From contig JAZRFJ010000028.1 of NCBI GenBank assembly GCA_045661305.1, positions 5,234-69,233 on the forward strand: a stretch of 64,000 bases of DNA, in the 5' to 3' direction. Made by a program: the position numbers and the translations under genes. Below the pieces are notes generated by a model that ran no database searches, was not told the DNA's origin, and saw only the letters and a program-made list of their open reading frames with translations. Numbering within the stretch: position 1 is the stretch's first letter; every line of letters begins with the position of its first letter. Of the stretch, positions 1 to 64,000 are shown one piece after another. The DNA is from Clostridia bacterium. GTDB lineage: Bacteria > Bacillota > Clostridia > UMGS1840.

Positions 1-266
1 TTTTATGCGGAACAGGAATCGGTATTTCAATTGCCGCAAACAAAGTAAAAGGAATCAGGGCGGCAGTATGTTCTGACCCTGCCTCATCAAAGCTTTCAAA
101 GTTACATAACAATTCAAACATTCTTGCAATGGGGGCAAGAATAGTCGGAAAAGAACTTGCAAAAGATATTTTAAGAGCTTGGCTTGATACTGAATTTGAG
201 GGTGCAAGACATCAGGAAAGAATAGATGCAATTTCTGATATTGAAAACGGAAAAAAACTCTATTAA
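1..266 (+). CDS. rpiB: ribose-5-phosphate isomerase B (RpiB/LacAB family), C-terminal part; 5' end lies outside the window
   Basis: Frame 3 reads open from the window edge: LCGTGIGISIAANKVKGIRAAVCSDPASSKLSKLHNNSNILAMGARIVGKELAKDILRAWLDTEFEGARHQERIDAISDIENGKKLY, with stop TAA at 264-266. The GTGIG...NKV.GIRAA...HNN.N.L..G.R pattern is typical of RpiB. Confidence 0.85.
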   Translation, partial: LCGTGIGISIAANKVKGIRAAVCSDPASSKLSKLHNNSNILAMGARIVGKELAKDILRAWLDTEFEGARHQERIDAISDIENGKKLY

Positions 267-287
267 AAAAATTAAGAGATAATAAAT

Positions 288-1022
288 ATGAAAAGAATAG
301 CTTTTATAACAGGCGGTGCAACAGGAATAGGAAAAGAAACAGCAAAAACACTCTGCAAAGACGGTTTTTTTGTTGTTATTTTCTGTAACAACAGTGAACA
401 AGACGCCGCTTTATTATGCGAAGAACTTAACGAAAAAGACTTTAATTCCTGCTATATTAAAGCGGATTTATCAGTTTTTGAGGAAGCGCAAAAAGCAGTA
501 GCTGATGCTTTAAAAATAACAGGCGGAGTTCATCTTCTTGTTAACAACGCAGGTATTGCACAGCAAAAGCTTTTTAGCGAAATAACACATGTTGACTGGC
601 ACACAATGATGAATACAAATCTTAACTCTGTTTTTTATATGTGTAAAGAGGTAGTTCCTCTTATGATTAAAAACAAATGCGGAAAAATAATTAATATTTC
701 TTCAATGTGGGGAATATGCGGTGCTTCCTGCGAAGTCCACTATTCAACCTCAAAAGCGGCAGTTATCGGCTTTACAAAATCACTTGCACAAGAACTTGGT
801 CCAAGCAATATACAGGTAAACTGTGTTGCACCAGGTGTTATAGATACAAAAATGAACAGTTGTTTTTCAGGGGAAACTATGGAAGAATTAAAAGAAATGA
901 CACCTCTTGGAAGAATAGGAAAACCCTCGGATGTTTCTGAACTTATTTCCTTTCTTGCAAGTGATAAAGCTGATTTTATTACAGGTCAGGTTATTAGCCC
1001 CAACGGTGGATTTTTGATTTAG
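288..1022 (+). CDS. short-chain dehydrogenase/reductase (FabG-like 3-oxoacyl-ACP reductase family)
   Basis: 244 aa ORF with TGGATGIG Rossmann motif, NNAG, and the catalytic S...YxxxK (YSTSKAA). AAGAGATAAT lies upstream of the ATG. Confidence 0.85.
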   Translation: MKRIAFITGGATGIGKETAKTLCKDGFFVVIFCNNSEQDAALLCEELNEKDFNSCYIKADLSVFEEAQKAVADALKITGGVHLLVNNAGIAQQKLFSEITHVDWHTMMNTNLNSVFYMCKEVVPLMIKNKCGKIINISSMWGICGASCEVHYSTSKAAVIGFTKSLAQELGPSNIQVNCVAPGVIDTKMNSCFSGETMEELKEMTPLGRIGKPSDVSELISFLASDKADFITGQVISPNGGFLI

Positions 1023-1052
1023 GGATGTTAAAAAAGTCCAGACCGCAAAAAA
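1022..1052. repeat. 31-bp direct repeat, copy 1 (GGGATGTTAAAAAAGTCCAGACCGCAAAAAA)
   Basis: 28/31 identical to 1238-1268, offset 216 bp. The pair brackets the structured repeat at 1126-1230. Copy 1 starts at the last base of the SDR stop codon. Confidence 0.8.
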
Positions 1053-1125
1053 ATCAAACCAAAAAAATAAAAGAAATTTTAACAGATTTTTCTTGTTAGA
1101 ATTTAAAAAGTTTTTTGATTTTTTT

Positions 1126-1230
1126 GCTATGAACAAACCTCGCCTCTCGGTGTACCTTTGTACACCTTCGGGTTTCCCAAAGCTTTGCTTTGGCTCGGTT
1201 TGTCCATTCTGAAGCTTTTTTTCCTATCCC
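1126..1230 (-). repeat. structured intergenic repeat family E, copy E1 (candidate three-way-junction small RNA, minus-strand sense)
   Basis: The reverse complement aligns over about 105 nt with 51564-51670. Hairpins at 1149-1166 (GGTGTAC/GTACACC) and 1177-1193 (CCAAAGC/GCTTTGG). Closing helix 1131-1138 with 1202-1209. Covariation against copy E2. Confidence 0.7.
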
Positions 1231-1237
1231 TAAAAAT

Positions 1238-1268
1238 GGAATGTTAAAAAAGTCAAGACCACAAAAAA
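1238..1268. repeat. 31-bp direct repeat, copy 2 (GGAATGTTAAAAAAGTCAAGACCACAAAAAA)
   Basis: See 1022-1052. It contains GTCAAGACC, which recurs exactly at 15392-15400 and 17649-17657. Confidence 0.8.
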
Positions 1269-1278
1269 GGATTAAAAA

Positions 1279-1322
1279 GGGGAATTGCCGAAAGTTACAA
1301 AAAATTCCCCCTCCCCCCTATA
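1279..1322 (-). repeat. G-rich hairpin repeat family G, copy G1
   Basis: GGGGAATT (1279-1286) pairs with AATTCCCC (1303-1310), followed by CTCCCCCCTATA. The reverse complement TATAGGGGGGAGGGGGAA...CTTTCGG...TTCCCC aligns with 21837-21871. Confidence 0.6.
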
Positions 1323-1347
1323 AAAAACAACAACAAGGAGAACTAAG

Positions 1348-1851
1348 ATGAACGAAAATTATAATCAAATAAGAATAGATGTAAGACTTGAAGACTATGA
1401 CGGAATAGTGTACAGACACTTCTGCCCATACTGCATGGAAGAAATTGAAAAATCATTGCCTTATGAGGAAAGCAGTATAGAATGTGATGTATGTAAAAAA
1501 ATCATAAATCTTAACTGGTCAAGCTATGTAGATGATATTGAAGACTATTTATCCGAAAAAATAAGATACAGTATAAAATCATCAAATGCCTACGATGATG
1601 AAGATTCGCTGACAGAAGCTTTGTGTGATGTTATCGAAGAAGTTTACCGTTCCGACGACCATGAAGAATGTTATTCGGTTGCAGAGGAAGTTGTGGAAAT
1701 AACAAGAGGCTACGAAGACGAGCATGATATTGCAAAAGAAATTATTGACATTCTCGATGTTCCGTCATTTTCAGAAGAAGACGCAGATAGCTTTTACGAA
1801 GACGATTATGAAGATGACTATAACTATAATGATGACGATGAAGAGTTTTAA
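1348..1851 (+). CDS. hypothetical, highly acidic protein with N-terminal CxxC...CxxC zinc-ribbon
   Basis: 167 aa ORF with a good RBS (AAGGAG 7 nt upstream). CPYC...CDVC motif. C-terminal half is very rich in D/E/Y (ends DDYEDDYNYNDDDEEF). No family recognised. Confidence 0.6.
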   Translation: MNENYNQIRIDVRLEDYDGIVYRHFCPYCMEEIEKSLPYEESSIECDVCKKIINLNWSSYVDDIEDYLSEKIRYSIKSSNAYDDEDSLTEALCDVIEEVYRSDDHEECYSVAEEVVEITRGYEDEHDIAKEIIDILDVPSFSEEDADSFYEDDYEDDYNYNDDDEEF

Positions 1852-1863
1852 TTCTTTAAATTT

Positions 1864-1901
1864 AAATAGGGTATAAAGCAACTTAGCTTTGTACCCTATT
1901 T
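1864..1901 (+). terminator. long stem-loop downstream of the acidic-protein gene (putative terminator)
   Basis: AAATAGGGTATAAAGC / GCTTTGTACCCTATTT, 16-bp stem with one T-G wobble and a 6-nt loop. The downstream T-run is weak. Confidence 0.45.
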
Positions 1902-2011
1902 AAATCTATATATTTGTCCAAAAAAAGTTCAGCTGATATTAGTTGTTATTATAATAAATATACGATTTGATATAAAAAATATATAGAATGAATTCTGTAA
2001 TAAATTCTGTG

Positions 2012-2040
2012 TTGCATTCTTGTTAAATATATGTTATAAT
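2012..2040 (+). promoter_or_regulatory. sigma-A type promoter for putP
   Basis: TTGCAT, 17 nt, TATAAT. It ends 37 nt upstream of the ATG at 2078. Confidence 0.5.
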
Positions 2041-2077
2041 ATTCCTATTATAAAATAGGAAATGTGAGGTAACAAAA

Positions 2078-3616
2078 ATGACACACACACAATGGGGCAT
2101 GATACTTGCTATCGCAGTATATTTGCTCGGAATGGTATATATAGGATATATATACTCCAAAAAGACAGAAAATGCCGGAGATTTTTATCTTGGCGGAAGA
2201 AAATTAGGACCTTTTGTAACAGCTATGAGTGCGGAAGCATCTGATATGTCCGGTTGGTTACTTATGGGACTTCCCGGTGTTGCACTTGCAGGAAGTATTG
2301 CAGAAGCGGCATGGACTGCTATCGGTCTTGCAATAGGCACATACATAAACTGGCTTATTGTTGCAAGAAGAATAAGATGTTACACAGAGGTTGCAGGAAA
2401 TTCTGTTACACTGCCTGAATTTTTCGAAAACAGATACAAGGATAAATCCAAGCTATTAAGATTGTTTTCTGCACTTTTTATTGTAATATTCTTCGTTCCG
2501 TATACAGCCTCAGGATTTGTTGCTTGCGGAAAAGTTTTTGCAACTGTATTTGGCGCTGAGTATGTTACAGCGATGATTATTTCAGCATTCGTTATTGTTC
2601 TTTATACATCTATGGGCGGATTTTCTGCTGCAAGTACAACAGACTTTATCCAGAGTATTGTTATGTCAATAGCTCTTATTATAGTTGTTGTATTTGGTAT
2701 TTCAAATGCAGGCGGAATAAGTTCAGTAATTAATAACGCAAAAGATTTAAACGGATATTTCAGTCTTACAACACTTTCAAACTGGATGACAGACGGAAGT
2801 GTAGGACAATACAACGGTCTTACAATAGCATCAACACTTGCATGGGGACTAGGCTACTTTGGAATGCCTCATATTCTTTTGAGATTTATGGCTATTGAAG
2901 ATGAAACAAAGCTCAAGCTTTCAAGAAGAGTTGCATCAATATGGGTTGTTATCGCTATGTTTGTTGCAATAGCTATCGGTGTAATCGGATATTCTCTTAT
3001 CCAAAACGGCACAGTAACCACAATAGCTGACTTTGCACAGAGAGAAAATATAATTATGGTTATCGCAACACTCATAAGTGAATACGGATTTGTTTTTGCG
3101 CTCGTTGGCGGAATTATTCTTGCAGGAATTCTTGCTTCAACAATGTCAACAGCAGATTCACAGCTTCTTGCTGCCGCGTCAAGTATTTCAGAGGACATTA
3201 CTCAAGGCGTTTTGGGAATTAAAATTTCTGAAAAGAAATCAATCCTTATCGCAAGACTTACTGTTATAGGAATAGCTATTATCGGTATATTCCTTGCACT
3301 TAATCCTGATTCATCAGTATTCAAAATCGTATCATTTGCATGGGCAGGCTTTGGTGCGACATTCGGCCCTGTTGTTCTTGCTGCACTTTTCTGGAAGCGT
3401 TCAAACAAATATGGTGCTTTAGCAGGTATGTTAAGTGGTGCTATTATGGTATTTGTATGGAAATTCTGTATTGCTAAGCTTGGCGGAGTATTTGCAATAT
3501 ATGAGCTTCTCCCTGCATTTATAGTTGCTTGTATCGCGATAATTGTCGTAAGCTTGGCTACAAAAGCTCCTGAAAAGGAAATAACAGACGAATTTGAAGC
3601 TGTTGTTAACGCATAA
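2078..3616 (+). CDS. putP: sodium/proline symporter (SSF family)
   Basis: 512 aa polytopic membrane protein. The N-terminal FYLGGRKLGPFVTAMSAEASDMSGWLLMGLPG block is characteristic of PutP. Confidence 0.8.
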   Translation: MTHTQWGMILAIAVYLLGMVYIGYIYSKKTENAGDFYLGGRKLGPFVTAMSAEASDMSGWLLMGLPGVALAGSIAEAAWTAIGLAIGTYINWLIVARRIRCYTEVAGNSVTLPEFFENRYKDKSKLLRLFSALFIVIFFVPYTASGFVACGKVFATVFGAEYVTAMIISAFVIVLYTSMGGFSAASTTDFIQSIVMSIALIIVVVFGISNAGGISSVINNAKDLNGYFSLTTLSNWMTDGSVGQYNGLTIASTLAWGLGYFGMPHILLRFMAIEDETKLKLSRRVASIWVVIAMFVAIAIGVIGYSLIQNGTVTTIADFAQRENIIMVIATLISEYGFVFALVGGIILAGILASTMSTADSQLLAAASSISEDITQGVLGIKISEKKSILIARLTVIGIAIIGIFLALNPDSSVFKIVSFAWAGFGATFGPVVLAALFWKRSNKYGALAGMLSGAIMVFVWKFCIAKLGGVFAIYELLPAFIVACIAIIVVSLATKAPEKEITDEFEAVVNA

Positions 3617-3643
3617 AAAATTTTAAAAAATAAATTAGAAAAA

Positions 3644-3682
3644 AGAGGTAATGAAAAAATTCTTTTCATTGCCTCTTTTTTT
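3644..3682 (+). terminator. rho-independent terminator of putP
   Basis: AGAGGTAATGAAAA / TTTTCATTGCCTCT stem followed by a T-run. Confidence 0.75.
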
Positions 3683-3725
3683 CACTTTTAATATTGCTCT
3701 CTTTTGTTAAAATAATAAAAGAGAG

Positions 3726-4802
3726 GTGGTGGAAAATATAGAAACAAAAAAAAATAATTTTCAAAATTACAAAAAAAATGATAAGAAAAACAAAATTTTT
3801 AAATTTAAGTTTTATTCTCTTGTTTTCAGTATTTACATTATATTTGTAGGATATGCAAATTCGGTAGCTGAAAACGAGGTTTGCGTTTATTCAGATTTAA
3901 GAACTCAAAAACTTATTCCCTCAGGTCAGGCTGTCGCAATGAAATTAAAAACAAATGGAGTTTTGGTTGTAGGAGTAAAAAACGATGCAAATCTTCCCGC
4001 AAAAAAGGCAGGAATAAAAAACGGCGATATCATAACGATGGTAAATGATACAAAAGTTTTAAACACTGCCCATTTTGAAGAAATAATACAAGCTGCAGAT
4101 GAGAATGAAATTACGCTTTTCATAAAAAGAGATGACAAAATTTACAGTACAAATATTATTCCCCAAAAAAATAATGGTTTTTGCGAAATAGGTCTTTGGC
4201 TTCGGGACAGTGCAGCAGGAATAGGAACAGTTTCGTTTTATTCGAGTGACAAAAAGCATTTCTACGCACTGGGACATCCGATAGCTGACAGCGATACTCA
4301 AAAAAATTTTTCCGTAAGAACAGGAAGCTTAGAGCTTGTTGACATTCACGGTGCAAAAAAAGGTAAGAAAAACAATCCTGGGGAGCTTATAGGAACGATG
4401 TCCGATTACGAGATAGGAAGCATTTTAACTAATACAAATTCAGGAATTTACGGTAAAATCAAAGACAAGGGTGTAATACTTGAAAAACCTATCGAGGTAA
4501 TGAAAAAAGAAGAAGTCAAAGAAGGCAAAGCTTATATTTTCACAACTGTGAGCGACTGCGGAGTAGAAAAATTTGAAATAAAAATTTCAAAAATTTTAGA
4601 CAACAATAAAAACAAAGATTTCATTATAAAAATAACTGATAAAAAGCTTATAGAAAAAACAGGCGGAATAGTTCAGGGAATGTCGGGTTCACCGATAATT
4701 CAGAATGGCCGAATTGTGGGAGCTGTGACACATGTTTTTGTGAATGATCCAACAAGAGGTTATGGGATATTTATTGAAAATATGCTAGCGGCGTCATCAT
4801 AA
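3726..4802 (+). CDS. spoIVB: SpoIVB peptidase (S55 sporulation signalling serine protease)
   Basis: 358 aa with N-terminal membrane anchor, PDZ-like segment (GIKNGDIITMVND) and the S55 catalytic block GGIVQGMSGSPIIQNGRIVGAVTHVF. Non-ATG (GTG) start as in the track. Confidence 0.85.
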   Translation: MVENIETKKNNFQNYKKNDKKNKIFKFKFYSLVFSIYIIFVGYANSVAENEVCVYSDLRTQKLIPSGQAVAMKLKTNGVLVVGVKNDANLPAKKAGIKNGDIITMVNDTKVLNTAHFEEIIQAADENEITLFIKRDDKIYSTNIIPQKNNGFCEIGLWLRDSAAGIGTVSFYSSDKKHFYALGHPIADSDTQKNFSVRTGSLELVDIHGAKKGKKNNPGELIGTMSDYEIGSILTNTNSGIYGKIKDKGVILEKPIEVMKKEEVKEGKAYIFTTVSDCGVEKFEIKISKILDNNKNKDFIIKITDKKLIEKTGGIVQGMSGSPIIQNGRIVGAVTHVFVNDPTRGYGIFIENMLAASS

Positions 4803-4804
4803 GC

Positions 4805-4833
4805 AAAGCCCACACCGAAACGGTGTGGGCTTT
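4805..4833. terminator. GC-rich bidirectional terminator hairpin between spoIVB and the acyltransferase gene
   Basis: AAAGCCCACACCG aaa CGGTGTGGGCTTT, a perfect 13-bp stem, A/T-flanked on both sides. Confidence 0.8.
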
Positions 4834-4839
4834 ACATTG

Positions 4840-5877
4840 TTAAAATATTTTAGCTTTTTTTAATAATTTCAGAAGTTTGTCGCATATAATATGCACAATC
4901 GTTGCAAGTATCACAGTTGTTATAATTGAGAGGATAATGAAACAGCTTGAATTAATGTTTGGCAATACTTTCTCAACAATCTCGAACACAAAACAATGCA
5001 TCAAATACATTTCAAAGGAAATACTACCTAAGAAATAACTTATTTTATTACCAATTTGAATTTTTTCGTTCAGAAGTAATATAAACGCAAGAATTGCCAC
5101 ACCCAACAAAATCTTTAAAATATAGTCGCCCCAAAAAACAATATGCTTGAAAGACAGATACGATACTCCCAGGACAAGCGACGACAAGCACGCAACAGAA
5201 ACCTTCAATATCCATTTCTGACAAGAGGGTTTTTTGATGCTGTCATAATTAGCAAATAAAACTATTCCCCAAACAAAACCAATAGATTCGGTACACCATG
5301 TAGTTGTCTGAACAATTCCAATAAGTTTTAAAATATAGAGCAGTAAGCTGAAAGCAATGACAACAAAACATACAATCGGTCTGCGAAGCTTCTCTTTCCA
5401 TTTAAAACGGTAACCAATCCAAAACGCAACATAGCACACCAAAAGCCATCTTACCCACACATTGATCTGTAGCGGGCTACCTAAACGGGAACTGCCGGCA
5501 AGCAGAATCATGTCAAGCAAGATAATAACAACATTAGATATCCAGTTAGGAAGAATCAGTTTAGGCAATCTGCTGGTCCAGAACCGTTCGGTTGAATTTA
5601 TTTTTTTGCTTATACCTACAGACAAACCGTAGGCGGAAGTCATAAAGAAGAATGTAACACCAATATACGCAAAACTGCCAATCATATCCTGGATTTTATT
5701 CTGATATGCTGTTGGGATGTGAACAAGAATTACGATTAAGCACCAAAATCCACGCATCGCTTTTGTGTTGTCCATATCAAAAAAATTGTCATTGCCAGAA
5801 GAAATGTACTTTGATCCATGCGTCAGCATAAGTACCAAAAAAACAAGGATACCCATCATAATTACATAGTCAAGCAT
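4840..5877 (-). CDS. acyltransferase family 3 membrane protein (O-acyltransferase-like)
   Basis: 345 aa with about 10 predicted TM helices. The N-terminal FDMDNTKAMRGFWCLIVILVHI block resembles the acyltransferase_3 R/H motif region. RBS AGGGGG. Confidence 0.75.
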   Translation of the reverse strand: MLDYVIMMGILVFLVLMLTHGSKYISSGNDNFFDMDNTKAMRGFWCLIVILVHIPTAYQNKIQDMIGSFAYIGVTFFFMTSAYGLSVGISKKINSTERFWTSRLPKLILPNWISNVVIILLDMILLAGSSRLGSPLQINVWVRWLLVCYVAFWIGYRFKWKEKLRRPIVCFVVIAFSLLLYILKLIGIVQTTTWCTESIGFVWGIVLFANYDSIKKPSCQKWILKVSVACLSSLVLGVSYLSFKHIVFWGDYILKILLGVAILAFILLLNEKIQIGNKISYFLGSISFEMYLMHCFVFEIVEKVLPNINSSCFIILSIITTVILATIVHIICDKLLKLLKKAKIF

Positions 5878-5992
5878 ACTTTACCCCCTAATCATGAAAT
5901 TATATTTATTTAAGTCTACCAAAAAATACTAAAATTTGCAAGTAGTAATACTATTTTATAATCTGTAATGTTGTCCCCTATTGACAACACTC

Positions 5993-6100
5993 GTGTCAGG
6001 TTCACCGATACTTCAAAATGGTAAAATTATTGGTGCAGTAACTCATGTGTTTGTAAATGACCCGACAAGAGGGTATGGGATTTTTATTGAGAATATGCTC
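5993..6100 (+). pseudogene. orphan fragment of a spoIVB 3' end (36 codons, no start, frame runs into unrelated sequence)
   Basis: Aligns codon-for-codon with 4680-4787 of the intact spoIVB ([36 protein letters not shown]). My manual alignment gives 21 mismatches in 108 nt, mostly third positions. Confidence 0.75.
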
Positions 6101-6128
6101 TCTTTTTTAAACAGCCACATTTCTCTTG

Positions 6129-8072
6129 TTATTTTGTTTCTTCTTTTAAAAACACATTCCCTAAAGGTTTTAAGTTATCATAACTGTCAATAGCAAAAAC
6201 TTTTACAGTATAATCTTTAAAATCAGCAGGAATTTTCTGATATTCAAAAACATTCCCTTTGTTTCCCATTGGCTTATCCAAAATCTTTACAAGCTTGTTT
6301 CCGTTATATATTCCGCAAATAAGCGTTGTTTCATCAAGATTAACACCATCAACAACTGCCGCAATACGAACTGTATCGCCCTCGTTAAAAGTTGTTTTTT
6401 CTGCTTTACTTTCATCTGTGAAATTTACAAATGAAATATCTGTATATTTTTCATCTGTTTTTGTTATGGCTTTTATAGGGAAATTAGCACCGCCCAAGTC
6501 TGCTTCAACACGCTTATGTAAGTCGATGAATCCCACCATACCTAAAAGGTTTGGATAATAAAATGATTGCATAGGCTCACTTTTGGCATTTACTACACCC
6601 GCTTGAGATACATTTGCTTCAAAACACAAATTATGCGGCTGATATGTCGGTGAATTGGCAAGAATCAAAATTGAAAATTTTTCTGATGTTATTTGTGTAT
6701 CTTCAACATCAACAGTATGATAACCTGTATTTTCGGGAATTAATTTCCCAAATCTTATCATACTTTCCTCAAGGTTTTCAAAATACACATGATAGCCTGC
6801 ATTTTCATCTGCTTCTTTCAACTCATCATCAATCAGATATATATAATATTCAAAGCCTTCTTCAGCATAAAGAGAAATATGTGTCAAAACTTCACTTTCA
6901 GTTTTTCTTTCAAATTGGTTTCCGTAATAATTCATATAAGATAAAAATTTGTTTTCGTTCTCATCTTTTAATTCTACAGACATACTCCAATGTGAAAAAA
7001 AATCATCATACGAGTATAAAATCGTATTAGAGTTTCTTCTTTGCATTTGGGTTATAGCAAAAAGCTCATATCCTACATAGTAATCATAATAGGAAAGATA
7101 AAAAAATCCATTATCACACGCATCAGTACCCCAACTGTTTTTAACGATAAAAGCACCGTTATCAGGTGGAACTATTTCAACACCACTAACAGTATGTCTG
7201 AAATTTTCTTTATCATATGTATCATCCCATCCCACTATCAGCACAGAATGATTTGTACTAACAGTTGGGGAAGTTTCAGAAATTGGAAAATAGTATAAAT
7301 TCTTTTTCTCTGCCTGGGCAAAATAAGTGTAATTTGAATTCAAGGTACAAACTGCTGAGCCATAGGATAGTATAGCTTTTTTTAGGTCATCTCTCATTTC
7401 TGCTTTTTTATCATAATCTCTGCCATCATATTCTTTTATATCTTCATGATTGAATATCGTTCCTGTTATAATATAATCACTAAGAGGAATATTTGCAGTT
7501 TCAGAATAATCTCTGCCTTTTGCAGGCCACACAAATTCATCATCTTTTTCATTGACAAGACCTATTCTGTTTAAGAAATATGGAACAGATTTTCCATAGT
7601 TTCCTCCAGAGCCAAGAGACATATTGTGTCCAAAGGTGGTATTGTTATATCTATTTGAAACCATATATTGCATATGATTTTCGCTAAAATCATATGCATC
7701 ATTTATAGTTTTCCCATTTAGATCTAAAACAGGAAAATTTTTCAACATATAGCTTTCAGCCGCACCAAGTGCTGAAAATATCCAGCAGTTTCCACTTTCC
7801 CCTTGTGATTTAACAGGTGAAACAAATTGCAAATTATTTATGTCATCATTATATTTTGAAGGCAAATAGGCTGATTCGTTATCAAGAAATAATTTGCAAT
7901 TCAATTCACCAAGATCATACAAAACATTATCAGAATACTCTTCAACAAATATAGGCTCAGTTTCTAACCTATATGTTTCCATTATTTCAAGTCCATAGTT
8001 TTCTTCTGCATAACTCAAGGTTGTACTTGATAACATTACAATAGTTACCAAAATAACAAAAAACCTCTTCAT
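6129..8072 (-). CDS. secreted papain-like cysteine peptidase (C1 family) with long C-terminal extension
   Basis: 647 aa with signal peptide ([22 protein letters not shown]). Catalytic Cys in [12 protein letters not shown], His in [11 protein letters not shown], and the KNSWG motif. About 250 aa of beta-rich C-terminal region. Confidence 0.8.
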
Positions 8073-8183
8073 TTTAACACCTCTTAATTACAATTATATT
8101 TTCATTCTATCACCAAAATTAGCATTTGTCAATACAAATGAAAAAGGGATATTGAATTTTCGTCCAATATCCCCATATAATTC

Positions 8184-9329
8184 CTATTTAAAATAATCTT
8201 TCAATGTACTAAAGAAGCTTTTTCTTTTAGCGTGATTACTGCTTTCACATGCTTCATCAAACTTTTTAAGTAATTCCTTTTGTTTTTGGTTAAGCTTCTT
8301 TGGAATTTCAACCTTAACAATTACATACTGATTTCCGACTCCGCCGCCTCTTAAGTATGGAATGCCCTTTCCTTTAAGCATAAATTTTGCACCGTGCTGT
8401 GTTCCCTCAGGAATTGTCATTTCAATTTTTCCGTTTATTGCAGGAACAATAACTTTACCGCCAAGTGCTGCCTCTGCATATGTTATAGGAAGTTCAACAT
8501 AAATATCAAAGCCTGAACGCTGGAAAATTTTATCAGGTGTTACATTAACCTCGATATAAAGGTCGCCCATAGGTCCATTGTTTTTACCCGGTTCACCTTC
8601 ACCTCTTAGGGTTATTGCCTGACCGTCATCTATACCTGCAGGAATATTAATTTCCAGCTTCTTTGTTTTCCTTTCAACACCATTACCGTTACAGGTTTTA
8701 CATGGTTCTTTTATAATTTTACCTGTACCATTACAATTTGGACAAGTACCTGTTGTCTGAATATTTCCAATAGGTGTTCTCTGAACTTTTCTTACAGTAC
8801 CGCTTCCGTTACAGTTTGAACAAGTTTCAGGGCTTGTGCCTTTTCTTGCACCGCTTCCCATACAGTCTGAACATCTTTCATTTTTAGTTATTGAAATTTC
8901 TTTTTTTACACCAAAAACAGATTCTTTAAATGAAATAGTAACAGCCTTTTGTAAATCTCTTCCTCTTTGCGGACCGTTTCTTCTTGATGAGCCACCTCCA
9001 CCAAAGCCTCCGAAACCACCGCCGAAGAAGGAATCAAATATATCACTAAAATCACCAAAGCCTCCAAATCCACCGCCAAAACCGCCTCCGCCTGCCGTCT
9101 GGTCAAAAGCTGCATGACCAAACTGGTCATACTGCTGTCTTTTTTGAGAGTCAGACAAAACGGCATAAGCTTCATTTGCTTCTTTGAATTTAGCTTCAGC
9201 CTCTTTATCACCAGGGTGCAAGTCAGGATGGTACTGCTTTGCAACCTTTCTGTATGCTTTTTTTAAATCGTCCTCAGTAGCACTTTTAGAAACACCGAGG
9301 ACTTCATAATAATCTCTTTTTTCCGCCAT
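8184..9329 (-). CDS. dnaJ: molecular chaperone DnaJ
   Basis: J domain (YYEVLGV...HPD), G/F-rich linker and four CxxCxGxG zinc motifs. I place the start at MAEKRDYY (9329) rather than the track start at 9356. Confidence 0.95.
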
Positions 9330-9410
9330 CTGTTTTCTGCCTTTCACAACATTCAATCATCGGAGAGTCGAACTCAAACAGTTCAGCTCCCCGATGACTC
9401 TTAGTCTGTT

Positions 9411-11252
9411 TTATTTATTATCCTCGTCAACAACTGTATAATCAGCCTCATAAGCATCATCATCGCCCGCTGACTGCTGTGCACCTGACATATCAGGACC
9501 TGCCCCCTGTGCATTAGGATTTGCCTGTGCGTAAATCTTTTGTGCAACTTCGTTGAATTTCTTTGTCACTTCTTCGCTTGCAGCTTTGATAGCATCTGTG
9601 TCTGTGCCTTTTAATGCTTCTTTTAATTTATCAACTTCAGCCTGTATTCCGGAAACTTCTTCAGGTGATAATTTGTCTTTTACTTCGCCTAAAGTTTTTT
9701 CTGTCTGATATACAAGGCTGTCAGCCTGATTTCTTATTTCAATGCTTTCTTTTTTCTTCTTATCTTCAGCTGCAAACTGTTCAGCTTCTTTAACAGCCTT
9801 ATCAATATCTGCATCTGTTAAATTTGTTGATGCAGTAATTGTTATCTTCTGCTCTGCACCTGTTCCCAAGTCTTTTGCACTTACATGAACGATACCGTTA
9901 GCATCTATATCGAAAGTAACTTCAATCTGCGGAATACCTCTTGGAGCAGGAGCAATACCTGAAAGCTGGAAGTTTCCGAGAGTTTTGTTATCAGCAGCCA
10001 TTTCTCTTTCACCCTGGAGGATATGAATATCAACTGCTGTCTGATTATCTGCTGCTGTTGAGAATATCTGACTTTTCTTTGTAGGAATTGTTGTATTTCT
10101 TTCTATAAGCTTTGTGCATACTCCTCCAAGTGTTTCAATACCGAGTGAAAGCGGTGTAACATCGAGTAAAAGTACATCCTTTACATCACCAGCCAAAACA
10201 CCTGCCTGAATTGCAGCACCAACAGCTACACATTCGTCAGGATTAATACCTTTGAACGGTTCTTTACCGATAAAGTTTTTAACAGCTTCCTGAACAGCAG
10301 GTATTCTTGAAGAACCGCCTACGAGTAATACTTTTGCAATATCTCCGGGCTGAAGTCCTGCATCTGAAAGTGCCTGTTTTGTAGGAATCATTGTTTTTTC
10401 TACAAGGTCAGCTGTAAGCTGGTCAAATTTTGCTCTTGTAAGAGTCATATCAAGGTGTTTAGGGCCTGTTTCGTCTGCTGTGATAAACGGAAGGTTAATA
10501 TTTGCTGTTGCAACACCTGAAAGCTCAATTTTTGCTTTTTCAGCAGCTTCTTTAAGTCTTTGAAGTGCCATTTTATCTTTTCTAAGGTCAATTCCGTTTT
10601 CTTTTTGGAATTCATCTGCAAGATAGTTCATAACTCTTTCATCAAAGTCATCACCGCCAAGACGGTTGTTACCGTTTGTAGCAAGAACTTCAAATACACC
10701 ATCACCGATTTCGAGGATTGAAACATCGAATGTTCCGCCTCCGAGGTCATATACCATAATTTTATGCTCGCTGTCCTTATCAAGACCATAAGCCAAAGAT
10801 GCAGCAGTAGGCTCGTTTATAATTCTCAAAACCTCCAAGCCTGCGATTTTACCTGCGTCCTTTGTTGCCTGTCTTTGAGCATCTGAGAAGTAAGCAGGAA
10901 CTGTGATAACAGCCTGGCTTACAGTTTCACCGAGGTAGCTTTCAGCATCAGCCTTTAATTTCTGTAATACCATTGCTGAAATTTCCTGAGGTGTATAATT
11001 TTTGTCATCAATGTTTACTTTTTTATCTGTACCCATATCTCTCTTTATAGAGCTGATTGTTCTTTCAGGGTTTGTAATTGCCTGTCTTTTAGCAACCTGA
11101 CCTACAAGTCTTTCACCTGCTTTAGTGAAAGCAACAACTGATGGTGTTGTTCTTGCACCCTCTGCATTAGCGATAACTACAGGTTCTCCACCCTCTAAAA
11201 CTGCAACACATGAATTTGTTGTACCTAAATCAATACCAATTATTTTAGCCAT
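9411..11252 (-). CDS. dnaK: molecular chaperone DnaK (Hsp70)
   Basis: 613 aa. [18 protein letters not shown] and other canonical Hsp70 signatures. Confidence 0.98.
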
Positions 11253-11311
11253 AATAAAAATCTCCTTTTTTCTTTTTCTCTTTTTTCTTATTTATCTTTA
11301 CTTATTAAATT

Positions 11312-11854
11312 TTACGCTTTTACCTTAACCATACTATGACGGATTACCTTATCCTTTAACATATAGCCTTTTTGGAATTCGTCAAGCACAGTTCCGCTTT
11401 CTCCTTCGCCCTCTTCACTGTTCATAACTGCGTTATGGAACTCAGGGTCAAACGGGTTCCCAACAGCTTCTATCGGTGTAACACCAAGCTTTGAAAGAGT
11501 GTCATTAAACTTCTTTATAACAAGCTCAATTCCTTTTCTGTAATCCTCAACATTTCCCGTTTCATTTTTCATAGAAATTTCTAAAGTATCCAAAATCGGA
11601 ATAATGTCATTTACTGTGTTTCCGACAGCGAGGTCATAAGTGCCCTCTTTTTCCTTTTGAGTTCTTCTTTTATAGTTGTCAAACTCAGCAAGCAATCTCA
11701 AATATTTATCATTTATTGCGTTTGCATCATCCTTTAGCTTCTGAATTTCATTTTCTAAAGCTTCTTCTTTGGTTTCTTCTTTTTCTTCTGTTGTTTCTTC
11801 AATTTTTTCTTTTTCTGTTTCTTGTACTTTCTCTAATTTTTCTTTCTTTGCCAC
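11312..11854 (-). CDS. grpE: nucleotide exchange factor GrpE
   Basis: 180 aa with acidic/lysine-rich N-terminus, then LRLLAEFDNYKRR. Its position between hrcA and dnaK fits. Confidence 0.95.
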   Translation of the reverse strand: MAKKEKLEKVQETEKEKIEETTEEKEETKEEALENEIQKLKDDANAINDKYLRLLAEFDNYKRRTQKEKEGTYDLAVGNTVNDIIPILDTLEISMKNETGNVEDYRKGIELVIKKFNDTLSKLGVTPIEAVGNPFDPEFHNAVMNSEEGEGESGTVLDEFQKGYMLKDKVIRHSMVKVKA

Positions 11855-11874
11855 TTTTTCTGCCTCCTCCCATT

Positions 11875-12906
11875 TTATTCGCCGTTGCCTAAAAGATTTT
11901 CCATAGTTTTGGACATATTCTCTAAAGTAGTTATAACTTTTTCATAATTCATTCTCTTTGGTCCTATTACTCCAATCATGCCTGTTCTTCCGTCATAAGC
12001 CTTGTAAGAAGTAACAACCAAGCTTAAATCCTTGTCTTTTAACATCGGGCTTTCGTCACCGATAATAACAGTTGTACCTGCATTTTGGGATACGCTGTTT
12101 ACAAGTGCATTAACCTGCTCCTTATTATCAACAAGCTCTAAGAAATCCATAATTTTTTCAGTATCGGAAAACTCGGGTGCTTTTAACATATGTGATTTTC
12201 CGCTCATATACATCTGAGGTGTTCCCTTTTCCTCTAATGTTTCTGTGAGAAAATCAAGTATCATACCGAGTATTTCAAAATTGCTATTGAACTTTGCCTT
12301 AATCTTTTCTATAATTTCAGGCGTAATCATATCAAGCGTACAATGCCTTAATTCCTCGTTTACAATCTCTTTTATATATTCAATGGATTGTTGGGTTATA
12401 GGTGTAAGTATGCGTACCTGCTTACTTCTTACAGCACCTCTGTCGGTAACTAAAATAAACATCAGATAAAACTCTGTTATTTTCAAAATATCAAGGTGGC
12501 TTATTGAACCAAATGTATTATCCCTGATATTAGTTATGGCAGTAAGTCCCGTATTTTCCGAAATAGTCTTTGCCGCAAAATCCAAAAAGCGATTAAGCTC
12601 AAATAAATTTGCTTCCATTTTCGCCTTTAAGATTTCCATTTCCGTGTTTGTTGCCTTTATCTTTTTTATTAAGCTGTCAACATACAAACGGTAACCTGTG
12701 CTTGACGGTATTCTTCCCGCCGATGCGTGAGGCTGTGCCAAAAGTCCCATTTCCTCCAGGTCAGACATTTCATTTCTTATCGTTGCCGAGGATAAACCGA
12801 TATCACATTTTTTTGCAATAGTTCTTGACCCTACCGGCTCCGCCGTTTCTATATAATCCTCTATTAATGCCTTTAAGATGGTCGCTTTTCTTTTATCGAG
12901 TTCCAT
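11875..12906 (-). CDS. hrcA: heat-inducible transcription repressor HrcA
   Basis: 343 aa with N-terminal winged helix EPVGSRTIAKK. It is the first gene of the hrcA-grpE-dnaK-dnaJ operon, with CIRCE upstream. Confidence 0.95.
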   Translation of the reverse strand: MELDKRKATILKALIEDYIETAEPVGSRTIAKKCDIGLSSATIRNEMSDLEEMGLLAQPHASAGRIPSSTGYRLYVDSLIKKIKATNTEMEILKAKMEANLFELNRFLDFAAKTISENTGLTAITNIRDNTFGSISHLDILKITEFYLMFILVTDRGAVRSKQVRILTPITQQSIEYIKEIVNEELRHCTLDMITPEIIEKIKAKFNSNFEILGMILDFLTETLEEKGTPQMYMSGKSHMLKAPEFSDTEKIMDFLELVDNKEQVNALVNSVSQNAGTTVIIGDESPMLKDKDLSLVVTSYKAYDGRTGMIGVIGPKRMNYEKVITTLENMSKTMENLLGNGE

Positions 12907-12948
12907 TTTTTCACCTCTTTATAAGATAGTACCAGGCTTTCTTAGTTG

Positions 12949-12975
12949 TTAGCACTCTATCAAGTCGAGTGCTAA
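12949..12975 (-). promoter_or_regulatory. CIRCE operator (HrcA binding site)
   Basis: TTAGCACTC-N9-GAGTGCTAA, a perfect match to the CIRCE consensus. The palindrome extends to 12944-12980. Confidence 0.92.
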
Positions 12976-12982
12976 CAACTAT

Positions 12983-13011
12983 AAGATACCACTTTTTTTC
13001 CCTTTTGTCAA
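12983..13011 (-). promoter_or_regulatory. sigma-A type promoter of the hrcA operon
   Basis: Minus strand TTGACA (13011-13006), 17 nt, TATCTT (12988-12983), immediately upstream of CIRCE. Confidence 0.6.
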
Positions 13012-13129
13012 GCATTTTTGAAAAAAATTTAAAAATTATTTTTCCAATTTATAAAAAGTGAAAAATTAAAAAAGCTGAACAAATACTTAAAATAAAGCAT
13101 TCATTCAGCCTTTCAAAACCATTCTTATA

Positions 13130-13333
13130 CTATTTGGAAGAATCTCTGTCCCTGAAAAGAAGAGTAATAGCCCAAAGGCCCGCAATTCCAACTAAAGAGA
13201 AAATAATTCTTGAAATAGGAGATAACATACCGCCGAAAATTGATGAAACAACATCAACTCCAAAAAGTCCTATACTTCCCCAGTTAAGCGCTCCTACAAT
13301 TACAAGTATAAGTGCAATAGTGTCAATAATCAT
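13130..13333 (-). CDS. DUF378 family small membrane protein
   Basis: 67 aa with two TM helices. The ALILVIVGALNWGSIGLFGVDVV motif is typical of DUF378. Confidence 0.7.
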   Translation of the reverse strand: MIIDTIALILVIVGALNWGSIGLFGVDVVSSIFGGMLSPISRIIFSLVGIAGLWAITLLFRDRDSSK

Positions 13334-13417
13334 AATTTTGCCTCCATAAAATAACTTAAAAAATAATTTTTTTCATATATAATTATTGACAGAAATTATA
13401 TTTTTATACTTATTATA

Positions 13418-14347
13418 TTACTTTTTCTCTTCCGCTTGTTTTACCTGCTCGGTTTTTATCCCTAAAAACTCTGTTCTTATAAGCTCCTTTGTTTTTGGAA
13501 CATCACATATTACATATGAAGCCGTTCCGATGTAAAGCGGATTGTTTGGCATTTCATACATTCTGATACTGTCTTTACTAAGGGTATTTAAAATAGGAAG
13601 TAAATCTGTGAAGTTATAAAGTGCAACATTTGTTTTAAGATTTTTTTCTATTTCACTAAAAAGCTCAGGTGCTTTCGCAATCAAATCAGCATTAAGCTTC
13701 TGCTCATAAAGTGCTTTAACAAAATTCTGCTGTGCCTCAATTCTTCCCAAATCACCCGTAGGATATGACCGAAAACGACAGAACTGCTCCGATTTATCAC
13801 CATCAAGAAGCTGATATCCTGGGTATAGGTCAATATATAGTCCCTGGTCAGGGTCAGTATATTTCATTCTCTGCGGAACATCAATATAAACTCCGCCCAA
13901 AATATCTATGATTTTAGCAAATCCGCCCGGATTAACAACAGCATAATAATTTATAGGAAGCCCCGTAAGCTCTTTTACTTTAGCTAAAACGGCATCTACT
14001 CTTTGTCCCTCTTTTGCAGAAGCATAAACAGCATTTATTTTATTGTTCTGCGACCTTCCGATTGTTACTCTTGTATCTCTTGGAATACTCATTACATTAA
14101 GTACACTTCTTTTTGTATCAACAGAGGCAAGCATAATCGTATCTGTAAGAAGTCCGCCTTTGTCAGTTGCAAGAAGAAGCATATTTACTCTTCCGTCAAC
14201 CACCTTTTCGACCTCTGTAACACTCTGATTTTTTATAACAGGTTCAAGATACATAATTGCAGTATTTACTCCTGCAAAAACTGCAAAAATACAAAGTGCA
14301 ACCGAAATTATTCTTTTTACAATTTTTAAAAAAATTTTAAAATCCAT
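13418..14347 (-). CDS. LytR-CpsA-Psr (LCP) family cell-envelope glycopolymer transferase
   Basis: 309 aa with N-terminal TM anchor. Conserved LLLATDKGGLLTDTIMLASVD...SIPRDT...NKINAVYA and RFRSYPTGDLGRIEAQQNF blocks. Confidence 0.85.
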   Translation of the reverse strand: MDFKIFLKIVKRIISVALCIFAVFAGVNTAIMYLEPVIKNQSVTEVEKVVDGRVNMLLLATDKGGLLTDTIMLASVDTKRSVLNVMSIPRDTRVTIGRSQNNKINAVYASAKEGQRVDAVLAKVKELTGLPINYYAVVNPGGFAKIIDILGGVYIDVPQRMKYTDPDQGLYIDLYPGYQLLDGDKSEQFCRFRSYPTGDLGRIEAQQNFVKALYEQKLNADLIAKAPELFSEIEKNLKTNVALYNFTDLLPILNTLSKDSIRMYEMPNNPLYIGTASYVICDVPKTKELIRTEFLGIKTEQVKQAEEKK

Positions 14348-14372
14348 TTTTATTAAAGTCCTCTAACTTAAT

Positions 14373-15239
14373 CTAATCTGTCTGTTTTGTAGTTTTTTTA
14401 AACACATCATCTATAAGCTTTTTTGTTTCCTCTTCATTCTGCACCATATAGGACGCTCCGCCTATATACTTAGGTGATGAGGGAAGCTGATAAGTATTGA
14501 GTGTTAAGTTCTTAAATTTATATAATGTTTTTGCAAATTTTGAAATATCCGACAGACCAATATCTGTTTTAAAATCGTCCTTTACCTTTTTATATATAGC
14601 AGGAAGCTTTGCGATTGTTTTTGCATTGAGTTTTTGTTCATAAAGTGCTTTTAAAAACTCTTGCTGTGCATGTATTCTTCCCAAATCAGCATTTGCATAT
14701 CCACTTCTGTACCTCACATACTGCTCTGCCATAGCACCGTCAAGATGTTGCATACCTTTATTAAGATGTATATAAAGTCCCTGGTCGGGGTCCTCATAGT
14801 GCATATTCATAGGAACATCAAAATCGACACCGCCAAGTGCATCTATGACATTTTTAAAACCGTCAGGGTGAATAATCACATAATTATCAATTTTTAAATC
14901 AAGCATGTCCTCCACTTTCTTTTTTACAAGCTGGGGACGCTTTTTCTCATCCTCTCTTTGATAAACGCTGTTTAGTTTTACATGTCTTCCATTATCAAGC
15001 ATAACTCTCGTATCACGCGGTAGCGACATAAGATTTAAGCTCTTGGTATGAGTATTTATGTTTGCAACCATAATGGTATCTGTAAGAAGGCGTCCTTTAT
15101 CCGTTGCCAGAATAAGAACATTTACATTTCCTTTTGTAAAAAAGCCTTTTGATAACATTATTGCCGACATAAGTATAAAAATTACTAAAGCAACACTCAT
15201 TATTTTTCTTAAATATCTGAAAAATAATCTATTATTCAT
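14373..15239 (-). CDS. LCP family protein, tandem paralog
   Basis: 288 aa with the same motif set (ILATDKGRLLTDTIMVANIN...SLPRDT...RYRSGYANADLGRIHAQQEF). Clearly paralogous to 13418-14347. Confidence 0.85.
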   Translation of the reverse strand: MNNRLFFRYLRKIMSVALVIFILMSAIMLSKGFFTKGNVNVLILATDKGRLLTDTIMVANINTHTKSLNLMSLPRDTRVMLDNGRHVKLNSVYQREDEKKRPQLVKKKVEDMLDLKIDNYVIIHPDGFKNVIDALGGVDFDVPMNMHYEDPDQGLYIHLNKGMQHLDGAMAEQYVRYRSGYANADLGRIHAQQEFLKALYEQKLNAKTIAKLPAIYKKVKDDFKTDIGLSDISKFAKTLYKFKNLTLNTYQLPSSPKYIGGASYMVQNEEETKKLIDDVFKKTTKQTD

Positions 15240-15282
15240 ATATATTCCTCACAATTTTCTAAAATGTTTTAATAGTTTTATA

Positions 15283-15363
15283 TTATTCTTTATTATGGAG
15301 TATAAACATTGTTACGGGTACAATTATTGCAATAGCTATCGCAAGCCAGGTGGTAAAATTCAT
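15283..15363 (-). CDS. possible 26-aa hydrophobic micro-protein (MNFTTWLAIAIAIIVPVTMFILHNKE)
   Basis: Not in the ORF track (too short). Strong RBS AAAGGAG 7 nt upstream of the ATG. One predicted TM helix. Lies directly upstream of the LCP pair. No homology evidence. Confidence 0.3.
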   Translation of the reverse strand: MNFTTWLAIAIAIIVPVTMFILHNKE

Positions 15364-15414
15364 AGTGTTTCTCCTTTCTTTCGGAAGTTCGTGTCAAGAC
15401 CAGATTAAAAATTA

Positions 15415-15705
15415 TTATTTATCATAATATTTATATCCGCAAAAAGGACATTTTGGATAATCTAAATCGTGCTTCTTAGCACATTTGGGACATTGGATTT
15501 GTGCTATACCATTCTCTTCTTGATGTTCAGTATGATAAAACTCAATTTTACCACATCTCTCACATGAATATATATCAACTTCCATTGCACCAGCAATTAT
15601 ATTCGGCAAATCGCCTAAAATCCAACCAGTTTCTCCTAATTGAATTTTTCTTGAACCACTGTATTTCATTTTATTATTACATCTTAAACATACTAACTCT
15701 TTCAT
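15415..15705 (-). CDS. hypothetical double zinc-ribbon protein
   Basis: 96 aa with CLRC...CERC and CPKC...CPFC pairs. RBS AAAGGAGA. Confidence 0.55.
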   Translation of the reverse strand: MKELVCLRCNNKMKYSGSRKIQLGETGWILGDLPNIIAGAMEVDIYSCERCGKIEFYHTEHQEENGIAQIQCPKCAKKHDLDYPKCPFCGYKYYDK

Positions 15706-15717
15706 ATCCTATCTCCT

Positions 15718-15734
15718 TTCGGAAACTTTCGACA
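15718..15734 (-). promoter_or_regulatory. tandem Spo0A-box-like heptamers (TGTCGAA agt TTCCGAA) in the leader of 15415-15705
   Basis: The minus strand reads TGTCGAA (perfect 0A box), a 3-bp spacer, then TTCCGAA (6/7 to TGNCGAA). This is the same 7+3+7 geometry as the tandem 0A boxes of B. subtilis abrB. Confidence 0.45.
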
Positions 15735-15740
15735 TTCTTT

Positions 15741-15936
15741 ATATAAAGACTGTATAATCCGGATGCCAAGCATTTTTTATGAATTGACAACTCCGTTGTC
15801 ATGAATTGGCTCTGCCATGAATTCTCACTGACGCTCCATGAATTGAATTGCCTTAATGCACGAAGTGCAATTCATGAGCTGTAAGGCTCAATTCATGAAA
15901 CCTTTGATTTCAATTCATGCCGCAGGCAATTCATTG
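15741..15936 (+). repeat. repeat family R1, copy A: promoter-like module plus an array of short hairpins punctuated by CATGAATT (x4) then AATTCATG (x4)
   Basis: Direct-repeat partner at 18241-18438. Octamers start at 15779, 15801, 15817, 15838 and at 15869, 15890, 15912, 15928. Each inter-octamer segment is a small palindrome. The left end carries TGTATAAT on plus and TTGGCA-N17-TTATAT on minus. Confidence 0.85.
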
Positions 15937-15955
15937 CAGTCACAGACCGCATACG

Positions 15956-16123
15956 CTCGTGCCAAGTCAGGCGAACAGTGAATAATAGGACCTACTATTT
16001 TCTGTTCTTGTTTTCCTAAACAAAATCCATCAGAACCCGCAGGAATATTAGATTTTCCTGCCCGATATGTAAATATTTATTATCGGCAAACTAATCTTTT
16101 AAATTGTATGGACTTGACACAAG
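15956..16123. repeat. repeat family R2, copy A: 168-bp unit bounded by 13-bp terminal inverted repeats (MITE-like, switch-like, or structured RNA)
   Basis: CTCGTGCCAAGTC ... GACTTGACACAAG. Both ends are conserved with copy B and the centre has diverged apart from a covarying hairpin at 16039-16061. The unit ends 20 nt from the stop codon of 16143-16679. Confidence 0.8.
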
Positions 16124-16142
16124 TATGTAAACCCACTAAAAA

Positions 16143-16679
16143 CTATAAATTAAGTTTTCCTTTCATCTGTTTTGCATAAGGAATATCATCTATGCATATT
16201 TCAACAAACTGTATTACTGCATTGGCATAATCATTCCAATCTGCATCCTCATCTAAAATGACTTCATCAACGCCTAAATACTGATAACCACTTTTACAAG
16301 GCAACAACAAAGACACATACTTGCCTTGCATATCATCCCAACCAAGATGTATATATCTTTTTCCTTTTATTGCTTTTTTGAAACCTTTAATGCCATAATA
16401 TTTTTCTTCAAAAGTATTTTTACCCGAAAAATCATTGTATGATTCGTGCTGATTCCATTGTTCAATACCATATTTAATTTTTTCAGCTAGTTCTTCTTTG
16501 GTATATGGGCTTTTTAATTCTATAGGGTAATACGCTGTACAAAACCACGGCTCGTTTATTATTGTTCCATCCGCTAATTTTTGAGGTTCGTTGGTTTCAC
16601 TTTGCGGAAAAATAACGATGTCTTTTTCCTCATTCACATAAATATCAATCCATCTGAATTCTTCAAAATTAACTTTCAT
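16143..16679 (-). CDS. hypothetical cytoplasmic protein (acidic, about 178 aa)
   Basis: ORF 16143-16721 in the track. I prefer the start at MKVNFEEF (16679) because of the RBS GAAAGGTG. No family recognised with confidence. Size and acidity are compatible with an immunity-type protein, but that is a guess. Confidence 0.6.
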   Translation of the reverse strand: MKVNFEEFRWIDIYVNEEKDIVIFPQSETNEPQKLADGTIINEPWFCTAYYPIELKSPYTKEELAEKIKYGIEQWNQHESYNDFSGKNTFEEKYYGIKGFKKAIKGKRYIHLGWDDMQGKYVSLLLPCKSGYQYLGVDEVILDEDADWNDYANAVIQFVEICIDDIPYAKQMKGKLNL

Positions 16680-16711
16680 TTTTCCACACCTTTCTACATC
16701 ATTATATACCA

Positions 16712-16728
16712 TTCGACACAATTCTTAC
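16712..16728 (-). promoter_or_regulatory. Spo0A-box-like site (GTAAGAA ttg TGTCGAA) upstream of 16143-16679
   Basis: Perfect TGTCGAA on minus (16718-16712) with a degenerate partner 3 bp upstream. TGGTATATAAT (extended -10-like) follows immediately downstream. Confidence 0.4.
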
Positions 16729-16913
16729 TCGTGTCAAGTCAGGAGAACAGTGAATAATAGGAACTACTATTTTTGCCCTATTTTTTCAACTGTTTTTCTT
16801 TTAACACTTTTCCCTAGAACCCGTGAGAACACTGGATTTTCTCGCATTCGATAGTATATGTAAATATCAAAATCGGCAAACTAATCTTTTAAATTGTATG
16901 GACTTGACACGAG
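16728..16913. repeat. repeat family R2, copy B: 186-bp unit with perfect 13-bp terminal inverted repeats
   Basis: CTCGTGTCAAGTC (16728-16740) and GACTTGACACGAG (16901-16913) are exact reverse complements. Internal hairpin at 16823-16845. The unit ends 20 nt from the stop codon of 16933-17541. Confidence 0.85.
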
Positions 16914-16932
16914 TAACATGAATTTTAATTCT

Positions 16933-17541
16933 TCAATACAAGGATACGGGCTCCCAACCATAATGCTTGATGTAATTAATATCTAATCCGTTATGCTCTG
17001 CGTACATTCGCATGAATTCTATCTCTGCTTGATCGTTATCGTGATGGGTCATAAATTTATCATAAAGACCTGTATAGCCTTTTGTAAACTCTTTGATACT
17101 TTCAGCATAGTGCTCTCCGTCACCAGCTTTCTCAACAGATACAACAACATATCCGTTTTCTGTTTCTTTTAAATGAAAACAAGCAGGCATCTCTCCGCCA
17201 CCACCCTGCACCATTGTATCCCCCTCTAAGCGATAACCACCCGACCAGAAATTACCAAACACCAAATGCTCTCCATCACGGTCCGTCTCTTCTAAAATCA
17301 CAAACGAAGGAATCCAAACATCACCATAGCTTGCGTGACGCTCTGCTTCTTCATTAAACCAGTCACAAATAGCTGCAATAGCAAGGTTATCACCCACATA
17401 TACAAACGAGGGCATCTGTGTACCATCCTTTTGAGTAATATTAAATTGTGGTCCTCCGGAAGCAAGCGGTGGTTTTTCTGTCTTTTGACCGCAGCTGCAC
17501 AAAAGAAAAACAATCAAAAATAACACTAATATTTTTTTCAT
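16933..17541 (-). CDS. hypothetical lipoprotein
   Basis: 202 aa. Signal peptide with lipobox (LFLIVFLLCSC, Cys at the cleavage site). No recognised domain. Confidence 0.7.
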   Translation of the reverse strand: MKKILVLFLIVFLLCSCGQKTEKPPLASGGPQFNITQKDGTQMPSFVYVGDNLAIAAICDWFNEEAERHASYGDVWIPSFVILEETDRDGEHLVFGNFWSGGYRLEGDTMVQGGGGEMPACFHLKETENGYVVVSVEKAGDGEHYAESIKEFTKGYTGLYDKFMTHHDNDQAEIEFMRMYAEHNGLDINYIKHYGWEPVSLY

Positions 17542-17627
17542 AAAAACACTTCCTTTATATTATTTTCATATATCATATCAAAATAAGTGTGCTATAAACC
17601 TGACTTTTCTATCATTATTCAATAAAC

Positions 17628-17644
17628 TTCGACACAATTCGACT
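17628..17644 (-). promoter_or_regulatory. tandem Spo0A-box-like heptamers (AGTCGAA ttg TGTCGAA) upstream of the lipoprotein gene
   Basis: The minus strand reads CTTGACA aaa GTCGAA ttg TGTCGAA. This is a perfect box plus a 6/7 box with a 3-bp spacer, directly downstream of a TTGACA hexamer. Confidence 0.45.
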
Positions 17645-17729
17645 TTTGTCAAGACCGGCTAAAAAAATCACATCTGTATAAAAGCAAGCATATAATATAC
17701 AAAAAAGAAAAATTTTGTAGGTGATTTAT

Positions 17730-18212
17730 ATGTTTAACAATTATATACCTAATTTTAAGCAAAGACCTTATGCGTTTGCAAAAATAAATGGAAGTAATGA
17801 TTACCCAAATATAAACGGGATTGCATACTTTTATAAAGTAGAATCAGGCGTAATAGTTTCCATACAACTAAAAGGTCTTCCTGTATCAGATGATATTTGT
17901 AAAAAACCAATATTTGCAGTTCATATCCACAGTGGTGGCAGTTGCACAGGCAACAGCACCGACCCTTTCGCAAACGCCATGACACACTATAATCCAAACA
18001 ATTGCAATCACCCCTACCATGCAGGCGACTTACCGCCTATATTTGGTGCGAACGGGATTGGTTTCTCTGCATTTTTAACAAATCGATTTTCTCCTGAAGA
18101 GATAATAGGAAAAACTATTATAATCCATTCCGCACCCGATGACTTTACAACTCAACCATCAGGAAATTCAGGTATGAAAATTGCTTGCGGTGTGATTTCT
18201 TCTGTATATTAG
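17730..18212 (+). CDS. sodC: Cu/Zn superoxide dismutase family protein, no signal peptide
   Basis: FAVHIHSGGSC, HYNP, NHPYHAGDLP and IIIHSAPDD give the full set of His/Asp metal ligands. I prefer the start at 17730 (RBS AGGTGA) over the GTG at 17721. Confidence 0.8.
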   Translation: MFNNYIPNFKQRPYAFAKINGSNDYPNINGIAYFYKVESGVIVSIQLKGLPVSDDICKKPIFAVHIHSGGSCTGNSTDPFANAMTHYNPNNCNHPYHAGDLPPIFGANGIGFSAFLTNRFSPEEIIGKTIIIHSAPDDFTTQPSGNSGMKIACGVISSVY

Positions 18213-18240
18213 GCGATTTTATCTTGATATACGCTTTTTG

Positions 18241-18438
18241 ATATAAAGACTGTATAATCCGGATTCCAAGCTTGTTAAATGAATTGACAACTGTCGTTGT
18301 CATGAATTGGCTACGCCATGAATTCTCGCTTTGCTCCATGAATTGAATTGCCTTTTAAATGCACGAAGTGCAATTCATGAGTCGCAAGACTCAATTCATG
18401 AAATCTTTGATTTCAATTTATGCCGAAGGCAATTCATT
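18241..18438 (+). repeat. repeat family R1, copy B
   Basis: Collinear with 15741-15936 and in the same orientation. Differences cluster in hairpin loops or are compensated in stems. Lies 29 nt downstream of the sodC stop and is followed by an 11-bp perfect hairpin at 18438-18462. Confidence 0.85.
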
Positions 18439-18514
18439 GATTTCAAGCTTTGCTTGAAATCATTATATCACCTTTGCAATAAATTGTCAATTTTTTTAAC
18501 AAAATATACACAAT

Positions 18515-18550
18515 AATGACACTCACAAAATTTATGAGTGTCATTTTATA
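18515..18550 (+). terminator. rho-independent terminator (plus-strand sense, possibly bidirectional)
   Basis: AATGACACTCA / TGAGTGTCATT stem followed by TTTATAT. Confidence 0.6.
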
Positions 18551-18564
18551 TAGATTATTAAAAC

Positions 18565-18813
18565 CTAATTCAATTCTGAAATTTTATCTATACAGCATTT
18601 ACATATTTTTTTGTTTTCAAAGTCGATAAGGTCCTCGTCTGCCCCGCAAAATAAACAAGAAATTTCATATTTTTTTATGATAACTTCTCCGTCATTTCCG
18701 ATAAAAAATTCCAAAACATCTTCCTCCGAAACATCAAGTGCTTTTCTAATCGGCTTTGGTATAAGAAGTCTTCCAAGCGGGTCGATTTGCTTTGTTATTC
18801 CTGTTGCTTTCAT
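18565..18813 (-). CDS. AbrB/MazE/SpoVT-family DNA-binding protein fused to a C-terminal CxxC...CxxC zinc-ribbon
   Basis: The N-terminus MKATGITKQIDPLGRLLIPKPIRKAL is a typical swapped-hairpin AbrB fold signature. C-terminus has CLFCG...CKCC. Start at 18813 with RBS GGAGGAAG. Confidence 0.8.
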   Translation of the reverse strand: MKATGITKQIDPLGRLLIPKPIRKALDVSEEDVLEFFIGNDGEVIIKKYEISCLFCGADEDLIDFENKKICKCCIDKISELN

Positions 18814-18865
18814 ACTTCTTCCTCCATTTTTATACATTTGTTTTCTGATTCTTTATTTTTTCTAC

Positions 18866-18894
18866 ATTATATCATGGAAAAAGAGCGATGTCAA
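18866..18894 (-). promoter_or_regulatory. near-consensus sigma-A promoter of the AbrB-like gene
   Basis: Minus strand TTGACA, 17 nt, TATAAT, with a TGa extended -10. A perfect TGTCGAA heptamer lies further upstream at 18940-18946 (minus sense). Confidence 0.65.
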
Positions 18895-18951
18895 GGATTT
18901 TGGCAAAAAAACCCAAAATATGTAATTTTTGCCACATATTTCGACAAATTT

Positions 18952-19731
18952 CTACTTTACAACTGTCTTTAAGTATGTCAAGGTTTTTGGGACAAAGTCA
19001 ATTTGCGTCAAAAAAAGTCTTTCCGAGAACGAAAAAAGCTCGTTGTGGAAAAGCTCACCGAGATTAAATTTCAAAAAAGAACTAAGCTCAGCCTCAGTTA
19101 TATACTTTATACATTTATAAGCATCAAAGCTTATTTTTTTTATGTGGTCACCCGAAACACTCATACACTCGTCACAAGAAAGAATGTTTTCAATGAAATT
19201 ATAAAAAACAAATTCGCTGTCATTAAACTTCTTCTGGCAGAACATACACTCCGACATTTCGGGAACAACACCCAGAATAACACAAAGTCTTATTTCAAAC
19301 GCAGACTTTATAAGAAGGGACGACTTAACATTATTTGAAAGTGCATATAAAGAGTTGAGAGCAAGCCTTAATATTTCTTCGTCAGGCTGTTCATAAGTAC
19401 CTGTCAACCTAACTGCCTCCAAAATATAGCAACCAACGGCAAACGCAGTAATATCCTTTTTAATATCAAAAAAATTAGTAATTATATTACATTCCCTTAC
19501 AGTATAAATCTGCTTGTTGCGTGTTAAGATATAATCTCCGTAGCAAAACATATTTATTCCTGCCATATCTTTACGCTTTAAACTTTTTGCACCGGGTGCT
19601 TTTGCGTTTATAAGTCCATATTCATCTGTATAGACAGTAAGCATTTTGTCGCCCTCGTTAATCGCAGTTTCACCGACAACAATCCCTTTTGCAGTTAAAA
19701 AGTCCAAGAAAGCACCCCCATTATGAAACAA
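18952..19731 (-). CDS. recO: DNA repair protein RecO
   Basis: 259 aa. N-terminal OB-fold pattern (KGIVVGETAINEGDKMLTVYTDEYGLINAKAPGAKS) and C-terminal CxxC...CxxC zinc motif (CMFC...CDEC). The start codon is uncertain because the TTG at 19731 sits inside the T-tract of the plsY terminator. Confidence 0.8.
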   Translation of the reverse strand: MFHNGGAFLDFLTAKGIVVGETAINEGDKMLTVYTDEYGLINAKAPGAKSLKRKDMAGINMFCYGDYILTRNKQIYTVRECNIITNFFDIKKDITAFAVGCYILEAVRLTGTYEQPDEEILRLALNSLYALSNNVKSSLLIKSAFEIRLCVILGVVPEMSECMFCQKKFNDSEFVFYNFIENILSCDECMSVSGDHIKKISFDAYKCIKYITEAELSSFLKFNLGELFHNELFSFSERLFLTQIDFVPKTLTYLKTVVK

Positions 19732-19752
19732 AAGGACGGAAATATCCGTCCT
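19725..19752 (-). terminator. hairpin plus T-tract immediately after plsY
   Basis: AGGACGGA aata TCCGTCCT (19733-19752) overlaps the plsY stop codon and is followed on the minus strand by TTTTGTTT. Confidence 0.55.
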
Positions 19753-20365
19753 ATTTTTTCTTAAACGAAATTTTATTTTCAGTTTTAGAAAGTAATCTTT
19801 TTATATTTTGATGATGACGCACTATAATCTGAAGTGCAAGAATAATTGTTGCAATTACTATAAGTACAATATGCTCCGAGCCTTTACAGAAAAACCATAC
19901 CCAGAAAGGTGCAGAAAAAGCTGCTAAAATTGAGCCGAGTGACACAAACTTTGATAAAGCGATAACTATAACACCTGTCAAAAATACGCATAGTCCTGCA
20001 AGCGGACTGAAGCAAAATACTGCTCCGCACGAAACGGTAACGCCTTTTCCGCCCTTAAATCCAAAATATACAGGATAGTTATGACCTAAGCTTGCAGTAA
20101 TTGCAGCAATATACGAAGTAGGTAAATCACGCGTAAATAAATATGCAACACCGTATGCCGCAACAGCTTTGAATGTATCCATTATAAGAACTATAACAGC
20201 AGGAAGTGTCCCTAAAGTACGAAGTGTATTCGTAGCTCCTGCATTTTTACTTCCATGCTCTCTTACATCAACTTTATAAAAAATCTTACCTATAATTATC
20301 GAAAAGTTAAGACTTCCGAACAAATAACCTACCAAAGCGGCAATAACATATAATAAATATTTCAT
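19751..20365 (-). CDS. plsY: glycerol-3-phosphate acyltransferase PlsY
   Basis: 204 aa membrane protein with GSKNAGATN and GHNYPVYFGFKGGKG motifs. Confidence 0.92.
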   Translation of the reverse strand: MKYLLYVIAALVGYLFGSLNFSIIIGKIFYKVDVREHGSKNAGATNTLRTLGTLPAVIVLIMDTFKAVAAYGVAYLFTRDLPTSYIAAITASLGHNYPVYFGFKGGKGVTVSCGAVFCFSPLAGLCVFLTGVIVIALSKFVSLGSILAAFSAPFWVWFFCKGSEHIVLIVIATIILALQIIVRHHQNIKRLLSKTENKISFKKK

Positions 20366-20380
20366 AGCATAAAGTCTCCT

Positions 20381-21712
20381 TTACAGCTTTTTCTTTTCGT
20401 TTCTTTCACGGATATAGAACTTTATAGGTGTTCCTGTATAATCAAATGCACTTCTTATCCTGTTTTCAAGATATCTTTCATAAGAAAAGTGCATCAATCT
20501 TACATCGTTTACAAATATTACAAACTGAGGGGGAGTAATATCTGATTGAACTCCGTATAAAATTTTAAGTCTTCTTCCTTTATCCGTAGGCGGCTGTACT
20601 CTTGCAGTTGCATCTGCAATGAGGTCATTTAACATACCTGTTGTAATTCTTCTTTTTGAATTTTCATAAACGCGGTCAATCATTTCAAAAATGCCTTCTA
20701 CTCTCTGTCCTGTCTTTGCTGAAATAAACATTGACGGAGCGTACATCATATATGGAAATTCTTCCATTACTTCTTTTTTCATTTCGTCCATCGTGTGAGT
20801 ATTTTTTTCAACGATATCCCATTTGTTTATAACAAATATTGAAGCTTTACCCTCGTTATGAGCATATCCTGCAATCTTTGTATCCTGTTCTGTCGGACCT
20901 TCAGTTCCGTCAATAAGAATAAGACAAACATCTGCTCTTTCAACAGCAGTATATGAGCGTAAAACAGAATATTTTTCAACCTTTTCGTTAACTCTGCTTT
21001 TTCTTCTTATTCCCGCAGTATCAATAAACAAATATTTTCTTCCGTCTTTTTCGACATAGCTGTCGATTGCATCTCTCGTTGTTCCGGGAATATTTGAAAC
21101 AATCATTCTTTCTTCGCCCAAAATACAGTTTACCAAAGAAGATTTGCCTGCATTTGGTTTTCCTACGACAGCAACCTTTATTATGTCTTCTTCCTCCTCG
21201 GAAATATCATCTGACGGAAAGCCTTTTACCACTTCGTCAAGAAGGTCACCTGTTCCCATGCCCTGAATAGCACTTATAGCAACAGGCTCACCCATTCCAA
21301 GATTGAAAAATTCGTAATATTCCATAGGTGGCTCACCCGGAGAATCGCACTTATTAACAGCAAGGACTATCGGTTTTTTAGATTTCATAAGTATCTTTGC
21401 AACTTCCTCATCATCAGGAAGAAGTCCTGTGCGAACATCTGTTAAAAATATAATTACATCAGCAGTTTCAATAGCTATTTCCGCCTGCGTACGCATCATA
21501 GCTGTTATTTCATCATCGCTGTCAGGCTCAATACCGCCTGTGTCAATAAGAAGAAAGGCTTTGTCAAGCCACTGTGCCTCGGACATTATTCTGTCTCTTG
21601 TTACACCAGGAGTATCTTCAACTATTGAAACCCTCTTCCCCACTATTCTGTTAAAAAGCTGAGATTTACCCACATTTGGGCGTCCTACTATTGCAACTAT
21701 CGGTTTTGACAT
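20381..21712 (-). CDS. der: ribosome biogenesis GTPase Der (EngA)
   Basis: Two tandem GTPase domains (GRPNVGKS and GKPNAGKS P-loops) plus a KH-like C-terminus. ATG at 21712 is preferred to the TTG at 21721. Confidence 0.95.
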   Translation of the reverse strand: MSKPIVAIVGRPNVGKSQLFNRIVGKRVSIVEDTPGVTRDRIMSEAQWLDKAFLLIDTGGIEPDSDDEITAMMRTQAEIAIETADVIIFLTDVRTGLLPDDEEVAKILMKSKKPIVLAVNKCDSPGEPPMEYYEFFNLGMGEPVAISAIQGMGTGDLLDEVVKGFPSDDISEEEEDIIKVAVVGKPNAGKSSLVNCILGEERMIVSNIPGTTRDAIDSYVEKDGRKYLFIDTAGIRRKSRVNEKVEKYSVLRSYTAVERADVCLILIDGTEGPTEQDTKIAGYAHNEGKASIFVINKWDIVEKNTHTMDEMKKEVMEEFPYMMYAPSMFISAKTGQRVEGIFEMIDRVYENSKRRITTGMLNDLIADATARVQPPTDKGRRLKILYGVQSDITPPQFVIFVNDVRLMHFSYERYLENRIRSAFDYTGTPIKFYIRERNEKKKL

Positions 21713-21743
21713 ACTTCTCAATCCTTTCTTTTCATCTTAATTC

Positions 21744-21800
21744 TTACTTTATTTTATTTAAAAATTCTTTCATATCAGCCATCGGAGTGATGGAGCGTTT
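21744..21800 (-). pseudogene. remnant of a PfkB-kinase 3' end (...MADMKEFLNKIK stop)
   Basis: The minus-strand reading ends MKEFLNKIK-stop (TAA at 21746-21744), against MKEFLDSIK-stop for the intact kinase at 21950. The 15-bp identical core TAAAAATTCTTTCAT occurs at 21759-21773 and 21965-21979. The upstream extent of the remnant is unclear. Confidence 0.45.
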
Positions 21801-21836
21801 ATAATTTGTATTAATAAATAAAACTGTATTTTTCTC

Positions 21837-21929
21837 TATAGGGGGATGGGGGAACCTTTCGGTGTTTCCCCTTTGTCCCCCTATGACCCCTATCCCCCTC
21901 CTAGCGATCGCTCAATCGCCGCGAGGCTG
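21837..21929 (+). repeat. G/C-rich structured block containing repeat family G, copy G2
   Basis: TATAGGGGGATGGGGGAACCTTTCGGTGTTTCCCC aligns with the reverse complement of 1279-1322. The block is a local GC spike in an AT-rich genome. Further hairpins are GCGAT cgctca ATCGC and GCC gcga GGC, and it contains GCGATCGC. Confidence 0.6.
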
Positions 21930-21949
21930 AATGTCTTAATTTTATATGT

Positions 21950-22825
21950 TTACTTTATACTATCTAAAAATTCTTTCATGTTACTTGGTACTGCCTCTTT
22001 GTTTGAAACAACAAATCCGCTTACCTGCGAAGCGAAGTCCATACAGGTACACAAATCGTTTCCATTAAAATATTTAAAGAGAAACGCTGCTCCAAAGCTA
22101 TCTCCTGCACCTACGGTTGAAACTACCTCAACCTTTTCTGCCTTACAAATAAGCACTTTGTCATTTTTTATATCATACGCATATGAGCCGTCTTTTCCTG
22201 CAGTAATTATTATAATTTCAAGTTTGGGGAACTTCTCTTTTAATCTTACAAAGGCATCTTTTACTCCGTATATTTCTCCAAACACAAGCTTACACACAAT
22301 TGGAAGCTCCTCATCGCTTATTTTAACGATATCGGAATTTTCAAGACATAACATTACACTTTCCTTTGAATAAAAAGGAGGTCTTATGTTAAGGTCTGTA
22401 TATATTTTCCTGATTTTCTCGCTTTTTATAACCTTTTTTATCGCATCAGTATTATGTTTCCCACGCAAAGCCAGAGTTCCGAACACCAACACATCAAATT
22501 CTTCATTTAAAGTATCAGCATCAATATAATCATAAGCTACATCATTTTTTAAATCATATGACGGAACAAAATTCTTATCAAGTGTGACATCGCATCTGCC
22601 TGTAATCTTATCATTAAGTCTTGCGATATATTTTGTGTTTATACCCATAGACTTCATTTCTTCTACTGCTTTTTTTCCTAAATCGTCTTCACCGACAGCA
22701 GACATAACAAAAGCTTCACCACCTAATAAAGAAAAGTGGGACGCTAAATTAAGCGGTGCACCGCCAATGCAAGATTTGTCAGGATAAACATCGTATAAAA
22801 CTTCTCCGAAAGATAACAACTTCAT
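21950..22825 (-). CDS. PfkB-family carbohydrate kinase (fructokinase-like)
   Basis: 291 aa with N-terminal FGEVLYDV...GGAPLN and C-terminal VSTVGAGDSFGAAF (PfkB signature 2). Confidence 0.85.
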   Translation of the reverse strand: MKLLSFGEVLYDVYPDKSCIGGAPLNLASHFSLLGGEAFVMSAVGEDDLGKKAVEEMKSMGINTKYIARLNDKITGRCDVTLDKNFVPSYDLKNDVAYDYIDADTLNEEFDVLVFGTLALRGKHNTDAIKKVIKSEKIRKIYTDLNIRPPFYSKESVMLCLENSDIVKISDEELPIVCKLVFGEIYGVKDAFVRLKEKFPKLEIIIITAGKDGSYAYDIKNDKVLICKAEKVEVVSTVGAGDSFGAAFLFKYFNGNDLCTCMDFASQVSGFVVSNKEAVPSNMKEFLDSIK

Positions 22826-22851
22826 AGCTGTTTTTCCCTTTCTTATATATT

Positions 22852-24138
22852 CTACAAATATAAATTTTTAAGTAATTCTCCACCGTCAGCCTCGCACACA
22901 ATAACCTCGCATGAAAGTGCCTTTTCAATATCCGCTTTTGTAAAATCGTCAAGTGTTACATCGCCCTGTGCACGAAACATATTTTTAGGGAGTAAAAGTT
23001 TTTCTATTTTCTTTATTTTTAACTGTTCTATAACATCTGTTGCGGTAAGTAAACCCGAAACAGTTATATTCTCACCAAAAAAGTTGTTTTTAATTTTTAT
23101 CGTTTCAATATTACTTTCAAATTTTTCATTAAAATCATCAACAAGCTTTTTCACCGTATCATACGCGGCATAGCCTGTTACAACAACTTTGTTTTCTATT
23201 TTCTTTTTTCTGTTTTTCAGACAAAATCTTTCAAGATTAAATTCATCTTTTAAAGATGCTATCATCCCAACCCCGTTTTCAATCTGCGGAAAGTCATCAT
23301 AATACTCAATATTGGGTATAGGGATTTCACCCTTTATAAAAAATTCATCTGCAGGATACACAAATCTGCAGCCTCTTTCCTTATACGAAATATCACCGTA
23401 TTTATTTATAGTGTTTATAACGCAAATACAATCTTCTTTTGTAAAAAGCTCTACTTCAGTAAGCTTTTCTCTATATTTCGTCTGTCCCATAGGAACAACT
23501 GAAACACTGTTTACACCTAAATCATATAAATCCTTTAAAGATGTTTCCAAGTGTTCTTTATCATTCCAGCCTTTGCACAAAACAATCTGTGCATTGACCG
23601 TAATATTATTATCAATAAGTCTTTTTATTTTTTCTTTTATTCCGCCTGCAAAGCGGTTATTAAGCATTTTCTTTCTCAAATCATCTTCTGTTGAATGAAC
23701 AGAAACATTAACAGGAGAAAGGTGCATTTTTATTATATTTTCAAATTCATCATCTTTCATATTTGTAAAAGTGACATAATTCCCTGTTAAAAACGACAGT
23801 CTTGTATCGTCATCCTTGAAATAAAGCGGTTCACGCATACCTTTTGGAAGCTGGTCAATAAAGCAGAAAATACATTTATTGTGACAGCTTTTCGGGTTTT
23901 CTACCATAGGACCGTTGTTTATTATCCCGATATCCTCATAGTTATTGTGTATTGTTACAATATAATTTTTGTTATCGGGTTTTAGGACATTAAGTGTTAC
24001 CTTTTTGTCACAGATTAGATATCCGTACATAAGACCATCGGTAACTTCTTTGGAATTTATATGCGTAATAAAGTCGCCTTTTCTTATATGCTTTTTATAC
24101 GCAAGGCTGTTTTTTATAACATCTTCAACATAATACAT
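22852..24138 (-). CDS. DUF512 protein (PDZ plus radical-SAM-like domain)
   Basis: 428 aa with N-terminal PDZ-like region, a CHNKCIFCF cysteine motif and a C-terminal DUF512-type region. Confidence 0.8.
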   Translation of the reverse strand: MYYVEDVIKNSLAYKKHIRKGDFITHINSKEVTDGLMYGYLICDKKVTLNVLKPDNKNYIVTIHNNYEDIGIINNGPMVENPKSCHNKCIFCFIDQLPKGMREPLYFKDDDTRLSFLTGNYVTFTNMKDDEFENIIKMHLSPVNVSVHSTEDDLRKKMLNNRFAGGIKEKIKRLIDNNITVNAQIVLCKGWNDKEHLETSLKDLYDLGVNSVSVVPMGQTKYREKLTEVELFTKEDCICVINTINKYGDISYKERGCRFVYPADEFFIKGEIPIPNIEYYDDFPQIENGVGMIASLKDEFNLERFCLKNRKKKIENKVVVTGYAAYDTVKKLVDDFNEKFESNIETIKIKNNFFGENITVSGLLTATDVIEQLKIKKIEKLLLPKNMFRAQGDVTLDDFTKADIEKALSCEVIVCEADGGELLKNLYL

Positions 24139-24150
24139 ATAAATCCCTCC

Positions 24151-24194
24151 AAAATATAAAATGACGGGGAACTTAGAACATAAGTATCCCCGTC
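24151..24194 (-). terminator. rho-independent terminator of rpmF
   Basis: GACGGGGA / TCCCCGTC stem (24163-24194) followed on the minus strand by ATTTTATATTTT. Confidence 0.7.
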
Positions 24195-24205
24195 TAGCTA
24201 AAATA

Positions 24206-24382
24206 TTAATCTACTTTAACTACTTCTCTACCTTTGTAATATCCACAAGCTTTACAAACTCTGTGTGGTAATGTCAATTCCTGACAATGTGGACATTTAA
24301 CAAGTCCCGGAACACTAAGTTTCCAATTTGCTCTTCTTTTGTCTCTTCTTGCTTTAGAAACTTTTCTCTTTGGTACAGCCAT
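24206..24382 (-). CDS. rpmF: 50S ribosomal protein L32
   Basis: Not in the ORF track (58 aa). The minus strand translates to [58 protein letters not shown]. Canonical L32 N-terminus and CxxC...CxxC. Confidence 0.95.
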
Positions 24383-24430
24383 TTTCTACACCTCCTGAGT
24401 GTATATAATAATTTTTTAAACAAATGTAAG

Positions 24431-24946
24431 TTAGTTTTTGAAAAAGTCCTTCAATTTCTCAAGTCTTGGGTCAATTTCATCATCGGTGCAATCACAAGTC
24501 TTAAAGTTAAGATTTAAGCCGCATTTTGAACATAAACCCTTGCAGTCATCTTTACAGATATGTTTTTCAAGTGTAAGCTGATATATATATTTAAAAATCG
24601 CTTCAACTAAAAAAACCTTATTCCCTGCATATGAAATATACTCATCAGCCTCAAAATCTGAATTTTCTTTTGCTATAACCTCGTCAATTTCAAGACAAAA
24701 TTCCTTAGTGAAATCGTCTAAACAACGGTCGCAAGCAAAATATAATAAAAAGCTTACAGTACCTTTCAAAAACAAGTTGCCCGACAGATTTGTAATATTT
24801 CCACTTAAAGACACATCGCTTGCAAGCGGAAGCGTTCTTTCAACCTCATAAAAAACTTCTTTCGGGTAAGTTTTGTTAACGTCCAAAACTGCCCCCTCAG
24901 CCTTTGTTATAGAGGACAGGTCAATATATAAAGCATTATCTTGCAT
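24431..24946 (-). CDS. yceD: YceD/DUF177 family ribosome-maturation protein
   Basis: 171 aa with CDRC...CKGLCSKCG zinc motif. The conserved position directly upstream of rpmF fits. Confidence 0.85.
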   Translation of the reverse strand: MQDNALYIDLSSITKAEGAVLDVNKTYPKEVFYEVERTLPLASDVSLSGNITNLSGNLFLKGTVSFLLYFACDRCLDDFTKEFCLEIDEVIAKENSDFEADEYISYAGNKVFLVEAIFKYIYQLTLEKHICKDDCKGLCSKCGLNLNFKTCDCTDDEIDPRLEKLKDFFKN

Positions 24947-25031
24947 AATTTACCTCCCCATTCAATAAAAGAACTGTTAATCTTGTTAATCTAAGTTGAA
25001 AAAATTAACAACTGACAGACATACAACTAAT

Positions 25032-25060
25032 ATAATACATAATTTTTGCCATTTTGTCAA
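25032..25060 (-). promoter_or_regulatory. sigma-A type promoter of yceD-rpmF
   Basis: Minus strand TTGACA (25060-25055), 17 nt, TATTAT (25037-25032). Confidence 0.55.
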
Positions 25061-25115
25061 GAGTTTTTTTGAAAAAACTTATCAAATAGACTATTTTACG
25101 ACCAAAAAACCAAAT

Positions 25116-26297
25116 TTATATTAATTTTTGTGTTTCAAGTGCAATCATAAGCTCTTCATTTGTAGGAATAACAAGAGTTTTAACTTTTGCACCCTCTTTT
25201 GTAATATCAACAGTACCTCTTGTGCTGTTCTTATCCTGGTCGATTTCTATTCCCATAAACTCAAGACCTGAAACTATGTCAGCTCTCATTTTTGCATCGT
25301 TTTCACCAATACCGGCTGTAAATACAACTGCATCTACTCCGCCCATTGCTGCAGCATATGCACCTATATATTTTTTAACACCGTATTCAAATATTTCAAG
25401 CGCAAGTGCACATCTTTCATCGCCTGCTTCTTTTCCTGCACACAAATCTCTGAAGTCTGATGATTTTCCTGAAATACCTAAAACTCCTGATTCTTTGTTA
25501 AGAATTGTGAGCACTTCTGATACTGAAATACCTCTCTTATTAGCAATAAACTCAACTATTGCAGGGTCTAAATCTCCAGAACGGGTTCCCATTGCTATAC
25601 CTGCAAGCGGTGTAAGTCCCATTGTTGTATCAACTGATTTTCCGCCGTTTACAGCAGTTATTGAGGAACCGTTTCCTAAATGACAGGTAACAATTTTGAG
25701 ATCTTTAGCATCTTTTCCAAGATACTCTGCAGCTTTCATTGATACATACTTATGGCTTGTTCCATGAAAACCGTATCTTCTGATACCATACTCCTTATAA
25801 AACTCGTAAGGAAGTGCATATATATATGCTTTTTGAGGCATTGACTGATGGAAAGCAGTATCAAACACGCCAACCTGTGGAACATTCGGAAGAATTTTTT
25901 TGCATGCTTCAATACCGATTATGTTCGGAGGATTGTGAAGCGGAGCAAGCTCGATACATTCATCAAGTGCATTCATAACTGCTTCTGTGATAACACATGA
26001 GCCGTTGAATTTCTCACCGCCGTGAACAACTCTGTGTCCAATAGCATTGATTTCTTCCATAGATGAGATAACACCCATTTCTTTATCTGTAAGGCTGTTA
26101 AGAACAGCGTTTATAGCATCGCTATGGTCTTTTAAAGGAAGCTCTTTTTCAAACTTCTGTCCGTCTTTTTCATGCTTTAATTTTCCGTCTATACCTATTC
26201 TTTCGCATAAGCCTTTAGCCATAACTGTTTCATTATCCATATTTATAAGCTGATATTTAAGTGATGAGCTTCCGGCATTGATTACTAATACTTTCAT
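25116..26297 (-). CDS. ackA: acetate kinase
   Basis: 393 aa. [17 protein letters not shown] and the HRVVHGG and FHGTSH motifs. Confidence 0.97.
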
Positions 26298-26366
26298 TTT
26301 TTATTTTTCCTTTCTTTTTCTCTCTTTTTTCTTTTGTATTTATTTGTGTAATGCTTAAATTTTAAC

Positions 26367-26475
26367 TTGGATTTTGGATGAGAAAATTTGACTTTCGAGG
26401 AAGCTTGCCGCAGGTGTATATAGATACATCGAGGAAAAGCTGACGATGAAAACGAATTTTATCGCCAAAAGCCAA
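26367..26475 (+). repeat. imperfect long palindrome with a central GGTGTAT-atag-ATACATC hairpin in the pta-ackA spacer (possible degenerate relative of family E)
   Basis: The outer arms TTGGATTTTGGATGAGAAAATT and AATTTTATCGCCAAAAGCCAA are partly complementary. The central hairpin at 26413-26430 and the flanking CGCAG...CGAGG resemble the CGAAG-hairpin-CGAGAGG core of E1/E2. Confidence 0.35.
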
Positions 26476-26481
26476 TTAAAA

Positions 26482-27471
26482 TTACTGAGCTTGTACGGCT
26501 GTTATTGCCACTACTCCTACTATGTCTTCGCTGCTGCAACCACGGGATAAGTCATTTATCGGCATTGCAATACCCTGTGTTATACGACCGTACGCTTCTG
26601 CTTTTGCAAGACGCTGAACGAGTTTATAACCGATGTTTCCTGCATCTAAGTCACGGAAACACAGAACATTTGCTTTACCTGCAACATCACTGTCAGGAGC
26701 TTTTGATGAGCCGACTGACGGAACGATAGCAGCATCAAGCTGAAGCTCTCCGTCAACCTTAAGGTTGGGGTTATTTTCTTTACATATTCTTGTAGCTTCT
26801 ACAACCTTGTCCACATCTTGATGCTTTGCACTTCCCTTTGTTGAGTGTGAAAGCATTGCAACGATTGCTTCTTTTTCAACTAAAAGCTCAAAAGATTCAG
26901 CACTGCAAGCAGCTATTGCAGCAAGCTTTTCAGGGTCAGGATTCTGTTCTAAACCGCTGTCAGCGAATATAAATGTTCCGTCCGCACCATATTCACAGTT
27001 TGGAACTTCCATAAGGAAAAATGCTGATACAAGCTTAACACCAGGTTTTGTTTTTATAATCTGTAAGCTTGGGCGAAGTGTGTTTGCAGTTGAGTGACAT
27101 GCACCAGAAACAACACCGTCTGCGTCACCTGCCTTAACCATAAGACAAGCATAGTACATATAATCTCCCAAAGCTGTTTTTTTAGCTTCTTCATAAGTAA
27201 GACCTTTTGATTTTCTCAGTTCAACAAAAAGGTTTAAGTATTCTTCTGTTTTTTCATAAGTAAACGGGTCAATAATTTTAGCTTTTTTAATATCAAGACC
27301 TGCACTGTTTTTCTCTACTTCTTCCTTTGTACCAATAATAATGAGGTCGGCAATATCTTCTTTTAATATAATTTCAGCTGCCTCAAATGTTCTTCTGTCC
27401 ATTGATTCGGGCAGAACAATTGTTTTTTTGTTCATTCTTGCTCTTTCTTTGATTCTGTCAATAAAAGCCAT
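26482..27471 (-). CDS. pta: phosphate acetyltransferase
   Basis: Start placed at MAFIDRIKERA (27471, RBS GGAGGAG) rather than the track start at 27543. Typical Pta sequence (TIVLPES..., GADGVVSGA, HSTKGS). Confidence 0.95.
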   Translation of the reverse strand: MAFIDRIKERARMNKKTIVLPESMDRRTFEAAEIILKEDIADLIIIGTKEEVEKNSAGLDIKKAKIIDPFTYEKTEEYLNLFVELRKSKGLTYEEAKKTALGDYMYYACLMVKAGDADGVVSGACHSTANTLRPSLQIIKTKPGVKLVSAFFLMEVPNCEYGADGTFIFADSGLEQNPDPEKLAAIAACSAESFELLVEKEAIVAMLSHSTKGSAKHQDVDKVVEATRICKENNPNLKVDGELQLDAAIVPSVGSSKAPDSDVAGKANVLCFRDLDAGNIGYKLVQRLAKAEAYGRITQGIAMPINDLSRGCSSEDIVGVVAITAVQAQ

Positions 27472-27664
27472 TTTATCTCCTCCTGAAATTAAGGGAAAAA
27501 CCCATAATATTATATGATAATCATTATATACCAAAAAATACAATTTTTCAAGTCTTTTTTGAATTTTTTAAAATTTCATTTCATTTTTCTTTTTTTATTT
27601 GACTTTTATACATTATTATGGTACAATTCATTTATAAATACAGTAATTAAGAGGTGTAACAGAT

Positions 27665-28543
27665 ATGGCACTTAGTATGACCGGCTACGGAAGAGAAAAG
27701 AACTTAAGCGGTAATTATGAGGTAAGCGTTGAAATTAAATCTGTAAACAACAGATATTTTGATGCAAACATAAGAGTACCGAAAGTCTTTAATTTTTTAG
27801 AAGAAAGAGTAAGAAAATACTTATCTGAAAGAATAAACAGAGGTAAGGTTGATGTTTTCATATTTATGAGAAATACCGTTGAAGATGAGTCTGATATTTC
27901 TTATAATAAAGACCTTGCAAAAAAATATTACGACGTTTTTAAAGAAATTTCCGTTAATCTTGATATTCCTTTTGACCTTACAGCAACAAAGCTTGGTAAA
28001 ATGAATGATATTTTCACTATTTCGCAAAAAGAGTTCAGCGAAGACGAAATTTTTGAAATTTTAAAGCCTGTACTTGATAAAGCTACCGATGATTTTATAG
28101 ATATGAGAAAAAAAGAAGGCAAACGCTTAGAGGAAGATGTTTTATCAAGAATAGAAAAGCTTAAGGGAATTGTATCTGAAATTGAAAAGCTTTTACCACA
28201 GTCTGTTAAAGAATATGAGCAAAGACTTCGTTCAAAGCTCGACGAATACTTAAAAGGCGTTGAATATGACGAACAGCGTGTTTTAACAGAAGTTGCAATC
28301 TTCTCCGACAAGGTTGCTACATTTGAAGAAACTACAAGATTAAGAAGTCATTTTGAAGAATTTTTAAGTCTTGTATCAAAACAAAGTCCTGTCGGAAAAA
28401 AACTTGATTTTATCATTCAGGAAATGAACAGAGAAGTAAATACAACCTGTTCAAAGTGCCAGAGTATTGAAATTTCAAAGCTTGGAATTGAAGCAAAATC
28501 AGAAATTGAGGCGATACGCGAACAAATCCAAAATATCGAATAA
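27665..28543 (+). CDS. yicC: YicC/YloC family endoribonuclease
   Basis: 292 aa. MTGYGR start motif and the C-terminal EMNREVNT / EQIQNIE signature. Confidence 0.9.
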   Translation: MALSMTGYGREKNLSGNYEVSVEIKSVNNRYFDANIRVPKVFNFLEERVRKYLSERINRGKVDVFIFMRNTVEDESDISYNKDLAKKYYDVFKEISVNLDIPFDLTATKLGKMNDIFTISQKEFSEDEIFEILKPVLDKATDDFIDMRKKEGKRLEEDVLSRIEKLKGIVSEIEKLLPQSVKEYEQRLRSKLDEYLKGVEYDEQRVLTEVAIFSDKVATFEETTRLRSHFEEFLSLVSKQSPVGKKLDFIIQEMNREVNTTCSKCQSIEISKLGIEAKSEIEAIREQIQNIE

Positions 28544-28556
28544 AGATGTGAAACAA

Positions 28557-29213
28557 ATGACAAAAAAAGAACGATTTTTTAAAATAAAAGCTGAGCTTGA
28601 TAAGCTTTATAAAAACCCGCATTGCACACTTAACTATAACTCCCCTTTTGAGCTTCTTATTGCAACAATGCTTGCAGCACAGTGTACAGATGCAAGAGTA
28701 AATATCGTTACAGAACAAATGTTTAGAAAATATAATACTCCCCAAATGTTTTCAAAGCTAAGGCTTGAAGAAATCGAAGAAGAAATAAAATCAACAGGCT
28801 TTTATAAAAACAAGGCAAAAAACATTAAAAAATGTTCAATACAGCTTTTGGAAAAATATAACGGAGAAGTTCCTGAAAATATGGAGGATTTGGTTTCTCT
28901 TGCAGGGGTAGGCAGAAAAACTGCGAATGTTGTACGCGGTGAAATTTTTAATAAACCTGCCATTGTTATAGATACTCACGCAAAAAGGCTTGCCAACAGA
29001 ATGGGACTTACAAAAAGCGATGACCCTGTAAAAATCGAATTTGAACTGAAAAAATTCATTCCCGAAGAATATCAGTTTCAATTTTGCCACTGTCTTGTTT
29101 TTCACGGTCGTGAAATATGCAAGGCACAAAAGCCACTTTGCCAGGCTTGTCCGATTAACAGCTTTTGTCCACATAATTTAAAAAAAGATAAAGAAACTAA
29201 AAAAGGAAAATGA
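28557..29213 (+). CDS. nth: endonuclease III
   Basis: Start at MTKKERFF (28557). HhH-GPD motif (LVSLAGVGRKTANVV) and the C-terminal 4Fe-4S Cys cluster CxxxxxxCxxCxxxxxC. Confidence 0.92.
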   Translation: MTKKERFFKIKAELDKLYKNPHCTLNYNSPFELLIATMLAAQCTDARVNIVTEQMFRKYNTPQMFSKLRLEEIEEEIKSTGFYKNKAKNIKKCSIQLLEKYNGEVPENMEDLVSLAGVGRKTANVVRGEIFNKPAIVIDTHAKRLANRMGLTKSDDPVKIEFELKKFIPEEYQFQFCHCLVFHGREICKAQKPLCQACPINSFCPHNLKKDKETKKGK

Positions 29214-29668
29214 TTATGATTTTATATATAACAATCTGTACAATTATCATAGCATTAACCCGTGCGTTTTCATACTGGGGAATATATGTTTTAAAAGATA
29301 ACCCGATTGTGCTTATAAAAAATGTGCTTAACCTTACTTATGTTGAAAATACAGGTGCGGCATTCGGAATTTTCAATAATCATACAAGCATTCTTTCAGT
29401 TATCGGAATAATATTTTTTATTATCATAACATACATTGTTGCATCTAAGAAATTAAAAGGCACTTCCTTTGTCGTTGCACTTGCATTTTTAGCGGGCGGC
29501 GGAATTTCAAATGTATGTGACAGAATAAAGTTCGGGTTTGTAGTGGACTATATTGATTTTACACTTATAAATTATCCTGTTTTCAATCTTGCTGATATTT
29601 GTGTGGTTTTAAGCTGTATATTTATATTTATAAAAATTCTTTTTACAAAAGAAAGTGATGAAAAATAG
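29210..29668 (+). CDS. lspA: lipoprotein signal peptidase II
   Basis: 152 aa with four TM helices, NTGAAFG and FNLAD motifs. ATGA overlap with the nth stop. Confidence 0.9.
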   Translation: MIMILYITICTIIIALTRAFSYWGIYVLKDNPIVLIKNVLNLTYVENTGAAFGIFNNHTSILSVIGIIFFIIITYIVASKKLKGTSFVVALAFLAGGGISNVCDRIKFGFVVDYIDFTLINYPVFNLADICVVLSCIFIFIKILFTKESDEK

Positions 29669-29670
29669 CT

Positions 29671-30600
29671 ATGGAAGAAAAAAAACTCACTGCTGATGTC
29701 TGTGAGCCTGTAAGAGCAGATAAGTATATAGTTTCTGCCCTGTCGGAGCTTACCAGAAGCCACATTCAAAAGCTTATTGAAGACGGAAATGTTCTTATAA
29801 ACGGAAAAACATGTTCAAAAAAGACTTTAGTAAAAAAAGATGATGAAATAACAGTTTTAATCCCAGAGCCTGAGCTTCTTGATGCAAAACCGCAGGATAT
29901 CCCTATTGATATTGTTTATGAAGATGATGATGTGATAATCGTCAATAAACCGAGAAATATGGTTGTTCACCCAGCCGGCGGAAATCCTGACGGCACACTT
30001 GTGAATGCACTTATGTACAGGTTTTCTGACAGTCTTTCTACTATAAACGGAGTTATCCGCCCTGGAATTGTACACAGAATTGATAAAGATACTACGGGGA
30101 TTCTTATGGTCGCAAAAAATGACCGTTCGCATCTTTTTTTGTCCGAACAAATTAAAGACCACTCGTTTGTAAGAGAATATATTGCACTTTGTGACGGAAA
30201 TATTAAAGAAGATACAAAAAGAATAGATAAGCCCATCGGGAGAAGCGAAAAAGACAGAAAAAAGATGGCTGTCACTATGAAAAACTCAAAAGAGGCAATA
30301 ACAGATATTGAAGTAATAAAGAGATTTGGTACACATACACTCATAAAGTGCAAGCTTTATACAGGCAGAACGCACCAGATAAGAGTACATTTATCATCAA
30401 TCGGTCATGCTATAACAGGTGATAGTGTTTACGGTGCGAAAAAGCAACCCCTCTTTGACAAGGGACAGCTTCTTCATGCTTATAAGCTTGGCTTTATTCA
30501 TCCAAAAACAAATAAATACATCGAATTTACCAAAGATATACCTGAAGAATTTGAAAAAGTTCTTAAAAAACTTCAAGGAAAGGAAAATGATTTACTATGA
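29671..30600 (+). CDS. rluD: RluA-family 23S rRNA pseudouridine synthase (RluD-like)
   Basis: 309 aa with N-terminal S4 domain, and the HRIDKDTTG catalytic motif plus GRTHQIR. Confidence 0.9.
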   Translation: MEEKKLTADVCEPVRADKYIVSALSELTRSHIQKLIEDGNVLINGKTCSKKTLVKKDDEITVLIPEPELLDAKPQDIPIDIVYEDDDVIIVNKPRNMVVHPAGGNPDGTLVNALMYRFSDSLSTINGVIRPGIVHRIDKDTTGILMVAKNDRSHLFLSEQIKDHSFVREYIALCDGNIKEDTKRIDKPIGRSEKDRKKMAVTMKNSKEAITDIEVIKRFGTHTLIKCKLYTGRTHQIRVHLSSIGHAITGDSVYGAKKQPLFDKGQLLHAYKLGFIHPKTNKYIEFTKDIPEEFEKVLKKLQGKENDLL

Positions 30601-31595
30601 AAATAACGATTTTAGGCTCAGGAGGCTGGGGTACTGCACTTGCGTGTACGCTTTCTAAAAATTCTAAAAAAGATATCCTCCTTTGGTCATTATTTGAAAA
30701 TGAAATAAAGGCTTTAAAAGAAGAAAAAGAAAATAAAGCATTTCTTCCCGGGGTTAAGCTTCCCGATGAAATTGAATATTCATCCGACCTTGAATATAGT
30801 GTAAAAAGAGCAGAAATTGTCATTTTTGCAGTACCGTCCTTTGCGATGCGTGAAACGGCAAAAAAAGCATCTTTATACTTTAATCCCGAAACACAGATTG
30901 CAGTCTGTGTGGCAAAAGGTCTTGAAGACAGTACATTTATGACTCTGGGAGAAGTTATAGAATCAGAATTGCCGAAAAACAGCCGTGTTTGTGCGCTCAG
31001 CGGTCCTACACACGCAGAAGAGGTTGCAAGAGATATTCCTACAACAATCGTTGCTGCAGCTAAAGATATAAAAACTGCTCAGATTGTTCAGGAAAGTATG
31101 ATGAATGACAAATTCAGAATATATACCTCTGATGATATGAAGGGTGTCGAGCTTGGCGGAACAATAAAAAATATTATTGCACTTTGTGCAGGAATTTCAG
31201 ATGGTTGCGGATTTGGTGACAACGCGAAAGCTGCACTTATGACAAGGGGTATTCACGAGATTGCAAATCTTGGCGTTGCTATGGGCGGAAAAAGAGAAAC
31301 ATTCTATGGTTTGTCGGGAATAGGTGACTTAATTGTAACCTGCACAAGTATGCACTCCAGAAACAGAAGATGCGGAATTTTAATCGGAAAAGGTATGAAA
31401 GCCGATGATGCAATGAAAGAAGTAAATATGGTTGTAGAAGGTGTTAAATGCTTAAAAGCTGTTTATAATGCTGCAAAAAAATGTAATGTTGAAATGCCTA
31501 TTATAAACGAAGCTTATGATGTTATCTATAATAATAAAAATCCTTTTGACTGCGTAAATGCACTTATGACAAGAGATAAAAAATCTGAGCTTTAA
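30597..31595 (+). CDS. gpsA: NAD(P)H-dependent glycerol-3-phosphate dehydrogenase
   Basis: 332 aa. GSGGWGTALA Rossmann motif, GPTHAEEV and GTIKNIIA blocks. Confidence 0.95.
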   Translation: MKITILGSGGWGTALACTLSKNSKKDILLWSLFENEIKALKEEKENKAFLPGVKLPDEIEYSSDLEYSVKRAEIVIFAVPSFAMRETAKKASLYFNPETQIAVCVAKGLEDSTFMTLGEVIESELPKNSRVCALSGPTHAEEVARDIPTTIVAAAKDIKTAQIVQESMMNDKFRIYTSDDMKGVELGGTIKNIIALCAGISDGCGFGDNAKAALMTRGIHEIANLGVAMGGKRETFYGLSGIGDLIVTCTSMHSRNRRCGILIGKGMKADDAMKEVNMVVEGVKCLKAVYNAAKKCNVEMPIINEAYDVIYNNKNPFDCVNALMTRDKKSEL

Positions 31596-32467
31596 TGATT
31601 GTAAATAAAAAGAACCTTTATTTGTCACTTCTAATCATTGCTGCCTTTATGCTTATCTACATTGTTCTATATTATTGTCAACCTTATATAATAACAAAAG
31701 ATAAGCTTACTATTGAATTTATTGACACAGGGAAGTCAGACAGTATTTTTATAAAATTCCCCAACGGAAAAACTGCTCTTGTAGACGGCGGTTTTGCAAA
31801 TTCTCTGCCCAAAATACAAAGCACACTTTATAAATACCGCGTCAGAGAAATTGATTATTTAATAGCAACCCATCAGCATGATGACCATATTGGCTCTTTT
31901 TATGATATTTTAAATATTTACGATGTAAATGGCATCTATATGCCAGCCTCCCCCATAGAAAATGGTAAGCTCGTTAATTTGGAAAACGAAATAGAAGAAA
32001 ATAACATTCCGCTTTATTTTTCAAAGCATGGTGATGTACTGATAGACGAGAGTGATATTTTTTTAAAAGTTATCTCTCCGTTTCCCCAGGATAAATACTA
32101 TGAAGAAAACGATTACAGCCTTGTTTTCTATCTAACCTACAAAGACTCATCTTTTCTTTTTATGGGTGATGCAACAAGAAAAATTGAAATTCTTTTGATG
32201 AAGTATTATGAGGAAGAACTGAAAAAAGCTGATGTTATAAAGCTTGGTCATCATGGAAGCGATACATCAAGCTCTTATAATTTTTTAGAAAAAATAAGTC
32301 CGCGTTATGCAGTTGTTACAACTGATGAAAACGGAGAAAATAAACTTTCCAAAAATCTTCTTAACAAATTAAATGAACTTAAAATAAAGCTCTTTTCTAC
32401 AAATAAATACGGGAATATTTCTTTCATTTCAGACGGAAATGATATTAAAATAATAACAGAAAGATGA
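31595..32467 (+). CDS. membrane-anchored MBL-fold hydrolase (ComEC C-terminal-domain-like)
   Basis: 290 aa with N-terminal TM helix and the HQHDDH metallo-beta-lactamase motif, then LGHHGS. Confidence 0.75.
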   Translation: MIVNKKNLYLSLLIIAAFMLIYIVLYYCQPYIITKDKLTIEFIDTGKSDSIFIKFPNGKTALVDGGFANSLPKIQSTLYKYRVREIDYLIATHQHDDHIGSFYDILNIYDVNGIYMPASPIENGKLVNLENEIEENNIPLYFSKHGDVLIDESDIFLKVISPFPQDKYYEENDYSLVFYLTYKDSSFLFMGDATRKIEILLMKYYEEELKKADVIKLGHHGSDTSSSYNFLEKISPRYAVVTTDENGENKLSKNLLNKLNELKIKLFSTNKYGNISFISDGNDIKIITER

Positions 32468-32569
32468 ATTGGGGATTTATTATTAAAAAACGGCAGAATC
32501 AGATATGATTCCCTGACATAATTTTTCACTTGACATATAATATATGTATAAAATTCTAAAAAAGGAGAA

Positions 32570-33178
32570 ATGAATATGAATATATGTGTATACGGAGCTT
32601 CAAGCGATATGATAAAAAAAGATTATATAAAAATGGGTGAAGAACTCGGAAGAAGACTTGTTGAACGCGGGCACCAACTTGTTTACGGCGCAGGCGGTAA
32701 AGGAATGATGGGTGCTGTTGCAAGAGGTGCTTACGAAAAGAACGGTCATATTATCGGTGTTGTACCGAGATTTTTCAATGCTGACGGAGTTTTGTTTGAC
32801 AACTGCACAGAGCTTATCAGAACAAATACCATGCGTGAGAGAAAGCAGATAATGGAAGACAGTTCAGATGCCTTTATAACAACTCCGGGCGGTATCGGAA
32901 CATTTGAAGAATTTTTTGAAATTCTTACCCTAAAACAGCTTGCAAGAACAAATAAGCCGATATGTATTTTTGATATTGACGGATATTATGACGAGCTTCT
33001 TTCACTTATGCACCACGCAATTGAAGAAAACTTTATGAAAGAAGAATGTACAGAATTATATAAGGTTTTCACAGAAATTGACCCGATGCTCGATTATATT
33101 GAAAACTATGACCCTGATGATGTTAATTTACTCGAAATGAAAGATATTCATGAAGAAAAGGAAATAAAAAATGTATAA
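32570..33178 (+). CDS. LOG family (TIGR00730) nucleotide phosphoribohydrolase
   Basis: 202 aa with GGGKGMMG and PGGIGTFEE motifs. Confidence 0.85.
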   Translation: MNMNICVYGASSDMIKKDYIKMGEELGRRLVERGHQLVYGAGGKGMMGAVARGAYEKNGHIIGVVPRFFNADGVLFDNCTELIRTNTMRERKQIMEDSSDAFITTPGGIGTFEEFFEILTLKQLARTNKPICIFDIDGYYDELLSLMHHAIEENFMKEECTELYKVFTEIDPMLDYIENYDPDDVNLLEMKDIHEEKEIKNV

Positions 33179-34091
33179 AATTAATCTTGGCTCATCAAAT
33201 TTTAAAGTTCCGACAATGGCTGTGGGCTGTATGAGAATTAATAGCACCGATAAGAAAAATGCCGAAATATTTTTAAGGACTGCTATTGAGTACGGTGCAA
33301 ACTTTTTTGACCATGCCGATATATATGGCAGAGGCGAATGTGAAGAAATTTTTTCTGATGTTCTTGATATGGGAAACAGTATAAGGGAAAAAATCATTCT
33401 CCAGACAAAATGCGGAATTGTACCCGGTAAGATGTATGATTTTTCAAAGGAACATATTATAACTTCAGTTGAAAAAAGCTTAAAACGACTTAAAACTGAT
33501 TATGTAAATGTACTTTTACTGCACCGCCCTGACGCACTTTGCGAGCCTGAAGAAGTAGCAGAAGCTTTTTCTGTTCTTAAAAATAGCGGAAAAGTTCTTC
33601 ATTTCGGTGTTTCAAATCATAATCCTATGCAGATTGAACTGTTGAAGAAATATCTTGATGTGCCTATCGTTGCAAATCAGCTTCAACTAAGCATCACAAA
33701 CTGCACAATGATTTCAAATTCCATTAATGTAAATATGGAAAATTATTCATCAACTATGAGAGACGGCTCAGTTTTGGACTACTCAAGACTAAATGATATA
33801 ACAATTCAAGCCTGGTCGCCGTTTCAGTATGGATTTTTTGAAGGCGTTTTTATTGATAGTGATAAATTCCCTGAGCTTAATAAAAAGCTTTCTGAAATTG
33901 CTGAAAAATATAATGTTACAAAAACAACTATCGCATTCTCGTGGCTTCTTCGCCATCCTGCAAAATTCCAGCCTGTTACAGGCACTATGAATGTAGATAG
34001 ACTGAAAGATTGCATAAAAGCAACAGAGATAAAGCTTACAAGAGAAGAATGGTACGAAATTTATAAGAGTGCTGGAAACACACTACCATAA
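33171..34091 (+). CDS. aldo/keto reductase
   Basis: 306 aa. FFDHADIYG, LLLHRPD and GVSNH motifs. Confidence 0.85.
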   Translation: MYKINLGSSNFKVPTMAVGCMRINSTDKKNAEIFLRTAIEYGANFFDHADIYGRGECEEIFSDVLDMGNSIREKIILQTKCGIVPGKMYDFSKEHIITSVEKSLKRLKTDYVNVLLLHRPDALCEPEEVAEAFSVLKNSGKVLHFGVSNHNPMQIELLKKYLDVPIVANQLQLSITNCTMISNSINVNMENYSSTMRDGSVLDYSRLNDITIQAWSPFQYGFFEGVFIDSDKFPELNKKLSEIAEKYNVTKTTIAFSWLLRHPAKFQPVTGTMNVDRLKDCIKATEIKLTREEWYEIYKSAGNTLP

Positions 34092-34147
34092 ATACCAAAA
34101 AAAAGACAACCAAAAAAATTTTGGCTGTCTTTTTTACTGTTTTTTTA

Positions 34148-36541
34148 TTAAAGAATATTTTCATCAACCTTCTGGGCAAATCTTACTGCCTCCATAGCAT
34201 CTTTAGCATAAAAATCAGCATCTATTTTCATAGCATAGTCTTTGGTAAGCACAGCTCCTCCCACAACTATTTTACATAAAGGAGCATTTTTTCTTAAAAT
34301 TTTTATTGTCTCCTCCATTGATACAACAGTAGTCGTCATAAGTGCGCTAAGACCGACAACAGATGCTTTTCTCTCTATAACCGTTTCTACTATTTTTTCA
34401 GGCGGAACATCTTTTCCCAAGTCAATTACATCAAAGTTATAGTTTTCGAGTAATACTTTTACAATATTTTTTCCTATATCGTGAATATCACCTTTTACAG
34501 TCGCAATAACAAAAGTACATTTTTTTGTTTTTTCAGTATCCTGTGTTGTATCACAATTTTTCATATGTGCTTTTATTACATCAAAAGCTTCTTTTGCTGC
34601 CTCAGCACTCATAAGAAGCTGAGGTAAAAACACCTTGTTTTCTTCAAAGCCTTTTCCAACCTCATTAAGTGCAGGGATAATGTCGGAATCTATTATTTCA
34701 AGCGGTTTCTTTTCTTCCAAAAGCTCTTTTGAAATCTGTGATGCCTTATCACGAAGACCCTTTTTTATACTTTCAAAAAGGGTAAGTTTTTCTTCGGAAA
34801 CATTAGCTGTAACAGGCTTATTTTCCGAGAAATAGCTTATATAATTACTGCAATTTTCATCTAAATTATTAAGTGCACAAAAACTGTAATAAACCTTTAG
34901 CATATCCTCGGAATATGGATTCATTATAGCACAGGAAAGTCCATTTTGAAGTGCAAGAGCAAAAAATGTTGATGTAAGTGCCTCACGCGCGGGCATACCA
35001 AAAGAGATATTTGATACACCGAGGCTTGTTTTCATATCAAGTCTTTCTTTTATGAGCCTTATTGCATCTAAAGTAACTATTGCAGATGAGCTGTCAGCAC
35101 TAACTGCCATCGCAAGCGGATCAAAAATTATATCCTTTTTCTTTATTCCGTATTTAAGTGCAGTTTCATAGATATTTTTTGCAATTTCAAATCGTCCATC
35201 TGCGTTTTTTGGAATAGAATTTTCGCAAAGAGTAAGTGCAACCACTACCCCACCATATTTTTTCACAAGCGGAAAAATCTTCTCCATGCTTTCCTTTTTT
35301 CCGTTTACCGAGTTTACCATAGGCTTACCATTATAAGCTCTCATTGCTCTTTCCATAGCCTCGCAGTTTCCTGTATCAATCTGAATCGGAAGATTTATAA
35401 CTGCCTGAAGCTCTTTTACAGCATTCTCAAGCATATCCTTTTCATCAATTTCGGGAAGTCCGACATTGACATCTAAAATATCAACATTCTTTTCTTGTTG
35501 CTTTATTCCCTCCGACAAAATATAGTTCATGTCATTTGCAATCAAAGCTTCTTTAAACTTCTTCTTTCCTGTTGGGTTAATTCTTTCACCGATTAGAACA
35601 GGTTTTTTATCAAAAATAACTGCATGGGTATAGGAAGAAACCATTGTAAAGTCTTTTTCTTCGGGGATTTTTGGTATAACTTCAGAAACTTCCTTTTTCA
35701 TTTTTTCAATATGGAGAGGCGTAGTTCCGCAACAGCCTCCAAGTATTGTTGCACCCAATTTTGCAATTTCTTTCATTTCTTTTGCAAAATCTTCAACTGA
35801 AATATCAAAAACAGTTTTTCCGTCCTCAAGTCTTGGAAGTCCTGCATTAGGATTTACCATAACAGGAATTGATGAGTATTTCACAAGCTCTTTTACTGTG
35901 TTTTTCATCTTATCAGGTCCTAAGCTGCAGTTAAGACCGAGTGCCGAAACCCCAAGTCCTTCAAGAAGTGTAACCATTGCTACGGGATTTGCACCTGTCA
36001 TAAGCTTCATACTCTCATCATAAACATTCGTTACAAAAACAGGCAAATCGCAAGTTTCTTTCGCCGCTAAAACTGCAGCCTTCGTTTCATAGCTGTCATT
36101 CATCGTTTCAATAAGAATTAAATCGACACCGCACTCACACGCAAAAGAGATGCTTTTTTTAAATACATCTATTGCGTCTTCAAATTCAAAATCACCGTAC
36201 GGCTTTAGCAGTTTTCCTGTCGGGCCTACATCAAAAGCAATATGGATTTCACGGTCACAAAATTCCGAAACGGCTGTTTTGGCGTTATTTATTGCCTCTT
36301 TTATAACAGCTTTTAAAACACTTTCCTCCATTTTAAGAACATTTGCTCCGAAAGTGTTTGTTGTTATAACATCTGCACCGCTTTTTATATATTCTTTATG
36401 TATATCTATAATAATTTCTTTGTGAGTTATATTCCACATTTCAGGAAGCTCTTCACTTGTAAGTCCGTGTGATTGCAGAATTGTGCCCATTCCGCCGTCA
36501 AAAAACACAAAACCTTTTTTAATTTTATCCGTTATTTTCAT
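34148..36541 (-). CDS. metH: cobalamin-dependent methionine synthase core (Hcy-, pterin- and B12-binding modules; no activation module)
   Basis: 797 aa. N-terminal homocysteine S-methyltransferase (GGCCGTTP), pterin-binding region, B12 cap and the DxHxxG motif (GDIHDIGKN). Confidence 0.9.
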   Translation of the reverse strand: MKITDKIKKGFVFFDGGMGTILQSHGLTSEELPEMWNITHKEIIIDIHKEYIKSGADVITTNTFGANVLKMEESVLKAVIKEAINNAKTAVSEFCDREIHIAFDVGPTGKLLKPYGDFEFEDAIDVFKKSISFACECGVDLILIETMNDSYETKAAVLAAKETCDLPVFVTNVYDESMKLMTGANPVAMVTLLEGLGVSALGLNCSLGPDKMKNTVKELVKYSSIPVMVNPNAGLPRLEDGKTVFDISVEDFAKEMKEIAKLGATILGGCCGTTPLHIEKMKKEVSEVIPKIPEEKDFTMVSSYTHAVIFDKKPVLIGERINPTGKKKFKEALIANDMNYILSEGIKQQEKNVDILDVNVGLPEIDEKDMLENAVKELQAVINLPIQIDTGNCEAMERAMRAYNGKPMVNSVNGKKESMEKIFPLVKKYGGVVVALTLCENSIPKNADGRFEIAKNIYETALKYGIKKKDIIFDPLAMAVSADSSSAIVTLDAIRLIKERLDMKTSLGVSNISFGMPAREALTSTFFALALQNGLSCAIMNPYSEDMLKVYYSFCALNNLDENCSNYISYFSENKPVTANVSEEKLTLFESIKKGLRDKASQISKELLEEKKPLEIIDSDIIPALNEVGKGFEENKVFLPQLLMSAEAAKEAFDVIKAHMKNCDTTQDTEKTKKCTFVIATVKGDIHDIGKNIVKVLLENYNFDVIDLGKDVPPEKIVETVIERKASVVGLSALMTTTVVSMEETIKILRKNAPLCKIVVGGAVLTKDYAMKIDADFYAKDAMEAVRFAQKVDENIL

Positions 36542-37232
36542 TTTCTTTTATTCCTTTCCTGAAATTACAGCTGTAGTTTTTGCAAGACAAACATTTATTA
36601 TTACACTTTTCTTGTTTACTTTGGGGATTTTTGCTTAATCCGATGATTGCACAAACAGATTTTGAAGGCATCATCATAAAGCTTTCGTTAAGATATACTC
36701 CTGTATTTTTAGGAGCATCAAGATATGAAAAAATTTCTTTCTGGCATTTTAAATCGAGGTCTTCATACCCAGGGCTAAAGCGGGAAGTCAAAAAATAGTC
36801 TTTTGCCTGCTCCCCTATTATATCACACAAATAGTCGCAATAGCTTTCTATATATGACGCACCTGCAGAATTTACACCTAAAGCATAGGACATTGAGGAA
36901 ACGCTGTGTTTTTTTACTAGCATATCAATTCCGTTTCCGATTGTAGCAACCATAAAAACAACATAACTTGAGTTTTTCAAATGCTTAGCCAAAGCTTTTG
37001 AAGAAAATGTAAAAAAACCAAAATCAACCGTGTTCTCTGTTATATTTTCAATTTTTACATACCGCCACACAGCCGAGTTTTTCAAAACAGTTTTAACTTC
37101 GTTTTTCGCATTTTCGGCAAGCTTTATCATTGAATTATCATTACTGTCTTTACACCCCATATATCGTAATATTTCACTTAGTTGAGTATCAATATTATTA
37201 TCTGAATTTTTAAAAATGTTTTTTAAATCCAA
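36525..37232 (-). CDS. stand-alone methionine synthase reactivation (AdoMet-binding) domain protein
   Basis: The track ORF runs to 37280. I prefer the TTG at 37232, which is preceded by AAGAGGTG, leaving room for TTGATA-N17-TAAAGT. RFSPGYEDL is typical of the Met_synt_B12 domain. Overlaps the metH start by 17 nt. Cys-rich C-terminal tail. Confidence 0.75.
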   Translation of the reverse strand: MDLKNIFKNSDNNIDTQLSEILRYMGCKDSNDNSMIKLAENAKNEVKTVLKNSAVWRYVKIENITENTVDFGFFTFSSKALAKHLKNSSYVVFMVATIGNGIDMLVKKHSVSSMSYALGVNSAGASYIESYCDYLCDIIGEQAKDYFLTSRFSPGYEDLDLKCQKEIFSYLDAPKNTGVYLNESFMMMPSKSVCAIIGLSKNPQSKQEKCNNKCLSCKNYSCNFRKGIKENENNG

Positions 37233-37284
37233 GAAAATGCACCTCTTTACTACTTTAGCACAATATAACCAAAATATCAAGTGT

Positions 37285-37322
37285 TTTTTAACAAAAAAGG
37301 ATTGCGAAAACTCGCAATCCTT
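37285..37322 (-). terminator. rho-independent terminator of the zinc-ribbon gene
   Basis: AAGGATTGCGA / TCGCAATCCTT stem followed on the minus strand by TTTTTTGTT. Confidence 0.75.
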
Positions 37323-37341
37323 CGGCTTTTTTAAATTAAGA

Positions 37342-37611
37342 TTAACCTTCGTTGTTCATTTTTTCAAAGCATGCACTGCAATAAACAGGTTTGTCATCTC
37401 TTGGAATAAATGGAACCTTAGCTTCTCCGCCACAGCTAGCACATACAGCTGTATGAAGTTCTCTTTTTGCATTTTTTCTTGCAGTTCTGCAATCTTTACA
37501 TCTCTGTGGCTCGTTTTCAAAGCCTTTCTCAGCGTAAAATTCCTGTTCTCCTGCTGTGAATACAAATTCGTTTCCGCATTCTTTACATGTTAATGTTTTG
37601 TCCTGATACAT
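37342..37611 (-). CDS. zinc-ribbon protein of the CxxC-FxFTxxEQxFYxxKGFxNxPxRCxxC type
   Basis: 89 aa. CKECGNEFVFTAGEQEFYAEKGFENEPQRCKDCR plus a second CxxC...CxxC. Confidence 0.75.
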   Translation of the reverse strand: MYQDKTLTCKECGNEFVFTAGEQEFYAEKGFENEPQRCKDCRTARKNAKRELHTAVCASCGGEAKVPFIPRDDKPVYCSACFEKMNNEG

Positions 37612-37642
37612 TTTTTTGTCTCCTTAGGTTTTTAAAAATTAT

Positions 37643-38203
37643 TTATAGCATTTTTTTAATTTTTGCCTTTATCCTCTGAATAGCATTATCAACAGCTTTT
37701 GGTTCTTTTTCCATAGCTGAAGCTATTTCCTTATAGGTCATTCCGGAATTAATTAGACACAAAACACTATATTCAAAGGAACTAAGCTCATTTTTCAGAT
37801 TAAGTAAAAAATTTTCAAAGTTTTCATTATCAATATACTGTTCTTCAGGACCAAAACACAAAATAGGAATTACATTCCCGTTTTCGTCTTCAATCGGCTG
37901 ATACTCATTAAGCGGAATGTGCTTTTTCCGCAATGAATTTTTGATGGCTGTTTTAATTCTTAAAACTATGCAGTTTTTTGAAAAAATGATAAAATCAGTT
38001 CCACGCGAAATGTCGTAACTTTCTATCGCATGAAAAAGTCCTATCATTCCCTCTTGAATGATATCTTCTCTATCAGAGCCGGCAAGAAAATATTTAAGTG
38101 CAAGCGAACGGATAAACGGTTTAAATTCATCATAGATGATTTTCAGGGCATCTTCATCAAATGCCTTTGCTTTTAAAATAATTTCTCCGTCGATACTTTC
38201 CAC
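37643..38203 (-). CDS. sigma-70 family sigma factor, SigH-like
   Basis: 186 aa with GTG start. IIQEGMIGLFHAIESYD and RKKHIPLNEY closely resemble the region 2 and linker signatures of B. subtilis SigH (QEGMIGLYKAI, RQKHIPLNSY). Confidence 0.8.
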   Translation of the reverse strand: MESIDGEIILKAKAFDEDALKIIYDEFKPFIRSLALKYFLAGSDREDIIQEGMIGLFHAIESYDISRGTDFIIFSKNCIVLRIKTAIKNSLRKKHIPLNEYQPIEDENGNVIPILCFGPEEQYIDNENFENFLLNLKNELSSFEYSVLCLINSGMTYKEIASAMEKEPKAVDNAIQRIKAKIKKML

Positions 38204-38234
38204 CAGATATTTCCTCCCGAAATGCTATAAGACT

Positions 38235-38262
38235 ATTATACAACTTTTTTTTGATTTGTCAA
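38235..38262 (-). promoter_or_regulatory. sigma-A type promoter of the SigH-like gene
   Basis: Minus strand TTGACA, 16 nt, TATAAT. Confidence 0.55.
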
Positions 38263-38376
38263 CACTTTTTCGTTAATTACTATTATTTTTTCAGCGACAC
38301 AACTCGACAATATGTCTGTTTTGCACAAAAAGAAATATGTTTTTTCAGCAAATAAAATAGCACTTCAAATTTTTCC

Positions 38377-38405
38377 TTGCAAAATAATTTTTTTTGTGTT
38401 ATAAT
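38377..38405 (+). promoter_or_regulatory. sigma-A type promoter of the topoisomerase operon
   Basis: TTGCAA, 17 nt, TATAAT, with a TGt extended -10. Confidence 0.6.
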
Positions 38406-38447
38406 ATAATAGTATGTTTATATAAACTTTTACAAGAGGTGAGATTT

Positions 38448-40430
38448 TTGGAAAATAAAGAAGCTTATGGACAAGATAGTATTTCAAAATTAAAGGATGA
38501 AGAGCGAGTTAGACTAAGACCCGCAGTTATTTTCGGCTCAGACGGTCTTGAGGGATGTCAGCACGCTGTTTTTGAAATACTTTCAAACTCAATAGACGAA
38601 GCTAGAGAGGGTTACGGAAAGAAAATTGAAGTAACAAGATACAGTGACCTCTCTGTTGAGGTTGTCGACCATGGACGCGGTATACCTCTTGATTATAATA
38701 CAAAAGAAGATACTTATAACTGGATGCTTGTTTTCTGCGAGCTTTATGCAGGCGGAAAATATAACAACCAGGATGGAGAAAACTATGAGTACAGCTTGGG
38801 ACTTAACGGTCTTGGTGCATGTGCAACACAGTATGCGAGTGAATATATGGATGTTGAGGTTGTAAGAGACGGATATCTCTACAAGCTCCATTTTGAAAAG
38901 GGAAAAAATATCGGCGGTCTTTCAAAAGAGCCTACCTTAGAGAAGAAAACAGGCACAAAAATAAGATGGAGACCTGACCTTGATGTTTTTACAGAAATCG
39001 AAATCCCTGCGGAATATTATATAAATACACTTAAAAAGCAAGCGGTTGTAAACGAGGGAATTACATTTATTTTTAAAGACCAGAAGGATGACGGAAAATT
39101 CCAGGAATACAGCTTTGTATATAAAAACGGTATCACTGACTATGTAAATGAGTTGAAAGGCGAAAAAGCATTTACAGATGTTCATACAATAAGTGCTGAA
39201 AGAGTAGGCCGTGACAGAAGTGATAAGCCTGAATACAAAGTGAAAATGAATTTTGCTTTTTGTTTTTCAAATGAAGTAAATGTTTTGGAATACTACCATA
39301 ACTCAAGCTTTTTGGAGCATGGCGGTTCACCTGATAAGGCTGTAAAAAATGCCTTTGTTTACGCAATTGACAGCTATATAAAACAACTTAACAAATATAA
39401 TAAAAACGAGAATAAAATCACCTATAACGATGTTTTTGACAGCTTAATTCTCGTTTCTAATTCATTTTCAACTATAACCTCCTACGAAAACCAGACTAAA
39501 AAGGCTATAACAAACAAATTCATTCAGGAGGCAATGACAGACTTCTTAAAACAGAAGCTTGAGACCTATTTTATTGAAAACAAGGCTGAGGCGGACAAGA
39601 TTGCAGAACAGATACTTGTAAACAAAAGAAGTCGTGAGCAAGCCGAAAAAGCGAAAGTAAACATCAAGAAAAAGCTTTCGGGAAATATTGATATCACAAA
39701 CAGAGTACAAAAATTTGTTGACTGCCGTACAAAAGACATAAAAAGACGCGAACTGTACATTGTTGAGGGTGATTCTGCTCTTGGCTCATGTAAACAGGGG
39801 CGTGATGCAGAATTTCAGGCAATCATGCCAATACGAGGAAAAATTCTAAACTGCTTAAAAGCAGGCTATGACAAAATTTTTAATTCCGAGATTATAACTG
39901 ACCTTATCCGTGTGCTTGGATGCGGAGTTGAACTGAAGCTGAAAAACCAAAAGGATATGACAGCCTTTGACCTTGCAAAATTAAAATGGGACAAGGTTAT
40001 AATATGTACCGATGCCGATGTCGACGGCTTTCAGATAAGAACACTTGTTCTTACAATGCTTTATATACTTACTCCTACACTTATCGACATAGGAAAAATA
40101 TATATTGCAGAATCACCGCTTTTTGAGATCAATACAAAAAACGAAACCTTTTTTGCTTATGACGAAAGAGAAAAGGTTGAAATTATTTCAAAGCTCGGAA
40201 ACGAAAAATATACCATTCAGCGTTCAAAAGGTCTTGGTGAAAACCAGCCTGACATGATGTGGCAGACAACTATGAACCCCGAAACAAGACGGCTTATAAA
40301 GGTTATGCCTGAGGACGCAATTAAAACAAAAGATATTTTCGACCTTCTTTTAGGAGATAACCTGCAAGGAAGAAAAGACTATATACAGACAAACGGAAAA
40401 ATGTACTACGAATTTCTTGATTTGAGCTGA
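38448..40430 (+). CDS. type IIA DNA topoisomerase subunit B (divergent GyrB/ParE family)
   Basis: TTG start at 38448 with RBS GAGGTGA. GHKL ATPase (EILSNSIDEA, GLNGLGA), Toprim (EGDSA, DADVDG). The N-terminal block differs from canonical GyrB (RPAVIFGS instead of RPGMYIGS). Confidence 0.88.
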   Translation: MENKEAYGQDSISKLKDEERVRLRPAVIFGSDGLEGCQHAVFEILSNSIDEAREGYGKKIEVTRYSDLSVEVVDHGRGIPLDYNTKEDTYNWMLVFCELYAGGKYNNQDGENYEYSLGLNGLGACATQYASEYMDVEVVRDGYLYKLHFEKGKNIGGLSKEPTLEKKTGTKIRWRPDLDVFTEIEIPAEYYINTLKKQAVVNEGITFIFKDQKDDGKFQEYSFVYKNGITDYVNELKGEKAFTDVHTISAERVGRDRSDKPEYKVKMNFAFCFSNEVNVLEYYHNSSFLEHGGSPDKAVKNAFVYAIDSYIKQLNKYNKNENKITYNDVFDSLILVSNSFSTITSYENQTKKAITNKFIQEAMTDFLKQKLETYFIENKAEADKIAEQILVNKRSREQAEKAKVNIKKKLSGNIDITNRVQKFVDCRTKDIKRRELYIVEGDSALGSCKQGRDAEFQAIMPIRGKILNCLKAGYDKIFNSEIITDLIRVLGCGVELKLKNQKDMTAFDLAKLKWDKVIICTDADVDGFQIRTLVLTMLYILTPTLIDIGKIYIAESPLFEINTKNETFFAYDEREKVEIISKLGNEKYTIQRSKGLGENQPDMMWQTTMNPETRRLIKVMPEDAIKTKDIFDLLLGDNLQGRKDYIQTNGKMYYEFLDLS

Positions 40431-40471
40431 TGCCCCCAAAATTTTAAATTAACAAGAAAGGTATATTATAT

Positions 40472-42640
40472 ATGAATTTTACACAGCAACATATAACTGA
40501 CACTCTTATGACAAACTATATGCCATATGCAATGAGTGTTATTATTTCAAGAGCAATTCCTGAAATTGACGGTCTTAAGCCATCCCACCGAAAGCTTCTT
40601 TATACTATGTATAAAATGGGGCTTTTAAATTCAGCTAAAACAAAGTCTGCAAATGTTGTCGGACAGACAATGAAATTAAATCCGCACGGTGACCAGGCAA
40701 TATACGAAACACTTGTGCGTCTTACTACGGGAAACGAGTCACTTCTTCACCCGTATATCGACTCAAAAGGAAATTTCGGTAAGGTTTATTCAAGAGATAT
40801 GGCATATGCCGCATCCCGTTACACAGAAGTAAAGCTTGAGGGTATTGCAAACGAATTATTCCGTGACATTGGAAGTGACACAGTTGACTTTATTGATAAC
40901 TACGACGGCACAATGAAAGAGCCTGCACTCTTTCCTGTTACATTTCCTACTATCTTAACAGGCTCAAATCAGGGTATTGCTGTTGGTATGGCATCAAATA
41001 TCTGCTCCTTTAATTTAAGGGAGGTTTGTGATGCTACAATTGCCTACTTAAAAGACGAGGACTGCGATATTTTTGAACATATAATCGCACCTGATTTTCC
41101 AACGGGCGGTATTGTAATTGCTAACAAAGAGGAATTAAAAGAAATCCTTGCAACAGGAAGAGGAAGCTTTAAAATCAGGTCAAAATATAAATATGACAAA
41201 AAAGAAAATCTTATTGAAGTATATGAAATTCCTTATTCGACAACAACAGAAGCAATAATGGACAAGATTATTGAGCTTGTAAAAGCGGGAAAATTAAAGG
41301 AAATTTCCGATGTAAGAGACGAAACTGACAGAAACGGACTAAAACTCACAATCGACCTGAAAAAAGGTACTGACCCTGATAATCTTATGCTTAAATTATT
41401 TAAGCTTACACCTCTTCAGGACAGCTTTGGCTGTAACTTCAATATTATTATTGATAAAGAGCCTGATGTTTACGGAGTTGGCGGAATAATTGCACAGTGG
41501 AGCAAATTCCGTATTAACTGTGTAAAAAGAAGACTTACCTATCAGATAAACAAGAAAAAAGACAGACTTCATCTTCTTGAAGGTCTTAAAAAAATACTTC
41601 TTGATATAGATAAAGCTATTTCAATAATCCGTGAAACAGAGGACGACGCGTTTGTTGTTCCAAACCTCATGAAAGGATTTTCAATTGACGAAATTCAGGC
41701 AGAATTTATTGCAGAAATAAAATTGCGTAATCTTAATAAGAAATATATTCTTGATAAAATCGCAGATGTTGACAAATTAAAAAGCGAAATTTCGGAAATG
41801 GAAGCTTGTCTTAAAAGCGAAAAAGGTGTTAAAAACATAATCATTGAAGAGCTTGAAAATGTTAAAGAAAAATACGGCAAGGACAGAAAAACAGATTATA
41901 TTGACGAGGCTGACGCCGAGCATTTTGACGATAATTTAAAAATCGAAGACTATAACCTCAAGCTTTTTATAACAAAACAGCACTATATCAAAAAAATCCC
42001 ACTTGTTTCGCTTCGTGCAGGCGGTGAGCATAAGCTTAAAGAGGACGATAAGGTTTCCTATGAAATAGACGAAACAAACTTAGGCGAAATCCTTGTATTT
42101 ACAAATCAGTTTAACGCATATAAGCAAAAGCTTCACTTAATTCCTGACGCAAAGCTTTCAACCTACGGTGAATATCTGCCGTCACTTTTGGAAATGGAAA
42201 AGGACGAAAAGCCTGTTAATGTATTTACAACAAAGGATTATAAGGCATTTTTCCTGTTTGTATTTGAAAATGGTAAAGTAGCAAAAGTACCTTTAAGCTC
42301 ATATCAGACAAAAACTAACAGAAAGCGTCTTATAAAAGCATATTCAAACGCATCTCCTGTTGTAAGAATATTCAAGCTTGAAGAAGACTGTGACATTGCA
42401 CTCTTCTCAGATAAAGAAAAGGTACTGATATTTAACACCTCTCTTGTAAGCTTAAAAACAACAAAAGATACCATAGGAGTTCAGGCTATGAGGCTTACAA
42501 GGGCAAAAATAAAGCGTGCGGCACTTCTTAATGAAACAAAAATCAAAGAGCCTGAATTTTATTATGCAAAATCAATTCCACTTAGCGGTTGCACACTTCG
42601 TCCTGAAGAAAAAGGCTTCAGACAGCTTAAGCTATACTAA
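40472..42640 (+). CDS. type IIA DNA topoisomerase subunit A (divergent GyrA/ParC family)
   Basis: 722 aa. YAMSVIISRAIPEIDGLKPSHRKLLY, HPHGD, and the active-site Tyr context AASRYTE. Confidence 0.88.
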   Translation: MNFTQQHITDTLMTNYMPYAMSVIISRAIPEIDGLKPSHRKLLYTMYKMGLLNSAKTKSANVVGQTMKLNPHGDQAIYETLVRLTTGNESLLHPYIDSKGNFGKVYSRDMAYAASRYTEVKLEGIANELFRDIGSDTVDFIDNYDGTMKEPALFPVTFPTILTGSNQGIAVGMASNICSFNLREVCDATIAYLKDEDCDIFEHIIAPDFPTGGIVIANKEELKEILATGRGSFKIRSKYKYDKKENLIEVYEIPYSTTTEAIMDKIIELVKAGKLKEISDVRDETDRNGLKLTIDLKKGTDPDNLMLKLFKLTPLQDSFGCNFNIIIDKEPDVYGVGGIIAQWSKFRINCVKRRLTYQINKKKDRLHLLEGLKKILLDIDKAISIIRETEDDAFVVPNLMKGFSIDEIQAEFIAEIKLRNLNKKYILDKIADVDKLKSEISEMEACLKSEKGVKNIIIEELENVKEKYGKDRKTDYIDEADAEHFDDNLKIEDYNLKLFITKQHYIKKIPLVSLRAGGEHKLKEDDKVSYEIDETNLGEILVFTNQFNAYKQKLHLIPDAKLSTYGEYLPSLLEMEKDEKPVNVFTTKDYKAFFLFVFENGKVAKVPLSSYQTKTNRKRLIKAYSNASPVVRIFKLEEDCDIALFSDKEKVLIFNTSLVSLKTTKDTIGVQAMRLTRAKIKRAALLNETKIKEPEFYYAKSIPLSGCTLRPEEKGFRQLKLY

Positions 42641-42655
42641 AAACAGGAGGCTTTT

Positions 42656-44053
42656 ATGAAAAAATTCATCGGTTCATGGAGTTTTTATAAAAAAACTCTT
42701 ATAATAGCAATTCCGATTATGATTCAAAATCTTATCACAAATTTCGTTGCACTTATTGACAACATAATGGTTGGGAAAATAGGAACCGAACAAATGTCAG
42801 GCGTTGCAATTTCAAATCAGCTTTTTTTCGTTTTTAATTTAGCTGTTTTCGGTTCAATTTCAGGTGCAGGAATATTTTGTGCACAGTTTTTCGGAAAAAA
42901 GGACTACAAAGGTGTCCAAAGCACCTTCCGTTTTAAATTTTTAACTGCAGGTGTTATTACACTTTTAGGATGTATTATCTTTCTTATTTTTGGTGGAAAT
43001 CTCATATCCCTTTATTTACATGATGCACAAAAAGGGATTGACCTTAATAAGACATTTTTCTTTGCAAAGGAATATATGGCAGTAATGCTTATAGGGCTTA
43101 TCCCGTTTTCATTTGAACAGGTATATTCAAGCACACTAAGAGAGGGCGGAATTTCAACACCTCCGATGATAGCGGGAATTGTTGCTGTTATTACAAATAT
43201 TATTCTTAACTATTTACTTATTTTTGGTATAGGATTCTTCCCCGAGTTAGGTGTTATAGGTGCTGCAGTTGCGACAGTAATTTCAAGGTTTGTTCAGCTT
43301 TTTATTGTTATTTTATGGACTCATTCACATAAAAATGAGCTTCCTTATATTAAAAATATTTATAAAACATTTAAAATTCCTGCAAATCTTGCAAAAAGAA
43401 TTTTTATCAAGGGTTGTCTTCCGCTTACAACAAACGAATGTCTTTGGGGAGCAAGCGTTGCCGCACTTGCACAATGCTACTCTGTAAGAGGAATTGATGT
43501 TGTTGCAGGACAAAATATTGCAAACACGGCAATAAACCTTTTTAATGTGCTTTTTATTGCATTTGGCTCGGGTGTTTCTGTTGTTTCGGGACAACTTCTC
43601 GGCGCTGATGACATTGAAGGCGCTAAAGATGCCGCACCAAAACTGATATTTTTCTCAGGTGCAATGTGCGTTGTTGTAGGGTTTGTAATGGCACTGGTTT
43701 CAAAAGTGTTCCCCGAAGTTTATAACACAACCCAAAATGTAAAATCCCTTGCAACTTCTTTTATTTTAATAAGTGCAATATTTATGCCTGTTCATTCAGT
43801 TGTACATTCAACATATTTTATTCTCCGTTCAGGAGGAAAAACTCTTATTACATTTCTTTTTGACAGTGTTTTTGCATGGGGAATAAGTGTTCCGTCAGCT
43901 TTTTTGCTTGCGCACTACACTAATCTCAACATAGTAGCAATATATATTTCAACACAGCTTATAGAAAGTATAAAGTGCGTTATAGGGCTTGTTCTTATAA
44001 AAAAAGGTGTTTGGATTTCAAATATTATAAATGAAAAAAAGTTCAACTCGTAA
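42656..44053 (+). CDS. MATE family efflux transporter
   Basis: 465 aa with 12 TM helices and the typical N-terminal IPIMIQNLITNFVALIDNIMVGKIG. Confidence 0.9.
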   Translation: MKKFIGSWSFYKKTLIIAIPIMIQNLITNFVALIDNIMVGKIGTEQMSGVAISNQLFFVFNLAVFGSISGAGIFCAQFFGKKDYKGVQSTFRFKFLTAGVITLLGCIIFLIFGGNLISLYLHDAQKGIDLNKTFFFAKEYMAVMLIGLIPFSFEQVYSSTLREGGISTPPMIAGIVAVITNIILNYLLIFGIGFFPELGVIGAAVATVISRFVQLFIVILWTHSHKNELPYIKNIYKTFKIPANLAKRIFIKGCLPLTTNECLWGASVAALAQCYSVRGIDVVAGQNIANTAINLFNVLFIAFGSGVSVVSGQLLGADDIEGAKDAAPKLIFFSGAMCVVVGFVMALVSKVFPEVYNTTQNVKSLATSFILISAIFMPVHSVVHSTYFILRSGGKTLITFLFDSVFAWGISVPSAFLLAHYTNLNIVAIYISTQLIESIKCVIGLVLIKKGVWISNIINEKKFNS

Positions 44054-44115
44054 CACACAATGTTGTCAACTCATTAAAATCATTTGCTGATTTTAAAAAA
44101 TAGGAGTGAAAAACT

Positions 44116-45297
44116 ATGGAATACAATAAATTAAGTGACAGTCTTATTGAAAAAATTAAGTCTGACAATCCTGAAAAATTTAAAAGCTATGATAAAGCAA
44201 TCCGCAGGGACAATAATCACGATGTTGCAAACATATGGAGACCTGCGTTTGTAAGAGATATTGAAAAAATTCTTCATTGCCCCTATTATAACAGATATAC
44301 GGACAAGACACAGGTTTTTTCATTCTATAAAAATGACGATATTTCCCGCCGCGCTCTTCATGTTCAGCTTGTTTCAAGAATTGCAAGAAATATCGGAAAG
44401 GTCTTAGGACTTGATTTGGAGCTTATTGAGGCTATCAGTATAGGTCACGATATCGGACATACTCCGTTTGGGCATGCAGGCGAAACCATTCTTAATAAGC
44501 TTTATAATTACCATACGGGAAGATACTTTATGCACAATGTGCATAGTGTGCGTGTTTTAGATAAAATTTTTAATTATAATATTTCACTCCAGACATTAGA
44601 CGGAATTTTATGTCATAACGGAGAGGTTGAGCTTGAAAAATATCAGCCTGTTAAGCTCACAGATTTTTCTGATTTTGATAAGAAGTTTGAAAATTGCTAT
44701 ATCAACAAAGATGCTTCATCAAAGCTTGTCCCCTCAACTCTTGAAGGCTGTGTTGTAAGAATAAGTGACATTATAGCTTATTTGGGTAAAGACCGTCAGG
44801 ATGCTTCAATCGTTGGCTATGAGCCTGATGAAAAAGTATATAACAACGGAAAAATAGGAACATTCAATGCACAGATGATAAATAATCTTATTGTAAATAT
44901 AATTGAAAACAGCTATAATAAGGACTATATTGCACTTGATACAAGTTATTTTGAAGATTTAAAAATTGCAAAAGAAGAAAACTACAGATTTATTTATCTT
45001 AACGACGCAGTTAAAAAGTTTTTGCCTCACATAGAGCCTATATTTGAAAAGATATATAATAAGTGTATTTTTGACCTTGATAAAAAAGATACCACATCAT
45101 TAATATACCGTCACCACATAGATTATATCAAGGAAAGAACACGCTATTACGCAAAGAATAACTATGAAGAAACAGAAAAAAACCAGATTGTTGTTGACTA
45201 TATTGCAAGTATGACAGATGATTATATTACAGATTTATATGCTTACTGGTTCCCAAAAGAAAAACAGATTGAATATATTCCATATTTTTCTGATTAA
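44116..45297 (+). CDS. HD-domain phosphohydrolase (dGTPase-like)
   Basis: 393 aa. RALHVQLVS...GHDIGHTPFGH (HD motif), DGILCHNGE and RISDIIAY. Confidence 0.8.
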   Translation: MEYNKLSDSLIEKIKSDNPEKFKSYDKAIRRDNNHDVANIWRPAFVRDIEKILHCPYYNRYTDKTQVFSFYKNDDISRRALHVQLVSRIARNIGKVLGLDLELIEAISIGHDIGHTPFGHAGETILNKLYNYHTGRYFMHNVHSVRVLDKIFNYNISLQTLDGILCHNGEVELEKYQPVKLTDFSDFDKKFENCYINKDASSKLVPSTLEGCVVRISDIIAYLGKDRQDASIVGYEPDEKVYNNGKIGTFNAQMINNLIVNIIENSYNKDYIALDTSYFEDLKIAKEENYRFIYLNDAVKKFLPHIEPIFEKIYNKCIFDLDKKDTTSLIYRHHIDYIKERTRYYAKNNYEETEKNQIVVDYIASMTDDYITDLYAYWFPKEKQIEYIPYFSD

Positions 45298-45382
45298 AAT
45301 ATGTAGTAACTGTGAAATTAATTGACTTTTCATTTTTAAGAGTATATAATACTTTTTAAACTACTCATCGGAGGGGTATAAT

Positions 45383-46207
45383 TTGTTTGGATATGTTGTA
45401 ACAAACAACAAAATATTAAGTGAAGAGGATAATAAAATTTACCGTGCATATTATTGTGGTTTATGCCATGCACTTAAAGAAAAATACGGTCAAATCAGCA
45501 GACTTACATTAAATTATGATTTGACCTTTCTTGCAATTTTTTTAGATGCAGTCTATGATATTCCCAAAAAAGAAGAACAGCTTGGCTGCACACTCCATCC
45601 GTTTTCAAAGCATTTATGTTATAAAAACGAAATTTTTTCCTACTGTGCGGATATGAATATCGCACTCACCTACTATAAGCTTTTGGATGACTGGTATGAT
45701 GACAAAAATATCTTTGCACTTTTCTCATCGGAATTTTTCAAGAAAAAAATTGAGGAAATTAAGAAAAAATATCCTCGTCAATGCAGTGCAATAGAAGAAA
45801 ACTTAAAAAAGCTTATGAAAGCTGAAAAAGAAAATATTCTTATTCCTGATATTCCTGCCTCACATTTCGGAAATCTTATGGGAGAGCTTTTTTGTTTATA
45901 TGATGACAAAAACTCCGAGCTTTTAAAAAGCTTTGGTTTTGAGCTTGGAGAATTTATTTATATTATAGATGCCGTGAGTGACATAAAAAAGGACATCAAA
46001 CAAAAAAAGTATAATCCGTTAATTACAACACCACGAAAGGATTTTGAAAAAATACTTACTCTTGTTTTAGCAGAATGTACAGATGTATATAATAAAATTG
46101 AAATAAAAAACAACAAATCAATTATTGACAATATTCTTTATTCAGGAATATGGACAAAATATGAACTGAAAAAACAAAGAAAAAAAGAAGGAAAGAAAAA
46201 TGATTAA
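45383..46207 (+). CDS. DUF5685-like hypothetical protein
   Basis: 274 aa with TTG start after GGAGGGG. The N-terminus [35 protein letters not shown] matches my recollection of the DUF5685 family. Not verified by search. Confidence 0.6.
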
Positions 46208-46796
46208 TGACCCATACAGCGTTCTTGGAGTTCCCAAAGGTGCCTCCGAGGACGAGGTTACAAAAGCATACCGTAAGCTTGCAAAAAAATATCATCCTGA
46301 CTTAAATCCCGGAAATAAAGAAGCCGAGAAGAAAATGAGCGAAATAAATGCAGCTTATGAACAAATTAAAAACGGTGATACATCATCTGGTGGATATGGA
46401 AATTATGGAGGATATGGTAGTTATAACAATAATTCTTCTAACACTGACAGATTTTCCGCTGTTGAACACTTTATCCGCTTAGGATATTTTAATGAAGCAA
46501 TAAATGCTCTTAATTCGATAAATGAAAGAAATGCAAAATGGTACTATTACAGTGCTATCGCAAATTACAGACTTCATAACAAGGTTGTTGCTCTTTCACA
46601 TATCGAAACTGCAGTTAGAATGGAGCCGAATAATTATCAGTATCAGGAGCTTCTTAACAGAATTAAAAATAACAGCTATGTTTATGAACAGCAAAGCTCA
46701 ACCTACGAAAGACCGTTTGCATTTCAAAATATCTGCTGGTGGTACTGTGTTATAAACTTTCTTCTTAACTGCTTTTGCGGAAGGGGGTGCTGTTAA
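46200..46796 (+). CDS. J-domain protein with TPR-like middle and a hydrophobic Cys-rich tail
   Basis: 198 aa. DPYSVLGV...YHPD J domain, a G/Y/N-rich linker, and the C-terminus [22 protein letters not shown]. Overlaps the upstream gene by 8 nt. Confidence 0.85.
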
Positions 46797-47203
46797 TGTT
46801 AAATAAGCTAAAAACATCTTTTTTAAGATTTATGACAGGACGCTACGGTCCTGATGCTTTTTATAAATTCCTTTTATATGTTTATATAGCACTTATAATT
46901 ATAAATATATTTATAGGAAGTGCAATTCTTTACTATCTGTCACTTTTTGTACTTATATATATGTTATTTCGTTTTTTCTCAAAAAACATATATAAAAGGC
47001 AGGAGGAAAACCGTAAATACTGGGTAGTTCATGAGAAAGTAAGAAAATGGATTAATCTTCAGAAGAATAAATACAAATTCAGAAAAACCCACATTTACAG
47101 AAAATGTCCTAATTGCAAGGTAAATATAAAATTGCCCAAAATAAAAGGCAAGCACACTTGTACCTGCCCTAAATGCAAAACAAATTTCAGTGTTTCCGTG
47201 TAA
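46796..47203 (+). CDS. membrane protein with C-terminal zinc-ribbon
   Basis: ATG at 46796 overlaps the J-protein stop (TAATG). One or two TM helices, then CPNC...CPKC. Confidence 0.6.
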   Translation: MLNKLKTSFLRFMTGRYGPDAFYKFLLYVYIALIIINIFIGSAILYYLSLFVLIYMLFRFFSKNIYKRQEENRKYWVVHEKVRKWINLQKNKYKFRKTHIYRKCPNCKVNIKLPKIKGKHTCTCPKCKTNFSVSV

Positions 47204-47223
47204 AATAACAAAAGACGCAAGAA

Positions 47224-47255
47224 GGCTGTGAACGATTGCTCACAGCCCTTTTTAT
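47224..47255. terminator. terminator hairpin between convergent genes
   Basis: GGCTGTGA acgattgc TCACAGCC followed by CTTTTT. Confidence 0.7.
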
Positions 47256-47259
47256 ATGT

Positions 47260-47400
47260 TTAGTTATTTCCCCAGCAAAAGATTAAGAATACAGCTATAA
47301 TAATTAAAATTATAACCCAACTGTCTGTACCATTATTATTGTTGCAAGGATTACAACAAGGGTCACAACAGCAGTTGTTATTATCGAATAAACTTGACAT
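47260..47400 (-). CDS. tiny Cys-rich single-TM protein (46 aa; YjcZ-like)
   Basis: Not in the track. The minus strand gives MSSLFDNNNCCCDPCCNPCNNNNGTDSWVIILIIIAVFLIFCWGNN. RBS-like GTGAGG upstream. Confidence 0.45.
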   Translation of the reverse strand: MSSLFDNNNCCCDPCCNPCNNNNGTDSWVIILIIIAVFLIFCWGNN

Positions 47401-47420
47401 ATTAAAAAACCTCACTTTTT

Positions 47421-47609
47421 TTAGTCACAGCAGCCGCAATTTCCGCCGAACATATTTCCTGAAAATCCTCTTCCGCAACCGTCGTCACAGCCGTCATTGT
47501 AGTTGTTATTCATATTTCCGCAGTTACCGCAGAAGAAAAGAAGAACAAAAAGAATGATGAACCATAAAATTGTGTCGTCCTTAAAACCTCTTAAAAATTG
47601 CATAATCAT
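47421..47609 (-). CDS. tiny Cys/Gly/Asn-rich single-TM protein (62 aa; YjcZ-like)
   Basis: MIMQFLRGFKDDTILWFIILFVLLFFCGNCGNMNNNYNDGCDDGCGRGFSGNMFGGNCGCCD. RBS AGGGAG. Confidence 0.55.
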   Translation of the reverse strand: MIMQFLRGFKDDTILWFIILFVLLFFCGNCGNMNNNYNDGCDDGCGRGFSGNMFGGNCGCCD

Positions 47610-47733
47610 ATCTCCCTTTTTAATTTTTTTAAGAAAACCTTAGCGTTGGTATTTTTGGCTACTGTTTCCTTTCACAATCAATATATGTACTTTCCAAAAA
47701 TGTGTTACTTTTTAAAAAAGTTTGTTAAAACAG

Positions 47734-47762
47734 TTGAAATTTATTAAAAAATATGTTAAAAT
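47734..47762 (+). promoter_or_regulatory. sigma-A type promoter of pheST
   Basis: TTGAAA, 17 nt, TAAAAT, about 40 nt upstream of pheS. Confidence 0.45.
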
Positions 47763-47799
47763 AATAAAGTATACATATTTCTAAATTAAAAGAAAGGCA

Positions 47800-48828
47800 A
47801 TGAAAAAAATGAAAGAGGCATTGAAAAATATTCAAATAGCTGCTGAAAAAAAGATAGCAGACGCCACAATTTCTAAAGAATTAGAAGAACTTAGGGTAAC
47901 ATATTTAGGAAAGAAAGGCGAATTAACTTCAATTTTAAAAGAAATGCGTTCTTTGTCAGCTGAAGAAAGACCGATTATCGGACAGATAGCAAACGAAGTC
48001 CGTGATTCAATCGAAAAAATGCTCAAAGAAAAAGGAGCATCTATTTACGAAAAAGAACTTGCAGAAAAACTTAAAAAAGAAAAAATTGATGTTACAATGC
48101 CTTCACGATTTATAAAGAAGGGTCACCTTCATCCGCTTACAAAAACATTAAATGAATTTTATGATATATTCACAGGTATGGGCTTTGAGGTTGCCGACGG
48201 TCCTGAGGTTGAGCTTGATTATTATAACTTTGAAGCTTTAAATCTTCCGAAAGACCATCCTGCCCGTGATACACAGGACACATTTTATATAGATGAAAAT
48301 GTAGTTTTGAGAACTCAGACATCACCTATTCAGGTGCGTATTATGGAGAAAACAAAACCGCCTATAAGATATATTGCACCGGGCAGAGTTTACAGAAGCG
48401 ATGCAGTTGATGCAACTCATTCGCCTGTTTTCCATCAGATTGAGGGTATCGTTGTTGACAAAGGAATAACAATGGCAAACTTAAAGTCAACACTTGAAAT
48501 TTTCTTGAAAAAATTCTACGGTGAGCAGACTAAAATAAGACTTCGTCCGCATCACTTCCCATTCACAGAGCCATCAGCAGAGGTTGATGTTTCTTGCTTT
48601 AACTGTGGTGGTGAAGGCTGCAGAATTTGTAAAGGCGAAGGCTTTATCGAAATTCTTGGTGCAGGAATGATTCACCCTAAGGTTTTATCAAACTGCGGTA
48701 TTGACCCTGAGGTTTATTCAGGCTTTGCGTTTGGTATCGGGCTTGAGAGAATAGTAATGCGTAAATATGATATTGATGATTTAAGATTATACTATGAAAA
48801 TGATCTTAGATTCTTAAAACAGTTTTAA
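47800..48828 (+). CDS. pheS: phenylalanine-tRNA ligase alpha subunit
   Basis: 342 aa with class II aaRS motifs ([29 protein letters not shown]). Confidence 0.97.
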
Positions 48829-48854
48829 AATATTTTAAAAAGGATGTATGAAAA

Positions 48855-51233
48855 ATGAAATTACCTTTAAGCTGGATAAATGAATATACAGATATTTCAG
48901 ACATATCCTACAAACAGTATGAACACGCTCTTACAATGAGCGGCTCAAAGGTTGAGGGCTTTGAGGATATGGCTAAAGATATAGTAAATGTAAAAACAGG
49001 AAAAATAATAAGTATGGAAAAACACCCTGATGCTGACAGACTTACAGTATGCCAGGTTAATATGGGGGAAAAAATCGGAGTAATTCAGATTGTTACTGCC
49101 GCAACAAATATGAAAGAAAATGATATTGTTCCTGTTGCACTCCATAAGTCAACTATCAAAGGCGGAGCAAAAATTGAAAAAGGAAAATTAAGAGGTGTTT
49201 TATCTAACGGTATGTTCTGCTCAACAGATGAGCTTGGTATCGGTGAGCCTAATGTTAAAGCAACTGGACTTCTTATTCTCCCATCCGATGCACCGCTTGG
49301 TATGGATATTGTTGAATATTTAAAATTAAATGACGCAATTTTTGATTTTGAAATCACTTCAAACCGCCCTGACTGCCTTAGTGTAATCGGTCTTGCAAGA
49401 GAAACAGCCGCTACATTCGGAAGAGCTTTTAATGTGAAAAAGCCTGTTGTTAAAGAGCTTGCAGGCGGAGATATAAATAGCGAGTTGAAAGTTGATGTTG
49501 AAAATTTCGAGCTTTGCAGAAGATATACAGCGAGAGTTGTAAAAAATATTAAAATTGAAGAATCACCAGAGTGGCTTAAAAGACGCTTGATTGCCTGCGG
49601 AGTAAGACCGATAAACAATATAGTTGATATAACAAACTATGTTATGCTTGAATACGGTCAGCCTATGCACGCATTTGACATTAAAAACATAAAAGACAGT
49701 CACATAATCGTCAGAAACGCAAAAGAAAACGAAACTATCACCACTTTAGACGGTATTGAAAGACAGTTATCTTCCGAAATGCTTGTTATCTGTGATGCCG
49801 ATAAGCCTGTTGCTATTGCAGGTGTTATGGGCGGAGAATTTTCAGGAATAACTGAAGATACAAAAACAATCGTTTTTGAAAGTGCTGCCTTTAACGGTGC
49901 ATCAGTAAGAAAGACAGCTAAAAAAGTAGGTCTTAGAACAGAAGCTTCTGCAAGATATGAAAAAGGTCTTGACAAGGAAATGGTTGTTGATGCGTTAGAA
50001 AGAGCGTGCGAACTTATTGAAGAGCTTTCATGCGGTGAAGTTGTAAAAGGCGTTATCGACAGAAATAACGACGAAACAAAAGACATAAAAATAAAATTCG
50101 AGCCTGCAAGAATAAATGAATTTTTAGGTACATCAATTGATGAAAACGAAATGATAAAATCACTTGAGGCACTTGAGTTTGAAGTGAAAGACGGATATAT
50201 AATTCCGCCGTCATTTAGAATTGATATTGAATGCTTTAATGATATTGCAGAGGAAGTTGTAAGAATACACGGATACGATAAAATTCCATCATCTCCTATG
50301 CAGGGTTCAGGCTTTGAGGGCGGTCTCAACAAACAGCAACAACTTGAAAAAGAAGCTAAAATGACTTTGGCAAATTTAGGACTCAGTGAAATATATACTT
50401 ATTCCTTTGAAAGTCCAAAAGCATTTGATATGCTCCTTATCCCTGAAAATTCAGATTTAAGAAATACAGTAAACATCTTAAATCCGCTTGGCAGTGATAT
50501 GTCAATTATGCGTACAACACCGCTTTATGGTATGTTGTCTACACTTTTATTAAATGAGAATAAGCGTGCAAAAGAGGCGTATCTCTTCGAGGTTGCAAAA
50601 ACATATCAGAAAATAAATGGTGAACAGCTCCCGAAAGAAACACAAAACATTACAATCGGAATGTTTGGAAATGATGTTGATTTCTTTAAATTAAAAGGTG
50701 TATGCGAAGAATTACTCGATGTATTTTCTATAAAAAATGCTAAGTTTGAAGCGTGTGAAACTGCTCCGTCATTCCACCCATACCAGACAGCAAAAATACT
50801 TTATAACGGTGAAGAAGTGGGTATAATGGGACAGATTAACCCGACAGTAAGAAATAATTTCAACATAGAAAATCCTGTTTTCTGTGCAATTATCTATTTC
50901 ACAAAAATCTGTGAGCTTGACATTGAAACTGTAAAATACAAACAGCTTAACCGTTTCCCTCAAAGTGAAAAAGATTTCAGCGTTGTTGTAGATGAAGATA
51001 TAACAGTTGATATGATTAAAGAAGTAGCTAAGAAAACTGCCGGTGAAATGCTTACCTCAATTGAGCTTTTTGATATTTATAAGGGAAGTCAGATACCAGA
51101 GGGCAAAAAGAGTGTTTCTTTCACATTTACTCTTGAAAATTATGAAAGAACTCTTACTGACGAAGAAACAAACGGTATGCTGGGTAAGATTATCGAAAGT
51201 GTAAAAGAAGCTTTCGGAGCAGAATTAAGATAA
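48855..51233 (+). CDS. pheT: phenylalanine-tRNA ligase beta subunit
   Basis: 792 aa. MKLPLSWINEY start, tRNA-binding, B3/4, B5 and FDX-ACB domains in order. Confidence 0.97.
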   Translation: MKLPLSWINEYTDISDISYKQYEHALTMSGSKVEGFEDMAKDIVNVKTGKIISMEKHPDADRLTVCQVNMGEKIGVIQIVTAATNMKENDIVPVALHKSTIKGGAKIEKGKLRGVLSNGMFCSTDELGIGEPNVKATGLLILPSDAPLGMDIVEYLKLNDAIFDFEITSNRPDCLSVIGLARETAATFGRAFNVKKPVVKELAGGDINSELKVDVENFELCRRYTARVVKNIKIEESPEWLKRRLIACGVRPINNIVDITNYVMLEYGQPMHAFDIKNIKDSHIIVRNAKENETITTLDGIERQLSSEMLVICDADKPVAIAGVMGGEFSGITEDTKTIVFESAAFNGASVRKTAKKVGLRTEASARYEKGLDKEMVVDALERACELIEELSCGEVVKGVIDRNNDETKDIKIKFEPARINEFLGTSIDENEMIKSLEALEFEVKDGYIIPPSFRIDIECFNDIAEEVVRIHGYDKIPSSPMQGSGFEGGLNKQQQLEKEAKMTLANLGLSEIYTYSFESPKAFDMLLIPENSDLRNTVNILNPLGSDMSIMRTTPLYGMLSTLLLNENKRAKEAYLFEVAKTYQKINGEQLPKETQNITIGMFGNDVDFFKLKGVCEELLDVFSIKNAKFEACETAPSFHPYQTAKILYNGEEVGIMGQINPTVRNNFNIENPVFCAIIYFTKICELDIETVKYKQLNRFPQSEKDFSVVVDEDITVDMIKEVAKKTAGEMLTSIELFDIYKGSQIPEGKKSVSFTFTLENYERTLTDEETNGMLGKIIESVKEAFGAELR

Positions 51234-51267
51234 TAATTTTTAAAATATAAGAAAGGTGGTATTCACA

Positions 51268-51510
51268 ATGGATGGAACAAAGTTAGTAGACATTCCAAAG
51301 AATGATGACAAAAAAATAAAAGAGATTATTTTTTCAGTTTACGAATCATTAAAGGAAAAAGGCTATAATCCTATCAGCCAGTTGGTTGGATATATCATTT
51401 CAGGTGACCCTACCTACATAACAAGCTACAATAATGCAAGAGCATTGATAGGAAGACTTGAACGCGACGACATTTTAGAAGAACTTTTAAAAAGTTATCT
51501 TAGTAATTAA
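51268..51510 (+). CDS. IreB/UPF0297 family regulatory phosphoprotein
   Basis: About 80 aa. [25 protein letters not shown] is diagnostic. ATG at 51268 with RBS AAAGGTGG. Confidence 0.85.
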
Positions 51511-51516
51511 AAAACA

Positions 51517-51566
51517 AAAAAGGGCTGTGGCAAAAATGTTTTAATTTTTGTCACAGCCCTTTTGGG
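51517..51566 (+). terminator. long terminator hairpin downstream of the IreB-family gene
   Basis: AAAAGGGCTGTGGCAAAAAT / ATTTTTGTCACAGCCCTTTT, a 20-bp stem with one G-T pair, then TTTT. Confidence 0.8.
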
Positions 51567-51670
51567 ACGAAGAAAAAATAGTGCAGAACGGACAAGCTGA
51601 GCCAAAGCGTAAGCTTTGGGGTACCCGAAGCTGTATGTGTATACAGCGAGAGGCGAAGTTTGTTCGTAGC
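51564..51670 (+). repeat. structured intergenic repeat family E, copy E2 (candidate three-way-junction small RNA, plus-strand sense)
   Basis: P1 51586-51593 with 51658-51665. P2 51602-51619 (CCAAAGC GTAA GCTTTGG, GNRA loop). P3 51630-51647 (GCTGTAT gtgt ATACAGC). Aligns with the reverse complement of 1126-1230. Confidence 0.7.
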
Positions 51671-51773
51671 ATAAAGCGTTTTGTTTATTCCTCAAAATTA
51701 TAATATTGAAAAAATCCCATCATGATTTTTTATGCTTTATGCGTTCTGTGCATTTTTGCACAGTCCCTATTTA

Positions 51774-53495
51774 TTACTTTACCATCTCAAGCATTGCATT
51801 TGCATACTTTTCTTTGTTTTCTTCAGCAAGCTCTGGTGTTTTTCCTAAAGTCATAACATAAGCTTTAATTTTCGGCTCTGTTCCTGACGGACGGAATGTA
51901 AGAAGCGTGCCATCTTCAAGCTCAAAGCTAAGAACATTTGAAGGCGGAAGCTCTATTTTCTTTTTGTCACCTGTTAAAACATCTGTAACAACCTGATTAT
52001 TATAATCATTTACTTTTACTACTTTAACTCCTGCAAACTCGCATGGTGAATTTTTAGATAAATCTTCCATTATTCCTTTTATTTTCTTTATGCCACTAAG
52101 TCCCTCATGTGATACAGAGATTGTTTTTTCTGTGTAATAGCCGTATTTTTCATAAAGAGCATCTAAAACTTCTTTTAATGTTTTTCCCTGCTCCATATAA
52201 AACGCTGCAGCCTCACAAATAAGCATAGAAGCATTTACCGCGTCTTTGTCACTTGCATGAGTTCCTGAAAGATATCCATAGCTTTCTTCAAAGCCAAAAA
52301 GATAGGTATTACTCTTTGTTTCTTCAAAAAGCTTAATCTGCTCACCGATAAACTTAAAGCCTGTAAGAACATCTATTACCTCTACACCATAGTCCTTTGC
52401 GATAGGTTTAATCATATTTGTAGTAACAATAGATTTAATTATTGCACCGTTTTTCGGAAGTGTTCCCCTTTTTTTCATGCAATCTAAAATATAGCTTACT
52501 ATAACAATACCAATCTGGTTTCCGTTTAAGATTTCATATTCACCACTGCTGTTTTTAAGCATAACTCCTGTTCTGTCAGCATCAGGGTCAGTTCCCACGA
52601 TAATATCGGCATTTATTTTTTTAGCATAACTAACTGCTATATCAAACCCCTCTGAATATTCAGGGTTTGGTGCTTTTACAGTTGGAAAATTACCGTCAGG
52701 AAGCTCCTGTTCCTTAACAACTGTCACATTTTTAAGTCCCATTCTCTCAAGTACAGTTCTTACAGGAATATTACCTGTTCCGTGAAATGGAGTATATACA
52801 ACTTTTAAATCAGTATTCTTTAAAACATCGGGATTTATGCTTAAATTCATAACTGCATTATAATATGCTTCGTCAACATCTTTTCCGATGATTTTTATAA
52901 TACCGCTTTCTACAGCTTTATCAAAATCTATCTTTTTCGCACCGTCAAAGATATCAATTTTCTGCATTTCGCTATACACAACCTCTGCCTCAGGCGGAGG
53001 GAGCTGTGCACCGTCAGACCAGTATGCCTTATATCCGTTATATTCTTTAGGATTATGAGAAGCTGTGATAACAATACCCGCAGTAGTTTTGAGATGCTTT
53101 ATTGCAAAAGAAAGCATCGGAGTCGGACGAAGACTTTCATATAAGTACACCTGTATATTATTTGCAGCTAAAACCTGTGCCGAAACCTTTGCAAACAAAT
53201 CTGCACATATTCTTGAATCGTAAGCAATGGCAACGCCTTTTTTCATAGCTTCTTCACCGTTTTTAACTATAAGGTTAGAAAGCCCTTGTGTTGCCTGTGC
53301 CACAGTATATATGTTCATACCATTTGTTCCTGCACGGATAATTCCGCGAAGTCCCGCAGTTCCAAACTCAAGCGATGCGGAAAATCTTTCTGCTATTTCA
53401 TTTTCATCATCTTTAATTTTTTCAAGCTCAGCTCTGTAAGAGTCGCAAAGGCCCTCATAATTGAGCCATTTTAAATAATTTTCTTTTGTGTTCAT
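51774..53495 (-). CDS. phosphoglucomutase/phosphomannomutase family phospho-sugar mutase
   Basis: 573 aa. Active-site TASHNPKEYNGYK and the metal loop GTDPDADR. Confidence 0.9.
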   Translation of the reverse strand: MNTKENYLKWLNYEGLCDSYRAELEKIKDDENEIAERFSASLEFGTAGLRGIIRAGTNGMNIYTVAQATQGLSNLIVKNGEEAMKKGVAIAYDSRICADLFAKVSAQVLAANNIQVYLYESLRPTPMLSFAIKHLKTTAGIVITASHNPKEYNGYKAYWSDGAQLPPPEAEVVYSEMQKIDIFDGAKKIDFDKAVESGIIKIIGKDVDEAYYNAVMNLSINPDVLKNTDLKVVYTPFHGTGNIPVRTVLERMGLKNVTVVKEQELPDGNFPTVKAPNPEYSEGFDIAVSYAKKINADIIVGTDPDADRTGVMLKNSSGEYEILNGNQIGIVIVSYILDCMKKRGTLPKNGAIIKSIVTTNMIKPIAKDYGVEVIDVLTGFKFIGEQIKLFEETKSNTYLFGFEESYGYLSGTHASDKDAVNASMLICEAAAFYMEQGKTLKEVLDALYEKYGYYTEKTISVSHEGLSGIKKIKGIMEDLSKNSPCEFAGVKVVKVNDYNNQVVTDVLTGDKKKIELPPSNVLSFELEDGTLLTFRPSGTEPKIKAYVMTLGKTPELAEENKEKYANAMLEMVK

Positions 53496-53528
53496 CTCTT
53501 TTTTTGTCCTTTCATCATTATATTATAA

Positions 53529-54239
53529 TTATTTATTATGAATAAGGGCCTGTACCTCATTAGGATTTAATTTTCGTATTTTTCCTGTTTTTAAGTTACC
53601 TAAACTCAAATTCCCAAGTGAAACCCTTTTAAGCTCTATCACATTGTGTCCGACAGCCTCAAACATCTTTCTTACCTGTCTGTTTCTGCCCTCCGAGATA
53701 GTAATCTCGACAACGCTTTTATCTTTGAAAATTTCAGATACAAAAACTTTTGCAGGGTATGTTTTTTTCTTATCAATAACAACACCTTTTCTTAATCTGT
53801 CTGCCTCTGAATCTGTAAGCTTTCCATTTATAACTGCTATATATTTTTTTTCGATATTATGGCTCGGATGTGTGATTTTATTCACAAATTCTCCGTCATT
53901 TGTAAGGATAAGAAGCCCTTCCGTATTATAGTCAAGCCGTCCCGCAGGATAAACCCTCTTTTCGGTTTCACCTTTTACAAGGTCTAAAACACAAGGTCTG
54001 TCAAACTGGTCGTGAACAGTTGTTACATACCCTTTTGGTTTATTTAACATATAATAAACCTTAGCTTCAGCTTTTAGAATTTTCTTGCCGTCAACTGTAA
54101 CAACATCGCCGTCTTTAATGGTATATCCCATTATATCAATAACAGCTCCGTTTACGCTGACTCTTCCCTCTTTTATAAGTTCCTCTGCTTTTCTTCTTGA
54201 TGCAATCCCTGCATCAGCAATATATTTTTGTAATCTCAA
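53529..54239 (-). CDS. rluB: RsuA/RluB-family pseudouridine synthase
   Basis: 236 aa with S4 domain (MRLQKYIADAGIASRR) and the GRLDYNTEGLL catalytic motif. Confidence 0.88.
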   Translation of the reverse strand: MRLQKYIADAGIASRRKAEELIKEGRVSVNGAVIDIMGYTIKDGDVVTVDGKKILKAEAKVYYMLNKPKGYVTTVHDQFDRPCVLDLVKGETEKRVYPAGRLDYNTEGLLILTNDGEFVNKITHPSHNIEKKYIAVINGKLTDSEADRLRKGVVIDKKKTYPAKVFVSEIFKDKSVVEITISEGRNRQVRKMFEAVGHNVIELKRVSLGNLSLGNLKTGKIRKLNPNEVQALIHNK

Positions 54240-54248
54240 TTTCTTACC

Positions 54249-55049
54249 TCAATCTTTTATATAATTTTCATATATTTTTCTATGGTCATTCCAATCATCA
54301 GGTGCTTTTAAGGTTACACATATGTATGTTTTACCGTTTTTCTTAACTGCTGAAACAAGTGTTCTGCCCGCCTTTTTTGTAAATCCCGTTTTAACACCTA
54401 TATAATCATCACTTTCCCATAATAGCTTATTATGGTTTTTTAAATATCTTTCATTCCCGTTTTCACTTTTTATAACAGCAGTTTTTGTGGCAACTATTTT
54501 TGAAAAATCTTCATTTTCTAAAGCATACGCAGTAATGCGAGCCATATCAGAGGCAGTAACATAATGATTTTTCCCATCTAATCCTGACGGATTTTCAAAG
54601 CTTGAATTATATGCACCTGCCCACTTTGCGATTTCATTCATTTCGCCCACAAATCCGTCATATCCAAAGTATGTTGCAATTGCATTTGCGGCATCGTTTC
54701 CCGAATTTAGCATAAGACCGTACAAAAGCTGTTCTAAAGTAAGCTTTTCGCCCGCCTTAAGATAAATGCTTGAGCCTTCTGTCATAGAAGATTTTTTGTC
54801 AATTACTACGGTTGAAGACGGGGTTCCCATCTCTATTGCTGTTATTGCAGTAACAATTTTAGTTATAGAAGCAGGTGACATTTTTTCGTTTTCATTATAG
54901 CCGTAAATAACCTCTTTATCGGTTGCATTGTAAAGACATACCGCCCTTGCACTGTAAAAAATTTCTGAGTTTGCGACAGTAATTCCTGTTATAAAAAGTA
55001 AAAAACTTAAAAACACACTAAGAACTTTTAATTTATTCACAAAAATCAT
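54249..55049 (-). CDS. serine-type D-Ala-D-Ala carboxypeptidase (PBP5 family, low molecular weight)
   Basis: 266 aa with signal/anchor sequence and the SxxK (SPASITK), SGN and KTG motifs. Confidence 0.85.
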   Translation of the reverse strand: MIFVNKLKVLSVFLSFLLFITGITVANSEIFYSARAVCLYNATDKEVIYGYNENEKMSPASITKIVTAITAIEMGTPSSTVVIDKKSSMTEGSSIYLKAGEKLTLEQLLYGLMLNSGNDAANAIATYFGYDGFVGEMNEIAKWAGAYNSSFENPSGLDGKNHYVTASDMARITAYALENEDFSKIVATKTAVIKSENGNERYLKNHNKLLWESDDYIGVKTGFTKKAGRTLVSAVKKNGKTYICVTLKAPDDWNDHRKIYENYIKD

Positions 55050-55108
55050 ACTCCGTATAAAAAATATAAATATCTTTACATAATTATATGAAGTATCTCT
55101 TCTGAATA

Positions 55109-55510
55109 TTATTCTTCAGGCTCTATTATAACAACCTCTTCTTTTTTTGTAAACTTATCTACCACCTTCTCAATTATCCCTGGTGCAACATCAATAAGCT
55201 TATCAAGAGGAGTTGTGGCAGTATCAACATTAATCATTCTTACATTATCGCCTGTAACAACAAGAAAGCCAACAGGTGAAATGCTCATTCCGCCGCCTAC
55301 TCCACCGCCGAAATTAGGTTCTTTTATTTTGTCATTCACACCCTGAAATTCACTTCCGCCTACACCAAAGCCGTAAGCTACACGGGAAATAGGAATAATT
55401 GTTGTCTTATCCCCTGCATTTATAGGTGTTCCGATGATAGTATCAACATCAACAAGGTCCTTGATGTTTTTCAAAGCTCCATCCATAATTTTTTCAATAC
55501 TTGCAGACAT
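55109..55510 (-). CDS. ytfJ: sporulation protein YtfJ/GerW family
   Basis: 133 aa. TIIPISRVAYGFGVGGSEF...GGGVGGGMSISPVGFLVV is typical of the family. Confidence 0.85.
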   Translation of the reverse strand: MSASIEKIMDGALKNIKDLVDVDTIIGTPINAGDKTTIIPISRVAYGFGVGGSEFQGVNDKIKEPNFGGGVGGGMSISPVGFLVVTGDNVRMINVDTATTPLDKLIDVAPGIIEKVVDKFTKKEEVVIIEPEE

Positions 55511-55511
55511 A

Positions 55512-56123
55512 TCATTTAGTCTCCTTTGAAATTTTTTTATAAATTAAAAATGCTTTTGCAATATGAAACGGTTTTGCCTCAACTAAAAAGGCACACTTAA
55601 TTTCAAAAACAGCCTCCTGGGGTTTAAAGTCAACATTTATAACAGGCGGTTTTTCCAAAACAAAAAAATTGCCTGAAAATGAAGAAATGGTATTTACAAA
55701 GGCACAGACACTTCCGTAAGCTATTCCCCCCGTAACAGGATTTCCTGTTCCGAATTTCCCTATGAAGCCTGTTTCGTTTACAGAAATTTTCCCTTTAAGA
55801 TATCCAAGCACTTCGGAAAGTGCTTTTTTCTGACGCATAAAGTTATTTCTCATATCAAAAAACTTTTTCATTATGCTGTCCTCAGAATTAAGCTTTTTTG
55901 CATTTTTCTCATCTTCGGGTTTCTTTATACTCTTTGCTGACTTGTTTTTCATTTTATCAAGAGGAATATTAAAAGAAAATCCGAATTTTAATATTTTTAT
56001 ATAAATTCCGCTGTTACCAACAGAAATTACAAGCTTTAAGCTTGTAAAAATAAATATTAACGCAACTGTTAATATAACAGCCAATATTATAAGTATTGTA
56101 TATAATATTACCAATAATTTCAC
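55512..56123 (-). CDS. DUF2953 (YtfI-like) sporulation-associated membrane protein
   Basis: 203 aa with N-terminal TM helix. Position directly upstream of ytfJ, as in other Firmicutes. Confidence 0.65.
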   Translation of the reverse strand: MKLLVILYTILIILAVILTVALIFIFTSLKLVISVGNSGIYIKILKFGFSFNIPLDKMKNKSAKSIKKPEDEKNAKKLNSEDSIMKKFFDMRNNFMRQKKALSEVLGYLKGKISVNETGFIGKFGTGNPVTGGIAYGSVCAFVNTISSFSGNFFVLEKPPVINVDFKPQEAVFEIKCAFLVEAKPFHIAKAFLIYKKISKETK

Positions 56124-56135
56124 TCCTGTTAAAAA

Positions 56136-56735
56136 TTACTCAAAATCAGCTGTTTCAACATCTTCAAAGGTAAGATTATCGTCATTTGCCACAACATTTT
56201 CAATAACATTTTCGCTTATAGGCGGAAGCTCGTGGATTGACTGGAGTCCAAACATTCTCAAAAATTCATTTGTTGTTCCGTAAAGCTTCGGATGTCCTAT
56301 CGTGTTTAAGTGTCCTCTTTCTTCAATAAGCTCCCTCTCCATAAGACGGCAAAGCGAATTGTAGGAATCTACTCCTCTTATTGAATCTATAACAACCTTT
56401 GTTACAGGCTGATTATAAGCAACTATGCTCAAAACCTCCAAAGCTGATTGTGAAAGTGTTTTTGCACTTCTTGTTTCAAGTGCTTTTGAAACATAGCTGT
56501 GATACTCTGATTTTGTTACAAGCTGTGCACAATCGTTCATTTTAACAAGCTTTACGCCTCTTTTTTCCCTCTCAAGCATAAGCTCGAAAGAATTAAGCAC
56601 CTTTAAAAAAGCTTCATATTCCATTTCAACAGCCTCAGCCATTTTCCTACATTCCAAAGGAGCACCTGCGGCAAAAAGCATAGCTTCTATTATACTATAA
56701 AGTTCAAGAAATTCTTCATTATTCATTTTTGCCAT
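56136..56735 (-). CDS. scpB: segregation and condensation protein B
   Basis: 199 aa. EAMLFAAG..., LSQSALEVLSIVAYNQPVT and GRPKLYGTT-like (GHPKLYGTT) motifs. Confidence 0.92.
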   Translation of the reverse strand: MAKMNNEEFLELYSIIEAMLFAAGAPLECRKMAEAVEMEYEAFLKVLNSFELMLEREKRGVKLVKMNDCAQLVTKSEYHSYVSKALETRSAKTLSQSALEVLSIVAYNQPVTKVVIDSIRGVDSYNSLCRLMERELIEERGHLNTIGHPKLYGTTNEFLRMFGLQSIHELPPISENVIENVVANDDNLTFEDVETADFE

Positions 56736-56739
56736 CTCC

Positions 56740-57480
56740 TTATATTTTTATTAGCATAAATGCTTCTTCGTTTTCACTGTACTCTTCATAAATTGCAATT
56801 TTTTCTTCTTTTACAAGGTCGAGTAGTGCCATAAATGCTGCCGACACCTGTGCACGAGAATAACATATCTCACAAAAAACTTCAACAAGCTCTCTTTTAA
56901 AGCTTTCGTTAAGAGCATTTAAAAGCCTGTCCGACATAGAAGAAACAGATACTATCTCTCTTTCCACCAATGGATAAAACTCTTCCTTTGACGGTGCAAT
57001 TCTCTGGCTTACTCTTTCACTTAAAATATTAAGCACATTTACAAGCTCGTCCTTTTCCATATCAAATTTATTGTATTTGACAAGACCTTTTATTTTTTCC
57101 TTTGGCTTTGTAAAAGAATTAAAGCCGATATGCTCTCTTTCTTTAAAATACGATGTCATTTCAGAATATTTTTTATATTCAATAAGCTTTCTGACAAGCT
57201 CTTCACGAGGGTCTTCTTCAACTATACCTTCAGTAGTTTTTTCGCTTGGAAGAAGCATTTTTGATTTTATGTACAAAAGCTCGGATGCCATAACTATAAA
57301 TTCCGAGGCTATATCCATATTAAGCTCTTCCATTTTTTTTAGATAATCTATATACTGCTGTGTAAGCTCGAAAATAGGTATATCGTATATATCAATTTTG
57401 TTTGCTTTAATAAGATGCAGAAGAAGGTCAAGTGGGCCCTCAAACTGCTCAAGTTTTAAATCCATTTTAAAATTCTCCAT
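56740..57480 (-). CDS. scpA: segregation and condensation protein A
   Basis: 246 aa. FEGPLDLLLHLI signature. Confidence 0.92.
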   Translation of the reverse strand: MENFKMDLKLEQFEGPLDLLLHLIKANKIDIYDIPIFELTQQYIDYLKKMEELNMDIASEFIVMASELLYIKSKMLLPSEKTTEGIVEEDPREELVRKLIEYKKYSEMTSYFKEREHIGFNSFTKPKEKIKGLVKYNKFDMEKDELVNVLNILSERVSQRIAPSKEEFYPLVEREIVSVSSMSDRLLNALNESFKRELVEVFCEICYSRAQVSAAFMALLDLVKEEKIAIYEEYSENEEAFMLIKI

Positions 57481-57490
57481 ACAAATTTTC

Positions 57491-58174
57491 TTAAACTCCT
57501 GGTAAGACGGAAATTACTCTCAAAAAAGCATTAAGAATATTGCTTACACCTGTGTTTATAAGTCTGTCCAAAGTACCTCCCCACAGAAGCACGAAAAAAA
57601 CAATCATAATATATCTTTCATACTGCATAATGCGAAAATAGTAGTTTTGAGGTAAAAACGCAAATAAAACTCTTGAGCCGTCAAGAGGCGGAACAGGAAT
57701 TATGTTAAAAACTCCAAGTCTTATATTAAATATTGCGAGTAACCATAAAAAATCTCCCAAGTATGCAATATGTCCGAAATATGCAAAAAGCATAAGTGAA
57801 ACAAATGCTATTACAAAGTTAGTAACAGGTCCCATAAGTCCAACAATCGCCATTCCCTTTTTAGGGTCACTGAAATTCCCCGGATTAACAGGAACAGGGA
57901 TGAGAAGAAATAAAAATCCAACCCACATAAAAACATCTGTTATAAAGCTCAACGACGGTATAAGTCTTCCTAAAAAAGCACCGCCTAAAATGACTGCTAC
58001 ATATCTTTTGTTTATGTGCTTTAAGGGATTAAAAGAAAGTCTTCTCTGCCACTTTGCAGTATTATCACCCAAAAGATAAGCAGTATATCCGTGCATAACC
58101 TCATGGGGAACGGTTGATAAAATAAGTACAACCACAACCATAAGACCTGATATTATATTATTTAAAATACTCAT
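57491..58174 (-). CDS. site-2 protease family (M50) membrane metalloprotease
   Basis: 227 aa, polytopic, with HEVMHG (HExxH) and the downstream PVPPLDGS motif. Confidence 0.8.
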   Translation of the reverse strand: MSILNNIISGLMVVVVLILSTVPHEVMHGYTAYLLGDNTAKWQRRLSFNPLKHINKRYVAVILGGAFLGRLIPSLSFITDVFMWVGFLFLLIPVPVNPGNFSDPKKGMAIVGLMGPVTNFVIAFVSLMLFAYFGHIAYLGDFLWLLAIFNIRLGVFNIIPVPPLDGSRVLFAFLPQNYYFRIMQYERYIMIVFFVLLWGGTLDRLINTGVSNILNAFLRVISVLPGV

Positions 58175-58360
58175 CTGAAAAATACTCCTTGTTTTTATGA
58201 ATATATTATACCATTATTTCAATTTTTTTGCAATAGATTTTTCATTTTTTTATCAAATACTATAAAATAAAGTTGTGTTTTTTTAATGAAAAATGTAGAC
58301 AAAAAAAGAAAAATATGATATTATAACATTATTATATGACGAAGAAAGGTTTTTTACATT

Positions 58361-59245
58361 ATGGGTTTATTTAACGGATACTTAAAAGAGGGAAAAGGTG
58401 TTGATAAAGATGCACCTAAACCAATAAGACCGATTTATTTTTTTGAACTTTTTTTCAGAAAATTTGGTCAGATGATGAAGCTTAATTTATTATTTTTTGT
58501 TACAACAATACCGATATGGTTTATTCTTTTTATGGTTGGAAACTTCGCACTTTCCAACATGGGCGAAAATCAGTTTGTTCCTATGCTACAGACAATCACA
58601 CAAATTGCTGTTAATCCGCTTTCAATGATTATTCTTCTTGCACTATGCTTTCTTATTGGCCCGTCTACTGCAGGTGCAACATATATTCTTGTGAATTTTG
58701 CAACAGAAATGCCGGTTTTTCTTACCTCAGACTATTTTGAGCATTTTAAGAAAAATATAAAGCAATCTGCACTTCTTATGATGATTAATGTTTTTGCTTT
58801 TATTTCTTTATTCCTTACATGGATTATCCCTATACTTCCCGGCTATAATCAGCTTGAAAGCATCAGACTTTTCTATATGCTAAAATACCCGAGCCTTATT
58901 GTATTTATTATTCTTTTGTTCGTAAATTTCTATGCAAATACTATTATGGTTTTGTTTAATATGAAATTTATCGACATTATAAAAAATTCTATTTTATTTG
59001 CACTCGGAAAACTACCATTAAATGTACTTATACTTGTATTATCACTTCTTCCTGCAATACTTTTATCAAGCTTTTTCCACCCAATAATACTTGTTATTTG
59101 TTTTGCACTCATTCTATATTCTTTCGGTGGATTTATGGTTGTATATTCTGTTTACCCTACGATAGAAAAATATATGCTTATCCCTGCCAAAGAAAAGGAA
59201 ATTGATGTAGAAGAAAATAAAGAGTCATCAGAAGTTGAAATGTAA
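58361..59245 (+). CDS. DUF624/YesL-family membrane protein
   Basis: 294 aa with about 6 TM helices. The N-terminal pattern FFELFFRKFGQMMKLNLLFF resembles YesL-family proteins. Confidence 0.6.
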   Translation: MGLFNGYLKEGKGVDKDAPKPIRPIYFFELFFRKFGQMMKLNLLFFVTTIPIWFILFMVGNFALSNMGENQFVPMLQTITQIAVNPLSMIILLALCFLIGPSTAGATYILVNFATEMPVFLTSDYFEHFKKNIKQSALLMMINVFAFISLFLTWIIPILPGYNQLESIRLFYMLKYPSLIVFIILLFVNFYANTIMVLFNMKFIDIIKNSILFALGKLPLNVLILVLSLLPAILLSSFFHPIILVICFALILYSFGGFMVVYSVYPTIEKYMLIPAKEKEIDVEENKESSEVEM

Positions 59246-59305
59246 AATGTTTTTAAAAATTAAAAAAGCGTTTCTTAAATTTAAAATAAGAAACGCTTTT
59301 TTATT

Positions 59306-59569
59306 TTATTGTTTACTATTATGCTCATGCTCATACTTTAATTTCGTTGCCATGCCCCCTCTTATATGACGCTCTGCTTTATTTGTGTTAAGAACAGCTC
59401 TCACATTTTCATATAAATCAGGATTAATTTTTTTTAGTCTTTGAGTAACATCCTTATGTACGGTTGATTTTGATATGTCAAACTTTTTTGCAGTATCACG
59501 GACAGTAGCATTATTATCTATAATATAGCTTGCAAAAAGCACGGTCCGCTTCTCAATATATTCTTTCAT
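59306..59569 (-). CDS. spoIIID: sporulation transcriptional regulator SpoIIID
   Basis: Start at MKEYIEKR (59569, RBS GGGGAG). HTH ATVRDTAKKFDISKSTVHKDV and the basic tail. Confidence 0.9.
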   Translation of the reverse strand: MKEYIEKRTVLFASYIIDNNATVRDTAKKFDISKSTVHKDVTQRLKKINPDLYENVRAVLNTNKAERHIRGGMATKLKYEHEHNSKQ

Positions 59570-59727
59570 TTTTGCTCTCCCCATATATTTATTTGTATAT
59601 GTATATGAGAGCTTAGCAAATTATATGTGTTTTGGTTCATATTTAAAAAATCATTTGCTAAAAAATGTATATTTGTCCTTTAATTGTAAAAAATATTATT
59701 AGATTTTTTAAAAAAGGAGTAAAGAAT

Positions 59728-60396
59728 ATGTTCAAACATGAAAAACAGCTTTTTCACCCTGTTTCAGTTGAAAGACCAAACCCACAGTATGCCGCACTTT
59801 TGCAGGAACAGCTTGGAGGTGCAAACGGCGAGCTTAAAGCTGCTATGCAGTATATGTCACAAAGCTTCAGAATAAAGGACCCTGAAATTAAAGACTTATT
59901 TCTTGATATAGCAGCAGAAGAACTTGGTCATATGGAAATGGTCGCACAAACAATTAACCTTTTAAACGGACATGATGTAAACGCAGGTGATGTTCCCGCA
60001 GGTGAAATTCAATCACATGTGCTTTTGGGACTTAACCCAGGGCTTATAAATGCGTCAGGTTATTCATGGACAGGTGATTATGTATCAGTAACAGGTGATT
60101 TATGTGCTGACTTACTTTCAAATATTGCATCGGAACAGCGCGCCAAGGTTGTATATGAATATCTTTACAGACAGATAGACGATAAAAAAGTGCGTGAAAC
60201 AATAGATTTTCTCCTTAACCGTGAAGAAGCACACAACGCAATGTTCCGCGAAGCCTTTAACAAAGTGCAGAATACAGGCTCAAATCAGGATTTCGGAACA
60301 ACAAAAGCTGCCAGAATGTACTTTAGTATGTCGGAGCCATCTCCAAAAGACACACCGTTTCCAAAAACTGATGTTGAAAAACCTATGTTTCATTAA
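59728..60396 (+). CDS. manganese catalase family protein (CotJC-like)
   Basis: Start at MFKHEKQLFHP (59728, RBS AAAGGAG). GGANGELKAAMQYMSQSF and EELGHMEMV di-Mn ligand motifs. Confidence 0.9.
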   Translation: MFKHEKQLFHPVSVERPNPQYAALLQEQLGGANGELKAAMQYMSQSFRIKDPEIKDLFLDIAAEELGHMEMVAQTINLLNGHDVNAGDVPAGEIQSHVLLGLNPGLINASGYSWTGDYVSVTGDLCADLLSNIASEQRAKVVYEYLYRQIDDKKVRETIDFLLNREEAHNAMFREAFNKVQNTGSNQDFGTTKAARMYFSMSEPSPKDTPFPKTDVEKPMFH

Positions 60397-60438
60397 TATA
60401 AAAAGCCTCTCACACCGAGAGGCTTTTTATATTAATTT

Positions 60439-60867
60439 CTACATTTTTTCGCAACCCTTACATACTTCACAAAGTGCATCGGACACCTCAAAGGAATAAT
60501 CGAGTGATTGCGATAAATCACCCAGAGTAAGCATTCCCACAAGCTCGCTTTCGTTTACAACAGGAAGTCTTCTTACCTTTATATCCGACATAATATCAAA
60601 CGCATCGTCAAGGTCTGTAAACGGTGAAACGGTAGTTACATCTTTAGTCATAATGTCGCTTGCAGATGTATTTTTCACATCTTTCCCCTCACCGATTGCC
60701 CTTAAAACAATATCTCTGTCCGTAATCACACCGCATATATTTCCGTTATCGTCACAAACAGGTATTACACCTACATCGTTTTCACTCATAAGCTTGGCAA
60801 CATGGTAAATGTCAGTATTTTTCCCGACACTAAGAGCAGGCGTTGTCATAATATCCTTTACTTTCAT
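60439..60867 (-). CDS. CBS-pair domain protein with C-terminal CxxCxxC tail
   Basis: 142 aa with two CBS repeats (MTTPALSV...VCDDNG; MTKDVTTV...VVNESE). Tail is CEVCKGCEKM. Confidence 0.85.
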   Translation of the reverse strand: MKVKDIMTTPALSVGKNTDIYHVAKLMSENDVGVIPVCDDNGNICGVITDRDIVLRAIGEGKDVKNTSASDIMTKDVTTVSPFTDLDDAFDIMSDIKVRRLPVVNESELVGMLTLGDLSQSLDYSFEVSDALCEVCKGCEKM

Positions 60868-61056
60868 AATTTCCTCCGTTTTATTTTTTTGTTTTTGGTA
60901 TTATTTTTATAATACTATTTTTTTTCGCCTTTTAAAAAATATTCATAAATAAAAAGCCTTTTTTAATTTCTGTTCGACAAATTTTTTATATTTGTAGAAT
61001 AATTGTATGAAAAAAAATAATAAACACAAAATTTTTGGAAAAACAAGGAATTTGTA

Positions 61057-61085
61057 TTGACGGTTTTTAATTAAAAAAGTATTAT
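61057..61085 (+). promoter_or_regulatory. sigma-A type promoter of the Spo0A_C-like gene
   Basis: TTGACG, 17 nt, TATTAT. It is followed by 2.5 tandem copies of AAAAGTGCA (61099-61122) in the leader. Confidence 0.5.
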
Positions 61086-61141
61086 TAAAGCTGTTTTTAA
61101 AAGTGCAAAAAGTGCAAAAAGTAAAAAAAGAGGTACAAGAG

Positions 61142-61786
61142 ATGTCAAAGCTTTTATTCTGCGAGAATCCTGATTACTACAAAAAAATTGACAAAAGTCT
61201 TTTATGGAGTTATTTTATAACAGACTCATGGGCGGAATGTAAAAAATATATTTCTCTTTATATGCCAAAATCTATAACAATTTCGGAAAATATGGCAGAA
61301 AATATAGATGAGTTAATAAACCATGTAAAAAAAGAATATAAAGACTTTCCGTCTATATTCATATTTTCAAAAGAGCGTATATTATCATCAATAACAGACG
61401 AATTTGGAAAAAGACAAATTCTCCATGCAGATAAAATTCCACTCGAAACTGATAAAATTATAAACAATATTATGCTAAAATACAGCTTTGTTCCAAAGCT
61501 TAAGGGTTATACATATATAAAGCGGGCAATGTATGAGGGCCTTTTGAATGACGGCGCGTATATAAATATCAAAAAAATTTTATATCCGAACATAGCAACA
61601 ATGTATCTGGTAAGCGAGGGTGCAGTAGAACGCGGGATAACCTTTTCAATACTAAAGGCATATGAAAAGAGCGAAGAAATGAAAGAACTTTTCCAAAATT
61701 CTTCTCGTCCGCCCTCTAATCTCGAATTTCTAAAACGGTTTTTCATAGTTGTAAAAGATGACTTGTCTTGTTATACACATAAATAA
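61142..61786 (+). CDS. orphan Spo0A C-terminal (DNA-binding) domain protein with a non-receiver N-terminal half
   Basis: About 214 aa from the ATG at 61142 (RBS AAGAGGTA). The C-terminal half KLKGYTYIKRAMYEGLL...KILYPNIATMYLVSEGAVERGITFSILKAY parallels the Spo0A effector domain pattern (GY.YL..AI...LYP.IA..Y.T....VER.IR.AI). The N-terminal half has no DD...D...K receiver signature. Confidence 0.6.
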   Translation: MSKLLFCENPDYYKKIDKSLLWSYFITDSWAECKKYISLYMPKSITISENMAENIDELINHVKKEYKDFPSIFIFSKERILSSITDEFGKRQILHADKIPLETDKIINNIMLKYSFVPKLKGYTYIKRAMYEGLLNDGAYINIKKILYPNIATMYLVSEGAVERGITFSILKAYEKSEEMKELFQNSSRPPSNLEFLKRFFIVVKDDLSCYTHK

Positions 61787-62126
61787 GTGCGATACAAATA
61801 AAATACCATAAAAAAAAGTAACCTAAGCATATCTGTCCCATAAAATTAAACGGTAAAGACGAATAATCCCATACATCATATTTAAGAATAATATTAAAAA
61901 CAATACCGAATAAAAGCTCAATAAATGTTATAAATAAAGCGCAAAAAAGGCTTTTTATAAATATATTCATATCAGGATAGCTTTTGTTAAAAGCGTATAT
62001 AAATAATGTACATAGCCCTCCTGCAAAGCACATAGTCGGATGGGAATATCCACGCCAGATAATCTCTAAAACGGGGTATATACAAAACCCCCATGTAAAG
62101 GAAATAACTAAATCCAAATTTATCAC
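61743..62126 (-). CDS. small polytopic membrane protein (putative ABC-transporter type IV / CmpB-like family)
   Basis: 127 aa with 4 TM helices and the VWDYSSLPFNFMGQICL motif typical of that family. Confidence 0.65.
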   Translation of the reverse strand: MINLDLVISFTWGFCIYPVLEIIWRGYSHPTMCFAGGLCTLFIYAFNKSYPDMNIFIKSLFCALFITFIELLFGIVFNIILKYDVWDYSSLPFNFMGQICLGYFFLWYFICIALIYVYNKTSHLLQL

Positions 62127-62233
62127 CTTTACTTATTATTTCTCAATTTAAAACGGCTATGCACTGTTTTTATAATTAAAAGCAGAAAATGTTCAAAAAG
62201 TATAAAAAATTTAGAGTTTTTTTCCAAAAAAGC

Positions 62234-62262
62234 TTGATTTTTTTAAAAAAGTATGGTATCAT
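62234..62262 (+). promoter_or_regulatory. sigma-A type promoter of secG
   Basis: TTGATT, 17 nt, TATCAT, with a TGg extended -10. Confidence 0.5.
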
Positions 62263-62330
62263 AACTTAGTAACTCATTGTTACATAATTTTTCTTAAATA
62301 ATAAAATAATATCTTTGGAGGATTTTTATA

Positions 62331-62723
62331 ATGACAGCGTTAAAATTCATAATTATAGGATTTCAGATTGTTCTTTCCATTATTCTTGTAGCAGTTGTAT
62401 TATTGCAGAGCGGTTCACAGCGTGGACTTTCAGGCAGTATTGCAGGCGGTGCTGAAACTTTCTTCGGCAAAAATAAGGGAAGATCACTCGATGCAAAATT
62501 GAAAAAATGGACATCAGTTGTAGCTGTTTTGTTCCTTGTTTCTTCAATTTCTTTAAACCTTGTTATTCAGGCTGAAGACAAAAAAATAGAAGCTGAAACA
62601 CAGGCTTTAATTGAAGAACAGGCTAAAGCTCAGGAAGAAAATGAAGAAAATCATGTTCACGAAGAGGGCGAAGAGGGCGAAGAGGGCGAAAACACTCCTG
62701 TTGAAGAAGAAACAGCTGAATAA
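62331..62723 (+). CDS. secG: preprotein translocase subunit SecG with long acidic C-terminal extension
   Basis: The first 80 aa or so are typical SecG (LLQSGSQRGLSGSIAGGAETFFGKNKGR plus a second TM helix). This is followed by an extension of about 50 aa rich in E/A/Q. Confidence 0.85.
   Translation: MTALKFIIIGFQIVLSIILVAVVLLQSGSQRGLSGSIAGGAETFFGKNKGRSLDAKLKKWTSVVAVLFLVSSISLNLVIQAEDKKIEAETQALIEEQAKAQEENEENHVHEEGEEGEEGENTPVEEETAE
62661..62690 (+). repeat. perfect 9-bp tandem repeat (GAAGAGGGC x3 plus GAA) inside the secG tail
   Basis: Read directly. It encodes EEGEEGEEGE. Confidence 0.9.
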
Positions 62724-62794
62724 TAAATTAGATTTGATTTTTGAGAGTTCCGTTTTTTCGGGACTCTTTTTGTTTTTTAAGAAAGGAATGTACT

Positions 62795-64000
62795 ATGTCT
62801 AATAAAAAAACAAAAAAAGAAGAAAAAACTTTTGAAGGAACTTTATCCATAACAAAATACGGATACGGTTTTGTTGATATTTCAAAAAGAAACGGTATAT
62901 ATGTAAGCGAGAAAAATCTTAACGGGGGCTTTTTTGGTGATACTGTAAGAGCAAAGCTTATTAAAAAAGGCAAAAAACCTGAATGTAAGGTTGTAAGAGT
63001 AGTAAAGAGGAACATTTCTTCGCTCACAGGCTTTTATCACAAAGAAAATACTCAAGCCTGGTTTGTTCCGCTTGATTCTAAAATACCTTTTATATTTAAA
63101 ATCAAGCACTTTAACCCCGAAATAAATTTCATGCTGTCCGAGGGAGATATAATTACAGGAGAAATATTAAGCTACGGAACTTCAAAAACTCCGCCTACAA
63201 TATATATTTCCGAATTTTTGGGCAGATATGATGATAAAGGAAATGATATGCTTATTGTCATGAAGAAGTATGGTATTTCGGAAAGCTTCCCAGAAAATGT
63301 TCTTTATGAGGCTGAAAATTTTGGGAACATTACAGAAAACGATTTGGAAAAAAGAATTGACTTAACAAATGAAACAATAGTTACAATTGATGGTGACGAT
63401 GCAAAGGACTTAGATGATGCTGTTAATGTTTTAAAGACACCTGACGGCTACACACTCGGAGTTCATATTGCCGATGTAAGCCACTATGTAAAAGCAAACA
63501 GTGAGCTTGATAAGGAAGCTTTCAAAAGAGGGACAAGCGTTTATTTTCCTGACAGAGTTGCACCGATGCTCCCAAAAAAGCTTTCAAACGGTCTTTGCAG
63601 TCTTAATCCTGACGAAATAAAGCTCACTTTCTCGTGTATTATTGATTTTGACAATAATGGGAATGTAGTTAATTACCGTTTGCAAAAATCGTTTATAAAG
63701 TCAAAAGCAAGGCTGACATACGAAGTTGTAAGAAAGATAGTTTTGGAGGAATTTGACGAAGAAACGAGAAAATTTGAGCATCTGAAAAAAGAAATCATGC
63801 TTATGTATGAGCTTTATAAAATATTAAGGAAAAAGCGTGAAAATGACGGGTTTGTTGAATTTAATTTTCCAGAGCCTAAATTTCTCCTTAATGAAAACGG
63901 AAAAGCAGTTGATGTATTCCCCTATCCTTTAAGCTTTTCAAACGAAATAATAGAGGAATTTATGCTATCCGCCAATGTGTGTGTTGCTGATTTTGCATTG
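62795..64000 (+). CDS. rnr: ribonuclease R (RNB family exoribonuclease), N-terminal part; 3' end lies outside the window
   Basis: Open frame from the ATG at 62795 to the window edge. Cold-shock-like N-terminus (GTLSITKYGYGFV) and the RNB start with TIDGDDAKDLDDAV...VHIADVSHYV. Confidence 0.92.
   Translation, partial: MSNKKTKKEEKTFEGTLSITKYGYGFVDISKRNGIYVSEKNLNGGFFGDTVRAKLIKKGKKPECKVVRVVKRNISSLTGFYHKENTQAWFVPLDSKIPFIFKIKHFNPEINFMLSEGDIITGEILSYGTSKTPPTIYISEFLGRYDDKGNDMLIVMKKYGISESFPENVLYEAENFGNITENDLEKRIDLTNETIVTIDGDDAKDLDDAVNVLKTPDGYTLGVHIADVSHYVKANSELDKEAFKRGTSVYFPDRVAPMLPKKLSNGLCSLNPDEIKLTFSCIIDFDNNGNVVNYRLQKSFIKSKARLTYEVVRKIVLEEFDEETRKFEHLKKEIMLMYELYKILRKKRENDGFVEFNFPEPKFLLNENGKAVDVFPYPLSFSNEIIEEFMLSANVCVADFAL

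Follow-up and report, generated by a model that had tools for sequence, protein, structure and literature searches.

The DNA element recognized by the sporulation regulator Spo0A, the 0A box, has the core TGNCGAA, with TGTCGAA as its optimal form. The classical Spo0A-repressed gene is abrB, where the boxes follow each other head to tail with a 3-bp spacer. 0A boxes also serve phages phi29 and Nf, which are mobile elements; in Nf, Spo0A footprints a head-to-tail pair of the 7+3 type (A2c), in which both boxes read TGTtGAA. The Spo0A proteins of C. difficile and B. subtilis have the same 0A-box specificity (PMC3485338). The gene leaders described here, found in the window (the whole stretch of 64,000 nucleotides that was analysed) and in related loci from other genomes, resemble the operators of abrB and of phi29/Nf in their identical core, in the head-to-tail pairs with 3-bp spacers, in the occurrence of TGTtGAA variants and in a box placement that would suit repression at, or downstream of, the transcription start. 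In the phages, a mobile element exploits the master regulator of its host. Differently from those operators, the putative sites described here belong to a leader of uniform design that is exchangeable and precedes numerous accessory genes of unrelated kinds, with up to four phased boxes, often fused to the Shine-Dalgarno (SD) sequence and with no defined promoter context.

The islet in the window comprises three cassette genes on the minus strand. The gene at 15415-15705 codes for a Zn-ribbon protein, and those at 16143-16679 and 16933-17541 encode products of 178 aa and 202 aa, the latter a lipoprotein, neither with a Pfam match. Homologues of cassette genes are found in L032/L112 and L064 behind different junction classes; exact-protein look-ups for two islet proteins and two other proteins of the window gave no record. 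Perfect TGTCGAA heptamers are present on the minus strand at 15728-15734, 16712-16718, 17628-17634, 18940-18946 and 60973-60979, exactly where the initial annotation had placed them, and the tandem partners with 3-bp spacers that it had proposed are found at all three islet genes. The 0A core is matched at 15728, 16712, 17628 and 18940. Upstream of the Zn-ribbon gene, the tandem TGTCGAA-agt-TTCCGAA (15734-15718, minus strand) is fused to the SD AGGAG (15717-15713), an arrangement of the class d/e type (TGTCGAA nnn TGTCGAA AGGAG) that recurs in many loci. The tandem GTAAGAA-ttg-TGTCGAA (16728-16712), in which GTAAGAA is a weak box with three mismatches to TGNCGAA, precedes the 16143-16679 gene, and AGTCGAA-ttg-TGTCGAA (17644-17628), immediately 3' of a TTGACA, precedes the lipoprotein gene. 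The phasing extends beyond these pairs, since both are part of minus-strand arrays of four boxes: GTAAGAA ttg TGTCGAA tgg TATATAA tga TGTAGAA (16692-16728), followed by the SD AGGTG and an ATG at 16679, and AGTCGAA ttg TGTCGAA gtt TATTGAA taa TGATAGA (17608-17644) in the lipoprotein leader. The first of these arrays is a class-b junction, also found in L016, L054, L080, L104 and L112. The AbrB-like gene adjoining the islet (18565-18813) has its own triple phased array, AGTAGAA att TGTCGAA ata TGTGGCA (18930-18956, minus strand), about 45 bp upstream of its perfect promoter (18894-18866). The box at 60973-60979, on the minus strand, is isolated, with no phased partner noted; it falls between two divergent genes, one labelled CBS-domain in the initial annotation and the other coding for an orphan Spo0A_C-domain protein (61142-61786).

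Over the whole window the heptamer is not enriched: seven copies of TGTCGAA are observed and 6.27 +/- 2.28 are expected, and TGNCGAA is found 30 times versus 25.2 expected. The count that had been suggested as a check of the operator idea was thus negative, and the heptamer signal is local and comparative only. All seven copies are on the minus strand, five are intergenic and four fall inside 3.2 kb; the two further copies, at 21050 and 41236, are both inside genes. Box pairs with at most two summed mismatches number six at an offset of 10 and none at offsets 7-9 and 11. The 16712 and 17628 boxes have a common 13-mer, GAATTGTGTCGAA, and all three islet boxes belong to repeated boundary modules, so that they are not independent events. 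In other genomes, boundaries of this kind are strongly enriched in the box.

These boundary modules are built around a recurrent arm, ..CC-N3-CTTGACAC.., which occurs either alone behind a T-run, as a short form of about 25 nt, or as the 3' end of a long form, a conserved, hairpin-rich repeat of about 190 nt with GCCGAT..ATCGGC at its centre. Two minus-strand copies of the long repeat were identified in the islet: a short variant at 15954-16125 (3' arm CTTGGCAC, nhmmer score 161) and a copy at 16725-16916 (score 193), which has 16-bp perfect terminal inverted repeats, TTACTCGTGTCAAGTC ... GACTTGACACGAGTAA. Short-form boundaries, also on the minus strand, mark both ends of the strain-variable islet, TTTTTTTAGCC-GGTCTTGACA at 17646-17660 on the left and GGTCTTGACACGAAC at 15377-15410 on the right, where the boundary is accompanied by a degenerate box, TTCCGAA (15386-15380), and by the SD of a 22-codon ORF (15362-15294). 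A long or short boundary between co-oriented unrelated genes was found at more than 119 loci, in many Clostridia MAGs. The related loci, 8 kb each, were retrieved with an 18-mer of the element, and the 84% mean column identity of the element copies is, like any estimate of conservation inside the element, biased by that retrieval. Rfam 15 gave no match at gathering score over the whole window and, in E-value mode, only chance-level matches (E >= 0.6) in the 15300-19000 region, which includes repeat, junction and hairpin array. The repeat has no match in annotated plasmids and phages, and a single matching contig in IMG/VR.

Downstream of the arm, one to four head-to-tail TGTCGAA-like boxes follow in a 10-bp phase, the last often merging into the SD. 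Between the last box and the next SD the distance varies from -2 to 38 nt, and first boxes form four or more spacing classes relative to the arm, 20, 25-26, 28 and 38-39 nt past the 18-mer. The 90 nt following 126 unique element copies contain 57 perfect boxes versus 1.4 expected and none on the opposite strand, a difference of about 40-fold at the cassette boundaries of other genomes, although these counts overstate the number of independent events because many copies are related by descent. Within 70 nt downstream, a perfect box is found at 48 of 123 long and 27 of 54 short boundaries (39-50%) versus 0.8% of random windows, and a box with at most one mismatch at 65-74% versus 8.5%; boundary boxes are on the gene strand in every case. 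About half of the boundaries have no perfect box, the boxes being facultative. The commonest variant, judged by eye, is TGTTGAA. Pairs with at most two summed mismatches number 131 at offset 10 and 37 at offset 20, compared with 2-21 at the other offsets between 7 and 25, and the tandem recurs in junction classes that differ in sequence, AGTCGAAttgTGTCGAA and TGTCGAAnnnTGTCGAAAGGAG, with variable spacers.

The sequences upstream of the boxes show no excess of canonical sigma-A promoter-like sites (17 of 170, versus 18 in shuffles), and the putative operator has no consistent geometry relative to a promoter. In a few class-e modules, TTGGCA-18-TATAnT stops 5 nt short of the first box, and where a promoter is present in the long element the boxes are more than 100 nt downstream. 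The class-e module was considered as a general combination of promoter plus operator and dropped, promoters not being enriched over shuffles. Sigma-54, sigma-H, sigma-D, ECF, sigma-E and sigma-K promoters were rejected on spacing or sequence, as were the LexA Cheo box and WalR repeats as the identity of arm or box, by comparison with their consensus sequences.

Comparison with a sister strain, L120, reached via an exact-protein look-up of HrcA, revealed different genes at the same site: homology stops at 17647 and resumes at 15377, and the breakpoints of the replacement are in the arm and at the SD. The initial annotation had stated that each islet gene is preceded by boxes, which holds in the present strain and does not extend to the sister strain, where none of the three boundaries has a perfect box, nor to about half of the boundaries elsewhere. 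The leader of the lipoprotein gene, through its ATG, is about 90% identical to positions 3858-4007 of L006, where it precedes a different ORF; leader and ORF recombine independently of each other, as judged from this leader and from the L120 replacement. In related loci, one and the same upstream gene is found with different genes behind it. Upstream ORFs share the orientation of the element in 91 of 92 cases, the downstream gene starts within about 100 nt of it, and the downstream ORFs fall into 104 BLAST clusters, with 119 Pfam families in 135 proteins. The notion of a portable cassette 5' module is strongly supported, boxes being a regular component of exchangeable leaders before unrelated genes in dozens of genomes, and the TGTCGAA heptamers belong to a conserved leader of this kind in cassette-like arrays of gut Clostridia. 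Large serine recombinase (LSR) genes, with Resolvase, Recombinase and Zn_ribbon_recom domains, are located directly upstream of an element copy, co-oriented with it and 25-430 nt away, in all nine loci that carry them. No recombinase was found near the islet of the window, and no synteny of the recO-lytR site among the 119 loci.

Not all inserts are coding. Between the 3' arm and the boxes of the Zn-ribbon gene there is an ORF-less insert on the minus strand (15735-15936), a multi-hairpin array of the words CATGAATTG/CAATTCATG followed by a recurrent module, GGCATCCGGATTATACAGTCTTTATA; the same type of insert is present in L002 and L094. A second copy of the array (18235-18439) is 88-100% identical to the first, block by block, and is preceded by a perfect TTGACA-17-TGnTATAAT promoter (18490-18462); judging from this organization, the minus-strand region 18235-18490 is probably a small structured RNA gene.

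The heptamers are best explained as the nucleus of a transferable leader on the 5' flank of the gene cassettes carried by a clade of gut Clostridia. In this reading, given a probability of roughly 0.45, they would form a mobile operator to which Spo0A~P, or another DNA-binding protein of the Spo0A type, binds, and the leader would probably put the accessory genes under the sporulation regulator Spo0A. The Spo0A assignment draws on four observations: the identity of the heptamer to the 0A box, head-to-tail pairs in a 10-bp phase, TGTTGAA as the common variant and a host that looks like a spore-former. Dimers or oligomers of Spo0A~P would bind the phased boxes, a paralogue carrying a Spo0A_C domain being less likely. 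Any upstream promoter would as a rule be separated from the SD by the boxes; since these often abut the SD, only repression or a roadblock would be possible there and activation is excluded. Rising Spo0A~P would most likely lead to repression or roadblock of transcription into the cassette, as at abrB, and any gene landing behind the leader would follow the transition-state/sporulation decision. A gene for a GerW/YtfJ sporulation protein, scoring above the curated cut-off, is present in the window, and the host therefore looks like a spore-former; no canonical spo0A is present in the 64-kb window or in the related loci, and indirect support for Spo0A in the host is given by the GerW/YtfJ gene and the Spo0A_C paralogue. 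The window also encodes the orphan protein of 214 aa, in which a Spo0A_C domain but no receiver domain was detected and whose upstream divergent region contains a perfect box, and this protein or a paralogue could be the ligand in place of canonical Spo0A. However, its recognition helix has diverged (SRVERAIRHAIEVAW -> GAVERGITFSILKAY), so that the same DNA specificity is not expected, and its identity to the B. subtilis C-domain sequence is 29%; the lack of a homologue in the 119 related loci is uninformative, as these span only 8 kb each. The orphan protein thus appears a weaker candidate than canonical Spo0A, and a role of the boxes as its operator is very improbable.

Other explanations give the boxes a function in DNA exchange or none at all. 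Arm and boxes could be a recombination site, or accessory sites, for an enzyme that moves the cassettes, such as an LSR, in which case the likeness to 0A boxes would be coincidental. One breakpoint of the strain replacement, 17647, falls exactly at the arm, which with the first box forms an imperfect palindrome, TTGACAC-N7-11-GTGTC(G)AA, and both the co-oriented LSR genes next to the element and the variety of genes downstream of a single upstream gene fit this explanation. The several classes of arm-to-box distance argue against a rigid dimer site, though, and the breakpoints vary, some falling at the arm and others ahead of the boxes, at the SD or at the ATG (including the AKR pair), so that homologous exchange between similar leaders fits better than a single crossover point. 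Moreover, 5'-arm flanks and junctions are not complementary, either per cassette or per element, the boxes are missing from half of the boundaries and the islet of the window has no recombinase nearby; such a site is considered unlikely. Distinctly unlikely is that the boxes are functionless and hitch-hike in a few leader modules recently amplified and spread with the repeat elements. The high similarity of the elements, the 13-mer common by descent to two islet boxes, the mosaic leaders copied between loci and the dispensability of the boxes at many boundaries would all agree with it. On the other side, the 7+3 tandem recurs amid unrelated flanks and variable spacers, boxes persist in species-level representatives drawn from dozens of MAGs, and the chance is small that an arbitrary 7-mer would coincide with both the consensus and the spacing of 0A boxes in a Firmicute that carries sporulation genes.

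The TGTCGAA sequence is also the bulged complement of the TTGACA of the arm, so that a reason for it other than Spo0A is possible. At the RNA level, the UGUCGAA of the 5'-UTR could pair with the arm (CUUGACAC), in competition with the 5' arm, or bind an RNA-binding regulator, and so affect SD access or mRNA stability. UUGACA does pair with UGUC(G)AA with one bulge, making the box and the two arms, 5' and 3', alternative partners that exclude each other; the strict orientation, the boxes adjoining or fused with the SD, and the hairpin-rich neighbouring elements with some compensatory changes point in the same direction. Yet no covariation of the box with arm variants was seen by eye, for example in L105 and with the CTTGATAC and CATGACAC arms, the loop length and the distance of the last box from the SD are variable, and phased boxes beyond the first lack a sequence to pair with. 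Motifs of 7 nt at an exact 10-nt phase are characteristic of proteins that occupy a single face of B-DNA and not of known RNA-binding regulators, and an RNA signal is judged improbable.

Coming to the organization of the arrays, several traits recall integron arrays and CALINs, whose promoterless, co-oriented cassettes are separated by attC sites: co-oriented, highly diverse accessory genes (91 of 92; 104 clusters) with a conserved repeat between them that ends in terminal inverted repeats, the occurrence of ORF-less cassettes, and a content that differs between strains at a fixed chromosomal site, as in the L120 replacement. As in integrons, some arrays begin behind a recombinase gene and a promoter-bearing repeat. 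Conversely, no IntI-type tyrosine recombinase was seen, the neighbours in the nine related loci being LSRs that are co-oriented, not divergent. The repeat is about 190 nt long and conserved in sequence across species, a short form of about 25 nt exists, breakpoints are not at a single position, and the arms (TTACTCGTGTCAAGTC/GACTTGACACGAGTAA) have neither GTTRRRY cores nor a per-cassette complementarity of the R'/R'' type. Complementarity of the attC type, between the 5' end of a cassette and its own 5' arm or as a hairpin within the element, was tried and gave no signal beyond the consensus: the 5'-arm flank agrees with the junction at 4.1 of 8 positions within a cassette and at 3.8 within an element, versus 4.0-4.1 when permuted. 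The repeat also resembles Correia elements, RUP and bcr1, which are short, non-coding and multicopy, have terminal inverted repeats and can carry regulatory signals. It differs from them in its extreme orientation bias, in the clustering of copies in islets and in the absence of evident target-site duplications, none being found at the two copies of the window; with an orientation tied to the flanking genes, it does not behave as a MITE in spite of its terminal inverted repeats.

A wider scheme, in which a clade of gut Clostridia performs an integron-like capture, with the repeat of about 190 nt and the short arm mobilised by LSRs in place of an IntI tyrosine recombinase, and in which the cassettes, including ORF-less RNA ones, receive a leader with phased 0A boxes and thereby come under Spo0A control, is regarded as doubtful. 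The cassette-array system itself, with its structured repeat, short arm, ORF-less RNA cassettes and neighbouring LSRs in dozens of uncultured gut Clostridia, is apparently undescribed, no prior description of the repeat or of the cassette system having been found in literature searches. Classical integrons are regarded as rare in Firmicutes, and the system bears on how the pool of accessory genes is organized in this group. If the boxes bind Spo0A, horizontally acquired genes would be wired from the outset into the master developmental regulator of the cell, and their regulation would be supplied by the landing site rather than by the gene.

The perfect 0A box, TGTCGAA (general form TGNCGAA, the Spo0A recognition heptamer established in Bacillus), occurs seven times in the window, always on the minus strand (15728, 16712, 17628, 18940, 21050, 41236 and 60973). 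The window-wide count proposed by the initial annotation gave no enrichment, with 7 occurrences against 6.27 ± 2.28 expected from dinucleotide shuffles and 30 against 25.2 for TGNCGAA; the perfect boxes are clustered, four of seven lying within 3.2 kb, and five are intergenic. All the heptamers and tandems already listed were confirmed when the minus strand of 14800-19400 was read, and the phasing extends beyond them: AGTCGAA ttg TGTCGAA gtt TATTGAA taa TGATAGA is found at 17644-17608, GTAAGAA ttg TGTCGAA tgg TATATAA tga TGTAGAA, directly followed by the Shine-Dalgarno sequence (SD), at 16728-16692, and AGTAGAA att TGTCGAA ata TGTGGCA, belonging to an abrB-like gene, at 18956-18930, all on the minus strand. 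Six box pairs in the window are offset by 10 bp and none by 7-9 or 11 bp, allowing at most two summed mismatches.

Each of the three islet boxes is preceded by an arm, a conserved CTTGACA-containing sequence, either directly or across an inserted module. The arm is the 3' end of an element of ~190 nt whose terminal inverted repeats match perfectly over 16 bp, TTACTCGTGTCAAGTC ... GACTTGACACGAGTAA (16916-16725 and 16125-15954, minus), and it is also present in "solo" copies, GGTCTTGACA (17655-17646 and 15401-15392, minus); a common short boundary form consists of stop codon, T-run, CC-N3-CTTGACA(C/A)(G/A)A, boxes, SD and ATG. Since the islet boxes lie in such repeated modules, and those at 16712 and 17628 have the 13-mer GAATTGTGTCGAA in common, the three occurrences, previously considered unlikely by chance, are real but related by descent, not independent coincidences. 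Conserved internal hairpins are seen in the element, in the window copies and in loci L001-L119 from other genomes (GCGAGAA/TTCTCGC versus GCAGGAA/TTCCTGC; CAGTGAA...TTCACTG, which becomes CAGAAAA...TTTTCTG in L080), and its palindromic centre, GCCGAT-N15-22-ATCGGC, is similar to the att sites of serine recombinases; TTGCAA-17-TGaTATAAT is present in one variant. The repeat has no match in Rfam and is absent among annotated plasmids and phages.

A second module (15936-15735 and 18439-18235, minus) consists of CATGAATTG/CAATTCATG words arrayed over ~200 nt and is a multi-hairpin element in which four words of each type pair in nested fashion around small GC hairpins, with several UUCG-type loops, a consensus energy of -38.5 kcal/mol and two compensatory pairs; its copies span 18235-18490 and 15735-15936 (minus) in the window, 5470-5700 in L002 and 4470-4700 in L094. 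A TGnTATAAT promoter immediately precedes it in window copy 2 and in L002, and in L094 and window copy 1 it forms an ORF-less cassette flanked by arms; it probably represents a small structured RNA, without Rfam match. Another stretch, 37355-37656 (~300 nt), has 77-81% identity to L104 5036-5312 and L090 6723-7029, overlaps a 125-codon ORF without Pfam match and may represent either a small conserved gene or a non-coding element. The Rfam gathering-threshold scan of positions 1-64000 returned zero hits, with no tRNA, riboswitch or T-box, not even in front of pheST (47800-51233), where a T-box is usual in Firmicutes.

An 18-mer from inside the element, at a good distance from the boxes, served as an exact probe for related loci in species-representative genomes; it retrieved more than 119 stretches, frequently with multiple copies in 8 kb, nearly all from Clostridia MAGs (Congzhengia, Ructibacterium, "Oscillospiraceae", "Clostridia bacterium"). 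Retrieval by an exact probe is an ascertainment that makes the element's internal conservation look higher than it is; junction statistics are free of it, since the probe does not include the boxes. For 126 unique copies, de-duplicated by sequence and not by phylogeny, the 90 nt that follow contain perfect TGTCGAA 57 times against 1.4 expected and never on the other strand; box-to-box distances are 10 in 27 cases, 20 in 10 and 30 in four. Of the long boundaries (element), 48/123 have a perfect box within 70 nt, as do 27/54 of the short ones (arm alone); the rate in random 70-nt windows drawn from these loci is 0.8%. With at most one mismatch the values are 65-74% and 8.5%. In 1.78 Mb (both strands), offset 10 accounts for 131 direct box pairs and offset 20 for 37; all other offsets from 7 to 25 have 2-21 each. 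Tandem boxes recur in junction classes that differ in sequence (CGAACTTTGTCGAATTTTGTGAAAGGAG; GTAAGAAttgTGTCGAAtgaTGnnGAAnnnTGTTGAAAGGTG; AAAGTCGAAttgTGTCGAA; and TGTCGAAnnnTGTCGAAAGGAG, the last with variable spacers); TGTTGAA is, judged by eye, the commonest variant, and about half of the boundaries lack boxes.

The elements separate co-oriented genes. A profile search gave 190 hits in 113 loci, up to 6 per 8 kb and on one strand in every multi-copy locus inspected; the ORF 5' of the element is co-oriented in 91/92 cases, ending 0-90 nt before it, and in most copies an ORF with an SD begins within about 40-100 nt on the 3' side. The proteins encoded there are almost all unrelated (104 BLAST clusters; 119 Pfam families matched among 135 proteins) and have accessory functions, such as GNATs, hydrolases, DMP19, AbiEii-type ATPases, Bro-N and WapI immunity. 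Leaders and ORFs exchange separately: the 115-nt leader at 17660-17542 is ~90% identical to that of L006 up to the ATG, with different ORFs behind, and an L064 homologue of the islet lipoprotein (16933-17541; 85% identity) is placed behind a different junction. These cases, with boxes at boundaries of many genomes, bear out the portable 5' module of the initial annotation. L120, a metagenome contig from a sister strain with an identical HrcA, matches the der-plsY-recO-abrB-sodC ... lytR-lytR-hrcA backbone at 93-98% identity; homology ends at 17647, the last base of the first arm's CTTGACA, and restarts at 15377, the SD of a 22-codon ORF, and the three window cassettes in between (17647-15377) are replaced by two genes (L120 4438-6268), for a 194-aa product without Pfam match and an Acyl_transf_3 protein. 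Comparison of the two strains directly illustrates the replacement of cassettes at one fixed position in the chromosome; none of L120's three boundaries carries a perfect box. The 22-codon ORF (15294-15362, minus; MNFTTWLAIAIAIIVPVTMFIL...), kept in the sister strain, is one of the tiny hydrophobic ORFs behind cassette leaders, with a similar one in L004.

Nine loci (L009, L043, L050, L069, L070, L085, L095, L098 and L115) contain one to three tandem, co-oriented large serine recombinase genes (Resolvase, Recombinase and Zn_ribbon_recom domains) ending 25-430 nt 5' of an element copy; where readable (L009, L043, L085, L095 and L098), this copy is the TTGCAA-17-TGaTATAAT promoter variant. In L115 it is truncated at model position 64, after arm-like sequence, and may represent an integration junction.

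A 7-bp motif, head-to-tail, in exact 10-bp phase fits the expectation for HTH monomers stacked on one helix face, and abrB is a classical Spo0A target. The boundary heptamer is exactly the 0A box, in which Spo0A contacts G2, C4 and G5, with equal specificity for the C. difficile and B. subtilis proteins (PMC3485338); in phage Nf the Spo0A footprint covers two boxes 3 bp apart, both TGTtGAA. The host looks like an endospore-forming lineage, judging from a Spo0A_C paralogue and a GerW/YtfJ family sporulation gene above the curated cut-off (55109-55510, minus), the latter in a scpA-scpB-(unknown)-ytfJ-D,D-carboxypeptidase cluster. Exact box sequence, 10-bp phasing, spore-forming host and the phased triple of the abrB-like gene together suggest that the cassette leader carries an operator of the Spo0A type, a tentative reading with a probability of about 0.45. 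In most cases the last box touches the SD or overlaps it, so that a downstream promoter has no room; box occupancy would plausibly repress or roadblock transcripts arriving from upstream, as at abrB. Points that weaken the operator reading are that sequence upstream of the boxes is no richer in canonical promoters than shuffles (17/170 versus 18), that about half of the boundaries are without boxes and that the copies share a common descent. The AbrB/MazE-fold protein itself (18565-18813, minus) ends in a CxxC...CxxC zinc-ribbon tail, and its gene has a perfect TTGACA-17-TATAAT promoter; arm-like CCTTGACATAC within the end of recO, just 5' of its boxes, indicates that this gene may be the first cassette.

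The strain breakpoint in the arm, the neighbouring recombinase genes and the imperfect palindrome formed by arm and box, TTGACAC...GTGTC(G)AA, would also suit components of a recombination site; however, arm-to-box distances take at least four discrete values, breakpoints vary (arm, upstream of boxes, SD, ATG) and complementarity is absent, making this role unlikely. That the boxes are neutral hitch-hikers of highly similar modules seems rather improbable, since the 7+3 layout recurs amid unrelated flanks in dozens of species. Action at the RNA level, where the box adjoins the SD and could pair with the arm leaving one bulge, is quite improbable: box sequences do not track arm variants by eye, further phased boxes have no pairing partner and the 10-nt phase is left unexplained. 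Binding by the orphan Spo0A_C protein (61142-61786, plus), rather than Spo0A, is very unlikely, given its diverged recognition helix. This 214-aa protein has a Spo0A_C domain (E 1e-12) and no detectable receiver domain, and the divergent region upstream of its gene holds a perfect TGTCGAA (60973-60979).

The layout recalls integrons in the diversity and shared orientation of the cassettes, in the conserved repeat between them, in the occurrence of cassettes with no ORF and in content that varies among strains; however, IntI and attC cores are absent, as is the complementarity within each cassette that attC would predict. A serine-recombinase integron analogue with Spo0A-wired cassettes is a conceivable but rather improbable description of these arrays. 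The system as a whole is apparently undescribed, no account of it having been found in the literature searched. By its sequence, the type of binding site is the 0A box already known; the novelty lies in how it is packaged, within a standard leader that can be exchanged and that serves many accessory genes unrelated to one another.

Follow-up and report, generated by a model that had tools for sequence, protein, structure and literature searches.

The window, that is, the whole 64-kb stretch of DNA that was analysed, carries on its minus strand an array of three genes, two of them followed by a copy of a repeat that we call R2. Read in gene sense, copy B runs from position 16913 down to 16728. 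The features of the array are as follows, in order of coordinate.

15392–15417, minus strand: array tail, downstream of the Zn-ribbon gene: the T-tract TAATAATTTTTAAT, then the core CTGGTCTTGACA; the inserted block has its end near 15381.
15415–15705, minus strand: gene of proposed cassette 3, encoding a 96-aa Zn-ribbon protein; the sole cassette of allele L119.
15735–15945, minus strand: R1A, a member of a second repeat family, with the core of copy A on one side and the Zn-ribbon gene's leader on the other.
15956–16123, minus strand: R2 copy A, proposed 3' boundary element of the 178-aa cassette; a short variant that lacks 7 nt and carries the GCAGGAA/TTCCTGC hairpin haplotype.
15960–15971, minus strand: core variant CCTGACTTGGCA at the end of copy A, with R1A directly after it.
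16039–16061, either strand: hairpin of copy A, the second haplotype, GCAGGAA-N9-TTCCTGC, with two compensated pairs.
16111–16123, minus strand: inverted core, the gene-proximal end of copy A, starting 19 nt past the stop codon of the gene at 16143–16679.
16143–16679, minus strand: gene of proposed cassette 2, encoding a 178-aa protein with no Pfam family.
16712–16718, minus strand: perfect Spo0A-box motif TGTCGAA, 13 nt downstream of the core of copy B, with TATAAT next at 16702–16707.
16728–16913, minus strand: R2 copy B, proposed 3' boundary element of the 202-aa lipoprotein cassette (nhmmer E=2e-64).
16732–16743, minus strand: core CCTGACTTGACA, the gene-distal end of copy B, inside the left inverted repeat of the earlier note.
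16823–16845, either strand: hairpin of copy B, GTGAGAA-N9-TTCTCGC, 7 bp with a 9-nt loop, conserved.
16901–16913, minus strand: inverted core, the gene-proximal end of copy B, starting 19 nt past the stop codon of the gene at 16933–17541.
16933–17541, minus strand: gene of proposed cassette 1, encoding a 202-aa predicted lipoprotein with no Pfam family.
17628–17634, minus strand: perfect Spo0A-box motif downstream of the array-head core.
17647–17667, minus strand: array head, consisting of a T-tract (17661–17667) and then the solo core CCGGTCTTGACA (17647–17658); homology to other alleles ends here.

Exact-protein look-ups of five proteins of the window returned no records.

Copy B ends in exact 13-nt inverted repeats, CTCGTGTCAAGTC and GACTTGACACGAG, just as the earlier note had described, and these reach 16 nt when the flanking TTA/TAA are counted. 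The two mismatches ascribed to the ends of copy A are also there, one in each arm of the inverted repeat; both are C:A on the plus strand and G.U on the minus strand. Conserved flanks of about 45 nt around a diverged middle had been reported as well, and the alignment bears this out: the left 46 nt of the two copies are 93% identical and the right 44 nt 98%, the middle differs by substitutions and indels, and overall identity is 75%. The closest relative of each copy lies elsewhere, at L072 for copy A (91%) and, for copy B, in an R2 copy of another species at L101 (93%). In the window the 13-mer shows no enrichment, with 11 occurrences at up to three mismatches compared to 8.1 expected. The repeat is nevertheless real, because blocks of 44–46 nt are conserved and the 20-mer of its right end recurs in 96 genomes. 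A candidate third unit at 5990–6071 proved to be a pseudogene copy of the 3' end of a spoIVB-like gene, so the R2 match there is due to chance. A small open reading frame within R2 was likewise rejected, its frames being broken by 1-nt and 7-nt indels between the copies.

Two claims of the earlier note hold in part. The hairpin has the sequences, the 9-nt loop and the two compensated pairs described for it, but its pairing does not covary repeatedly: the family contains two hairpin haplotypes, in 82 and 17 copies, which amount to a single compensated event. The distance to the stop codon of the minus-strand gene is indeed equal, with 19 nt between stop (16143–16145 and 16933–16935) and right end in both copies; this value is not special, as the family-wide range is about 0–50 nt.

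R2 is a widespread, undescribed family of structured repeats. Its right-end 20-mer was found in 113 stretches from 96 species-level Clostridia genomes, and a profile search recovered 170 elements, with 39 loci carrying two to five of them within 8 kb, always co-oriented. The possibility that only two copies exist, as a fixed spacer, is clearly contradicted by these 170 elements and by polymorphism at the site. Elements are 168–401 nt long with terminal inverted repeats of 10–16 nt and no coding capacity, and 42 copies from different species show a mean column identity of 84%. In 109 of 111 copies, the right end lies 10–50 nt from the stop of a gene on the opposite strand, so that the layout in gene sense is gene, R2, next gene. 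The gene-distal inverted repeat corresponds to a 12-nt core, CCTGACTTGACA, which ends 84 R2 copies and also occurs alone 62 times in related loci. At array heads the solo core is preceded by a T-tract, and within arrays solo cores come before the cores of R2 copies 28 times and after them three times. About 40% of junctions have no R2, only T-tract and core, yet show the same cores and leaders. Many R2 copies are truncated or have internal deletions or insertions; modules of the element assort independently, and some are optional. Arrays are short, sit at many different chromosomal sites and belong to uncultured Clostridia of the ruminant, bird and human gut. An origin in phages or plasmids was discarded after R2 found no match in phage or plasmid collections or in viral contigs, and the literature on cassette arrays, attC-like sites and MITEs in Clostridia yielded no description of it.

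The terminal stem carries compensated changes (CG 15, UA 10), and the optional hairpins covary. Both strands give significant folds (z = -4.6 and -6.8), the plus strand the better one. Pairing of the ends is limited to 10–16 nt; the subterminal 45-nt blocks are mutually unrelated and not complementary, and the predicted fold is branched. One-sided changes compatible with wobble pairing favour the minus, gene-sense strand over the plus strand by 12 to 4 in the hairpin and by 12 to 5 in the terminal stem. The earlier note had pointed to the plus strand from one U.G pair, a choice for which these family-wide counts give no support. A known RNA family was ruled out for R2, since Rfam gave no match at gathering score for the window and 18 loci; at E values up to 10 only weak matches appeared, far below the gathering score of each family. 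No terminator-like hairpin with U-run was seen inside R2, nor a terminator at its right end.

TGTCGAA is the canonical 7-bp core of the Spo0A box (PMC3485338). It lies 7–15 nt downstream of the core in 73 of 148 cases, against about one expected. The window holds seven Spo0A boxes, four of them within 3.2 kb around the array. Judged by motif, the R2-array junction qualifies as a region with a putative Spo0A-box promoter motif. At copy B, TTGACA and TATAAT are 24 nt apart with the box in between, an arrangement that we take to resemble the over-spaced spoIIG promoter. A reading of TTGACA as a plain -35 hexamer had to be given up: there is no enriched -10 at 16–18 nt, and in one third of junctions the ribosome-binding site starts only about 25 nt after TTGACA; in leader class a it is too near. 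The leaders belong to three or four conserved classes, which unrelated genes have in common. Compared to Spo0A-regulated promoters, the R2 junction shares the canonical motif downstream of the core; it differs in that one leader class has the box beside the ribosome-binding site, with no room for a -10, and in that the putative box belongs to the junction and not to R2 proper.

The site of the array in the window exists in five alleles, one of them empty. Where the window has a block of 2,281 nt (15381–17661), three samples have 25 nt. Three further alleles carry other genes. The number of cores equals the number of cassettes plus one, with four cores in the window, two in L119 and one, degenerate (9 of 13 positions), in the empty allele. 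In the species of the window, R2 is present only along with its gene. A search for filled and empty pairs differing by R2 alone gave one pair with both flanks conserved, and both of its members were filled. A metagenome scan with a 20-mer from the start of sodC returned four contigs, all unrelated. The strain differences at this site could result from replacement of the whole region through the flanking genes.

Genes associated with R2 are diverse. The 131 genes upstream of R2 copies represent 51 Pfam families, among them Bro-N, KilA-N, RhuM, DMP19, GmrSD and esterases, and most of these genes match no family at all; the 895 open reading frames of the R2 loci form 681 clusters. Units of gene plus R2 are common to different species at 89–99.6% identity, with near-identical examples in L038, L069 and L105 (98.6–99.6%), L010 and L073 (98.4%), and L027 and L085 (95.6%). 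Of 31 homologous pairs, most have the downstream R2 in common, and at least 10 disagree in the upstream one. Where an R2 copy has a neighbour in its own array, as 25 do, it is in every case nearer to a copy from another species than to that neighbour. At L038, an 82.7% homologue of the 202-aa lipoprotein gene is followed by the right end of an R2, with the right part of copy B linked to that homologue. From these comparisons of sequence, R2 travels with the gene upstream of it. One cassette occurs in two contexts: in L069 it is preceded by a full R2, in L038 by unrelated DNA and a 16-nt core. With regard to the crossover point, two comparisons show the core and about 12 nt staying with the upstream R2, and at array heads the core resembles the first bases of the insert.

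The interpretation to which we give about an even chance is that R2 is the 3'-terminal, attC-like boundary element of mobile single-gene cassettes, moved by a recombinase acting in trans. A unit consists of a short leader (Spo0A-box motif and ribosome-binding site), one gene, about 20 nt, and then R2, which opens with the inverted core (TYGTGTCAAGTCC), continues through 150–380 nt of conserved blocks and small hairpins, and ends with the core. Units are joined head to tail in a single direction behind a solo T-tract and core, which gives one core in excess of cassettes. Directly observed are this anatomy, the constant polarity, the association of R2 with the upstream gene, the sharing of units between species and the presence/absence polymorphism at one site. 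Cassettes would be gained and lost through site-specific recombination, either at the core or next to it, by a recombinase whose gene presumably lies at another place in the genome. With its inverted core, R2 may serve as a complex attC- or attP-like partner site, possibly as a folded single strand, and the junction would wire each cassette to Spo0A-dependent expression. No recombinase or transposase was seen among the 40 annotated open reading frames of the window, no recurrent recombinase, or transposase with matching ends, in the 113 loci of 8 kb, and no tyrosine-recombinase motif in a scan of the 895 open reading frames. Just upstream of solo cores, 37 of which were inspected, lie ordinary housekeeping genes and no integron-type tyrosine recombinase. 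WapI-family genes adjoin two solo cores. The lack of a linked recombinase or transposase counts against the cassette-site interpretation, and so do the frequent truncations and indels of R2, which are unusual for a precise recombination site; nor has a circular intermediate come to light. A dif/Xer-like site around TATGTAAAT was considered and dropped; this region has only 8 nt in common with dif consensus sequences, and no second arm.

Among the candidates put forward in the earlier note, the recombinogenic cassette boundary is the part that gained support, with R2 marking single-gene cassette junctions that differ between strains and are common to several species; the MITE, the invertible element and the antisense RNA did not. 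Outside that list, R2 could be a conserved regulatory or structured intergenic module (a long 3' UTR or 5' leader, processing site or insulator of the gene-sense transcript) with a Spo0A-controlled promoter region, kept by selection, the shuffling of genes being a by-product of homologous recombination between 180-bp repeats and leaders, without dedicated site or enzyme. We consider this unlikely, although several findings agree with it. The sequence itself is conserved, and not structure alone, as the column identity shows; both strands fold significantly, with a wobble bias to the gene-sense strand; the conserved junction includes Spo0A box and ribosome-binding site; independent assortment of modules is expected from recombination inside the repeat; and window and loci yielded no recombinase. 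Conserved leader classes on unrelated genes make the whole junction a portable stretch of homology, so homologous recombination could move genes without a dedicated enzyme. However, R2 is inherited with the upstream gene and not with the downstream gene that it would regulate, the junctions without R2 keep their cores and leaders unchanged, and the strict solo-core-first order is not predicted. The stretch common to the L038 and L069 junctions is only 12–16 nt, too short for RecA-type exchange. The lack of a terminator-like hairpin with U-run in R2, and of any Rfam match, also speaks against such a module.

It is improbable, to a greater degree, that R2 is a non-autonomous MITE or Correia-type element with a transposase elsewhere and a marked tendency to insert right behind genes, the variability of the genes around it being coincidental or due to composite mobilisation by two flanking copies. 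Small non-coding units with terminal inverted repeats, in many copies and many genomes, compensated changes in the inverted ends, promoter-like ends as in Correia elements (PMC10969869), and the truncated and nested variants typical of decaying repeats all fit that description. Target-site duplications are absent, however: TAA or TAC forms the right flank regardless of what is on the left, and the flanks of copy B extend the inverted repeat instead. Orientation is fixed, copies cluster in co-oriented arrays and are not dispersed, R2 moves along with the adjacent gene, no filled site was matched to an empty one with both flanks conserved, the subterminal regions are unrelated to one another, the 113 loci contain no transposase with matching ends, and plasmid and phage collections lack the element. 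Very improbable is a plus-strand gene for a small RNA that would be antisense to the genes on either side, be transcribed from TTGTCA/GTGTCA-N16-AATAAT at the left end and pair through a pyrimidine-rich body with ribosome-binding sites. The conserved promoter-like pair, the optional hairpin modules that begin right after AATAAT, the plus strand's better folding and the repeated CUUUUCC-type tracts suit such a gene; yet its transcript would miss the left inverted repeat and the GAACAGTGAA helix, both under pairing constraint, the right end has no terminator, wobble counts favour the other strand, solo right ends and solo cores are common, and Rfam offers no match. An invertible promoter switch, in which an invertase flips R2 and turns the downstream gene on or off, can be set aside almost entirely. 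Its resemblance to known switches lies in the length of about 170–190 bp, the 13–16-nt inverted repeats and the TTGACA within them; against this, none of the 170 elements in 96 genomes is inverted relative to its neighbours, which largely refutes it, and no invertase gene is nearby. Inversion would not move TTGACA relative to the downstream gene, as had been suggested, because the hexamer lies in the repeat itself.

Integron gene cassettes with their attC sites, including the homogeneous attC repeats of chromosomal integrons, are among the systems closest to R2, the integron being the textbook example of how single genes are stockpiled and shuffled. In both, cassettes are mostly single genes stacked one way, a repeated element that varies in its middle and has an inverse core at one end and a core at the other stands right after each stop codon, a simple site occupies the array head, and the content is very diverse, mostly of unknown function and common to different hosts. 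R2 is placed as attC is: it sits at the cassette's 3' end, all cassettes of an array point the same way, and they can be exchanged from one array to another. The sequences differ, since attC requires RYYYAAC/GTTRRRY whereas R2 ends in TYGTGTCAAGTCC and GGACTTGACA, with the core CCTGACTTGACA in place of GTTRRRY. An attC site is about 57–141 nt long and forms one imperfect hairpin with paired R/L boxes and extrahelical bases; R2, at 168–401 nt, pairs over 10–16 nt of its ends and has a branched, sequence-conserved interior. Unlike integrons, R2-type arrays have the T-tract-and-core junctions described above in some 40% of cases, and are short and spread over many chromosomal sites. A complete integron is not what was found, as no integron-type tyrosine recombinase occurs in the 40 open reading frames of the window, the 37 solo-core neighbours or the 895 open reading frames of the loci; no complete integron was found in Firmicutes genomes either (PMC4889954). 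Clusters of attC sites without a neighbouring integrase are known as CALIN (PMC4889954), and R2 arrays resemble them in this respect.

The rAID-1 arrays of Bacteroidales hold orphan immunity genes with intergenic repeats "reminiscent of integrons" (bioRxiv 10.1101/471110). Like R2 arrays, they are co-oriented sets of small accessory genes with repetitive intergenic sequences in gut bacteria, and some R2 cassettes belong to immunity-type families (DMP19), in addition to the WapI-family genes beside solo cores. rAID-1 is defined by an XerD-family recombinase gene at the 5' end (bioRxiv 10.1101/471110), and no such gene was found at the 5' ends of R2 arrays in 113 loci. Phylum and repeat also differ, and the functions encoded in R2 cassettes span a wider range, with enzymes, transporters and DNA-binding proteins among them. 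Correia elements and other MITEs share with R2 the format of non-coding, intergenic units of 100–200 nt with terminal inverted repeats. Correia elements can be co-transcribed or have promoter-like ends, and their end stem is a possible RNase III target (PMC10969869). They make TA target duplications and are dispersed in both orientations at more than 100 copies per genome; R2 makes no duplication, is fixed in orientation, clustered in arrays and linked to the upstream gene. The dispersal in either orientation and the element-only polymorphism that mark MITEs were not seen for R2, nor, among the 170 elements, was the occurrence in both orientations that marks invertons.

R2 arrays point to an independent way of capturing genes in one of the major phyla of the gut. 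We suggest, tentatively, that gut Clostridia possess a gene-capture system of their own, parallel to integrons, built from the 12-nt core, the structured R2 with its inverted core, T-tract attachment sites that lie scattered downstream of ordinary genes, either a recruited host enzyme or a recombinase whose gene is remote from the arrays, and a Spo0A-box junction placed before each captured gene. With captured genes under such a junction, the accessory repertoire would switch on at the stationary phase/sporulation transition. The 20-mer, the profile and the 12-nt core can be used to search metagenomes for accessory, immunity and defence genes, and the arrays frame the search for the missing recombinase. 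R2 and R1 are both candidates for new entries in RNA or repeat databases. The putative Spo0A-box junction suggests a link between gene capture and the sporulation regulator.

The two copies of the R2 repeat in the window lie in a low-GC chromosome (GC about 34% in the window) among hrcA, grpE, dnaK, two LCP genes, recO, plsY and der, with a spoIVB-like gene farther away. The host is a spore-forming Clostridium-type bacterium.

Features of the array and its surroundings in the window
13418-14347 and 14373-15239: LytR-CpsA-Psr tandem paralogues directly downstream of the array, with stretches of 78-81% nucleotide identity
15381-17661: 2,281-nt block, additional relative to the empty allele
15735-15945 and 18235-18445: copies of R1, a second repeat family
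15956-16123: R2 copy A
16728-16913: R2 copy B
18565-18837, minus strand: AbrB/MazE-fold gene

The inverted ends of copy B are exact over 13 nt, as the earlier note described, and over 16 nt counting the flanking TTA/TAA. Copy A has the same ends, and its mismatches, put at two in that note, are one per arm. The conserved ends also held on comparison of A with B (left 46 nt 93% identical, right 44 nt 98% identical), as did the middle diverged through substitutions and indels and the 7-bp hairpin with a 9-nt loop in both. The distance to the minus-strand stop codon is indeed equal, at 19 nt and not 20.

The right-end 20-mer of R2, AAATTGTATGGACTTGACAC, occurs exactly in 113 stretches from 96 assemblies of a one-genome-per-species collection. 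Every carrier is a Clostridia genome assembled from a metagenome, under labels such as Congzhengia, Ructibacterium and Oscillospiraceae, with the gut of sheep, goat, deer, buffalo, chicken and human as sources. The 20-mer is absent from viral contigs, and R2 has no match among phage or plasmid records and no family match in Rfam. A 13-nt repeat match at 5990 in the window is due to chance. It comes from 5994-6099, an intergenic pseudogene fragment downstream of the acyltransferase gene 4840-5877; this fragment duplicates, at 82% identity, the final 106 nt (4681-4786) of the spoIVB-like peptidase gene.

Related loci were taken as 8-kb tiles of draft assemblies. An R2 profile built on 40 copies gave 220 hits, merged into 170 elements, 99 of them complete. 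With length counted between the left motif and the right end, R2 falls into three size classes. Mean column identity is 84% across 42 basic copies from different species, and many copies keep no more than 30-90 nt at the right or have lost internal sequence. A small GC-rich palindromic module, GGGCGATTCGTGAATCGCCC, lies inside the pyrimidine-rich part of some copies (L019, L072, L090).

Size classes of R2
Basic form, about 178 nt: the type to which the window copies belong
About 252 nt: two additional hairpins placed after GAATAATA
About 380-400 nt: a further multi-hairpin insert ahead of TATATGTAAATAT

R2 has a fixed place relative to genes. An opposite-strand gene lies to its right, with the stop codon 10-50 nt away, in 109 of the 111 copies with enough flank; by profile coordinates, 131 genes stop 0-50 nt before R2, most commonly at a gap of 22-26 nt. 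In gene sense (the minus strand of the window), a gene and its stop codon are followed after about 20 nt by R2 and then by the next gene. All R2 copies of any one locus are on the same strand, and 39 loci hold 2-5 elements per 8 kb, spaced by one gene, occasionally two or three.

The gene-distal inverted repeat, on the left in the earlier note, contains the 12-mer CCTGACTTGACA. In gene sense this core terminates 84 R2 copies and has 62 solo occurrences in the related loci, preceded only by a T-run (consensus ATTTTTT-NN-T), upstream of which conservation ends after about 10 nt. The gene-proximal end of R2 is the inverted core extended by CGAGTAAAA. In mixed arrays the solo core came first 28 times and later 3 times, and the genes immediately preceding solo cores have varied, ordinary housekeeping functions. 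Downstream of the core are three to four conserved leader classes, common to unrelated genes and equally frequent behind R2-attached and solo cores.

Leader classes
First: CGAACTTTGTCGAATTTTGTGAAAGGAG
Second: AAAGTCGAATTGTGTCGAATGATG...
Third: CGAGTAAGAATTTTGTCGAATGGTG...
Fourth: AAATCATAGTAAGGATGT...

The leader classes have in common the motif TGTCGAA, the canonical Spo0A box (PMC3485338). It lies 7-15 nt downstream of 73 of 148 cores, where about one would be expected, and these core-linked boxes make up more than half of all same-strand boxes in the loci. Four of the seven boxes in the window fall inside 3.2 kb, and each of these four precedes a minus-strand gene that belongs to the array or adjoins it. 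Motif identity suggests that Spo0A may bind at the junctions. TTGACA was rejected as an ordinary -35, since a spacing of 16-18 nt shows no enrichment of a -10 and leaders of the first class have their ribosome-binding site starting about 25 nt after it. In copy B, 24 nt separate TTGACA from TATAAT, with the Spo0A box in between, a layout reminiscent of the Spo0A-activated spoIIG promoter. Elsewhere in the window, the AbrB/MazE-fold gene has a perfect TTGACA-17-TATAAT promoter with a TG extension (region 18866-18946) and a consensus Spo0A box, TTTGTCGAAAT (18940-18946), about 45 nt upstream. Some cassette leaders, such as that before a DUF559 gene, carry a GC-rich palindromic module, AAAGCCTYCCCCTKNNGGGGAGG followed by a second hairpin GGGTTTGCGAAGCAAACTC, seen downstream of cores in L008, L030, L048, L051, L080 and L128-L135.

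R1 is about 210 nt long, and its two window copies are about 90% identical; it also occurs in L002, L035, L085, L089 and L112, and has no match in Rfam. Four CATGAATTG motifs are followed by four CAATTCATG motifs, separated by mini-hairpins with compensated changes (GAGCTGTAAGGCTC vs GAGTCGCAAGACTC). R1 and R2 share a strand, and in three genomes R1 directly adjoins the R2 core. The gene-proximal end of R1 consists of a promoter-like module (TTGGCA-N17/18-TATATA), found alone at other junctions too. A perfect TTGACA-17-TATAAT promoter (minus strand, 18490-18462) reads into copy 18235-18445, which is missing from allele L119 (...cttgaaatca/actaatatacag) and shorter in L114.

The terminal stem of R2 is backed by compensated changes (third pair C-G in 15 copies, U-A in 10). 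The 7-bp hairpin comes in two haplotypes, 82 copies with GCGAGAA/TTCTCGC and 17 with GCAGGAA/TTCCTGC, which differ by two compensated pairs. Both optional hairpins of the 252-nt form covary, one as CCCAACA/TGTTGGG, CGAAATATA/TATATTTCG and CGAAACATA/TATGTTTCG, the other as TTATGC/GCATAA, TTACGC/GCGTAA and TTGCGCC/GGCACAA. GAACAGTGAA and TTCA(A)CTG pair in a further helix, stacked onto the terminal stem. R2 folds better than shuffled sequences on both strands (z = -4.6 gene-sense, -6.8 plus strand). Wobble-compatible one-sided changes favour the gene-sense strand over the plus strand, 12 to 4 in the hairpin and 12 to 5 in the stem, and contradict the plus-strand structure proposed earlier. Unlike hairpin and stem, the helix adjoining the terminal stem uses G.U pairs on the plus strand; the folded molecule may therefore be of either strand, as RNA or as single-stranded DNA.

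All-against-all comparison of the loci found cassettes, each one gene with the R2 that follows it, in common between genomes of different species. One gene-plus-R2 block is common to L038, L069 and L105 at 98.6-99.6% identity, another to L010 and L073 (98.4%) and a third to L027 and L085 (95.6%). Shared blocks open with a core, or slightly ahead of one, and stop a little beyond the core that closes R2. In most of about 31 homologous gene pairs the downstream R2 is present in both members, and in at least 10 the upstream element is discordant, a full R2 in one genome and a solo core in the other; R2 thus belongs to the gene upstream of it. One cassette stands behind a full R2 in L069 and behind unrelated DNA plus TTATCCTGACTTGACA in L038; the junction overlap of 16 nt is too short for ordinary homologous exchange. 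All 25 complete R2 copies with a neighbour in the same array are closer to a copy in another species. Copies A and B are 75% alike, and match foreign copies at 91% and 93%, respectively.

With neighbouring proteins as anchors, five alleles were recovered at the window's own site, the interval from sodC to the small ORF ahead of the LCP genes, with flanks 88-98% identical to the window. A metagenome scan with one anchor sequence matched only unrelated contigs.

Alleles at the window's site
Empty (L136-L138, three samples): 25 nt between GTGATTTTTT and the ribosome-binding site
One cassette (L119): Zn-ribbon gene
L114/L118: 194-aa gene and acyltransferase
L140: 341-aa gene and MBOAT gene
Window: three cassettes, two R2, one R1

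All occupied alleles open with a core directly after the T-run; the 8 nt preceding TTGACA are variable and the sequence following it is cassette-specific. Cores number one more than cassettes (four in the window, two in L119). The 25 nt that stand in for the whole array in the empty allele (L136 1883-1907) include one degenerate core-like 13-mer, AACTTAATATGAG, which has four transitions and no other differences relative to the R2 terminal GACTTGACACGAG and may be a decayed attachment site. Seven alleles of a second species consist of solo core, 230-aa gene, R2 and DUF559 gene. In the eighth, a different unit precedes that DUF559 cassette, and homology resumes at the Spo0A box, so that the core and about 12 nt remain with the upstream R2. 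The apparent crossover point falls ahead of the core in some comparisons and past it in others. Replacement via the flanks could account for strain-level differences at one site.

The strongest rival, which we consider unlikely, takes R2 for a conserved regulatory or RNA module and attributes the shuffling to homologous recombination. Conserved leaders turn the whole junction into portable homology, many R2 copies are damaged and no enzyme was found, all in its favour; it is opposed by the way R2 stays with the gene upstream of it, by junctions with only 12-16 nt in common, by the fixed order of junction types and by the many junctions that lack R2. A MITE, proposed in the earlier note, is improbable, as R2 lacks a target duplication, keeps one orientation, is clustered and not dispersed, and shows no movement of its own. 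Two poorly supported readings are a plus-strand small RNA, which is very improbable, and an invertible switch, also among the earlier candidates and scarcely credible with 0 of 170 elements inverted relative to their neighbours.

Like integron cassettes, R2 has an inverse core, a variable structured middle and a core, directly after a stop codon; its arrays are co-oriented with a simple site at the head, diverse cassettes cross species, and there is an empty allele. Unlike attC, R2 fails on core sequence, length and hairpin architecture. No integrase was found near the arrays (window, ORFs of the loci, genes upstream of solo cores), and Firmicutes genomes yielded no complete integron (PMC4889954). 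By analogy, the closest gut-bacterial counterpart is the rAID-1 array of Bacteroidales, which is defined by a 5' XerD-family recombinase absent from R2 arrays. The 895 ORFs of the R2 loci form 681 clusters with no recurrent recombinase. Three large serine recombinase genes lie near R2 in only two loci, including a cluster a few kb from one array (L104 480-2150 and neighbours), and are not a general association. L098 carries a glycine riboswitch (RF00504, 57 bits, 2832-2924) unrelated to R2.

The 131 genes preceding R2 matched 51 Pfam families, most commonly Cu_amine_oxidN1, Bro-N, SLH, DMP19, Peptidase_S9, RhuM and KilA-N, with single matches including GmrSD, YhcG and Schlafen; most had no Pfam match. 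Such gene content is typical of an accessory gene pool. We see about an even chance that R2 is the attC-like boundary element of a new cassette system, in which a recombination step and its enzyme would act.

Follow-up and report, generated by a model that had tools for sequence, protein, structure and literature searches.

A GC-rich structured repeat bracketed by a duplicated kinase gene end in the kinase-der spacer of uncultured Oscillospiraceae

Bacteria that have been studied in depth commonly carry small structured repeats, but in the uncultured Clostridia of the gut and rumen such repeats are almost uncharted. Systems of REP elements and RAYT proteins have been described mainly in Proteobacteria, and MITEs of the RUP type combine terminal inverted repeats with short fixed duplications. 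REP and REPIN elements are mobilised by RAYT transposases of the Y1/HUH type (PMC3116915, PMC3337134). BOX, RUP, and SPRITE are small interspersed repeats in pneumococcus (PMC3049150), and families of stem-loop repeats have been treated systematically (PMC2267715). Long direct repeats around a mobile element are found in the IS1634/IS1549 group, where they measure 8-514 bp depending on the copy (PMC2266710).

Here, we compare with these systems a repeat family, termed G, that occupies the spacer between a kinase gene and der in the window, i.e., the whole 64,000-nucleotide (64-kb) stretch of DNA that was analyzed. G is a dispersed, non-coding, structured repeat that is restricted to a small clade within the uncultured Oscillospiraceae and previously undescribed, literature searches having found no description of it. 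On balance, we regard G as probably a new family of interspersed, structured elements that do not move autonomously and have a lifestyle like that of REPs or MITEs, and whose target duplication at this locus is of unusual length.

The kinase-der spacer and its direct repeat

All features of the locus lie on the minus strand, referred to below as the gene strand. A PfkB-family carbohydrate kinase gene of 291 aa (21950-22825, delimited by its ORF, with homologues that carry PF00294) evolves faster than any other gene in the local block, according to sliding identity. It is followed by der, a GTPase gene called as an ORF at 20381-21712/21721 with an ATG at 21712; together with a 22-nt leader that includes the ribosome-binding site (21713-21734), the der part as a whole spans 20381-21734. 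The kinase-der spacer is 228 nt long in the window. From the kinase toward der, the DNA consists of a first direct-repeat copy, K (21934-21979), which covers the final 10 codons of the kinase, its stop codon, and 16 more nt with AATTAAGA at their end, and has the same boundaries in the relative L007; a CATT linker (21930-21933); the 101-nt core of G (21829-21929); a 55-nt AT-rich segment (21774-21828) that belongs to the inserted DNA and is not present in empty sites; and a second repeat copy, K' (21735-21773), a non-coding duplicate of the kinase 3' end that is contiguous with the der leader, as it is in empty sites. The insert is about 170 nt and contains no credible ORF. No transposase, integrase, or reverse transcriptase is encoded among the 58 ORFs of at least 110 aa in the whole 64 kb, all of which are housekeeping or sporulation genes, and no recombinase gene or pseudogene was found in or near the insert.

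A sequence-only reading of the window had pointed out a 15-bp core shared by the kinase end and the DNA next to der at an offset of 206 bp. This identical 15-mer is present in both K and K' and is part of a longer match: positions 21744-21773 and 21950-21979 are identical at 27 of 30 positions, with a start-to-start offset of 206, and the match score was reached by none of 1000 shuffles of the flanks (p < 0.001). If one indel is allowed, the repeat extends beyond the stop codon to the common AATTAAGA, giving copies of 46 and 39 nt. The same duplication is cleaner in L007 than in the window (38/39 identical, p < 0.001), and in both it begins sharply at ATGAAAGAA. The AT-rich segment is likewise homologous between the window and L007 (27 nt at 92.6% identity, E = 2e-5). 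With the duplication in place, the kinase keeps its complete reading frame and der its native upstream region, and a repeat of 39-46 bp that preserves both neighboring genes shows how a tightly packed operon can tolerate an insertion.

The DNA at K' had also been read as the remnant of a gene end. The frame on the kinase strand indeed reads ...SITPMADMKEFLNKIK* as described, but no PfkB similarity is found upstream of the repeat: a profile from 120 kinase C-termini does not match this part of the frame, and its Smith-Waterman scores against PfkB C-termini do not differ significantly from those of shuffles (p = 0.28-0.73). Since neither test is significant, we rejected a longer, decayed PfkB C-terminus upstream of K', and the "remnant" is just a DNA repeat. 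A diversity-generating retroelement (TR/VR) reading of K and K' was rejected as well, because there is no reverse transcriptase, the repeat is only 30-46 nt long where a TR/VR pair exceeds ~100 bp, and the A bias is not significant: all three mismatches in the window have A in K', which is itself 57% A, and the sole mismatch in L007 points the opposite way.

Structure and distribution of the G repeat

The local GC spike reported earlier for the der-kinase spacer is the highest GC peak in the 64 kb, with 21838-21938 reaching 65% in 60-nt windows compared to 34.4% for the whole window. Compared with shuffled sequences, the G block folds better on both strands (gene strand, z = -4.6; plus strand, z = -3.4). 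Its core, which was defined by a covariance-model hit of 128.5 bits, the fold, and pair counts, can be written as CAGCCTCGCGGCG..AGCGATCGCT..GGAGGGGGATAGGGG..long hairpin..TATAGAGAAAAA. It comprises a 5' domain (21897-21929) that includes the palindrome AGCGATCGCT (21903-21912), the unpaired G-tracts 1-2 (21887-21898), a 47-nt hairpin (21838-21884) with a GAAA loop within 21855-21862, and an A-rich tail (21829-21837). The hairpin, with its GNRA loop on the gene strand, is a conserved structure that is present in all full copies and in a distant relative of G, L005. The consensus fold is made up of the 5' domain and the 47-nt hairpin, with 97.8% of cells paired and 6 pairs showing double changes, mostly contributed by the distant L005, a sequence that the model itself aligned; one of the six is an A-U to U-A swap at the hairpin base in L002.

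The G core measures ~100 nt, or up to ~122 nt with its A-rich leader. Its 3' end (...CCCCCTATARAGAAAAA) is constant in all close copies and its 5' leader is variable, with 17-21 extra 5' nt in L003 and L006b that are absent from the window and L007. No terminal inverted repeats occur at the ends of the insert, both of which are A-rich (leader AAAACAAAAG..., tail ...AGAAAAA), and the inverted repeat of G is internal, at 21838-21884. A scan of the element on both strands revealed no terminator-like site, the hairpin being followed by UAUAGAGAAAAA with no U-tract. Searches against Rfam 15 returned no gathering-score hits in the 64 kb; in 21500-22200, the best hits by E-value scored 12-16 bits against thresholds of 50-83. 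G is non-coding and, as a mobile repeat, would be non-autonomous.

Conservation of the element is high. G copies are 88-97% identical to each other, and those of the window and L007 share 95% of positions, compared to 82-92% for the flanking genes and 68-76% for the kinase in the same comparison. Copies carry diagnostic variants by genome, i.e., ATAG in the window lineage, TTAA in L002, and CTAA in the Oscillospiraceae MAG CAZZPN01, where CTAA was seen in 3/3 full-length copies, an internally deleted copy being without that stretch. Among the extra hairpins proposed earlier, GCGAT/ATCGC exists here but only in this copy, as its arm falls on a variable triplet elsewhere, and an alternative hairpin that pairs G-tracts 1-2 with C-tracts was rejected because the CTAA variants do not preserve it. 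The conservation of G equals that of a ribosomal-protein gene and suggests a partner or function that is sequence-specific.

When one genome per species was scanned with an exact pattern, a search that misses mutated copies and gives no copy numbers, 5 loci were found, of which three are in the single uncultured Oscillospiraceae MAG CAZZPN01, including its kinase-der locus. A covariance model, R1, built from five G copies identified full copies in five related genomes of uncultured Oscillospiraceae, where they occupy six different intergenic loci. Its matches are window 21823-21933, L001, L007, L003, L002, and two copies in L006, one of them with a 26-nt internal deletion between the G-tracts. 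R1 also recovered a diverged copy in L015 (61 bits) and the distant relative L005, which comes from a different MAG, and at least 4 copies are present in one fragmentary MAG. Metagenome contigs from two samples break exactly inside G, as expected for a multi-copy repeat; the family breaks metagenome assemblies and so explains some contig ends. No match to G was found in phage and plasmid collections, nor was G found in pattern scans of IMG/VR viral contigs and JGI metagenome contigs.

Within the window, the earlier claim that the block resembles 1279-1322 and defines a repeat family held up. A partial, diverged relative of G, consisting of the 3' hairpin module, CCCCC-TC-CCCCCC-TATA, and an A-tail, lies on the plus strand at 1275-1327, upstream of an ORF at 1348-1851. 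Its local alignment to the element scores 38, whereas none of 191 background chunks scores above 27, and an 18-nt motif occurs 2 times in the window against 0.02 expected. The full R1 model does not detect this copy.

Insertion/absence polymorphism at four loci

In the kinase gene tree, we found two lineages, one formed by the window and L001 (88.6% DNA identity) and the other by L002 and L007 (81%), with L008/L009 as the sister group of L002 and L007 and with a between-lineage identity of 72-74%. The kinase-der locus exists in four states among these relatives. In the window, L011, and L007, K is followed by G, the AT segment, and K'. In L001/L014, K is followed by 57 nt, G, and the der leader, with no K' and with the 8-nt AATTAAGA on both sides. 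In L002, L008, and L009, the site is empty, with a spacer of 23 nt; this is the uninterrupted state that the sequence-only reading had suggested looking for among orthologous der-kinase regions, and, together with the duplication in L007, it substantiates the view that the block is an insertion bounded by a duplicated gene end. Finally, both the kinase and G are absent from L012 and L013, which match the window at ~95% identity on either side. With four structural states at one housekeeping locus, kinase loss included, G marks hot spots of strain-level rearrangement.

Presence and absence of G also vary at other loci. Between pta and ackA, G is found in L002 but not in the window, L001, or L012, where this site is empty; L002 is thus empty at kinase-der, yet carries G elsewhere. 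L006 contains G at spmA-spmB and at spmB-pda (pda being a deacetylase gene), two junctions that measure 0-56 nt in four relatives (L015-L018), with genes that overlap or lie 3-56 nt apart. The G site of L015, in turn, is empty in L006 and L018. Overall, insertion/absence polymorphism is shown at four loci, where the filled/empty comparisons are all between species or strains, with no demonstrably recent event among them.

These absences could be read in the opposite direction, with G as a host-selected cis-acting nucleic-acid structure, such as an mRNA 3'-end protector, a processing or insulator element, or a protein-binding site. The old copies would then be under purifying selection, the absences would be losses, and the duplicated kinase end would be an unrelated local event that keeps the der upstream signals downstream of the structure. 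In keeping with such a role, G is ~95% identical between the two lineages whereas neighboring genes are 68-92% identical, 6/8 full copies point the same way as the genes on either side, K and K' each contain promoter-like hexamers, and the fold is stable, with conserved pairing and the GNRA loop on the gene strand. However, the genes downstream of G have no functional relationship to one another (der, ackA, spmB, the deacetylase gene, and a secreted protein), the two other copies (L006 757-867 and L015) are antisense to their neighbors, and G is neither an intrinsic terminator, given the lack of a U-tract after the hairpin, nor matched by Rfam. Moreover, the junctions are tight or overlapping in relatives and outgroups at four loci, and gain fits this pattern better than repeated precise loss. 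We consider a mainly host-selected structure unlikely, and favor insertion of a dispersed repeat. The very high conservation of G could nevertheless reflect host function rather than recent mobility.

The repeats that flank G differ from copy to copy. At pta-ackA in L002, an exact 12-mer, CAAGTTAAAATT, extendable to ~21 nt, abuts the G tail (p ~0.009) and is made of the local target sequence, not of the kinase end. The flanking repeat of L001/L014 is 8 nt only, with its downstream copy abutting the A-tail, and no flanking repeat is detectable in L003, L006a, L006b, and L015, nor did alignments to the spmA-spmB empty sites show any overlap. The sequence-only reading had suggested checking whether other G copies also sit at gene 3' ends with short direct repeats; flanking repeats are significant only in the window, L007, and L002. 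Because long repeats occur only at kinase-der and, more weakly, at one other locus, we rejected the flanking duplication as a universal hallmark of the family, and the long duplication may be an accident of this one locus and not something that the insertion mechanism produces. The flanking repeats are made from the local target, which argues against an element-borne attachment site, and their erratic length speaks against a conventional, fixed-stagger transposase. The additional AT-rich DNA of the inserts is variable too, being located on the 5' side of G at most loci and on its 3' side at kinase-der in the window.

These data bear directly on the proposal that the block is the classical footprint of site-specific integration, in which an element with an attachment site resembling the kinase 3' end would have recombined into the kinase terminus, K and K' would be attL and attR, and the ~170 nt would be what is left after almost all of the cargo was lost. 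The direct repeats do regenerate the gene end (27/30 in the window, 38/39 in L007), they cover the gene 3' end with an identical 15-nt core and start sharply at ATGAAAGAA in both genomes, and the sequence beside K' is unrelated to the kinase, as for an element-borne arm. But neither the insert nor the 64-kb window encodes an integrase or recombinase, no recombinase pseudogene lies in or near the insert, and the copies do not share the same attachment sequence. G occurs at five other unrelated intergenic sites, none of which has the kinase-end repeat, the close relatives L001/L014 have G at this very locus without K', and the L002 insertion is flanked by its own local target repeat. An integration scar is, in our view, very improbable, and this part of the sequence-only reading is not upheld.

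SINE-like retroposition, via an RNA intermediate primed at a nicked target, would explain the constant A-rich 3' end, the variable 5' extent, and the variable duplications. Close copies do combine a constant 3' end with a variable 5' leader, their flanking repeats range from 0 to 46 nt, and the downstream repeat abuts the A-tail in L002 and L001/L014. However, the window encodes no reverse transcriptase, in the window and L007 the downstream repeat lies 55-68 nt away from the G tail, and the A-tail is short and interrupted in a genome of 66% A+T. To our knowledge, target-primed retroposition of non-intron RNAs has not been established in bacteria, and we give this scenario hardly any weight.

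Insertion of a non-autonomous repeat mobilized in trans accounts for the locus as follows. G would have been moved or copied by a function encoded elsewhere, and, together with 55-70 nt of AT-rich DNA, would have entered an ancestral kinase-der spacer of ~23-30 nt. The insertion would be bracketed by a target duplication of 39-46 bp, made up of the final 10 kinase codons with their stop codon and 9-16 nt beyond it. This duplication probably arose at the time of insertion, through template switching or breaks with a wide stagger, and not earlier, and recombination between K and K' would restore precisely the empty arrangement of the relatives. The 47-nt TATAGGGGG...CCCCCTATA hairpin and the invariant 5' domain would be the parts recognized by the mobilizing function. 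No cognate enzyme for G was found in the host genomes, which were read in fragments.

A circularly permuted insert in L001 relative to the window was first dismissed, as the matches of 11-17 nt are at noise level in AT-rich DNA; in a gapped comparison, the L001 arm and the L007 segment score 40, a modest signal reached by 0.2% of the AT-rich background segments, but the window's own segment gives only p ~0.1, and we draw no evidence from the comparison. A bolder possibility, which we consider quite unlikely, is that G is the non-autonomous partner of an undescribed clostridial mobilization system, either hairpin-recognizing and single-stranded (HUH/RAYT-like) or RNA-templated and SINE-like, which leaves target duplications of none to ~46 bp and whose element can shift locally, as the different positions of G in L001 and the window suggest. 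If identified, the mobilizing enzyme could bring a new phylum into the range of REP/RAYT-like or other hairpin-directed systems.

Comparison with described repeats and integrated elements

Genomic islands and prophages that integrate at a gene 3' end resemble the kinase-der locus in that a duplicated gene end (attL/attR) brackets the DNA and the gene stays intact. They differ in that the G insert is only ~170 nt, encodes no recombinase, occupies many sites, and, in a sister genome, is present without a duplicated end. The IS1634/IS1549 group is similar with respect to flanking direct repeats that vary from copy to copy and sometimes reach tens of bp, but these insertion sequences are 1.5-2 kb long and have a DDE transposase and terminal inverted repeats, whereas G has neither coding capacity nor terminal inverted repeats. 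No insertion sequence of this type was seen in the sequences examined, and nothing links G to the group.

Among the small repeats of Firmicutes and the stem-loop families, G has counterparts, which are foldable, non-coding intergenic repeats of ~100 nt that show insertion polymorphism between strains and are often located inside operons and co-transcribed. They have no sequence similarity to G, however, and G is far GC-richer than its host genome. In common with MITEs, G has dispersed copies with presence/absence polymorphism, but it falls short of the MITE definition because it is without terminal inverted repeats and without a fixed target duplication (39-46, ~12-21, 8 nt, or none), and it differs from the RUP type in both of these features.

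Like REP and REPIN elements, G is a short, extragenic, imperfect palindrome that is GC-rich compared to its surroundings, non-coding, dispersed, and strongly conserved within a lineage, with vertical persistence and no obligatory target duplication. It differs in its length of ~100 nt, its non-palindromic 5' domain, and its two extra G-tracts; in addition, no RAYT gene was seen in the window, and REPs have not been reported with flanking duplications of 40 bp. Overall, small non-coding interspersed repeats such as G are of a known kind, and it is the long, variable flanking duplication that is atypical.

The kinase-der locus in related strains

In two strains that are about 95% identical to the window (L012 and L013), the entire PfkB kinase gene is absent together with G, the GC-rich dispersed repeat of the kinase-der spacer. 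Sequence comparison sets window 21738-22818 against L012 5900-5960 and L013 3470-3535, where ATG GAA GAA TAA and a ..TATAAAGTAA remnant are left before der. Within the pta-ackA-yceD-rpmF-rSAM-kinase-der-plsY block, no other gene evolves as fast as the kinase.

In a close relative (L001 5603-5765 and L014 1-70), G is present at the kinase-der locus, as in the window, and its left junction, after AATTAAGA, is identical to that of the window. Here a 57-nt AT-rich arm lies 5' of G, and the der leader follows G immediately. The arm is similar to the segment that follows G in another related sequence, L007; 0.2% of AT-rich background attains this score. The arrangement looks as though G were displaced relative to that segment.

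The kinase end is duplicated on either side of G and an AT-rich segment, and each of its two copies contains a weak sigma-70-like hexamer pair (9/12), at 21751-21778 and 21939-21968; therefore, and speculatively, the duplicate may keep a putative der promoter downstream of G.

Elsewhere in the window, a strain-variable segment (about 15400-17650, compared with L011 4438-6268) is flanked by a Cu/Zn superoxide dismutase gene and LytR-family genes. The two sequences carry unrelated DNA within this segment and are otherwise 93-98% identical; no Pfam match was found for the window ORFs 16143-16721 and 16933-17541 that it contains.

G-tracts and palindrome within G

Four G-tracts occur on the gene strand of G at window 21855-21898, with the arrangement G5 N3 G4 N5 G5 N4-5 G4-5, and all four are kept in three of three subfamilies (window, L015, and L005). 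Although pairing with the two C-tracts is limited to G-tracts 3-4, the whole set is retained, which points to a potential for G-quadruplex formation or protein binding. Window 21903-21912 is a perfect 10-nt palindrome, AGCGATCGCT, which includes GCGATCGC; it is invariant across all close copies of G and altered in the diverged L015 copy.

Partial, variant and distant copies

The partial copy of G within the window sits in a 325-nt intergenic region (1023-1347) that also holds the short hairpins GTGTAC-CTTT-GTACAC and CCAAAGC-TTTG-CTTTGG. The ORF downstream (1348-1851) encodes an acidic protein, for which there was no match in Pfam. The copy at L006 1496-1580 has a 26-nt internal deletion that lies exactly between G-tracts 1 and 4; a polysaccharide deacetylase gene follows, and its ribosome-binding site directly adjoins the A-tail of this copy. 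A Eubacteriales MAG carries a distant relative of G (L005 5655-5758) immediately past a gene end; this relative contains a palindrome, TATAGGGGGAAGGG(C/G)GAAACTTTTT, which is near-perfect and has arms of 23 nt.
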